Virus record (IMG/VR): IMGVR_UViG_3300023246_000533
Location: 1 to 31,692 of that record
Origin: a virus
Taxonomy: Duplodnaviria; Caudoviricetes
Length of the DNA stretch: 31,692 nt
Strand: one strand, 5' to 3'
Shown here: one piece after another, positions 1 to 31,692 of the stretch
Layout: the number at the start of each line of letters is the position of its first letter
How positions within the stretch are numbered: position 1 is the stretch's first letter
The notes under the pieces: model-generated
The model's input: only the letters and a program-made list of their open reading frames with translations
What the model was told of the DNA's origin: nothing
The model's database searches: none
Position numbers and translations under genes: made by a program

Positions 1-127
1 CATCTCGGGCATATTGTTGTTGTTGTTCGTATGCCTCAGGGTTTCTATCGTACAATTCTTGTTCTTCCCTAATGCTTCTTATTATTTCTGGTGTCATTAT
101 ACATTGTAAATAATTTGGTCTGCTCAT
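1..127 (-). CDS. hypothetical protein, partial (runs off the window edge)
   Basis: Manual translation: ATG at 127 after an A-rich run, MSRPNYLQCIMTPEIIRSIREEQELYDRNPEAYEQQQQYARD..., open to position 1. Confidence 0.6.
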   Translation of the reverse strand, partial: MSRPNYLQCIMTPEIIRSIREEQELYDRNPEAYEQQQQYARD

Positions 128-466
128 TTTTTTTATTTTTTAGTTAATATTTTGCAATTTTCTTATAAGAAATCTTGTATCCCTAAAGTGTTAGCTTTAG
201 TATTTCATTACCTTATTAAGTATAAACTTTAAAAAGTAAGCTGTTGCTATCACAATTCCCATCCCTACCCACTAAGAGGTGCTATGCTAAAGAGTAAAAA
301 CATAACTTTTGGCTCATCTGCGTTATTTACTTTAGGTCGTATGTTGTGGTTAATCACAGAGCATACACTAAACTTTTATTTCCGCACCGTTGAGTTCGCA
401 ACTTTTATACTCAATTTTTGTTTCGACTTCGATATAATCAAGTCCTACTGTTTTGAGTTTAAGAAC

Positions 467-593
467 AGTTATGTGATGTGAGCCTTAGACAGATTCAATG
501 CGCGAGGCGAAGTGAAACTACTCACATCACATAACTTATATTTTTGTTGATATTTACACATAAAAACCTGTCTAAGATTCAAGGCGCAATATA
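467..593 (-). ncRNA. putative structured cis-regulatory/antisense RNA element
   Basis: Perfect 16-bp inverted repeat 467-482/521-536. Loop 9-mer CTTAGACAG (484-492) is complementary to CTGTCTAAG (568-576). Promoter-like TATATTGC at 593-586 on the minus strand. Confidence 0.45.
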
Positions 594-639
594 CAACATT
601 TATTTCAATACAACAAAGAACGTTTGTAAAGTTATTAAC

Positions 640-701
640 AATTTATAACAGTTAATAAAAGCCATTGAAACGGCTTTTATTTTAGTGTTACCTACAAGTG
701 C
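640..701. repeat. attC-like hairpin site downstream of the C5 methyltransferase (could also act as a terminator)
   Basis: TAAC...GTTA cores flank a 10-bp stem AATAAAAGCC/GGCTTTTATT (654-663/672-681). The site starts directly after the MTase stop codon. Confidence 0.55.
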
Positions 702-1370
702 TTAATTCTGTTCATTAAACAAAGTTGGTGCTTCAATCTCTTTTTCTTTTCTTTTTTCTTCCCGCGCTTTTTCAAAAACATACTCACCAATCTTTGGGTT
801 TACCATATTTCTAACTAATTGTCCTCTTTCAAACCTTTTATCTTTACTTCTATTTTCTGGGACATCTTTTATGCAATCAAAAATAGACCAGTCAATCATT
901 CGTTCTTTTAATAAATCTTCTTTTTTAGACCTGCTTATATCAATATTTGTAAACTCTTTTTCTTTAATTTTAAAGTTTGTCCAAAATGGATGCCTTCCTA
1001 AAATAACACTTGGTTCAATTAAATAACCATAATAAGGCACTACATTTTCAACCACATATTTACCTTTAAACCAACTATTCAATAATATAATTTCTTGGTA
1101 TAATTTAAAATCAATGTATTGCTTTTCCTTTTTAGCAAAACACATTCTACTATGTGTCGGACAAGGTGGCGAACTCCAAATAAAATCGTATTCTTTGTAA
1201 TGGTCAAGTAAGTATTGATGTGCGTCTGTAACTATTACTGTATCATTTGGGTATTGCTCTTTGTAAACTTTAGCAATATTATCATTATATTCTATTGCTG
1301 TTATTTCGTGTTCATTTCCCCATAACATTCTATTACCACCGATTCCAGCGTATAAATTTAGTATTCTCAT
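702..1370 (-). CDS. DNA (cytosine-5) methyltransferase, short orphan type
   Basis: Motif I NLYAGIGG, catalytic SPPC, ENV motif. Confidence 0.9.
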   Translation of the reverse strand: MRILNLYAGIGGNRMLWGNEHEITAIEYNDNIAKVYKEQYPNDTVIVTDAHQYLLDHYKEYDFIWSSPPCPTHSRMCFAKKEKQYIDFKLYQEIILLNSWFKGKYVVENVVPYYGYLIEPSVILGRHPFWTNFKIKEKEFTNIDISRSKKEDLLKERMIDWSIFDCIKDVPENRSKDKRFERGQLVRNMVNPKIGEYVFEKAREEKRKEKEIEAPTLFNEQN

Positions 1371-1461
1371 ATATTTTAATTTTTCAAATTAATTTTGCCA
1401 TCGCTCAAAAAAGAAAAGAAAAAGGTTCAGTTCTATTAGTTGAGTTTTAGCGTTTAAATTC

Positions 1462-1534
1462 GCACCAGTAGGTAACACCGTATATAATTCAGTTGTGAAA
1501 AACAACCGAAATCATATACATTTCGTTATAAATT
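1462..1534. repeat. attC-like hairpin site upstream of the C5 methyltransferase
   Basis: GGTAAC-acc-GTATAT...imperfect stem (TTCAGTTGT/ACAACCGAA)...ATATAC-atttc-GTTATA. Its core flanks are complementary to those of the 640-701 site. Confidence 0.55.
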
Positions 1535-1556
1535 ATAAATTTCTATTATTTACTTA

Positions 1557-1781
1557 TTAACAGTTTTCAATATTTTCCAATTTCAAATCCTCACCAAATT
1601 TCGCCTTAGCCACAGCCCTATCTAATTCATATCTTAAAATATTATTAGCCTGTTTTGCCAAGTTCCCCTGAGCCTTTGCTTCATCAACAGTTATGACATT
1701 AGAATTTAATTTATCCATTTGGTCGCATAAATGAATAAATATTGATTTACTACTTGCTTGTTTCTTGCTTATTAGTCCCAT
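1557..1781 (-). CDS. hypothetical phage protein (helical)
   Basis: ORF track; co-oriented and overlapping the upstream gene. Confidence 0.6.
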   Translation of the reverse strand: MGLISKKQASSKSIFIHLCDQMDKLNSNVITVDEAKAQGNLAKQANNILRYELDRAVAKAKFGEDLKLENIENC

Positions 1782-2049
1782 TTGTTTTAAGTTTTAAATT
1801 ATATAATTTTATTAATTCTTCATTAGCCACTATGTCAATATATTTAGTTTTTGCAGATATTTGAGCCAACCTAATCATCACATCAACATATTCTTTACCA
1901 CTAAGTTTATTTAATTCTGACTTCATTTTGCTTAACCCATCTTCAAAAATATATTCACAAAATTTAATCACAAAACCAGTTTTTTTATTTGGCACTCCTT
2001 TAGGTCTGCCATTTGGATTATTCGTGTTTCCTTTTCCTACTCCTTTCAT
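1750..2049 (-). CDS. DUF5681-like / terminase-small-subunit-like protein (paralog 2)
   Basis: N-terminal GKGNTNNPNGRPKG motif; ATGA overlap with paralog 1. Confidence 0.6.
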   Translation of the reverse strand: MKGVGKGNTNNPNGRPKGVPNKKTGFVIKFCEYIFEDGLSKMKSELNKLSGKEYVDVMIRLAQISAKTKYIDIVANEELIKLYNLKLKTNGTNKQETSK

Positions 2050-2309
2050 TTTGTTTTACCTGTTAATGTGGATAAAATATATTCATTTGCTACAATAGTA
2101 TTTTGTTCGTCTGTAACAAATTTTGATAACTTAATAAATACACTTACATATTCTTTGCCCTCAAGCTTATTAAATTCAGTCTTAAATTTTTCGCCTCCTC
2201 CATCAATAATATAACTGCAAAATGTATTAAAATATGCCGATGTTTTATTCTTTTTGCCTTTTCGTTTCCCTTTCGGGTTTCCACTTTGTCCTTTCTCGAA
2301 TTTTGCCAT
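2046..2309 (-). CDS. DUF5681-like / terminase-small-subunit-like protein (paralog 1)
   Basis: FEKGQSGNPKG motif; probable ATG start at 2309 (MAKF) rather than TTG at 2339. Confidence 0.65.
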   Translation of the reverse strand: MAKFEKGQSGNPKGKRKGKKNKTSAYFNTFCSYIIDGGGEKFKTEFNKLEGKEYVSVFIKLSKFVTDEQNTIVANEYILSTLTGKTK

Positions 2310-2313
2310 AGTT

Positions 2314-2625
2314 TTAAAGATTTCGATTAATTTTTTCAATGTCTATAATTAGCCAGTCGGTATTTCTGATTTCGTTGCCGTCAATATCGTATAACATAAG
2401 GTTGTGAATATCGCAGGAAATTGAACCACGTTTGCAATGACATTGACCGGAGTCTCTATCTTGCTCCCATTCTCTTGTGTCGATTATTTCAACATCAAAT
2501 TCAAGATTGTAATGAGTGTTACCTATTGTTAGATCGATTTCAAATCTATCAGATTTTGGCTCTTGCTCGATTAAAGCAAATATCTCATCTGTGATATGTA
2601 CTTTTTTTGTGATTGATTCTACCAT
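2314..2625 (-). CDS. hypothetical acidic protein
   Basis: ORF track; A-rich start context. Confidence 0.55.
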   Translation of the reverse strand: MVESITKKVHITDEIFALIEQEPKSDRFEIDLTIGNTHYNLEFDVEIIDTREWEQDRDSGQCHCKRGSISCDIHNLMLYDIDGNEIRNTDWLIIDIEKINRNL

Positions 2626-2645
2626 TTTTTCAAAGTTTTAAAGGT

Positions 2646-3287
2646 TTATAATAAATGTTTCCATGTTATATTATGCAATATGTCGTATATTGTTCTTCTT
2701 GCTACCCCGAACATATTAGCTATTTCATTGTAATTAATTTCATCAAAATGGCTCCTTATTGAAATAACTTGTTTTTCTGTCAATTTACTTTTATGTAACC
2801 CTGTTCTGTATGCGTGTTGCATATTTTCTGCATGGGTACACCATTCTAAATTTAACAATTCGTTATTTGCTTTGTTCCCATCTATATGATTTATACACGG
2901 CTTATTTTCCGGATTATTAATAAAATGTAATCCCATTAATTTTGACATAATGTATGTTCTTAACTTATTGTCTTTACTTAATGATGTTTGCAAATATCCA
3001 TGATAAGTAATGCGTATTTTTAGCATTTTAGGTTTTCTGCCATTCTTACAACTTTTAATTCTGCAGAAATTTGACACTTTGTAAAGTCCTTCAAATCCCT
3101 TTACCTCTTTCCAAATTTCGCCTTCAATGTTTTCTAATGATAAATTTTTGTAATGCTCCATAAAAAAATGCTCGGACTTAGATTTGTTCAACGGAATGTC
3201 ATAAGAGTCCGTATTACTGCTTTCGTGCATAATAATCTTATCCGAGACTTTTTTAATGTTTTTAATATGACATTTTTGTTTGAACAT
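2646..3287 (-). CDS. NUMOD4-HNH homing endonuclease with C-terminal HTH
   Basis: EIWKEVKGFEGLYKVSN (NUMOD4), INHIDGNKANN..NLEWCT..EN.QH (HNH_3), SKLTEKQV..IR...IANMFGV (HTH). Confidence 0.9.
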   Translation of the reverse strand: MFKQKCHIKNIKKVSDKIIMHESSNTDSYDIPLNKSKSEHFFMEHYKNLSLENIEGEIWKEVKGFEGLYKVSNFCRIKSCKNGRKPKMLKIRITYHGYLQTSLSKDNKLRTYIMSKLMGLHFINNPENKPCINHIDGNKANNELLNLEWCTHAENMQHAYRTGLHKSKLTEKQVISIRSHFDEINYNEIANMFGVARRTIYDILHNITWKHLL

Positions 3288-3289
3288 TA

Positions 3290-3320
3290 CAAAGATAATA
3301 CTTATTTTATTAATACCAAA
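3290..3320 (-). promoter_or_regulatory. Bacteroidota sigma-A type promoter for the HNH gene
   Basis: TTTG (3320-3317), 19 nt, TATCTTTG (3297-3290); ATG 2 nt downstream. Confidence 0.75.
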
Positions 3321-3342
3321 TTATTTTCCATTATTTTTCTGT

Positions 3343-3370
3343 AAAACCCCACAATCCGAAGATTGCAGGG
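3343..3370 (-). terminator. intrinsic terminator with C(UUCG)G tetraloop
   Basis: Minus strand CCCTGCAATC-TTCG-GATTGTGGGG followed by TTTT. Confidence 0.7.
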
Positions 3371-3393
3371 CAAAGCCGTAAGACTTTGTAAAC

Positions 3394-3567
3394 TTACAGG
3401 CTATTTTTTGCTCGCTTACTTTTTAAATATTTAGCTTTGTCTTTAGCTGACCGAATCGCTTTTTGTTTATCAATCTTATCTTGTTTTTCTTTTTTTAATA
3501 ATCTGCCCCTTTTTAGAATAGCGGCTCTTTCGTCATTGTGTTCTTTAATTTTGTTTTTCTTTTTCAT
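3394..3567 (-). CDS. small highly basic protein (57 aa, not in ORF track)
   Basis: Manual translation MKKKNKIKEHNDERAAILKRGRLLKKEKQDKIDKQKAIRSAKDKAKYLKSKRAKNSL; fills the gap and is followed by a terminator. Confidence 0.5.
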   Translation of the reverse strand: MKKKNKIKEHNDERAAILKRGRLLKKEKQDKIDKQKAIRSAKDKAKYLKSKRAKNSL

Positions 3568-3662
3568 AATACAAAGTTTTAATGAATAATTATACCACCA
3601 AATCCCCGCAACGTAAACGAGGCGAGGTTTGGTTTGTCCGCAGAATTTAGCGGAACTGCGGG

Positions 3663-4298
3663 TTAAAAGATAATTTTTTTTTGGGCAATATGGTTATTAA
3701 ATCTTTTTAACGCATCGTCATAATATTTTTTATTAATTTCGCATCCAATTAAATCAAAAATATTATTATGACAAGCTATTGCAATACTTCCACTACCGAG
3801 GTGTGTGTCAATAATTTTATCTCCAATTTTTGCAAATCGTAATAACAGCCATTCGTATAGAAGTACTGGTTTTTGTGTTATATGTATCTTGTTTTTAGTT
3901 TCAATTGTTTTTCTAAAAATTCTTAAACCAACATCAAATGACGTAAAGGCTATTTCACAGTCAGAAAAAGAGCTATTCCCATTCATTTTATCCCATATAA
4001 CCCAGCATTGCTTAGGTGGCAAATATTCTACAAAAAAATTACCTCCCCAAATAATTTGATTTTTAGAAATCCTAAATAGTTCATCAAAGTATTCTTTTTT
4101 TGGTCTGACATCCCATTTTTCTTTAGCTAAAGAGGAATATTTCCCATCTGTAGTTTTCCTATCAGTAACTATATGTTTTTTGTCAGGTGAATAGCAAATA
4201 TTAATTCCATAAGGTGGGTCTACAATAGCTAAGTCGAATTGATTATCTTTGCATGTATTCATGTATTCCATGCAATCTATATGCTTTAGTTCTATCAT
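3663..4298 (-). CDS. DNA amino-methyltransferase (N6-adenine/N4-cytosine, beta class), orphan
   Basis: DPPY catalytic motif, HITQKPV, DTHLGSGS SAM-binding motif in beta order. Confidence 0.92.
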   Translation of the reverse strand: MIELKHIDCMEYMNTCKDNQFDLAIVDPPYGINICYSPDKKHIVTDRKTTDGKYSSLAKEKWDVRPKKEYFDELFRISKNQIIWGGNFFVEYLPPKQCWVIWDKMNGNSSFSDCEIAFTSFDVGLRIFRKTIETKNKIHITQKPVLLYEWLLLRFAKIGDKIIDTHLGSGSIAIACHNNIFDLIGCEINKKYYDDALKRFNNHIAQKKIIF

Positions 4299-4303
4299 TT
4301 TAT

Positions 4304-4567
4304 TTATAAAGATAACTCACTAACATCATTAATAGTATCAATTGGTTGTGAATAGGTATCATCTCCCATGCCATTTTCATTTCCGCAAAGGATTCCCATC
4401 GATTCTTTTACTATTTCGCCACCAAATAAATAAGGTTGTGAAGTTAATAATGTGTTTCCAGTTCTGTTATTTTGTAATAAATAAACTGGCATTTCGTGAT
4501 TAATCTCTCTTTTTACAATGTTTAAGATTAATTTGTTGCTTTGAATAAATTCTTTAATTGTTTTCAT
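4304..4567 (-). CDS. hypothetical protein
   Basis: ORF track; preceded by a promoter. Confidence 0.55.
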   Translation of the reverse strand: MKTIKEFIQSNKLILNIVKREINHEMPVYLLQNNRTGNTLLTSQPYLFGGEIVKESMGILCGNENGMGDDTYSQPIDTINDVSELSL

Positions 4568-4598
4568 TTTGCTAAATTTTTAATTAATAATTATAGTA

Positions 4599-4630
4599 CA
4601 AATATATTAATTGTAATTAATACATACAAG
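4599..4630 (-). promoter_or_regulatory. Bacteroidota-type promoter
   Basis: CTTG (4630-4627), 20 nt, TATATTTG (4606-4599). Confidence 0.6.
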
Positions 4631-4734
4631 TAAAATCGTATATTTTTTACAGTTGAGTGTTAAAGGGTTACGGGTTTTGGGTTCGTAAATGTGTTATATA
4701 ACATAGGATAAAACGCATTTTTTGGAGCGGAAAC

Positions 4735-4760
4735 AAAAAAAGGGAGTATCTCTACTCCCT
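4735..4760 (-). terminator. intrinsic terminator ending the late/lysis operon
   Basis: Minus strand AGGGAGTA-GAGA-TACTCCCT followed by a T-run, just after the endolysin. Confidence 0.8.
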
Positions 4761-4784
4761 CAAACTTAAAACTTATGAAAATCA

Positions 4785-5324
4785 CTACTGTTGAAATATC
4801 TTGAAACCGTTTACATCGGTTTGTAATGCTTTTAATTGTGAATAATTATATCCGAATGTTATCTGAAAGTGAGGCTTATCTTTGCCCATCCTATCATATA
4901 GCCATTCAAATCCATACTTTTTGAATACTCTTGCAATTTCCGGCGTAATGTTAAAATCTGCACTTTTACCATCTTCTGAAATTATACAAATGTCCCCTGC
5001 TAAGAAATAATTGTGATACGACTCTCCGCCTTTGGCATTGGTACGCCATTTCTCATTTGGTTTGGCATATTTTGGATTGACACCCCTTGTTTCTAACATT
5101 TGCTCGGTTCGGGAAAATCCATACAATCTATCTTGGTCATCAAAAGACCTACCTCCACAAGTTAATCTTATGCGTTCTGCGAGCCTTTTTTCACAATCTA
5201 TAACAGCGCAAGCAAAAGCGTATCTAATTAACGGATGTAGCGTTAAAATGCGTTTGTTTGTCCATTTATCCCAAGTTGCCGGAATAACTATGTCTAATGT
5301 TTGTTTGGCTTCCTCTAATGTCAT
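4785..5324 (-). CDS. endolysin, peptidase M15 family (L-Ala-D-Glu peptidase-like)
   Basis: RSFDDQDRLY...TNAKGGESYHNYFLAGD (SxHxxxxAxD) and DKPHFQ motifs. Confidence 0.9.
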   Translation of the reverse strand: MTLEEAKQTLDIVIPATWDKWTNKRILTLHPLIRYAFACAVIDCEKRLAERIRLTCGGRSFDDQDRLYGFSRTEQMLETRGVNPKYAKPNEKWRTNAKGGESYHNYFLAGDICIISEDGKSADFNITPEIARVFKKYGFEWLYDRMGKDKPHFQITFGYNYSQLKALQTDVNGFKIFQQ

Positions 5325-5650
5325 TTAATTTCTTTTTTCAATATTTTATCCTGTGAATTTGTTAGCCAGTTCTTTAAAATGTAAGCCAAAGCTGTTGTTA
5401 ATGCTACAATTCCGATATTTTTCCAATCAAAATGTAGGCTTCCTGCTTCTAAAGTAGCCAAGATTACAGTAATTACACTTGTTATAACTGCCAAAAGTAA
5501 CGCCTTTAAGCCATCTTTCCAATTTAATTCTCCAATTTTACTTTTCATCTTTTTAATTTTAAATTTACAATTTTCAATATTTTCGCATAATAGATCCGTT
5601 TCGGTTACTGTGCAAATATAGTTTTTATCATGTATGCAATTTTCACTCAT
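5321..5650 (-). CDS. putative holin (2 TM); in-frame starts at 5650 (Cys-rich extension) and 5548
   Basis: Two hydrophobic helices and a basic C-terminus; ATGA overlap with the endolysin. Confidence 0.7.
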   Translation of the reverse strand: MSENCIHDKNYICTVTETDLLCENIENCKFKIKKMKSKIGELNWKDGLKALLLAVITSVITVILATLEAGSLHFDWKNIGIVALTTALAYILKNWLTNSQDKILKKEIK

Positions 5651-5756
5651 TTGTTTCATATTCCGTACAACTTTTTTCCTCACGATACGGACAATATTTG
5701 TACTTTAATTTCTTGCATTTACATTTCCCTTTCTTATAATGGATACAGTCTTTCAT
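5643..5756 (-). CDS. small Cys-rich protein (37 aa, not in ORF track)
   Basis: Manual translation MKDCIHYKKGKCKCKKLKYKYCPYREEKSCTEYETNE; starts 1 nt after the upstream stop. Confidence 0.5.
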   Translation of the reverse strand: MKDCIHYKKGKCKCKKLKYKYCPYREEKSCTEYETNE

Positions 5757-5757
5757 T

Positions 5758-5982
5758 TTAAATAATAGGTTCTATTTTGTTTTCTAAAAATATCCATCTT
5801 CTTATTTTTCCACTTGATGAAGAAATTGCATCCACTACTTTGAATTTATCAAATGTTCCAAAATGACATTGAATAACATCTTTTGGCTCATATAAAATTC
5901 CTTCCAATGTTTGAGTATTCCCATTGGGGTCCTGTAAGACCGTTTTTATTACTTTTGGCTTATTTGCTGTTAAATTTGTCAT
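5758..5982 (-). CDS. hypothetical protein
   Basis: ORF track; tight gene packing. Confidence 0.55.
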   Translation of the reverse strand: MTNLTANKPKVIKTVLQDPNGNTQTLEGILYEPKDVIQCHFGTFDKFKVVDAISSSSGKIRRWIFLENKIEPII

Positions 5983-5987
5983 ACTAT

Positions 5988-6236
5988 TTAATTTATACCT
6001 ATTTCTGCATCTTTTAATCCTTCCCTTACAACTTCATCAAAATGCGTTTCTACAACTTGAGTACATCCACACTCGCAAATCCATTTATCAAAATACCTTT
6101 TCGTAAAATACATTCCAAGTTTTTCATCATAGTATTTAATCTTTTTACCTTTGTGTTTTTTGAGTTTCATTTCACGTCCACACTCAACACAATTAGGCTT
6201 ATCCCATTTTATACCTGATTCTGTAAATATTTTCAT
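5988..6236 (-). CDS. zinc-ribbon-like protein
   Basis: CVECG ... CECG motifs. Confidence 0.6.
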   Translation of the reverse strand: MKIFTESGIKWDKPNCVECGREMKLKKHKGKKIKYYDEKLGMYFTKRYFDKWICECGCTQVVETHFDEVVREGLKDAEIGIN

Positions 6237-6487
6237 TTCTTTTCAAATTTCCACCATTTAGTTTTTGCCTTTATCGTATCGTTTATTGTCGAATTTACAT
6301 CCAATAAAACCTCTCCACCTTTACGAGTCTTAATCTTACCATTATATTCGTTTACAATTGATGTTGTTTTATGCTCTCGGATTGTTTTGTTTTGAGGATT
6401 AATTGTTGTAAAATATAAAGTTCCTGCCATGAAGACACACCCTAAAGCAAATATTGATATTGATGTTATTATATCTTTTATTTTCAT
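6233..6487 (-). CDS. membrane-anchored hypothetical protein
   Basis: N-terminal hydrophobic helix; TATCTTTG 4 nt upstream of ATG. Confidence 0.6.
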   Translation of the reverse strand: MKIKDIITSISIFALGCVFMAGTLYFTTINPQNKTIREHKTTSIVNEYNGKIKTRKGGEVLLDVNSTINDTIKAKTKWWKFEKK

Positions 6488-6510
6488 TCTGCAAAGATAA
6501 TCAAATTATT

Positions 6511-6609
6511 TTATTTGCCTGTTTTTCGAGGTTTTGCACAACCTCCACGACCTGCATTTTGTCGAGTGCCTTTGCCCGAGCCATCTCTTTTAGGTGTATT
6601 TTTTGCCAT
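6511..6609 (-). CDS. small basic Gly-rich peptide (32 aa, not in ORF track)
   Basis: MAKNTPKRDGSGKGTRQNAGRGGCAKPRKTGK; TATCTTTG at 6639-6632 upstream; locally GC-richer, coding-like. Confidence 0.55.
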   Translation of the reverse strand: MAKNTPKRDGSGKGTRQNAGRGGCAKPRKTGK

Positions 6610-6641
6610 AACTTTAATTTTTAATTTTTCACAAAGATAAA

Positions 6642-6962
6642 CTAATTATTATCAACTGTCAACTTTCTATCAAATATTTTTTCAAATTCTCTTGTAATGT
6701 CCTTTTTTAACTTGTCATGGCTTTTGCTTAAATCGTCTTTGGTTACCATTGTGGCTTTGATTACTGCAACATCTGTAATAACTAAGTCTAAAGATTCATC
6801 ATTGCTTTTGGTCATGCTTCCAACATTTGTGCATTTTTCATCAATTCGTTTAATTTCTGAATCTTGTTTGACTTCGTTCTTTCCTGAATCAACATACCAA
6901 TAAAAACTACCTGCAATTATTAATACAGTCAAAGATATTGCTATGTTTATGATGTATTTCAT
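6642..6962 (-). CDS. TM + coiled-coil protein (lysis-region accessory)
   Basis: N-terminal TM followed by a heptad-like helical region. Confidence 0.55.
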   Translation of the reverse strand: MKYIINIAISLTVLIIAGSFYWYVDSGKNEVKQDSEIKRIDEKCTNVGSMTKSNDESLDLVITDVAVIKATMVTKDDLSKSHDKLKKDITREFEKIFDRKLTVDNN

Positions 6963-7312
6963 TTAATTTTTTCTATAAACAGTAAATAACTTGATAAAAC
7001 TAAAAATAATAATTTAAAACCGTATTGAGTGAATCCGAAAATCTGATCTAACCATCCACCACCTACATAAAACACTCCTTTGCCTAACATTAAATTAAGT
7101 GATATATCGTAAACTATCCACCGAACAGAACAAAATATAAATAAATATATCAATGCTTTTTTAAAACTTATTCTTTTAAAATAGAATACAGCCAAAAGGT
7201 CAATTCCTAAAGCTATAACTTGTGCTGTGTGAAAATCAATATCGGTTATAAAACAGAAATTGAAATATGCGTGTGCAATTGAATGTAATAATATGTATAG
7301 AATCCAAATCAT
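6959..7312 (-). CDS. multi-pass membrane protein
   Basis: About 4 hydrophobic segments; ATGA overlaps. Confidence 0.6.
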   Translation of the reverse strand: MIWILYILLHSIAHAYFNFCFITDIDFHTAQVIALGIDLLAVFYFKRISFKKALIYLFIFCSVRWIVYDISLNLMLGKGVFYVGGGWLDQIFGFTQYGFKLLFLVLSSYLLFIEKIK

Positions 7313-7458
7313 TTAAAGTAAATGTTATAAATTAAAATACAAATTGCAATTATGATTAAAACTACATCAAAAATATACCAACTATTATCATTTCTTATAA
7401 GTCCTGTAATTGTGGTAATTATAAATAAAATTGATAATATGATTAAAGCTGTTTTCAT
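7309..7458 (-). CDS. small 2-TM membrane protein (49 aa, not in ORF track)
   Basis: MKTALIILSILFIITTITGLIRNDNSWYIFDVVLIIIAICILIYNIYFK; ATGA overlaps at both ends. Confidence 0.65.
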   Translation of the reverse strand: MKTALIILSILFIITTITGLIRNDNSWYIFDVVLIIIAICILIYNIYFK

Positions 7459-8435
7459 TTTACTACTTTGTTATTATTTGTTACAATCTTTTCAGAATCC
7501 CACCAAGTAGCAGGAAATTCTCTCGTAACTTCACCTGCGTTAATTACTGGTGCAACAGCTGAATATTGAGAATTTCCATTTAATAAATAAGGTACTAAAA
7601 CTTTTTGACTGCCATATTTTACGTATGTCATTCCGTAATCTTCACAATAAGTATTAGTATTATCTGTATTCCAATAATCAGCACCATGTATTACTGAATG
7701 ATGATTATTACCACTTACATCATAGACCGTGTCATTGAATCCATTTACACAAGGAAAAAGACTAACATTTGAAGCATTGTAATTAAAATCATACAAACTG
7801 TCTACTCCTGCCTGATTTACACTATAATCTTTTATTGCTATATTGTGCATGCTTCCTGAAAAATGCAATATTAGAGCTCCAGAATTATTTGCTACACCTA
7901 TAAATAAATTATCTGTACAATTTCCTGTCGATAATACAGTAAAGTTTTTCTTATATGTTGTGGTTAAAAGTCCCTTATCAACATAAAATTTTATATTATC
8001 TCCTGCTGCATTAGATGTTACTAATATATGATGCCAATTATTATCTGTTATTGTAGCTCCATTATCAGAATGGCAATCTACTACTGGACCTCCTGCACCT
8101 TTAGTCATACTAAGTCTAATTGCCTCATCTCCGTATCCGCCTCCTGCGGTTTCCCATATAAGAAAAAATCCTTTTCCAATTGTACTTATACTATTACTTG
8201 CAATTGTTTGTCTATTAGCTAAATTATCAATTTTTATCCAAACAGAAATTGTAAATATATTTGTGTTTTGGATAAAAGAATATACGTCTAATCCATTATT
8301 ATCTTCAATGTAATTATTTGCACCATCACCTTGAAAACAATAATTACCAAGAGTGTAATTAGCAGGATATACTAAAACCTGACTATTTCCAATTAAGGCA
8401 AATAAAATTAATAATATTGTTAATAGTTTTTTCAT
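7455..8435 (-). CDS. LamG/concanavalin A-like domain protein with Sec signal peptide
   Basis: FTISVWIK, WHHILVT, IKFYVD, LFIG, FSGSMHNIAI LamG motifs; signal MKKLLTILLILFALIGNS|Q. Confidence 0.8.
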   Translation of the reverse strand: MKKLLTILLILFALIGNSQVLVYPANYTLGNYCFQGDGANNYIEDNNGLDVYSFIQNTNIFTISVWIKIDNLANRQTIASNSISTIGKGFFLIWETAGGGYGDEAIRLSMTKGAGGPVVDCHSDNGATITDNNWHHILVTSNAAGDNIKFYVDKGLLTTTYKKNFTVLSTGNCTDNLFIGVANNSGALILHFSGSMHNIAIKDYSVNQAGVDSLYDFNYNASNVSLFPCVNGFNDTVYDVSGNNHHSVIHGADYWNTDNTNTYCEDYGMTYVKYGSQKVLVPYLLNGNSQYSAVAPVINAGEVTREFPATWWDSEKIVTNNNKVVK

Positions 8436-8439
8436 AATT

Positions 8440-9891
8440 TTAAGGATTACAATCAGGACTTAATATTTGATAATTTGTACCATCAAAAGCAACCATTACC
8501 ATACTTGCTGCTTCAATATAATTGTCAGGCGGATCTTGGTCTGAATATGCTTTTAAACTAACTACGCCGCCGCCGTTTACGTTTAATGAACAGGCTCCTG
8601 TATTTGCTACATTTGCCTTAAAAACAATTATAGTTCCTGTTGTAGCCGTTAAGCCAGTAATTGTAATAGCATAAGCATCTGTACCGACTGCATCAAGTCC
8701 ATAATTTAATAATTGTATGTGAGCAACATCTGAAAATAAAGTATCTATTGCAGTTGTTGAATTGCCAATATTTCCTGTTAAATCTGTTGTTGAAACTGTT
8801 GCTGTCATTCCAAGTTCGCCTGTTGCGGTTTGTGTGTAAGCACTATCAGGACTTGCAACTTCGGGTGTATTTGTTACTGTTAAATTTCCAACTACATCAA
8901 CTTTTCCTCCGTTATATGAATCCATATATGTTATTGTTGCCCCTGCTAAAGTTTCAGTTTGTGCTTCTATTTGCTTATATGAAACATTATCTATTTTATA
9001 AGTTCCTGCCGAAATTGTTACATTAGACTTAAATATACAATTTTTAATCATGCCTCCAAAAGTAGAATGAGAATTTATTAAATCAAACTCAGTTTCAGAA
9101 CAATCATATAATGCAATATTTGTACTTGAGGCATCTGTATCGGTTATATGTGCTTTAATTCTTGTTTTGCCCACACTTTCAAGCAAAACAGTTGGAACTC
9201 CTGCGCCTGCAAAATCTCCGCTAATGAAAGCAGATCCGTTTGAAAAATAGGCATGATTTAAGAAAACAACCCAAGTTCCATTTGTGGTAAATAGTAAGTT
9301 GTTTGAAATTTCCATGCCTGTAAAACTCATGTATTGTAAGGCATCGTTATTACGTGTGCAGGTAATTATTCCTGAAATTTCTCCATTATCTCCCTTTTCT
9401 GGTCTGTTTGACATTCCTCCCCAAAATTCTATTTTACTGTAATAATCGGCTGTTTGCTGTGTTGTTTGAATGTCTATCTTGCCAGTTATCTTAACCCCTG
9501 CCATTTGAAACCTGACATATTTTTGATTTGTGATCAATAAAGTATCTGCATAAGTTCCCGGTGCAATTTTTACAATATATTTTGATTCAGGGTAATTTCC
9601 TGCTACTGCAAGTGCCAAAGCATCAGCGTTCATATATTCTGTACAAGCCTGTATCGTGGTAAAAGGCTTTATTAATGTCCCTGTTCCTGTTACAGTAGAT
9701 GTGTTTGAACCGTCTACATAAAGAACGTTTGTAATATCTCCTAATTGCCAACCCCCTATACTATAATTGTCAGCACTTACACTATCCGCCTCAATTGTTC
9801 CATAATTGTTAGGCTTATTCAAGTTTATAGAATTTTGCGAATATCCGTAAATCCCGATAAACATTATTAAAATTAAAATTAAATTTCTCAT
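8440..9891 (-). CDS. tail fibre/spike-like protein (beta-helix-like N part, fibre-type C domain) with Sec signal peptide
   Basis: Probable start 9891 (ATGA overlap), MRNLILILIMFIGIYGYS|Q; LYVDG..GTGT..KPFTTIQ..IAPGTY; C-terminal FKANVANTGACSLNVNG...FDGTNYQI. Confidence 0.7.
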   Translation of the reverse strand: MRNLILILIMFIGIYGYSQNSINLNKPNNYGTIEADSVSADNYSIGGWQLGDITNVLYVDGSNTSTVTGTGTLIKPFTTIQACTEYMNADALALAVAGNYPESKYIVKIAPGTYADTLLITNQKYVRFQMAGVKITGKIDIQTTQQTADYYSKIEFWGGMSNRPEKGDNGEISGIITCTRNNDALQYMSFTGMEISNNLLFTTNGTWVVFLNHAYFSNGSAFISGDFAGAGVPTVLLESVGKTRIKAHITDTDASSTNIALYDCSETEFDLINSHSTFGGMIKNCIFKSNVTISAGTYKIDNVSYKQIEAQTETLAGATITYMDSYNGGKVDVVGNLTVTNTPEVASPDSAYTQTATGELGMTATVSTTDLTGNIGNSTTAIDTLFSDVAHIQLLNYGLDAVGTDAYAITITGLTATTGTIIVFKANVANTGACSLNVNGGGVVSLKAYSDQDPPDNYIEAASMVMVAFDGTNYQILSPDCNP

Positions 9892-10847
9892 GATAAAGTT
9901 ATAAATTTTGTTAATGTATAATAAGTTCCTGAATTTGTTAAACAGGTGCATTTTACATGCCAATAACCAGTACTTCCGACATCAAATGCAACCCCATCAC
10001 TTACAAATGTCCCTTGTGATACTGTGTCCGCCTCCACGAATGGGTCTGTCGATTTTCTATATTCGACTTTTACAAGTGTGTCTACAACTGCATCCCCAAT
10101 GGCTTTTATAAGTGTTCCGCTTGGATTTGTTAACATCATATTGCATAACGGATGCCAATAAGAGCCGTTATATATCCATTTAACTGTTGGATTATTAAGA
10201 TTGTATATTATTTTATTAGTTGCATTAAATTCGGGGTCTGTAATTAAAATATTTTCCCATGCAAGACTTGGCAATAGTACTTCTACTTTATAGCCTCTTT
10301 CATTTGCAAATTCAGTATGTTTTGCGATAATAAACGGCATCCCTATGGCTGCGAATGGGTCTGATGACGGGTCTAAATAAGAAGCCCCCTCCTCATCTAA
10401 ATAAGAACAATAAGAAACTCCTGATTCGGGCAATAAATCTGTTTCATCTTCACAGCCTTTGTCGATTATTGGTTCGACTATGAAATTGCAATTAATAACA
10501 GGGAAAGCGCCCTCATCATGTTTTTGTTCTAATGTGAAATTAATATCATAAATAGAGTTTATATTTCCGTTGTTTCTTGACATTACAACATTATCGCATA
10601 ATCTTATTACTGAAAATGTGTCTGCTAATCTTTCAGTTGCGGGAATTATAAATCTATATCGTTTTTTTGATATTTGTTTTGTAGTTTTTGGAATCTCATA
10701 TTGACTTGTCTCTACTTTTTTTTCAATAGGATATTCGGGAGCTGATAATTCGGTATTTAAAAGCACACGAATCTTAAAGCCATCTTGAAATCTAATGCCT
10801 TGCAATTCTCTACTATGAGAGGCTTCTATGACTATCCATTCATTCAT
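9888..10847 (-). CDS. putative tail structural protein
   Basis: Position in the tail module; beta-rich composition. Confidence 0.5.
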   Translation of the reverse strand: MNEWIVIEASHSRELQGIRFQDGFKIRVLLNTELSAPEYPIEKKVETSQYEIPKTTKQISKKRYRFIIPATERLADTFSVIRLCDNVVMSRNNGNINSIYDINFTLEQKHDEGAFPVINCNFIVEPIIDKGCEDETDLLPESGVSYCSYLDEEGASYLDPSSDPFAAIGMPFIIAKHTEFANERGYKVEVLLPSLAWENILITDPEFNATNKIIYNLNNPTVKWIYNGSYWHPLCNMMLTNPSGTLIKAIGDAVVDTLVKVEYRKSTDPFVEADTVSQGTFVSDGVAFDVGSTGYWHVKCTCLTNSGTYYTLTKFITLS

Positions 10848-11831
10848 TTATTTTAAAGTAAAATTTCTTATACCAACCGTTGTCATTTTAATATATGCTG
10901 TCCAAATTATTGTTACACCTGCCTCGCCAACACAGGTTATTACAATTGCATTTGCCGTATTACACACAGAAACAACTGCACTTCCATCAAAACCTACGTC
11001 TTTTTGAATTGTCAAGACGGTGTCAACCGCTCCAACTAAAGCCGAAGTTCCTGCCAAATTTTTAGCCAATCCAACAATTGTATATGCGTAGCTGTCGCCT
11101 ATTGTAACATCAGCTCCTGCATTTATACTGGCAACAATCATTATCTCAAAATTACAAACCATATCAGTTGGAATGCTAAAATAAAGGTTATCCGTATCTG
11201 CAATAACCATTGTATCAGGAGTTGCATCGGCAGTTGTAAGGCTTTGTGTAGATTCGATAAATTGATTTCCTCCCCATATATTTGCACTTAATTCCGAATG
11301 CGAAGACAATCCTCTCATTGCATCAATATACGAAACTGATTTCATGCCACTTGTTGAACTTGCTATGCCTTGTGCTTCGGTTTTATAGCCTGTGGCGAGA
11401 GAGTAATTTCCAGAAGCTGTGTCTAAAACGCCTTTTTGTATAACTGCATCAGTTCCACTTCCTGCAGCAAATTGGTCGATGTCATTTATTACACTATCGA
11501 GTAAAAGTGTTGCATTATGAATATCAGGTTGATAACTCATTGTAGCAAAATCGGCAGCTTTCATAAAATTGCTTGTTGCTTCTGTGTCGTATTTTCCTAA
11601 AGTTGTCAAACCACAATTAAAATAAATACTATCGTCTTTTGCCTCCCTTGTCGAATCTGCAATACTTGTCAATGTTGTTAATGACATTTTTTCAGTATTT
11701 GCATTATCTGTATTTTTTACTAAAAAATAATCATTGCTTTTTGCAATTGCACGAACACTAACAGTTGTCCATATAGATTGACTATTAGCCAAAATTGGAA
11801 TTAAAAATAAAATAAAAATTAGTTTTTTCAT
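10848..11831 (-). CDS. putative tail fibre/adhesin-like protein with Sec signal peptide
   Basis: MKKLIFILFLIPILANS|Q; ASGNYSLATGYKTEAQGIASSTSG YadA-head-like repeats; C-terminal beta domain. Confidence 0.6.
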   Translation of the reverse strand: MKKLIFILFLIPILANSQSIWTTVSVRAIAKSNDYFLVKNTDNANTEKMSLTTLTSIADSTREAKDDSIYFNCGLTTLGKYDTEATSNFMKAADFATMSYQPDIHNATLLLDSVINDIDQFAAGSGTDAVIQKGVLDTASGNYSLATGYKTEAQGIASSTSGMKSVSYIDAMRGLSSHSELSANIWGGNQFIESTQSLTTADATPDTMVIADTDNLYFSIPTDMVCNFEIMIVASINAGADVTIGDSYAYTIVGLAKNLAGTSALVGAVDTVLTIQKDVGFDGSAVVSVCNTANAIVITCVGEAGVTIIWTAYIKMTTVGIRNFTLK

Positions 11832-11834
11832 ATC

Positions 11835-12350
11835 TTAAATATTAATTGTTGGTGTATTAACTTCAACCCCACCTTGTCCAGGTTTACTTGAAATCGGGGA
11901 AAACTCTAAATTTCCTGCAATCTCATATCCGCTTGTTTGGAACAATTCAGAATACCAAGTATCTGTTCCATCTGTTATTCTAAAAAAATAAACTCCTGTT
12001 ACTGGCAAATTTGTTACAAGTACTTTATTTCCTAATATCAGCACATCGTCAATATTGTCTCTTGATTTTATTACAATATCGCTCGAATCAATATCTGATA
12101 ATATATCGCTGTGTTCACAATAAGTAACATCTGAAGGGTCGTTAAAATCATTAGGAATACATAAAACAAACTCTGTTAGTGCCTGAATTTTCATTAAACG
12201 ATTAACTATTGCCGGAATTACTTTATCAATAGGAGAATGAAAAATGCCAAAATCAAAGTTGCCTTTTCGCTTTTCTTCACGCCAAGCCTGTTTCTCAATA
12301 TTGAGATAAAAAGGTAAGCCTGTCCATTTATGAGGGTCAAATGTTGACAT
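11835..12350 (-). CDS. putative tail protein
   Basis: Position after the tail tip gene; GVYFFRITDGTDTWYSELF Ig-like end. Confidence 0.5.
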   Translation of the reverse strand: MSTFDPHKWTGLPFYLNIEKQAWREEKRKGNFDFGIFHSPIDKVIPAIVNRLMKIQALTEFVLCIPNDFNDPSDVTYCEHSDILSDIDSSDIVIKSRDNIDDVLILGNKVLVTNLPVTGVYFFRITDGTDTWYSELFQTSGYEIAGNLEFSPISSKPGQGGVEVNTPTINI

Positions 12351-12390
12351 ATTGCAAAATTATACTATAATATTACTAATTTGTGTTATG

Positions 12391-14073
12391 TTAATAATTA
12401 ATTTCTATTGCGTACATATTATCATTTATCGTTTGAGTTACTTTTGTTATTTCGCCTGTTCCAAGTTTTGTTGTTGCTACTTTTTTATCTATAATATCTC
12501 CGATACACATTGGAACCTTAATTGTTGCAGCTTTTTTAATCTTCTTTTCATATCCGCCAGTATTTGTAGTAATTCCGTTTAACTCATACCACCTCGTCAT
12601 GTATTGTCGTACAAATCGGTAATAATTTGCAGCCATATTAAAAGTGTTTAATACGTTATTGGTTTCAATTGATAAACTGACACCTTGATATTGTGAATAA
12701 CCGAAATTTGCCGCATATATAACTAAGTCCAAATTCTTTTCATCGTCTAAATGAACGCCTAATATGTCGGTTATAAAATCAAATGTTACAGTTTCTTTTT
12801 CCAATTCTGATTCAAAAAATAAAGCTATTGCCTGTTCGAATGATCCGCTTCCCTTTTTAAATTTAAAAGTCATTTCACTTGTTATCTTTTCATCAAATGA
12901 AAACTTATTTGGTTGGTTAAATCCTGTATTTGTCAAGTCAAGTCCAGTTGAAGTTTGTGGATACCATTGCGGATAAGGTTTTACTATAAAATCGTAATCC
13001 ACTCCGCTCAAATTGCTTTCCTTTAGCATATAATAATATCCAAATTGATGCAATATTTTCAATATTCTTTTTAGGTTAACCTCAAATTTTACTTTATTTG
13101 GGTTTTGTTCATTTTGGCTTCTGTTTGAAAATTCTACACTTGAAATAAAAAGCGTGTCAAATACATAATTGTTATTAAATTGTAACGGATCTGAATCTAT
13201 TGATAAACTACTCCCTAATATCTCTTGCATAGCATGACCAATTGTATATCCTTTAATCGTACAGGCATATCTTGAATTATCTTGAACATTTGAAATTAAT
13301 GTATTAATCCAAATATCAGAGCCTCCAACCGTGGCAATATTTTCACGCCCCATAAAAACATAATCCGGAGTAAGTTGACTGTTTGCGTATCCAAGACCAA
13401 AAAATGATGTTTTCATAGGTCTGAACCATTGTAAAGCATCCGTATCTTTAATCCAGTCAAAGTCTGTTACATCTCCGGTGCTTACTCTTGTTTCGTAATC
13501 AGTCCACGAATATCCGTAATGACCATCAGGAAGGACTTTAATAATTTCAGTTATCCAAATTCTAAATAGTGGACTCATCAAATAAAGCATAGTATAACCG
13601 TTTTTCGTGGTATTTATATCTGTGGCTGTTGCAAAGAAATAAGAACGCCTTTGACTAATAAAATCATCGGGAGGGTCGTTACTTCCTGTTAATCTTAAAA
13701 AAGTAGAATCCACTAATGAAAGCATATTACTATACTTATCGGCATTTATCATGTTTACAATATCAAACGTGCAATTATCATAATCTATTTCAAATTCTGA
13801 ATATTTGAATTTCCCCCTATAATGCAGTCTTACATTTGAATTTTCGCTTATATAAAAGTTTACATAATTTTCATTCCAAAACTCCTCAAGGTTTATTTTG
13901 TCCCAAATTTCAGGATTTAAAGTCCTTGATATTTTAAGTTTACCAACAAAGAATCTTCTACGTTCAATTATATTTTCGTGGTCTTTTTCCTCGAATTTAA
14001 TATCCTTTTCATTCTCAATATAATAATTATAAAGAGTTGTTCCTATCTGTATTTTAATGCTGAAATTAATCAT
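12391..14073 (-). CDS. putative tail tip/hub protein
   Basis: Large ORF immediately after the tape measure gene. Confidence 0.55.
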   Translation of the reverse strand: MINFSIKIQIGTTLYNYYIENEKDIKFEEKDHENIIERRRFFVGKLKISRTLNPEIWDKINLEEFWNENYVNFYISENSNVRLHYRGKFKYSEFEIDYDNCTFDIVNMINADKYSNMLSLVDSTFLRLTGSNDPPDDFISQRRSYFFATATDINTTKNGYTMLYLMSPLFRIWITEIIKVLPDGHYGYSWTDYETRVSTGDVTDFDWIKDTDALQWFRPMKTSFFGLGYANSQLTPDYVFMGRENIATVGGSDIWINTLISNVQDNSRYACTIKGYTIGHAMQEILGSSLSIDSDPLQFNNNYVFDTLFISSVEFSNRSQNEQNPNKVKFEVNLKRILKILHQFGYYYMLKESNLSGVDYDFIVKPYPQWYPQTSTGLDLTNTGFNQPNKFSFDEKITSEMTFKFKKGSGSFEQAIALFFESELEKETVTFDFITDILGVHLDDEKNLDLVIYAANFGYSQYQGVSLSIETNNVLNTFNMAANYYRFVRQYMTRWYELNGITTNTGGYEKKIKKAATIKVPMCIGDIIDKKVATTKLGTGEITKVTQTINDNMYAIEINY

Positions 14074-17000
14074 ACCACGTTGTTGAATTACCCTCTCTTT
14101 TGCCGATTACTCTACCGTCACTACTTATTATTTCTTGATTTGAATTATTTACTAACTGCTTTAAATATCCATTTGTTTCTCCGAAATCAACATCTGTTTT
14201 ATTATCATAGAATTGTTGTAACTTCAAGTTATTAGCCGCATTGGTAAAACTTTCAATTTCACTTCCATATTTTTTGGTCGCAGGTCTTGAAAATATTGCT
14301 CCCATTTCGCCTTTTTCAAACTCTTTATTTCCATAAACATTACCACCTTGTGAGTGTAATTGTCCGCCCTCTACCCATGTTCCGCCATGTTCAAACTTTT
14401 GAGTTAAGACCATTGCCGAAGCTGCGGCTGCCCCTATTATAGCTTTTATTGATAATGATGCTGCGAGAGCAGTAGATGCAGCCAACCCAACAACAGTTAT
14501 ATTCAAAGGGTCTGCTGCACGTTTAGCAGCAATTGAAGACAATTCTAATGCAAGATTAACACCGATTTCAGCTATTGCAATAGCTTGACGTTTTTTAAAC
14601 GCCTTTTTTTCTATTTCTAATCTTTGCGCATCTGTTAAGTTTTCATTTTTCAGTTTTTCCCGTTCTGCATTGGAAGCTAATTGGTTTGCAACATCAAATG
14701 CAGATGCATTTATTTCTTGCAAATATTCAATTTGCCTCACTCGTAATTCCTTTCTTTTTTGATATTCTTCAACTTGTTTTGCAGTAATCCTGTCTTCTTT
14801 GTCGGCTTCGCCATCAACTTCATCTCCCCATTCAATCGCTAATAATTCAACTTTTTCTTCTTTGTATTTCGTATCTATTTCATCTTTTTTCTGCAGTCTT
14901 TCAAATTCCAATAACTCCATATCTCCACCAAACTTTATAAAATCTGCTTTTTGCTTTTCGTACCAAATTTTCAAATCTTCAAGTTCTTTTTCCCTGCCAT
15001 CAATTCCAAAAGTTCGCATCTTTAAATCAAATGCTGCTTGTGCTTTTAGTTTTGCATCATTTCCTTTGCTTCCACCGCCTCCGCCTGTATCTTCATCGAT
15101 TGTGTCAACTCCGCTACCTGTATATAGCTCATCTTGCGTATCTGTTAATTCTTTTAATTTTGCATCCAAAGCATCAACATTAGCCCCCCATTGCTTATAA
15201 TCTTCAACGATTTTTTGTGATTCCACTGGGTCATATCCACCAAAATTAAAAACATCTACTTGTCCTACTCTTTTAAATTTTTTGAGTTTTTGAATATGTT
15301 TATCAATACCCTCTTTGTCCGCCTTTTCAATTAATGCCTTGTTTTCGTCAATTTGTTTTTTGGTTTCTCTTATTCGCCTATCATGTGCTGTTGACTCTAT
15401 GACTAAAATTTGTGCATTACCTTTGGCAATTACCTGTTTATATATTTCGGCTTCTGATAATGTTAAATCAAAATTTTCTTTTATATATTGTTCTTTTAAT
15501 AAAGTTCCTGCCTTATATGACCTTTTCATATATGCCATAATTCCCTTTTCGGTATCAATTCTTTTTCTCATACTGTCCTCGAGGTCAAATAATGACGCTT
15601 TCTGAACAGCAAGCTGTTTACGATATGATTCGCTTAAATTTTCCTCACCTGCAATTACTTTGTTTAATTCATTTACTAAAATAGTTAAATAATCGGTTGC
15701 TGTTTTAATCGTTCCGCTGCCATCGCTTATACTTAGAATTAACCCCTCCCATGCAGATTTTAATTTAATTGTCGAACCTGCAACGTTATCCAATTGTTCT
15801 TCCGCCATTCTTTTAGCAGCACCACCTGCACCCTCTAAAGATGTTTTTAATTCATCTGCGGACTCTGCACCCTCTAAAAATGTTGCAAATGCAGCAACAC
15901 TTCTTTTATCCGTTAATTGTAAGGTTGTATTTAGGTCAACTCCTTCGCCTCTTAATTTTACTAAAGCAGGTATTAATTCATCAAATGAATTTACAGAACC
16001 ACCCAATTTTTTAGCTAACTTCCCATTACTGTCGGCAAGATTTAATAATATATTACGTAAAGAAGTGCCCATCATTGAGGCATCAAAACCTGAATCTGAT
16101 AATTTACCAAGCAATGCAGTTGTTTCTTCAATGGAAAATCCAAATTGTTTAGCAATCGGGGCAACCTTTGGAAGTGCGGTTGCGAGTTTTTCCATTGTTA
16201 AAGCACTTTGCGAAGTTGAAGCTGCCATTACATCAGTAACTCTACCCATCTCAGAGGCATCCAATCCAAAGGCTCTTAATGCAGAACCTGAAATCTCAGC
16301 CGCCCTTGCTAAGTCCGTACCAGTTGCGGCTGCTAAGTCCAATATGCCACCAGTAGAATAAAGTATCTCACTTGTTATAAATCCTAATTTTGCAAGTTCT
16401 GTTTGTAATCCCGAAACTTCCGAAGCCGTGAAAGCCGTTGTACTTCCATATTTCTTTGAACTTGCTGTAAGCTCTCCTATTTGGTCTTTAGTAGTTCCAA
16501 GTATTGAGGCTAACTTACTTTGTGCTTTTTCAAACTGAACAGTAACATCAAACATTCTTTGTAATCCACGAAAAGCAGCCCTTACGCCAAATGCTCCCAA
16601 CATCATTATTCCGACTTTCTTTAAAGAGGCACTTAATCTTTGCAGTCCGCTATTATATTTTTTGGTTGCGCCAGTCATTTGACCCATTCTTGTTTTATTA
16701 TTGTCAATGACTTTTTGATATGCTAATGCTTTTTTCCTGCCCTGTTCTGTTGTTTGATTTACTTCTTTTAGTCTTTTTATTAAGAGCTTATTTGCAAGTT
16801 CAAGTTTCTTAACGCTTCCGGCTCCTGCTTTTTGCCATTGAATCTGTAATTTTTGTAATTTTAAGTTTTCCTGATTTGCGAGTTTTTGTTCAGTTAATGC
16901 TTTTGTGTATTTTTTATCAGTAGTGATTGACTTTACAATTTGAGTCTGTAATTGCTTTTCAACTTTGAGTTTTTCCTTTTCGATTAAGGTTTGTTTGTTA

Positions 17001-17173
17001 ATCGCTCCACTTAAATTATTTAGATTGTCTTTGTATTTTTGTAATGAAGCACTATCAGTAATTGGACTTTTTTTCATTTCCACACCAACTTCTTTAATGG
17101 CTTGCTTATTCTTATTATACGCTTTTGTTAGTTCGTTTAATGTATTTAGATATTTTGTGAATATATTTGCCAT
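14066..17173 (-). CDS. tail tape measure protein (TP901-family core)
   Basis: 1035 aa, helical; GSTTAFTASEV..LAKLGF..LDLAAATG..LRAFGLDASEMGRVTDVMA..AKRMAEEQLDNVAG...LKSAWEG. Confidence 0.93.
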   Translation of the reverse strand: MANIFTKYLNTLNELTKAYNKNKQAIKEVGVEMKKSPITDSASLQKYKDNLNNLSGAINKQTLIEKEKLKVEKQLQTQIVKSITTDKKYTKALTEQKLANQENLKLQKLQIQWQKAGAGSVKKLELANKLLIKRLKEVNQTTEQGRKKALAYQKVIDNNKTRMGQMTGATKKYNSGLQRLSASLKKVGIMMLGAFGVRAAFRGLQRMFDVTVQFEKAQSKLASILGTTKDQIGELTASSKKYGSTTAFTASEVSGLQTELAKLGFITSEILYSTGGILDLAAATGTDLARAAEISGSALRAFGLDASEMGRVTDVMAASTSQSALTMEKLATALPKVAPIAKQFGFSIEETTALLGKLSDSGFDASMMGTSLRNILLNLADSNGKLAKKLGGSVNSFDELIPALVKLRGEGVDLNTTLQLTDKRSVAAFATFLEGAESADELKTSLEGAGGAAKRMAEEQLDNVAGSTIKLKSAWEGLILSISDGSGTIKTATDYLTILVNELNKVIAGEENLSESYRKQLAVQKASLFDLEDSMRKRIDTEKGIMAYMKRSYKAGTLLKEQYIKENFDLTLSEAEIYKQVIAKGNAQILVIESTAHDRRIRETKKQIDENKALIEKADKEGIDKHIQKLKKFKRVGQVDVFNFGGYDPVESQKIVEDYKQWGANVDALDAKLKELTDTQDELYTGSGVDTIDEDTGGGGGSKGNDAKLKAQAAFDLKMRTFGIDGREKELEDLKIWYEKQKADFIKFGGDMELLEFERLQKKDEIDTKYKEEKVELLAIEWGDEVDGEADKEDRITAKQVEEYQKRKELRVRQIEYLQEINASAFDVANQLASNAEREKLKNENLTDAQRLEIEKKAFKKRQAIAIAEIGVNLALELSSIAAKRAADPLNITVVGLAASTALAASLSIKAIIGAAAASAMVLTQKFEHGGTWVEGGQLHSQGGNVYGNKEFEKGEMGAIFSRPATKKYGSEIESFTNAANNLKLQQFYDNKTDVDFGETNGYLKQLVNNSNQEIISSDGRVIGKREGNSTTWYD

Positions 17174-17742
17174 TATCTTTTTGTTTCAATATCTGTTTTA
17201 AAATTCTCCACCATATATAAAAATTCTTTTATACTGATTGCTTTTGTGTCTATTCTGTATTTGTAAAAAGTTGACATTTTTGCGGCAACCTTAAACAAAC
17301 TTTCATGTTTAGAGAATTTAAAACTTTCCAATTCCCTGTTTTTCATTTTAATTTGAGTAATCATTGAGCGGTCATCTTCGCCTAAATACTTACAGACCAT
17401 TATGTTTTTGCTTCGTTCTTTGTTTACATAATAGGAATACTCATCAGACATTTCAAACTCATCAATTAATTGGTTTGATATTAATTGCATTTCCTCAGGA
17501 TATTCGCCTTTAAATCTGCCTTTACGTAAATAACAAGTAGTTCCTTTATCGACTATCATTATGTAATTCCATGCACGTAGATTGTCAATCGTCGAGTACA
17601 GACGTATAAAGTATTTTTTTTCCAGTCTTTTCAGCAATAGAATACTCCATAATATCACATCTTTGACTACATACTCGAATGACACAATATATTTTATTCT
17701 TATCCTTTGTAAGTCGATCCGATAATTCTTTATACTTATCAT
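17173..17742 (-). CDS. putative tail assembly chaperone
   Basis: Directly upstream of the tape measure gene (position only). Confidence 0.45.
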   Translation of the reverse strand: MISIKNYRIDLQRIRIKYIVSFEYVVKDVILWSILLLKRLEKKYFIRLYSTIDNLRAWNYIMIVDKGTTCYLRKGRFKGEYPEEMQLISNQLIDEFEMSDEYSYYVNKERSKNIMVCKYLGEDDRSMITQIKMKNRELESFKFSKHESLFKVAAKMSTFYKYRIDTKAISIKEFLYMVENFKTDIETKR

Positions 17743-18176
17743 AAGCCATTTAATGCCTTGTTTAAATCAATATCTAACTGCTTTTGCACTCTTGCTTCAA
17801 AATTCTTTTCATATTTTTTAACAAGCATATCTTCATCTTTTTCGGTCAGCCCCTCAATGTCGTCGCCATATCTGTTTATTAAAACTCCGCCTAAATCTGC
17901 ATTTGTTTGGTCAGGTTCTAATATTATTTGATTTGGCTTTAAAAATATTTTAAATGACCTATGAAACTCCCCCGACAAAAACAGCGTAACCCTATTTATA
18001 ATCTTACCATAAGGGCTACTTCCTTTTTTCTTTTTTACTTTTTTATAAGGATTTGAGTATAGGGGTTTAATAGCTTTTTCTTTACTATCCTTACCCCTTC
18101 CCAACATATCACTATGCAGTTGAACAATTTTCTTTTCATTGTCCTTTACTATTTGTTGGAATATCCTTACAAACAT
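17739..18176 (-). CDS. putative neck/tail-completion (HK97 gp10-like) protein
   Basis: Basic, LFLSGEFHRSF motif resembling the L.xTG.F..S motif of virion morphogenesis proteins. Confidence 0.5.
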   Translation of the reverse strand: MFVRIFQQIVKDNEKKIVQLHSDMLGRGKDSKEKAIKPLYSNPYKKVKKKKGSSPYGKIINRVTLFLSGEFHRSFKIFLKPNQIILEPDQTNADLGGVLINRYGDDIEGLTEKDEDMLVKKYEKNFEARVQKQLDIDLNKALNGL

Positions 18177-18196
18177 AAAAAAGGGGCAAAAGCCCC
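18177..18196 (-). terminator. intrinsic terminator after the major tail protein gene
   Basis: Minus strand GGGGC-TTTT-GCCCC-TTTTTT, ending right at the next ATG. Confidence 0.75.
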
Positions 18197-18202
18197 AATT
18201 TT

Positions 18203-19108
18203 TTAAGGTACTACAACAGAACCAGTCGCAACGTCATATTTAGAATAGCTTACTTTCAATGTGTAAGTATGTGCTGTTGTTAACAGCGCTGTTTTGCTTA
18301 TAGTATATGTCCCATCAGGACTTTCTACTAAGTCCTCCGCAGCCGCTACTGGAATAGCAATAGTTGGAGCAATTGCATCATAAAAATTAAATGCCGTATA
18401 TGCAGCCCCTGTAACCGCATCATCATAACGCTCAGTGTCAATTACTGCAACACATCCAGTTGTTGCTGGACTTGAAATTGTAATATCAGCATCGGTTAAA
18501 CTCCAAAAATCTGTTTCGTCGAAAATATTTCCATCCGCAACTTCAACTAACCAAAAATCATTCATATCCTTTGGATTTGCGATTTGGAAAGTTACCGTAG
18601 CCATTGATGGTGTTTCACGGTCAGGAATTGAAAATTTAGTTACAGCCATTGACTGCACTTCTAAAGGCACAAGATAAGTTGCATCTTTACGACCGCCTGC
18701 TTGGTTTTTATCATCAAAAAGATAAATCGCAAGTTTAAGGTCTGAGTTTTCACTGATTTTTTTAATATAATCAGCTACTTTGTCGTAAAATGTTCCAGTA
18801 AACTGAATATCTCCGTCTGCCAATTTTTTGTAAAAACCATTTTCATTAAATACAGCATCTTCACTTGGAACTTGTTTAACCCCGAAAATTCTATCAGTAA
18901 ATACAATTTTTTCCAATACATCATCATCGAAATTGTATTTATCAATTAAGGTTTGCCAGTTTGCTATTGCTGCTGCATCAGTTAATAATATTTTATTTGT
19001 AGTACCATCTTCTTTTTTGTAAGATGTTAATACAAATTTGACAGTTTCGCCCATATCCAAAGGACATGAACCACTACCACCGTTTGATAAAGCTGGATTA
19101 CAACCCAT
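18203..19108 (-). CDS. putative major tail tube protein
   Basis: Size, acidic beta-rich composition, C-terminal Ig-like extension, position, followed by a terminator. Confidence 0.65.
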   Translation of the reverse strand: MGCNPALSNGGSGSCPLDMGETVKFVLTSYKKEDGTTNKILLTDAAAIANWQTLIDKYNFDDDVLEKIVFTDRIFGVKQVPSEDAVFNENGFYKKLADGDIQFTGTFYDKVADYIKKISENSDLKLAIYLFDDKNQAGGRKDATYLVPLEVQSMAVTKFSIPDRETPSMATVTFQIANPKDMNDFWLVEVADGNIFDETDFWSLTDADITISSPATTGCVAVIDTERYDDAVTGAAYTAFNFYDAIAPTIAIPVAAAEDLVESPDGTYTISKTALLTTAHTYTLKVSYSKYDVATGSVVVP

Positions 19109-19308
19109 TATTTGCCTCCTTTTATTTTATCGACTGGAATATTATATATTTTTGCAAATACTTCCAATGTCGCCTCTTTGGTTACTTTTTGATTATAAGA
19201 TTTTATAAACTTATAAAACCCATCGAAATTATCTACCCTGTAGACTTTTCGAGCTTCAAGAAAGTTTAAACTTTCAAGAATATTTGGTACTTTTTTTTCT
19301 TTTTCCAT
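19108..19308 (-). CDS. hypothetical protein
   Basis: Probable ATG at 19308; TAATG overlap with the next gene. Confidence 0.5.
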   Translation of the reverse strand: MEKEKKVPNILESLNFLEARKVYRVDNFDGFYKFIKSYNQKVTKEATLEVFAKIYNIPVDKIKGGK

Positions 19309-19310
19309 TT

Positions 19311-19835
19311 TTAACAAAAATTAAATTTATATATTAACTCTAAACTAAACTTAAACACAAAAAACGGCTGCATTGTTTGCGTGTACTCGTCTGAAAAATC
19401 CTTTAACGCATCTTCACCCATTGTTGTACTTTTCAATTTAAACCCGTTTGGCTCTAATCTTAAAATCTCCATAACATCCTTAATAACCTCCTGCTCGGCT
19501 CGTGTTGTAACTGCACTTAACTTTTTTAAATCAACAAAAAAGTACAAATCAACATCCGATTGGTGCATATAATCATTAAATTCAACGCTGTTATTTACAA
19601 CAAAAAATGAATGTCCGTCTATTTTATCATTCATCAACAACTCTTTGTAATCAATAGCAGAAACATAATAATAAGGTTTACCATTAATTATACAAGCCTT
19701 TCCATAGCTTGAATAACTAATTGCCCGACTATCATCAGGAATCTTACCGGTCCAAAGTTTGCTTGTAAAATAATTCTGCAATCTTTGTATCGGGTCGTCA
19801 ATTCCTTGCGGATCTGTTATCGTTGGAGTTGCCAT
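19311..19835 (-). CDS. putative tail terminator/completion protein
   Basis: Size and position before the major tail gene. Confidence 0.5.
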   Translation of the reverse strand: MATPTITDPQGIDDPIQRLQNYFTSKLWTGKIPDDSRAISYSSYGKACIINGKPYYYVSAIDYKELLMNDKIDGHSFFVVNNSVEFNDYMHQSDVDLYFFVDLKKLSAVTTRAEQEVIKDVMEILRLEPNGFKLKSTTMGEDALKDFSDEYTQTMQPFFVFKFSLELIYKFNFC

Positions 19836-20255
19836 TTATCTAATGAATGAATAAATAAACGTTCCAGTCGTAACACTCGTTAATGTCAACTTGAACACGA
19901 TATACTTAGAGTTCCATTTAATGTTGGTTAAAATTACCCCGGCATAAGTCCCACTTGACACACTACAATTAGTAGTATAATCATATAATGCAGTACTTAA
20001 TGTTAATGGAAGTCTATTGTCATCTGCTCTTGAAAAACATCGGTTGTTAATATAGCCGAAGTCTAAAATTGCATCATCAGCATCAAAATTAGTGAAATCG
20101 AACTCTATACTTGAGCCGCTTTCACTTCTAAATGGAATAGTTATCATTGTATCTGCCCCACTGATAGTTGACACGTCTATTGAATCAGTATAGATTCTTT
20201 GACTAAATGTTGTCAATCCGATAAATACAAATAATATTATTAATAAATTTTTCAT
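19836..20255 (-). CDS. beta-sandwich protein with Sec signal peptide in the head-tail module
   Basis: MKNLLIILFVFIGLTTFS|Q; ends YIVFKLTLTSVTTGTF. Confidence 0.6.
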   Translation of the reverse strand: MKNLLIILFVFIGLTTFSQRIYTDSIDVSTISGADTMITIPFRSESGSSIEFDFTNFDADDAILDFGYINNRCFSRADDNRLPLTLSTALYDYTTNCSVSSGTYAGVILTNIKWNSKYIVFKLTLTSVTTGTFIYSFIR

Positions 20256-21289
20256 TTTACTGTGTATGAAGTTAGTTTTTGTTTAGGTGTAAATGTTTCT
20301 TTAAGTTTTTTAATTTCACGTTCCAATTTTTTTTCAAGTCCTGTGATATGGTTTTCTGTGTCGCCATACAGGGCAAAATATGCCTTATCACAAATCCTTT
20401 CAATCCGATTTGTTCGGGTCGAGGTTGCAATCAGCTTTAGCATATCTGCTTCAAATTGAAGTTGAATCAGATTATCAAACTTTGGTTTGTTCCTTAAAAT
20501 AGGGTCTGTGAAGTCCTTATGTACAGAAATATCGAAGTTTAATCCGTAAGTGTCGGCTGTATATACAATATCATCAACGTCAAACAATGTTTCTGCGTTC
20601 CATCCACTAACTTTAATTGGAGTTATTCCGACATGATTAAAAGTGTTTTGGACATTTGATTCATTCCATTCTCGGTTAATTGCCTTTGGCGTTAAACCGC
20701 TTGTTAAATATCCTATATAATATTTTCCACCTTTATATGTTGAGTTTTCCAATACCCAATCAGTAACTGTTTCTGAAACATCCTGATTTGCAACGGTTGT
20801 AATTTCTTTGCTTGTAATTGCATCCTGCTTACTTGAATGAAACAATAAAAGTTTAACTGCATCTATTGCATCAAATGTCGCTGTCAACTCGTTAAATATT
20901 GTGGTTATGTTTTTTCGCTTACTTACTGATATTTCATAACCTACAAAGTTTGTTGCGTTGGCAATAGTGTCAGTCATTACATTTTCATAAGGAAATAATA
21001 ATCGGTTTTCGATTAAATCATCCTCATTGAAAACTTTTTGTAACATTGCATTTATTGCTTCCTTTTGCTTTGAAATCAACAATGTGTTGAAGTTAGCATC
21101 CGAAATAGCCGAATCTTCTTGACAGTCGTAAATATTTTGAATAGTAGTCAGTCCACCACCAAAATAAAGACCACTATTTGAAACAAGATTTGCAGCCGAT
21201 AAAGTTGGCATATCAGCAACGGTGGGTTGTTTATGACCCACGCGCTGATATAAACCAGTTGTTGCTTCTATGAGTGAAACTATATACAT
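20252..21289 (-). CDS. putative head-tail connector/adaptor protein
   Basis: Position after capsid genes; helical N- and C-termini around a beta insertion. Confidence 0.5.
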   Translation of the reverse strand: MYIVSLIEATTGLYQRVGHKQPTVADMPTLSAANLVSNSGLYFGGGLTTIQNIYDCQEDSAISDANFNTLLISKQKEAINAMLQKVFNEDDLIENRLLFPYENVMTDTIANATNFVGYEISVSKRKNITTIFNELTATFDAIDAVKLLLFHSSKQDAITSKEITTVANQDVSETVTDWVLENSTYKGGKYYIGYLTSGLTPKAINREWNESNVQNTFNHVGITPIKVSGWNAETLFDVDDIVYTADTYGLNFDISVHKDFTDPILRNKPKFDNLIQLQFEADMLKLIATSTRTNRIERICDKAYFALYGDTENHITGLEKKLEREIKKLKETFTPKQKLTSYTVK

Positions 21290-21697
21290 TTACGGTTTAA
21301 AAAACATATATGAGCCTGACATCCCTGTGGTATGTGTACCAGTCGATAGGAATTGAACTCTGTAAAAATTATAACCGTTTCCTGCAAGTTCTTCAGTATT
21401 CCAAGTATATGTTGCACCATCCGTAATTGTCATAGTGTCGCCTGCGGCTGTTGAAATAGTTGAAAAGATAGTACCGTCTATCGAACCCTGAAATACAGCT
21501 GTTCCGGCTGTCGTTCCTGTTAGATTTGTTGCCAAAATAACCACAACAACATCAGTTGTTGGAGAAATTCGAGCTGTCTCAAATGTAACAACGGTTTCAG
21601 TATTGGTAATAGTGTCAGTTGTAAAAGCGATAACTTTTTGTCCGTAGCTTGCAATACCCAGTACTACAATTGCTAAAATTATAAATAGTTTTTTCAT
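21290..21697 (-). CDS. capsid-decoration-like jelly-roll protein with Sec signal peptide
   Basis: Immediately after the major capsid gene (TAATG); MKKLFIILAIVVLGIASYG|Q; FQGSIDG..F...YNFYRVQF. Confidence 0.6.
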   Translation of the reverse strand: MKKLFIILAIVVLGIASYGQKVIAFTTDTITNTETVVTFETARISPTTDVVVVILATNLTGTTAGTAVFQGSIDGTIFSTISTAAGDTMTITDGATYTWNTEELAGNGYNFYRVQFLSTGTHTTGMSGSYMFFKP

Positions 21698-22737
21698 TAT
21701 CCTAAAAGATATGCTTTATAAATTGCGCTTAAATTACTTGTTGAGAATGTTGGCACTAAGAATGAATGGTCAATAGAAATTTCACCCTGAATATTAATAT
21801 CCTGAGTTTCCCCTGCTGCTGATTCATTATCTGCGGCTGTTGCGTACTCATGTACTGCAAAGTTTAATCCCAGCCCCCAAGGGTCAGGTAAGCTATAATA
21901 TAATCCACCAACTTGGAACGTATGACCAAAACCATTTCTGTTTTTCTCAGGAATCCAATCCAATAAACCGATTGTTCCTTTTGGTGCTATATAACAGTAG
22001 CCTTCAGCGCCTGAAACTTTCGCCAATTCAGCAGAACCAAACATTTCGATATTTGAAAGTTGAGGCTGTGAATTTACACTATTTCCGCCACCTTGCCAGC
22101 TTAGATGTTCAAACAATTGTTTTAATCCTTCATCGCCTATTACGTCGAATTGACCTTTATAATAGTTTTGATTCATAAATCCTTTGAGTCTTTGGAAAAA
22201 TAAAAGTCTATCGGCTGTTGACACTTTATAAATATAATCAGAGTCATCATTCCAATTTCCTAATGATGGCGTGTTTGAAACTTGCGATTTGTTGGTGTTT
22301 AAAGCTGCCAACATTGCTGTTTCTAATGATTCTACAATGCTAAGCATTTTAGAATAAATCTGAACAGAAGTCATTTGAGCAAGTGTAAAAACACTATCTC
22401 TGTCCGCCTGTTTGATTGAGGTTTTAAACGTATCACTAATAGTTGTGAATGTTTGTGTAGTTATTGTACTATCATTAATATCCCCTGTATGAGCCGCTGC
22501 TCTTGCAGAACCTAATGAAGCCGCCTGTTTGTTTAATAAGTTGATTTCAACGGTATCTTGATCTGTTTTTTTAACTTCCATTATTCTTGCCATTTCTTTT
22601 GCTGGCAAAATTAAATCAACGTTCTTTTTTAACATTTCAATAGTTACCGATGGTTTCATCTTAAACTCAGGACTTGCCATGTTTTTACTCCATTGATATT
22701 GGATATTTTTTCGTCTTGAATCTGCGTAATTCGCCAT
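21697..22737 (-). CDS. major capsid protein (putative)
   Basis: 346 aa, directly after the scaffold, portal-scaffold-capsid synteny. Confidence 0.75.
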   Translation of the reverse strand: MANYADSRRKNIQYQWSKNMASPEFKMKPSVTIEMLKKNVDLILPAKEMARIMEVKKTDQDTVEINLLNKQAASLGSARAAAHTGDINDSTITTQTFTTISDTFKTSIKQADRDSVFTLAQMTSVQIYSKMLSIVESLETAMLAALNTNKSQVSNTPSLGNWNDDSDYIYKVSTADRLLFFQRLKGFMNQNYYKGQFDVIGDEGLKQLFEHLSWQGGGNSVNSQPQLSNIEMFGSAELAKVSGAEGYCYIAPKGTIGLLDWIPEKNRNGFGHTFQVGGLYYSLPDPWGLGLNFAVHEYATAADNESAAGETQDINIQGEISIDHSFLVPTFSTSNLSAIYKAYLLG

Positions 22738-22742
22738 TTTAA

Positions 22743-23591
22743 TTATTTTTTATTTAATGTTTTTTTTAATTCTTCTTGTAATCCTGTCCCCTCTGTGCTG
22801 TCCGGGTCGATGTTTTCTTTTTCCATGTGTGCAAATAATTCATTGAAGTCTTTGAATTTGCCATTTTCGCCATTTTCATTTTCTCCACCTCTGCCCCCTG
22901 CATTATCCCATTTGTATAATACAGAAAATTCATCTGCAACATCTGAAAACTTTTTAGCCTCTCTGTTTTCATTTTTAACTACTTCCCCGTTTTTTGTCGG
23001 TTCTGCAATACCTGAATCATTAAAATTAATTCCGTATCCCTCGGCTTTAAAAATTGCAACTTTGTGAGTGGCTGGTAACCCATCTTTACTGTCCTTAAAT
23101 TGAGATAATAAAAAATGTTCTGATTTCATGCCTTTAATTTGGCTTTTATAATCAGTTTCTTTTTTCTCATACCCCTGTTCAAGTTCAGTTTTTGTTTCAC
23201 GTAAAGTCTTTAGGTCAATTTCTAATTTCTCTACTTTCTTATCAGGTTCGATTTTGGCTTCTTTCAAGATATGATCTTTGTATGTAGATACTAAAATAGA
23301 TTTATCTTTATATCCATCAACTTCAACTCCCATTTCATCTCGTACAGCTTTCATTTGCATTTCCTCTCCAACAACTTTTCCTTTGTCATATCCTACTTTT
23401 TCTGTGTTAGTAGTATATGTGTCAAAGCTTTCAGGTGTGTAGATTTTTAACTTGGAATGCTCGTCATCTGTATAGATTTTTAATTTAGGTATCTCAAAAG
23501 TTCCATTTTCTTCTGATAATGCTTTCCCGAATGCTTCGGGGTCTGTAACTTTTAGCGTGTCTGCTAATTTTTTTATTAAATCTTTATTCAT
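22743..23591 (-). CDS. capsid scaffolding protein (putative)
   Basis: Charged coiled-coil, GGRGG linker, short C-terminal helix; upstream of the capsid gene. Confidence 0.7.
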   Translation of the reverse strand: MNKDLIKKLADTLKVTDPEAFGKALSEENGTFEIPKLKIYTDDEHSKLKIYTPESFDTYTTNTEKVGYDKGKVVGEEMQMKAVRDEMGVEVDGYKDKSILVSTYKDHILKEAKIEPDKKVEKLEIDLKTLRETKTELEQGYEKKETDYKSQIKGMKSEHFLLSQFKDSKDGLPATHKVAIFKAEGYGINFNDSGIAEPTKNGEVVKNENREAKKFSDVADEFSVLYKWDNAGGRGGENENGENGKFKDFNELFAHMEKENIDPDSTEGTGLQEELKKTLNKK

Positions 23592-23625
23592 AATATATGT
23601 TTTACTTATCCGTTAACTCGGATGG

Positions 23626-24159
23626 TTATTTTAACTTTTCAATTTCTTTTTCAATTGCCTCAAGCAATAAATCCTTATTCTTATAATCTTTAGAAACTAA
23701 TGGCAGATTATGTTTTATGATATAATCTTCATATTCGCTTCTTTTTGTCATGTCTTTTAAATCTTTTTCGACAGGAACTTCATCGCTATTTGGCTTTTCA
23801 TCCTTTGGCGGATCAATTACCTCGTCAGTTTCATTCTCAAAAACATCAGGAATAGCATCATTAGTTTCATTTTTAACCGCTCTTGTAACTTCCCATTTTT
23901 CAGGATGTTTAGTTCCTGTGTTTTTGGGGTTTTTCTTATCCAAAACATAGAACATTCCTTTTTCTGTTGGTCTGACGTTTAATATTTTCGCCTGAGCCTC
24001 AGAAATCATTACATGACCTCTGTCGGATGGTCGATATTCAGAAATTTTACGGTATTTTTTTGTTTTACCGCCTTTTCCTTCCACTTCGACTGTTTTCATT
24101 TCGAGTATTTTAAACTCTAAGTGTCTTTTATCCATTTTTATTAATTTTAAATTAATCAC
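23626..24159 (-). CDS. hypothetical head-module protein with acidic linker and small C-terminal helical domain
   Basis: ORF track; start may be 24135 (MDKRH). Confidence 0.55.
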   Translation of the reverse strand: MINLKLIKMDKRHLEFKILEMKTVEVEGKGGKTKKYRKISEYRPSDRGHVMISEAQAKILNVRPTEKGMFYVLDKKNPKNTGTKHPEKWEVTRAVKNETNDAIPDVFENETDEVIDPPKDEKPNSDEVPVEKDLKDMTKRSEYEDYIIKHNLPLVSKDYKNKDLLLEAIEKEIEKLK

Positions 24160-25744
24160 TTGGCAACTTAACCGCCGCCGTTACTTTTGTTTGTGCAAAA
24201 ACCGTAAGCTCTGCATCAAGTTCAGTAAAATCCTTTACCAAAATATTTTCTTGTTTCAATGTCTTAACCCATTCATTGAAATATATCTTTTTATAATAAT
24301 CTATTTGATTTACATTTAATCCTTGAATTTCAACATCTGTTGAATGGACAAATGGCTCAATCTTTAACAATTTAATATACATCAACATTGAAGTACTATC
24401 ACTTTCAAATTGTGATTGATAATATTGTGTTAAAAAGTAATCAAGTGTTGTTTTTGGACTTCCGGCTGCTTTATATTTTACATACTTATCAAATATCACA
24501 TCGGGAGTTTCTAAAATATATCTGCGACCATAAGAAATTGAACTGCCTTTGTATGCTGACCTGTATTTTATTTCGCCGATAAAATCAGTAATGCTTTTAT
24601 CAACATATTCTGCCCATAAAGAACTATCATTTAATTTATCGTAAACAGGCTGAACGTTTAAAAATGCTGCTGTTGCCGTTTCATTACTTGAATCTTCTTT
24701 TGTGTTTGACCCCCATAAATCAAATTCCATTTCCTTGATTAACTGCTTAAACTCCTCACGCATTTCCCTTAATGTTTCAAGGTCAGGCTGAACATATCCG
24801 GCAACATTTGGGGCAATAGTAGGATCGGCTGCATCTTTTGGTTGTGGTAATCCTATAACTTCAGATACTGATTTTGTTTTCTTTAACCCCGAGCCATTAC
24901 AATATTTGCAAGTTTTTCCTTCTATTTCTCCAGTTCCTTGACAATATGAGCAATCTTCAAGATAACGCCAAAATATAGGATATAAATGTAAATACTTATA
25001 AACTGATTTTGTGCTATTATTTTGTAGATACTCCTCGGCTGTTTCAAGTGTTGTTTCAACTGGCGAAGCCATTATATTATAAACGTCATCGGGAGTTTGT
25101 GATATTCTAATTGCAGGAACTCTGCCCAATATATTCCTGTACGTTTCATTTTTTAATATATCGAAGTTTTCGCCGTCTTTGGTTTGTACGATTATATCTC
25201 TGCGGTCATCTACAACTCTGTATTGTTTTACTCCATCAGGTAATTCTTTTGGCTCAAATATTACATATTGACAAATCAGACCGTCAAAACCGTAATCACG
25301 TATTGAATTTATTGATTTATATGTAGGATATGGCTCTCCGTCTTTGCCAACTTCGACAAAAAACAAACCATTCGGATCGACATAGAATTTATTAATACAT
25401 TGCTTAACCCATCTTGGTATTGTATATCCTTTATATGTTGCTGAAGTGAAATCCTTTCTTAACCTATCAGATAATTCATAATAGCGTGAGCCGCCTTTTG
25501 CTGAGAATACCTTGTCGTTTGGCTTTAGCAATCTTGCATACAATGATTTATTTGACCGCGTGAGTTTATCTCGTAGCTTTTTTTGAGTATCATCTTCGTA
25601 ACCGTCAATTTTCTGAACTTTGACATCAACGCCGTTTATGTGCATATTTAATTCTCTATGCCTTTTACGTGCTAAATCAATGTTTACTTTGTTTTTCGGA
25701 GTCTTTATTAACTCAAATATCTCAGTATCGTTCTTGAATATCAT
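24152..25744 (-). CDS. portal protein (putative) with inserted CxxCxGxG zinc finger
   Basis: 530 aa, downstream of terL; LGRVPAIR and NETATA portal-like motifs; CSYCQGTG...CKYCNGSG. Confidence 0.8.
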   Translation of the reverse strand: MIFKNDTEIFELIKTPKNKVNIDLARKRHRELNMHINGVDVKVQKIDGYEDDTQKKLRDKLTRSNKSLYARLLKPNDKVFSAKGGSRYYELSDRLRKDFTSATYKGYTIPRWVKQCINKFYVDPNGLFFVEVGKDGEPYPTYKSINSIRDYGFDGLICQYVIFEPKELPDGVKQYRVVDDRRDIIVQTKDGENFDILKNETYRNILGRVPAIRISQTPDDVYNIMASPVETTLETAEEYLQNNSTKSVYKYLHLYPIFWRYLEDCSYCQGTGEIEGKTCKYCNGSGLKKTKSVSEVIGLPQPKDAADPTIAPNVAGYVQPDLETLREMREEFKQLIKEMEFDLWGSNTKEDSSNETATAAFLNVQPVYDKLNDSSLWAEYVDKSITDFIGEIKYRSAYKGSSISYGRRYILETPDVIFDKYVKYKAAGSPKTTLDYFLTQYYQSQFESDSTSMLMYIKLLKIEPFVHSTDVEIQGLNVNQIDYYKKIYFNEWVKTLKQENILVKDFTELDAELTVFAQTKVTAAVKLPSD

Positions 25745-25763
25745 TCATCTCGTGTTAAAAACA

Positions 25764-25771
25764 CAAAATTA
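25764..25771 (-). promoter_or_regulatory. possible -7 promoter element upstream of portal
   Basis: TAATTTTG matches TAnnTTTG in an intergenic gap. Confidence 0.4.
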
Positions 25772-25826
25772 ATGCAAAATGATAATAGAATTTGTTATGT
25801 TAATAAATATTTTCTGTAAGCAATGT

Positions 25827-26054
25827 TTAAGGTTTAAGTATTACAACTTTTTTGAAAGGTTTTAATGCGGTTTCATATTCCGCATTTTCAAGAACAATCA
25901 GACTTGTTAATTGAGTGTGAGTTTCTAAATGCTTCTGAATCTCTAAATGCTGTTTGAAAAGTTTTCGCATTTTAACATAACTTATCCCAGTATATGTTTT
26001 GTTGATTTCCTTTTTGAAATCTGCTATTGATGGCTTTGGTTGTTCTTTGCTCAT
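25827..26054 (-). CDS. hypothetical protein
   Basis: ORF track; ATGA overlap. Confidence 0.55.
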   Translation of the reverse strand: MSKEQPKPSIADFKKEINKTYTGISYVKMRKLFKQHLEIQKHLETHTQLTSLIVLENAEYETALKPFKKVVILKP

Positions 26055-26323
26055 AATATCTTATTTTTAAGTAAAAAGTTAATCTCAATTAATCCCTTGT
26101 TGTAAAGGTTCTTTTTAATGTGTTTGCGATGAATAAACCATGATATTAGTTTGAATTTCTTTTTGCTTCCATCTTTGTAGAAAATTATCACTTTATCAAA
26201 GCCCATGTTTTTGCCCTTTGAATTTGTGTAATGATGAACATTTTGCTTAATCAGCTTCTTTACGACTTCTTTTGATGTTCGCTTGTTTGAAAATAGGTAC
26301 TTGAAATAATTTATTAGTCTCAT
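26051..26323 (-). CDS. hypothetical basic protein
   Basis: ORF track. Confidence 0.5.
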   Translation of the reverse strand: MRLINYFKYLFSNKRTSKEVVKKLIKQNVHHYTNSKGKNMGFDKVIIFYKDGSKKKFKLISWFIHRKHIKKNLYNKGLIEINFLLKNKIL

Positions 26324-26397
26324 TGTTTTTTAGCTTTTAATAGTTCAATTATTCTTTTTTCATAATTATTTATTTTAGATTACAGATATAATACTTT

Positions 26398-27585
26398 TTA
26401 CCAAGAGACAAGCCCTCTTTTGCGTTTATTTGTTAATTTCATCATACAAATATATCGTATTGCATCAATGCCATGGTTAAAGTCATCAATTGGCTTTCCT
26501 GTTTTCTCTCCAGTCTTACTTACCTCCCATTGATAATTCCTAAATTCTTTGATTAAGTTTGTTGAATTTGTATCAACATTTAATTTATACTGAAGCATTA
26601 TGTCAATTCCGAAATTAATAGAGTCTTTGCCTTTGCTTACTGGTTTTATGTTCCAATTATTACGCCTTATTTCTTCAATGCTTTTAGGCTCTGCACTATC
26701 TGCTATTATACTATCATATTTTTTTATCTGTAAATCTGCAAAATCTTTGCAAATATCTTGATTTGTCAAGCCTCTTTGATAGATATATTCTTTTAAATAT
26801 AACTCATTGTTCATTTTATAGACTCCGATAAATGCTGTCGGATCATTAGTATATCCAAAATCTAAACCGTAACCTATTAACTTTGCCTCTCCCGGTAATT
26901 CACGAATAGTTATTTGAAACACCAATCCCTCAAGATTGCCAAGCTCTCCAAGTCCGTAAACTTTCCACCAATTAGTGTTTCCTTTCCTGTGTTCAATAGA
27001 TTTAATAATTTCATCTTCTAAAAACTCATTGTCTAAATAAGTTGAAGTAAAAAAGTAAATATCATCTCTTTTTAATAGTTCTGTGTGGACCCAAAATTCA
27101 TGAGTAGGATTGAAATCTAAAAATATTCTCTTTTTTGTTCTAATCTCTAATTGTGTAAATGCTTCATAGTTTACATTGTTACACTCATTAATGAAAAGAT
27201 AATCACGCCTTGCGCCTCTTAATTTTGCATGGTCATCAGCACTAAAAAACTCAATTCTTGAACCATTATCAAATGTATAAATCATATCTGTTCTGTTATA
27301 TGACTTATTGTTGAATGAATTTCCCATTATTGTATAAAAGTCCCTGATAACTCCACGTTTTAAGTGTGGCACGCTTTCGGCTACGACCGATATTAATACT
27401 TTTGGCTGTTTAATTGCGATTATTATAAGACCTTGGATTGTGCTGAAAGTCTTTGAACTGTTATGGACCAATATAGGACCATTACAATCTATAAAGTAGT
27501 TATGATTATCTTTTATTGACAAATCATAAACATAAGGCTCTTGCACCTCCTCTATTTTTAATATGTCGGACTTACACAATTCCAT
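26398..27585 (-). CDS. terL: split-intein C-fragment (42 aa, 27585-27460) fused to terminase large subunit C-extein (PBSX/Terminase_3 type)
   Basis: VYDLSI (block F), ILVHN|S (block G), then SSKT; KLRGARRDYLFINE (Walker B), DFNP, GLDFGYTNDP, ADSAEP, NHGIDAIRY. Confidence 0.93.
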   Translation of the reverse strand: MELCKSDILKIEEVQEPYVYDLSIKDNHNYFIDCNGPILVHNSSKTFSTIQGLIIIAIKQPKVLISVVAESVPHLKRGVIRDFYTIMGNSFNNKSYNRTDMIYTFDNGSRIEFFSADDHAKLRGARRDYLFINECNNVNYEAFTQLEIRTKKRIFLDFNPTHEFWVHTELLKRDDIYFFTSTYLDNEFLEDEIIKSIEHRKGNTNWWKVYGLGELGNLEGLVFQITIRELPGEAKLIGYGLDFGYTNDPTAFIGVYKMNNELYLKEYIYQRGLTNQDICKDFADLQIKKYDSIIADSAEPKSIEEIRRNNWNIKPVSKGKDSINFGIDIMLQYKLNVDTNSTNLIKEFRNYQWEVSKTGEKTGKPIDDFNHGIDAIRYICMMKLTNKRKRGLVSW

Positions 27586-28097
27586 ATTCCACGTCTACTA
27601 TTTACAATATCTTTAATATGGGCTTCACTTACATTGTATTTTTCTGCAAGTTTCTTTCTTCCATAATATCTACTTACACAATTTCTAACATGCTCTCTTA
27701 TTTCTTCAACATCCTGTTCGGTTAGTTTTGAGTTTCCATTCAAAGAGCCTCTTTTGGGTGTTATTAGACTATTTCTATAAGCATGTTTTATATTTTCACT
27801 TCTAGTTGTGTATTCTAAATTATTTATATTATTATTTGTTTTATCACAATCAATATGATTTATCTCTTGTCCTTCCTTGCGTGGTCCAAAAAATGCTAAT
27901 GCTACAAATTTATGTACGGTCCAACTACTATATTTACCGTTATCATCTAATAACATTGTTTTCATGTAACCGTCTTTTGACTTGGCAGGCTTTAATACTC
28001 TTATTGTTTTACTACGCTTATAATTCAATGAACGTAACCTTCCTAAATCTGATGCTTCATAAGTACTGAAGTTCGGTATTGCTTTCCAATTTTCCAT
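27558..28097 (-). CDS. free-standing NUMOD4-HNH homing endonuclease between the intein halves
   Basis: Probable ATG 28097 (MENWKAIP..YEASDLGRLRS); EINHIDCDKTNNNINNLEYTT.SENIKH; C-terminal HTH; different frame from both intein halves. Confidence 0.92.
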   Translation of the reverse strand: MENWKAIPNFSTYEASDLGRLRSLNYKRSKTIRVLKPAKSKDGYMKTMLLDDNGKYSSWTVHKFVALAFFGPRKEGQEINHIDCDKTNNNINNLEYTTRSENIKHAYRNSLITPKRGSLNGNSKLTEQDVEEIREHVRNCVSRYYGRKKLAEKYNVSEAHIKDIVNSRRGIWNCVSPTY

Positions 28098-28108
28098 AAT
28101 CTTTTTTC

Positions 28109-28453
28109 TTACAAAGATAGTAAATGTTTTAGAGAAATCCAAACCCCCTTGACATAAAATTCATGGTCCTCTGTGCATATTATTGTACTGCCATTTTTCA
28201 ATGTAATCTTATATGTTTTTTTAGTGTTCACAAACCTAAATATATCTTGGACCACCTTTGTTTCTATCTCTTTTGTTTCTTCATTGAACGTCTGGACCTG
28301 TTCTCCTGTTTTAATCTTTGATATTTCAATACTTCCATTAATTGTTTGTATTAACTGATTAGGACCAAAACAAGATGTTCCGCCTTGTTGGATAGATATT
28401 CTTACAGTTTCGGCAACTAATTTGTAAAATGTTTTAGAATAAGTGGTAATCAT
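28109..28453 (-). CDS. terL: terminase large subunit N-extein (27 aa) fused to split-intein N-fragment (87 aa, from Cys at 28372)
   Basis: IQQGGTS|CFGPNQLI (block A), IICTEDHEF (block B TxxH), ends at TAA 28111-28109. Confidence 0.92.
   Translation of the reverse strand: MITTYSKTFYKLVAETVRISIQQGGTSCFGPNQLIQTINGSIEISKIKTGEQVQTFNEETKEIETKVVQDIFRFVNTKKTYKITLKNGSTIICTEDHEFYVKGVWISLKHLLSL
28112..28143 (-). promoter_or_regulatory. Bacteroidota promoter embedded in the 3' end of IntN, driving HNH/IntC-terL
   Basis: TTTG (28143-28140), 20 nt, TATCTTTG (28119-28112), 14 nt upstream of the HNH ATG. Confidence 0.65.
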
Positions 28454-28515
28454 TACGATTTTTATGTATTTGATTTACACATGATTAGTCTACTTGTTAC
28501 AGTACGAAAACAAAA

Positions 28516-28971
28516 CTATTCTCCTGCAAATTTCTCTAAATTATCTTTGTCTTTTTTATTTGAGGTTATTATTGTGATGTTTTGCTCTAATTTTTCATTC
28601 CCACTCGTAACGTCTAACTTATCTCCGTATTTCTTTGGCTTCTTTTTGCCTGCCGTCCATTTGTAAGCGTCTATTGCCACCCTTGCGCTTGCAGGGTCGT
28701 ATTTTTTCTTTAAGACTTTTTCAGCAATTTCTTCTATTTTTTCAGCGTCCAAATCGCCTGAATCCTCCTTGCTACGCGTGTAATTGTTTAAAAACTCTTT
28801 GTCATAATCTTTATGTTCATCATTTAACCAAGTATAAACAGTAGCTCTGCAAGGCATATCCTTATTTTTGTCAAGTATTGACTTTAGGCTTTTACCCTCC
28901 GAAATCTCGGCTGTTATCTTTAATTTAATTTCAGCTATTTCTTTTATTGTGTATTTATTTGGCCGTGCCAT
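28516..28971 (-). CDS. terS: terminase small subunit (Sf6 gp1-like)
   Basis: MARPNKYT..ISEGKSLKSI..MPCRATVYTWL..W.AGKKKPKKYGDK; directly upstream of terL. Confidence 0.85.
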   Translation of the reverse strand: MARPNKYTIKEIAEIKLKITAEISEGKSLKSILDKNKDMPCRATVYTWLNDEHKDYDKEFLNNYTRSKEDSGDLDAEKIEEIAEKVLKKKYDPASARVAIDAYKWTAGKKKPKKYGDKLDVTSGNEKLEQNITIITSNKKDKDNLEKFAGE

Positions 28972-28991
28972 TACTTTAAATTATATGGGTT

Positions 28992-29348
28992 TCATTTTTC
29001 AATTTCTGCATTTATAATAATACTATTTTCTAAATTATTAATTTTATTTTCCAAGTGTTCATATAATTTCCGGTAGTCATTTTCATCATTATAAACCCCG
29101 TTTATGATATTTCTTTTAATTATAGTAGAAAGCTTATTCATTTTAGCTAAATCATTTATCGTGCATTCGTATATTATATTGACAATATTTTTATATACTT
29201 TACTTTCTTTTAACATGAACATACTTGCTGTTTTTTCTGAATATCCCGCCCTTATGGCTGCCTGTTTTCCATTAAAGTCAATAATAAACTCTTTGCAGAA
29301 TTTAGCTTGCTTATCAGTCAAATTATATGGGTTTCCTTTTTTACTCAT
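28992..29348 (-). CDS. protein with Terminase_2-type small-subunit N-terminal HTH
   Basis: LTDKQAKFCKEFIIDFNGKQAAIRAGYSEKTA; the C-terminal part looks unlike typical TerS. Confidence 0.7.
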   Translation of the reverse strand: MSKKGNPYNLTDKQAKFCKEFIIDFNGKQAAIRAGYSEKTASMFMLKESKVYKNIVNIIYECTINDLAKMNKLSTIIKRNIINGVYNDENDYRKLYEHLENKINNLENSIIINAEIEK

Positions 29349-29717
29349 TTAATTGCTTAAATTAATAAGTTCAAATATCTTTGTTTTCTTTTTAAAGTCA
29401 GTTGTTATTTTAAAACAATATATTTTTTGTTCTCCATATGATGCAACCGATGTGTATAATATATTATTTCCATTCTTTTCATTAGTAGAATGCTGTTCTT
29501 TACAATTTATAGGTATTTCTTTTAATGGGTTTTCGTGTTCAAATACTGAAATAAGCCAATCTTTTACTTTTGATGCTTCCGTAAAGAAACCATTTTCTAA
29601 ATTAATAGTAATGCTTTTGCCTTGTTTTTCTATATTTAAGTAAACACTGCCATCACAAGCCTCTTGATGTATTTCGTTCATTGCTGTTACTAATATAGCA
29701 TTAGATATTTTACTCAT
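29349..29717 (-). CDS. hypothetical protein
   Basis: ORF track; abuts the next gene. Confidence 0.55.
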   Translation of the reverse strand: MSKISNAILVTAMNEIHQEACDGSVYLNIEKQGKSITINLENGFFTEASKVKDWLISVFEHENPLKEIPINCKEQHSTNEKNGNNILYTSVASYGEQKIYCFKITTDFKKKTKIFELINLSN

Positions 29718-29777
29718 TTTTCAACATAAGTTTTAAAAGTTCATCAATATTATCAATTATCTTATCAAACGTTTCTC

Positions 29778-30002
29778 TTATTTGCTTTTCGTTATACATC
29801 TATTTTCCAATTCATTAATAACTTCATCATAGATTTTAATTTGCTCAATATGATGTTCTACGTCCCCGACATACTGAACTGTTGGCAATCCTGTATCAAT
29901 TAAAGCCTGTTGTTTATCCTTCCAAAATATATGAGAATATCTGCCTTTTTTCATATTCTTTATTATTCTGCTTATTCTTGCTTTATCGCTTTCCATTGCC
30001 AT
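29778..30002 (-). CDS. hypothetical protein
   Basis: ORF track. Confidence 0.55.
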   Translation of the reverse strand: MAMESDKARISRIIKNMKKGRYSHIFWKDKQQALIDTGLPTVQYVGDVEHHIEQIKIYDEVINELENRCITKSK

Positions 30003-30003
30003 T

Positions 30004-30213
30004 TTACTTTTTGCACAATTTCTTTATTTGCTCATTTATTAGCATATTACTTTCAGAAATATACGCAATTGTTTTCTCATTCTGTAACATTTTAGCTTTG
30101 AGATGTTCGATTAATTCTCTTTTTTGTGCTTTATCAATTAATTTATCAAGGTCTTTTGACTCATCTTCGTTTAACAAAAGTGGTAATACCCACTCATAAT
30201 CTGAACTATTCAT
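30004..30213 (-). CDS. hypothetical protein
   Basis: ORF track. Confidence 0.5.
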   Translation of the reverse strand: MNSSDYEWVLPLLLNEDESKDLDKLIDKAQKRELIEHLKAKMLQNEKTIAYISESNMLINEQIKKLCKK

Positions 30214-30261
30214 TTTATTTAATTTTGATTAATATTCGTTTTCATTATTTAGCTCTATATC

Positions 30262-30456
30262 CTAATTTTCTTTTTTTTTAGTTTTGGCATAACTCCACGT
30301 TATAGGATATGTCAATAATTCTAATGCTTTTGAAATCATTAATATTGTTTCCCTTGCATTATTTTGTTTTTGATTATTTCTCCATGAATGCTTTTTAATA
30401 TATTCAAGTGTCAATTCTAACAGTGATAATTTTAATTCGTTTATCCGTTTTTCCAT
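30262..30456 (-). CDS. hypothetical protein
   Basis: ORF track. Confidence 0.5.
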   Translation of the reverse strand: MEKRINELKLSLLELTLEYIKKHSWRNNQKQNNARETILMISKALELLTYPITWSYAKTKKKEN

Positions 30457-30457
30457 T

Positions 30458-30970
30458 TTATATTACCTTAAATTCACTACCCTTAAAATATCCTTCATCA
30501 ATAGCCTTGCCGTCAATTTTGATTATTTCACGTTTATTTGTATAAAAATATTCTCTAAATATCTTTACATCTTCAAATTTTCCAAAACACCGACACAAAT
30601 ATAGTAAACCTTTTTGTTTTATGCAAATTCCATACATAAAATTCCCTGTTTTAAATTCTACTATTTCGCCAACGCATTGATGGATTGACATTTCTTGCCT
30701 GATTCTCTTTATGTCGTTTTTTGTGTTTCTCGGTTGGTAATAAAATCTTTTTTCTTGTTTTTGCAGAATATCACGGATCCCATACATTATTGTAACATGA
30801 TTTTTATTGAATAATGATTTGATTTGACTTACCGGAATGTTCTGAAACCCATACATGAAGTAATAACAGATATTTCTTGCATGAACTATATCACGCCTTA
30901 AATTATCTGATAATATCAACTCCTTTGAAATTCCTGTCAGTTTAGATATTTTATTTACTACTAAATCCAA
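30458..30970 (-). CDS. DnaA C-terminal-like HTH DNA-binding protein
   Basis: ELILSDNLRRDIVHARNICYYFM...IKSLFNKNHVTIMYGIR matches the Bac_DnaA_C pattern. Confidence 0.75.
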   Translation of the reverse strand: MDLVVNKISKLTGISKELILSDNLRRDIVHARNICYYFMYGFQNIPVSQIKSLFNKNHVTIMYGIRDILQKQEKRFYYQPRNTKNDIKRIRQEMSIHQCVGEIVEFKTGNFMYGICIKQKGLLYLCRCFGKFEDVKIFREYFYTNKREIIKIDGKAIDEGYFKGSEFKVI

Positions 30971-31163
30971 TTGATTTTTCAGATTGATTAAAAAATATAT
31001 GCTTTGATTTTACAGTGCTGTCAATTGTTGTTTTCCAAATAGTCAATCCAAATAGTTTAATTTTGGTTGATTTCTTAACTTTTGGCATGGCATAAAGGTT
31101 TTCCTTTTCAATAATATCATTGTATTTGACGTTTTCTTTTATGTGTTTGCTGATAATTGCCAT
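30951..31163 (-). CDS. hypothetical protein
   Basis: Probable ATG at 31163, 4 nt after TATCTTTG (31175-31168). Confidence 0.55.
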   Translation of the reverse strand: MAIISKHIKENVKYNDIIEKENLYAMPKVKKSTKIKLFGLTIWKTTIDSTVKSKHIFFNQSEKSIGFSSK

Positions 31164-31204
31164 TTCACAAAGATACAATAATTTTATTAATTACAAAAAT
31201 ATAT

Positions 31205-31504
31205 TCAATTATTTTTAAATTTTAAATCCAACCCATCTTTTTTTTGATGACACAATCTGCAACGAATAGTAATATTTTCAACACTCCAGGCAAGTTCTGT
31301 TTTTCGTTCCTCTTGGCACTTCTTAACACTAATATCATGCGAACAATCCAGTATTACACCCGAACTCTTTTTGCAAACCTCACAAAAATTATATCCAAAT
31401 TCCTCAATTTGATTGAATAGTTTTTGCTTTTTTGCAGACCTTATACGACGATCTACAACTGATTTTTTTAGTCTTTCTCCGCTTGATGTGTAATAATAGT
31501 TCAT
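31205..31504 (-). CDS. NinG-like / HNH zinc-binding nuclease
   Basis: CEVC...DCSH.IS...AW..EN....CRLCH. Confidence 0.7.
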   Translation of the reverse strand: MNYYYTSSGERLKKSVVDRRIRSAKKQKLFNQIEEFGYNFCEVCKKSSGVILDCSHDISVKKCQEERKTELAWSVENITIRCRLCHQKKDGLDLKFKNN

Positions 31505-31542
31505 TTCAGTATTAGTTTATTTTTTAGTTTTTGGGTTTTCAT

Positions 31543-31692
31543 TTAATCATCATCTTTAACTTCATAGAACATATTGCACTTAACCCAATTTTCATCCATA
31601 TTGTGTGAAGCCAAATGCTCACATTCTTGACATTTTACAGAACCTATCATACAGCTTTTTACTTTGCATTCGTCCCGACAAATGCAAAGTAA
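31543..31692 (-). CDS. Cys-rich hypothetical protein, partial (start outside window)
   Basis: Open frame ...LLCICRDECKVKSCMIGSVKCQECEHLASHNMDENWVKCNMFYEVKDDD*. Confidence 0.5.
   Translation of the reverse strand, partial: LLCICRDECKVKSCMIGSVKCQECEHLASHNMDENWVKCNMFYEVKDDD

Follow-up and report, generated by a model that had tools for sequence, protein, structure and literature searches.

What is a DNA methyltransferase gene doing between two hairpins with mutually complementary flanks in a phage genome and, if the arrangement is a mobile cassette, where does that cassette begin and end, and which enzyme moves it? An original prediction had taken this locus for an integron-type gene cassette, with its attC-like site directly after the stop codon and exchange at G|TT, and had seen in it a cassette-shuffling system for accessory genes in Bacteroidota phages. 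According to the available text of Ghaly (2021), Bacteroidota are among the phyla with integrons, and that of Loot (2017; PMC5371416) describes the origin of integron cassettes as largely unknown.

The phage and the methyltransferase locus

The stretch of DNA analysed here (31,692 nt, hereafter the window) is a viral record whose terminase is closest to those of Flavobacterium phages (44.5%), and the public runs holding the phage are labelled salt lake or marine. Another assembly of the same phage, G001, is 99.8–100% identical over 25 kb, bridges both window ends and adds 10.3 kb, which points to a circular phage genome of ~42 kb, although CheckV puts the completeness of the two records at 41% and 48%. 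The two assemblies diverge abruptly at window position 8361 (G001 1–323), inside a 326-aa tail-region gene, and a variable host-range module is possible at this point. Elsewhere (26398–28453, minus strand), the terminase large subunit seems to be split, with a 114-aa Hint/intein ORF, a free-standing NUMOD4-HNH gene and an ORF of intein end plus terminase domains in that order; the likely explanation is a split intein with a homing endonuclease gene inserted in it.

The predicted methyltransferase proved genuine. The ORF at 702–1370, on the minus strand like all cassette features described below, encodes an orphan C5 cytosine DNA methyltransferase of 222 aa that scores 31.8 bits with PF00145 (cut-off 22), and the catalytic PC motif could be read directly at approximately residues 70–71. 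No restriction enzyme gene is adjacent to it in the window, and relatives at 43–49% occur in Gordonia, Vibrio and Flavobacterium phages. A second orphan methyltransferase (PF01555; 3663–4298, minus strand) has no site detected nearby. At 1750–2339 (minus strand) lies an adjacent pair of paralogous small ORFs, one with DUF5681, that share a 62-nt repeat at 73%.

The paired flanks also stood at the positions first reported. The outer cores (640–649 downstream and 1525–1534, ending in AAC, upstream) are complementary at 10/10 positions, and the inner cores (687–701, the cassette 3' core ending in AAC, and 1462–1476, its 5' core beginning with GTT) at 13/15, the first nine contiguously. Enclosed by these cores, hairpin A (650–686, 37 nt) follows the gene and hairpin B (1477–1524, 48 nt) precedes it. 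As predicted, both fold, with z below shuffles on both strands: −4.3 (plus) and −3.2 (minus) for the site at 640–701, and −2.2 (plus) and −3.5 (minus) for that at 1462–1534, which folds better on the minus strand. A perfect inner inverted repeat of 18 bp (740–757 and 1407–1424, 18/18) had been overlooked. Its arms lie 52–53 nt inside the cores, the 5' arm in the leader that begins with the GTT core and extends as far as the start codon (1371–1476) and the 3' arm in the tail, within the coding sequence; the latter has a pairing probability of 0.7–1.0 in the folded coding strand. An Rfam scan of the window gave no matches, and a sigma-70 promoter scan, with a model not suited to Bacteroidota, gave matches at chance level. 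In the non-coding region at 231–600, where a perfect stem of ~17 bp lies at ~467–537 (z of the whole region −1.8), relatives ~93% identical are present at higher depth in three public runs, and a structured RNA or an origin is possible there.

The cores are inverted repeats in DNA of ~70% A+T, as would suit an invertible segment or repeats that arose by chance. However, when GTT/AAC pairs on the minus strand were compared at a spacing of 200–1500 nt, only 3 of 14,727 reached 13/15, the window pair included, and our hairpin-site detector found no sites in 20 block-shuffled windows; these two results, with the site family described below, exclude chance. The inner and outer matches together have a binomial probability of ~2e-8, calculated post hoc with the cores fixed. 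As to inversion, no strand-switch joint was seen in the contigs of eight runs, among the matches listed, and the gene lies on the folding strand at 17/17 viral sites of the hairpin B family. Inversion or chance is already contradicted, and we regard its probability as close to negligible.

The idea of cassette shuffling gained from the further sites in the same phage. A second array lies outside the window, at G001 15800–18500 (L082, L088), with six full or partial sites of both hairpin families, including one of the hairpin B family. Three of its cassettes have pairing ends (7/9, 9/9 and 12/14) and the ends of the first are unmatched. The array is closed by a 91% copy of hairpin A (G001 18428–18493), a hairpin found among viral contigs in this phage only. 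The array cargo comprises an N6/N4-type methyltransferase and four small ORFs; certain ORFs begin within a hairpin loop, and one site is without its right half.

Exchange points and polarity

As nested complementarity fits exchange at either hairpin foot, we examined breakpoints. Two Polaribacter phages in culture, P12002L and P12002S, have the same backbone as far as an AAC and then diverge; they also share a 1017-nt block (98.6%), bounded by AAC at both ends, that consists of an upstream hairpin and a methyltransferase gene, and this cassette is first in the array of P12002L and second in that of P12002S. Such reordering in cultured relatives again favours cassette shuffling. In the Flavobacterium phages mymlan6-1 and stinky9-1, homology resumes at the AAC after differing last cassettes. 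In the public runs X14 and X7, backbone contigs diverge from the phage left of 1524 and match it from there on, and in contigs of related cassettes from public runs, matching ends at 682–688. Near-identical hairpins stay linked to the coding-strand sequence on their 3' side: among pairs of sites with hairpins at least 90% identical, 17 shared the 3' flank only, none the 5' flank only and 131 neither, in a comparison of 197 distinct sites from the collected loci where pairs are not independent and five of the seven phage pairs stem from loci selected through the leader on their 3' side. Different cassettes can be preceded by an identical hairpin B, one and the same leader is found behind many types of hairpin, and in many arrays no hairpin comes after the terminal AAC of the last cassette.

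From these breakpoints, we place the mobile unit at ~688–1525 (838 bp, ends ±4 nt), comprising hairpin B, leader, gene and tail, with putative crossovers at 688/687 and 1526/1525. Thus, the proposal of a cassette-like unit with self-complementary ends stood, but its polarity, gene first and then attC with exchange at G|TT, did not: the exchange points are at the AAC foot of the coding strand. The cassette's own attC-like site is hairpin B, before the gene, and not hairpin A after the stop codon, which appears instead to be a resident terminal site at the position of the insertion target, with its GTT-side core (640–649) staying in the phage. The circle and the empty site would each carry the hairpin opposite to the one first proposed.

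Several observations could still be accommodated by a canonical integron cassette, gene followed by hairpin A as attC, which an IntI-type enzyme inserted into the hairpin B site at G|TT. The nested complementarity fits either way, both sets of predicted products fold, hairpin A comes right after the stop codon, and, over longer periods, hairpins have also been shuffled at their GTT side, as the 131 pairs that share neither flank show. In addition, IntI1 recombined one P12002L site in the available text of Qi (2023; PMC9892861). However, by the same text, P12002L attC1, the type studied here, had no verified IntI1 recombinant, and attC2, which did recombine, follows the last cassette and points the opposite way. 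The ratio of 17 to 0 site pairs favours linkage to the 3' side, the block common to the two Polaribacter phages is upstream hairpin plus gene, hairpin A has been duplicated in the second array together with its 3' flank (5' flank and cassette being different), the backbone breaks at 1524 and not at 1476, and there are the many last cassettes without a hairpin after AAC. The canonical polarity is largely refuted, and we consider it very unlikely. Folding energies of the predicted products were rejected as a test, as they do not separate the two polarities, and core partners were weakly informative (upstream versus downstream, 11 versus 4 of 17 viral sites and 12 versus 7 of 22 genome sites).

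The suggested search for an empty site in relatives found none. Neither an empty site nor a joint skipping the unit was seen in the contigs of 8 of 24 runs, among the matches listed, or in one metagenome scan; with the upstream flank as query, that scan returned two loci, L167, which is identical and carries the cassette, and a chance match. The 74-aa gene upstream has homologues at 58 loci, of which 15 were viewed; these gave no empty site either and proved uninformative, being at most 71% identical and in other contexts. A single contig in run X15 joins 1524 to 687, with 33 letters on the short side and a depth of 11 against 2–3 for the phage. We rejected this joint as proof of a circle; it may stem from the array of another phage.

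The hairpin B family in phages and host chromosomes

The right arm of hairpin B was found in 19 viral loci and 49 genome loci, mostly of Flavobacteriaceae, and the pairing left arm is present at 17 distinct viral and 22 distinct genome-contig sites; an identical copy of the hairpin occurs in the unrelated phage loci L085/L087. Whereas the next gene is always on the folding strand in the viral set, it is on the opposite strand at 19 of the 22 genome-contig sites (in two cases the gene is a tiny ORF; all three exceptions come from MAG contigs). In the chromosomes of Tenacibaculum, Lacinutrix and Litoribaculum, sites of ~118 nt form long arrays. We picked 51 genome-contig sites by their foot motifs, without regard to base pairing. 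Their stems pair in 508 of 510 cells, 79 being G-T, with no A-C seen, compared with 87% when partners are shuffled; the motifs themselves fix two of the ten positions in part, and the figures are not corrected for kinship. In the phage sites (n=7), covariation was no better than in shuffles. The excess of G-T over A-C indicates that the folding strand is the one that reads AAC-hairpin-GTT, with a spacer of 5–6 nt, and by this comparison it would equal the attC bottom strand. The host arrays have the canonical integron layout, and the phage genes are backward relative to their site. The first ten stem pairs are ungapped in the 51 sites; hairpin B has one extra base after ten pairs, on the crossover-side arm.

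These data also bear on whether the paired ends and the inner repeat act mainly in RNA, closing the transcript and controlling translation or decay, with the hairpins as terminators and mobility secondary. Both stems also form when the coding strand is folded as RNA, and hairpin A gives a terminator-like match, on the plus strand. However, by their G-T skew the chromosomal copies fold on the non-coding strand, and the breakpoints fall exactly at AAC. A primary role in RNA is highly improbable, although the inner 18-bp repeat may have a role there.

A shared frame around an ordinary phage gene

The methyltransferase cassette is a chimera of a phage-gene body and a leader and tail that it shares with other cassettes. 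The body (775–1382) is 86.2% identical over 608 nt to a gene in L002–L004 that lies among ordinary phage genes, with no sites and no paired cores, and homology to it ends at 775. From 772 onward, the tail (687–772: the last ~23 codons, the stop codon and the core) matches cassettes with unrelated bodies and is common to unrelated DNA-modification cassettes. The clearest case is L287, which encodes an N6/N4 methyltransferase: its leader and tail are identical to those of the window at 96/106 and 82/86 positions, and the proteins are alike only at the end. The P12002L/S cassette is 78% (leader) and 85% (tail) identical to the window, and mymlan6-1 is 76% identical in the leader.

The leader motif, which includes the 5' arm of the inner repeat, is present in 38 viral loci. 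After removal of three duplicates, eight loci without a usable ORF (four with none, four with a tiny one) and one cut gene, 26 full-length genes lie behind the leader, 25 of them with the complementary tail. Every one of the 26 is a DNA-modification gene, and no fewer than three unrelated families are represented: 22 N6/N4 methyltransferases, the C5 enzyme of the window, two adenine methyltransferases with weak scores and one Mom. A gene-less frame was not seen among the 38 loci. Conversely, the tail motif is absent from all 79 loci of C5 homologues, and paired cores at 9/10 are lacking in 57 of 60 usable ones. Cargo replacement within an existing frame would be the simplest reading of these comparisons, its direction and mechanism being putative.

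At L005 (2880–3650), a methyltransferase 76% identical to ours lies between different paired cores; it is translated from inside the upstream hairpin and adjoins tRNA-like sequence, and is a separate capture of the same gene family. The last residues of the shared tail (702–730, minus strand) form a PTLF-like motif, with a similar xxLF at the C-terminus of free homologues. This end resembles a beta-clamp binding motif, and by that analogy it could tie these methyltransferases to the replication fork. Orphan methyltransferases of phages have an established role in protection from restriction, and the job predicted by analogy for the window enzyme, that of shielding phage DNA from host restriction, is the likely one.

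A candidate recombinase

As originally noted, there is no integrase in the window: a PF00589 profile search found no tyrosine recombinase in either the window or G001, that is, in the ~42-kb genome, and the phage would presumably need one borrowed from its host. The earlier suggestion of an IntI-like enzyme for the shuffling fared less well, a XerA-like one being likelier. In Litoribaculum (L219), the first array core comes immediately after the gene for a tyrosine recombinase of 373 aa, and this protein and two relatives score best with the XerA-type model. The array-linked host recombinases score 188–199 with TIGR02249, for which the cut-off is 265, and align to IntI4 (2a3v) in two pieces with ~43 fewer residues between them, such that the IntI insertion is missing. 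Relatives occur in 61 of 81 Flavobacteriaceae genomes and, among the matches listed, a site lies at most 3 kb from the recombinase in 10 of the 19 genomes that have both a recombinase match and listed site coordinates. Of the viral loci with a relative of the recombinase, 5 of 57 show a site. In four phage loci, the recombinase gene starts shortly after the AAC that closes the array. A short non-hairpin stretch separates recombinase and first core in L219 and in four phage loci, and hairpin A is in the equivalent position in the window. A recombinase of ~270 aa lies directly after the last cassette in L226, L228, L230 and L244, which are candidate complete phage-borne elements. From these comparisons, the enzyme is probably a XerA-like tyrosine recombinase of the host and not IntI.

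The cassette might instead be a relic, moved mainly by homologous or short-homology recombination, such as phage single-strand annealing, between shared hairpins, leaders and tails, with no site-specific enzyme acting in this phage. The ~42-kb genome without a tyrosine recombinase would agree with this, as would G001 ORFs that presumably encode an annealing protein and a YqaJ-type exonuclease, the hybrid cassettes with unmatched cores in L312 and L323, and the abundance of both cassette ends in community contigs. However, the breakpoints lie at a 3-base AAC core whose flanks share no homology, the cores covary with the ends of their own cassette, and recombinase genes stand at array heads. We consider a relic of this kind unlikely, if less so than the canonical polarity.

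Discussion

In our judgement, it is probable that 688–1525 is a mobile cassette of an integron-like system common to Flavobacteriia and their phages, with hairpin B first, inserted at the foot of hairpin A by a host XerA-like enzyme, and that it arose by a cargo swap. The coding strand would fold as single-stranded DNA and, with the host supplying the recombinase, the cassette would enter at the AAC foot of the short resident site. The cut would fall between the A and C of AAC, as on the attC bottom strand of integrons (Bouvier, 2009; PMC2727003, available text). Excision would leave outer core, hairpin A and outer core in the phage, and a circle closed over hairpin B. As to its origin, an ordinary phage C5 methyltransferase gene would have displaced the previous cargo of a frame in which N6/N4 methyltransferases are the usual content; the joints, at the start codon and ~23 codons ahead of the stop, would probably stem from recombination at short homologies.

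The closest precedent found in the open-licence PMC and bioRxiv literature, and the only publication on this system there, is the CALIN report of Qi (2023; PMC9892861), which in its available text describes 17 phage CALINs, including that of P12002L with methyltransferases, and five of six tested sites that recombined with IntI1, the exception being P12002L attC1. Like the P12002L CALIN, the window has an array of hairpin sites in a phage without an integrase and with DNA methyltransferase cargo, with two sites 790 nt apart in the window, six full or partial ones in G001 and no PF00589 match; attC1 is a site of the window's type on the coding strand. In that text, two sites of P12002L were taken as ordinary attC and the cognate enzyme was not named; reversed gene orientation, host arrays, a XerA-like enzyme and a shared frame do not appear there.

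The likeness to integrons is extensive: the AAC...GTT sites fold on one strand, with an unpaired spacer beside the core and a variable loop (Bouvier, 2009, PMC2727003; Loot, 2017, PMC5371416; both as far as available), exchange would by comparison be at the AAC of the folding strand, cassette ends are self-complementary, and the chromosomal arrays have homogeneous sites of ~118 nt. In contrast to attC, as defined in the available text of Bouvier (2009; PMC2727003), the first ten stem pairs hold no conserved extrahelical base. Likewise unlike integrons, the linked recombinase is without the IntI insertion and fails to reach the TIGR02249 cut-off, each phage gene follows its own hairpin on the folding strand, and longer cores (9–15 bp) are joined by an inner repeat. 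The unit thus works like an integron cassette but is without three defining features, namely IntI, extrahelical bases and gene orientation. Compared with other orphan phage C5 methyltransferases, the enzyme is of the same family (PF00145), again with no neighbouring restriction enzyme, but its C-terminus would be borrowed from the frame of unrelated enzymes.

In summary, there is perhaps an even chance of a second integron system, independent of IntI, in Flavobacteriia and their phages, whereby folded single strands are the substrate of a XerA-like enzyme, phage cassettes are backward, and cassettes are born by gene swap into a reusable self-pairing frame. The enzyme linked to these arrays is without an insertion that the available text of PMC8138268 describes as essential for integron function, although not fully conserved in the wider subgroup. 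If this reading is true, the window catches the birth of a cassette, with a C5 gene 86% identical to a free phage gene in a frame 91–95% identical to one around an unrelated enzyme. Frame and cargo are each traceable to separate relatives, which bears on how cassettes first form, and cultured phages and hosts exist for the system. It would let the phages of a major group of aquatic bacteria trade anti-restriction genes.

Follow-up and report, generated by a model that had tools for sequence, protein, structure and literature searches.

A canonically split putative intein with a free-standing NUMOD4-HNH gene in the large-terminase P-loop of an uncultured phage

The large-terminase gene (terL) of an uncultured phage is carried in two minus-strand open reading frames (ORFs) with a NUMOD4-HNH gene between them, and the break falls inside Walker A, the ATP-binding loop. 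The most likely explanation, to which we assign a probability of roughly 0.75, is that the two halves of a split intein splice in trans to rebuild this P-loop and that the HNH endonuclease nicks intein-free terL, copying the cassette in. Taken separately, trans-splicing is very probable on the sequence evidence and homing is probable.

Layout of the fractured terminase gene

The window (the whole stretch of DNA that was analyzed, 31,692 nt) is a virus record of 31.7 kb that is 41% complete and carries a head-tail gene block. Three ORFs lie downstream of a small terminase gene, all on the minus strand and all in different frames. The parts of the locus are as follows.

28516 to 28971, minus strand: small terminase-like gene directly upstream of the split terL (Pfam Sf6_terminase, E 2e-24)
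28453 to 28109, minus strand: ORF 1, N-extein plus IntN, 114 aa (Pfam PT-HINT, E 2e-9)
28373 to 28453, minus strand: TerL N-extein, 27 aa, ending with the first half of Walker A (QQGGTS)
28109 to 28372, minus strand: IntN, 87 aa plus stop (TAA), with Cys1 and block B TEDH; net charge +1
27558 to 28097, minus strand: NUMOD4-HNH ORF, 179 aa from ATG 28097 (NUMOD4, E 2e-9; HNH_3, E 2e-11)
27585 to 26398, minus strand: ORF 3, IntC plus TerL, 395 aa (Terminase_3, E 4e-16; Terminase_3C, E 3e-17)
27460 to 27585, minus strand: IntC, 42 aa ending LVHN, with block F YDL..HNY and block G HN; net charge -5
26398 to 27459, minus strand: TerL C-extein, 353 aa, with Ser+1 and then SKT (Walker A lysine), followed by ATPase and RNase-H-like nuclease domains
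27460 to 28372, minus strand: insert (intein halves plus HNH), 913 nt

A preliminary description, made from the letters of the sequence, had read terL as two ORFs, the first a 27-aa N-extein ending QQGGTS followed by Cys1 and 87 aa of intein, and the second a 42-aa IntC with blocks F and G (HN) followed by Ser+1 and the rest of TerL. The ORFs and the Pfam matches, which include PT-HINT in ORF 1 and the C-terminal end of Intein_splicing in ORF 3 (E 1e-4), bear out both halves of this reading. It also placed a NUMOD4-HNH gene between the halves, with the ORFs in three frames and each with its own start, and this holds as well: relative to IntN, HNH is in the +2 frame and IntC in the +1 frame. 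The first ATG of the HNH gene, at 28097, lies 11 nt past the IntN stop (an alternative start is the TTG at 28142, where the ORF finder opens the frame), and its stop is at 27558. The IntC ATG sits within the HNH 3' end, giving a 28-nt overlap, and the only noncoding sequence in the cassette is the 11 nt after IntN.

Excision of the 913 nt from 27460 to 28372 yields GGTS-SSKT. Intact relatives read GGT(S/A)(A/S)(G/S)KT at Walker A, and Ser before the lysine is normal among them (mostly GGTSASKT or GGTSAGKT, with one GGSSSSKT). The C-extein is 50.5% identical over 101 aa to the TerL of Flavobacterium phages. The P-loop lysine and glycines are on different chains, and a single terminase match was counted in the 41%-complete record and also in an identical 48%-complete record; both are incomplete, and a second terL may lie outside them. 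Packaging would therefore depend on splicing, which we infer with good support from the sequence.

Two further features of the window are recorded here. Two small-terminase-like genes, at 28516-28971 and 28992-29348 (both minus strand), stand in tandem and belong to separate Pfam families (Sf6_terminase and Terminase_2). A second NUMOD4-HNH, at 2646-3287 (minus strand), shares 36% identity over 136 aa with the HNH of the intein cassette. A promoter scan was at chance level (6 found versus 6.3 expected).

A family of inteins in P-loops

A profile built from eight IntN sequences recovered 152 IMG/VR loci, and the best 80 were kept. An IntC could be located in 70 of these (the other 10 IntN loci were left out), which reduce to 43 at 90% identity; 38 of the 43 are at Walker A, and the 5 non-Walker-A representatives were set aside. 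Among the 38 nonredundant Walker-A inteins from the best 80 of 152 loci, 31 are split with an HNH gene, four are contiguous with an HNH overprinted in the +1 frame, two are split without HNH, and one is a contiguous mini-intein (L077). The 31 split loci with HNH fall into four frame classes (17, 6, 6, and 2 loci; best 80 of 152), and the arrangement in the window is found in 6 of the 31 and is not the commonest.

The family was found by profile and phmmer searches; a word-index protein search with the IntN ORF matched only itself, and tblastn against cultured phages gave only distant inteins (55 records, all <60% identity). GTDB genomes contributed two weak loci (L282 and L283), the first of which is a contiguous HINT in another context. 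Among the 150 best representatives from 1.84 billion proteins, 101 end no more than 30 aa from the IntN match, a classification by crude motif pattern in which some proteins may be cut by contig ends. Judging from these sequences, the element in the window is one member of a common, wide family.

Host proteins of the family are PBSX-type TerL and DnaB-like helicases (Pfam of 16 hosts: 7 terminase, 4 DnaB-like, and 5 with no match). The split intein and HNH cassette lies in the Walker A of a DnaB-like helicase in L079, L081, L082, and L089 according to Pfam, and at the same helicase site by motif and tree position in L083, L087, L102, L109, L110, and L113. By sequence this amounts to an apparent host switch. 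Additional sites were also observed. In L048 and in L051/L052 the 3' part of terL contains a second intein, located after ..DDA within the nuclease domain; at this site L048 also shows an additional frame break and an HNH-like match. Apparent split inteins occur at non-Walker-A sites (..VKIHG, ..LIWDE, and ..VLMNG) in L116-L119, L103-L108, L101, and L114, and the charge polarity is reversed in L116/L119.

Some intein-free terL relatives carry in the same P-loop a 32- to 43-nt insert with an in-frame stop and a GC hairpin. These inserts are flanked by codons for the same amino acid (GGA..GGA in L024, L261, and L267), often have an HNH directly upstream, and are present in 8 of 78 metagenome relatives. 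By analogy with T4 gene 60 they are candidates for ribosome bypass, and we found no description of such inserts in published literature. The loci are listed here.

Hairpin inserts in terL Walker A: L024, L039, L040, L146, L156, L187, L238/L245/L246, L261/L262/L263/L269, L267

The HNH endonuclease and an empty allele

The profile of the HNH family matches PDB 1u3e, annotated as HNH homing endonuclease (E 4.5e-20), which we take to be I-HmuI, and the His and Asn of the HNH motif are invariant in 9 of 9 aligned sequences. I-HmuI-type HNH nickases, in the accessible portion of their description (PMC3428280), resemble the HNH in the window in their NUMOD4-HNH sequence and intact His/Asn motif. However, those nickases are encoded within group I introns that interrupt DNA polymerase genes, whereas this one lies in a split intein, and their C-terminal DNA-binding part does not align with it.

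Run X9, which contains the cassette-bearing locus, also has a terL contig that lacks exactly 913 nt and reads GGTSSGKT. In this contig 27453 is connected to 28380 through 13 intervening letters, so that the extent replaced is as follows.

27454 to 28379, minus strand: the 913-nt cassette, together with 7 nt on its upstream side and 6 nt on its downstream side

At the junction, 9 of 13 letters are different in the empty allele, compared with 0 and 2 differences in the flanks on either side. Judged from the sequence, this cluster of mismatches looks like either a short tract that came in together with the cassette or a target recoded to a resistant form. Depths in X9 are 9.9 for the empty allele, 18.1 for the filled allele, and 27.5 for the shared flank, such that the two alleles sum to the flank. 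The empty allele comes from 1 of 8 runs, X9, which is a possible source of the record; its contig is short, extends only 30 letters on the shorter side, and was recovered with the likeness cut set at 85. The allele is absent from runs X1, X14, X16, and X17, and the loci nearest the C-extein (19 viral and 80 from metagenomes) contain no second copy. Both flank variants of the empty allele occur on cassette-bearing contigs of X13 and X15, in which the downstream terL differs at 24 of 1,046 letters. Therefore, the identical cassette is present in two terL backgrounds, a situation that homing or ordinary recombination can each produce.

Evidence on shared descent was drawn from trees and distances. 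The intein and HNH trees, which are unrooted and have about half of their forks open, have in common two main groups as well as five starred sister pairs. Distance correlations (Mantel, n=21) are 0.41 for intein and HNH, 0.36 for intein and extein, and 0.33 for HNH and extein, values that do not discriminate between a mobile cassette and co-descent. On the extein tree the TerLs with an intein group together (3 changes), a pattern that is biased because sampling was by intein. Among intein-free TerL relatives, 5 of the 7 that carry an interruption in Walker A have an upstream HNH, versus 0 of the 51 intact ones, although near-duplicates are included and the rows are not independent (L214 was left out).

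Pooled pN/pS over six pairs of split loci is 0.22 for IntN, 0.14 for IntC, 0.21 for HNH, and 0.27 for the C-extein, with synonymous sites near saturation in several pairs. These values indicate purifying selection on both intein halves and on the HNH in relatives; the sequence of the window stands outside this test because it has no close nonidentical relative.

Taken as sequence evidence, the empty allele, the shared tree groups and sister pairs, the two unrelated host proteins, and the HNH genes upstream of interrupted terLs support mobility of the cassette. We consider it unlikely that the intein splices while the HNH only rides along, or assists packaging, and does not mobilize the cassette. 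Such a reading can draw on correlations that are alike in all three comparisons, on the 3 of 38 members (best 80 of 152 loci) that lack HNH, and on the 36%-identical NUMOD4-HNH elsewhere in the window. It sits poorly with the selection on HNH in relatives (0.21), the profile match to a homing endonuclease, and the empty allele whose mismatches cluster at the junction. Likewise, the same element in two unrelated host proteins and the 5 of 7 versus 0 of 51 count, near-duplicates included, speak against a mere passenger.

The intein halves and protein splicing

Class-1 inteins act through a Cys1 thioester, transfer to Ser+1, and Asn cyclization. The splicing residues kept in the window are Cys1, T67/H70, the block F Asp, HN, and Ser+1. 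Within the 38 Walker-A members (best 80 of 152 loci), Cys1 and [TS]xxH are kept in all 38, as is HN, after which comes Ser in 37 and Cys in 1, and the block F Asp pattern is kept in 37. Furthermore, in the split loci of the same best 80, a Met lies 33 to 55 aa before the terminal Asn in 31 of 33, and the HNH end overlaps the IntC start by 8 to 28 nt in 28 of the 29 that were scored.

A basic IntN and an acidic IntC are found in 32 of 33 split members (best 80 of 152 loci). The same charge pattern is present in 4 of 5 contiguous members of that set, and it is therefore no mark of trans-splicing. The IntN of the window is the family's shortest (87 aa, tied), and its charge class is the weakest (+1).

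Structural evidence comes from the natural contiguous mini-intein L077, which is 40% and 45% identical to the two halves in the window. L077 is predicted as a HINT domain with pLDDT 95.5, and the best Foldseek match of the predicted fold is gp41-1 (E 2e-8, TM 0.72); the sequence match of the window's element to gp41-1 is distant (E 3e-5). The break of the family maps to the L077 loop 86-92, about 40 aa from the end, and a loop about 40 residues from the end is the canonical split position in the available part of the gp41-1 structure paper (10.1101/546465). Modeling on this relative thus predicts that the domain has the HINT fold and that the halves part at the loop where an endonuclease is canonically inserted. 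Sequence and relatives alike support the preliminary view of a canonically split, compact (129-aa), class-1 TerL intein with a free-standing NUMOD4-HNH.

We propose that a single late transcript would serve for the separate translation of the three ORFs, with initiation of IntC within the 3' end of HNH, and that the basic IntN would associate with the acidic IntC. Cys1 would then form the thioester, Ser+1 would take over the N-extein, and Asn would cyclize, rebuilding the P-loop as GGTS-SSKT. The HNH would nick empty terL near the Walker A site, and the whole 913-nt cassette would be copied in. A hairpin predicted at 27570-27660 (minus strand; z -2.5, one of three stretches folded) spans the IntC start codon, and in this folding model it could couple IntC translation to that of HNH.

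That the halves associate without ligating, as a dimerization clasp or with cleavage only, has a precedent in Aeh1 nrdA (PMC2677866, accessible part) and would make TerL a noncovalent two-chain enzyme of that kind. We rate this as quite unlikely here, since splicing residues are complete in 38 of 38 members (best 80 of 152 loci) and since the break falls two residues before the P-loop lysine, where the intein or free ends would presumably occupy the phosphate-binding site.

A single polypeptide made by recoding or RNA splicing (frameshift, readthrough, ribosome hop, or intron), with protein splicing in cis, is very unlikely. The hop-like hairpin inserts at the same site in relatives and the four relatives that are contiguous inteins lend it some plausibility, but the frame relations vary among the four classes of the 31 loci, all 17 same-frame split loci have 9 to 34 stops in the IntN frame across the HNH, and a Met of its own is present for IntC in 31 of 33 (best 80 of 152). 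Moreover, Rfam returned no intron family in 25500-29500 at E<=10 (2 chance snoRNA matches only), so that a group I or II ribozyme core around the nuclease ORF is absent by this search, and there is no stable hairpin at the IntN stop or upstream of the nuclease (fold z 0.53 for 28085-28175).

Even harder to credit is a dead terL whose defective phage depends on TerL supplied by intein-free relatives that co-infect the cell. The empty allele does coexist in X9 and the genome is incomplete; however, the filled allele is deeper in X9 and is the sole allele in the other runs that cover the site, relatives are under purifying selection, and 31 diverged loci (best 80 of 152) keep the layout.

Soundness of the split layout

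The search for indels used Logan contigs from eight runs rather than raw reads. Runs X1, X9, and X14 are possible source runs of the record; X11, X13, and X15 are not flagged as such and may come from one campaign. No indel is listed in any of the eight runs, and both breaks are bridged by a single gap-free contig in five (X1, X14, X9, X11, and X13), two of which (X11 and X13) are not flagged as a possible source. X15 has each break in a separate piece, X16 has only the IntC start, and X17 has neither break. The 2,056-nt locus is also present without difference in three other viral contigs. The split layout is real and is not an assembly error. Furthermore, the three-ORF layout and the conserved catalytic residues recur in 31 nonredundant loci, the window's own included (best 80 of 152), and this recurrence is, by sequence comparison, more than chance.

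The outcome that the preliminary description had named as fatal to its reading, two single-base errors that conceal one fused intein ORF, is excluded at the contig level because there are no indels in eight runs and gap-free contigs cross both breaks in five. Thus, although each junction would need just a one-base shift, errors that break a contiguous intein with an in-frame HNH are the least probable explanation of all, and an in-frame HNH is found in 0 of 38 Walker-A members (best 80 of 152).

Origin of the split state

A tentative account, which we hold as possible but rather doubtful, is that splits arose repeatedly and independently from a contiguous intein with a +1-overprinted HNH and not by one-step nuclease insertion, and that the cassette homes as a unit, has changed hosts between the P-loops of terminases and DnaB-like helicases, and can become a contiguous mini-intein again. 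Under this account the HNH 3' end would have given the IntC start codon; once trans-splicing was possible, the intein frame would have filled with stops. The mini-intein would have been re-fused by HNH deletion.

An HNH in the +1 frame with IntC in frame is the relation in 17 of 31 split loci and in all 4 overprinted members (best 80 of 152). The overprinted members have 0 stops in 167 to 180 codons, and the 17 same-frame split loci have 9 to 34. Contiguous inteins with a full +1-overprinted HNH are L069, L078, L080, and L094, as well as protein P0040; in L069 (2072-4210) one 712-aa ORF has a 185-aa HNH inside it (2451-3008). Overprinted members fall in two places of both trees, and L077 groups within the split members (95/81); these trees have no root and are resolved only in part. 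The frames in the window (+2 and +1) would be a later, indel-shifted state.

Relation to known systems

The layout itself has been known since 2009. The fractured genes of Dassa et al. (gp41-1, gp41-8, NrdJ-1, NrdA-2, and IMPDH-1; PMC2677866) have, in the accessible part of that paper, an IntN part, a free-standing endonuclease, and an IntC part at one locus, as here, and their catalytic residues are the same. Their IntC lengths (33 to 54 aa) and endonuclease/IntC overlaps (6 to 69) include the values in the window (42 aa and 28 nt), and gp41-1 likewise has a basic IntN and an acidic IntC. The preliminary description had raised a possible use as an orthogonal split-intein tool; with this charge polarity, which the window shares with gp41-1, cross-reaction between the two is possible. 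The assignment to the fractured-gene class made in the preliminary description therefore stands, with two host ORFs bearing IntN and IntC, a free-standing endonuclease, the residues, and a 28-nt overlap all present.

Several differences are apparent from the same source. Its endonucleases are GIY-YIG or Vsr-like whereas that in the window is NUMOD4-HNH, although use of HNH in fractured genes was predicted there. Its IntN range is 88 to 105 aa (87 aa here), and the hairpin upstream of the nuclease that is common there is missing from the window, which has no 5' hairpin. Its one terminase case has an atypical split (122-aa IntC) in a T4 gp17-type enzyme, in contrast to the canonical split here.

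Other naturally split inteins of phage large terminases, AceL-TerL, GOS-TerL, and the consensus Cat-TerL, come from aquatic metagenomes (PMC11766414, accessible part). They are atypical, with IntN of 25 to 37, IntC of 104 to 115, and Cys+1; the 87- and 42-aa halves and Ser+1 of the window rule out an intein of the AceL/GOS type.

In the available portion of a study of actinophage inteins with out-of-frame or antisense endonucleases (bioRxiv 10.1101/2025.01.02.630785), the likeness is to L069, L078, L080, and L094, in which the nuclease is overprinted on the same strand. The out-of-frame nuclease there is endonuclease VII-like and the HNH cases are in frame, whereas the element in the window is split. 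Mini and split inteins are expected outcomes in that study; the split state in the present family, however, retains an intact nuclease under selection and does not resemble a relic of decay. In T4 mobA/gene 60 and Aeh1 mobE/nrdA (bioRxiv 10.1101/2022.08.31.505936, accessible part), an HNH gene splits an essential gene and brings its rescue, as here, but by noncovalent assembly and ribosome bypass, whereas protein splicing is predicted for the window.

We found no description of a canonically split Walker-A TerL intein with HNH in the open-access literature. On the sequences compared, what is new is HNH in place of GIY-YIG or Vsr-like nucleases and a canonical in place of an atypical TerL split.

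Implications

With these findings, the fractured-gene layout now covers HNH nucleases as well as a canonical split within the P-loop of the terminase, and it proves to be common and not exotic in uncultured phages with Bacteroidota-type terminases. The family also offers some 30 compact (about 130 to 150 aa) Cys1/Ser+1 putative split-intein pairs, a class that is valued for protein ligation. Overprinted, split, nuclease-less, and mini forms are found in one family and an empty allele in the same sample, and therefore both the origin of split inteins and homing become directly testable.
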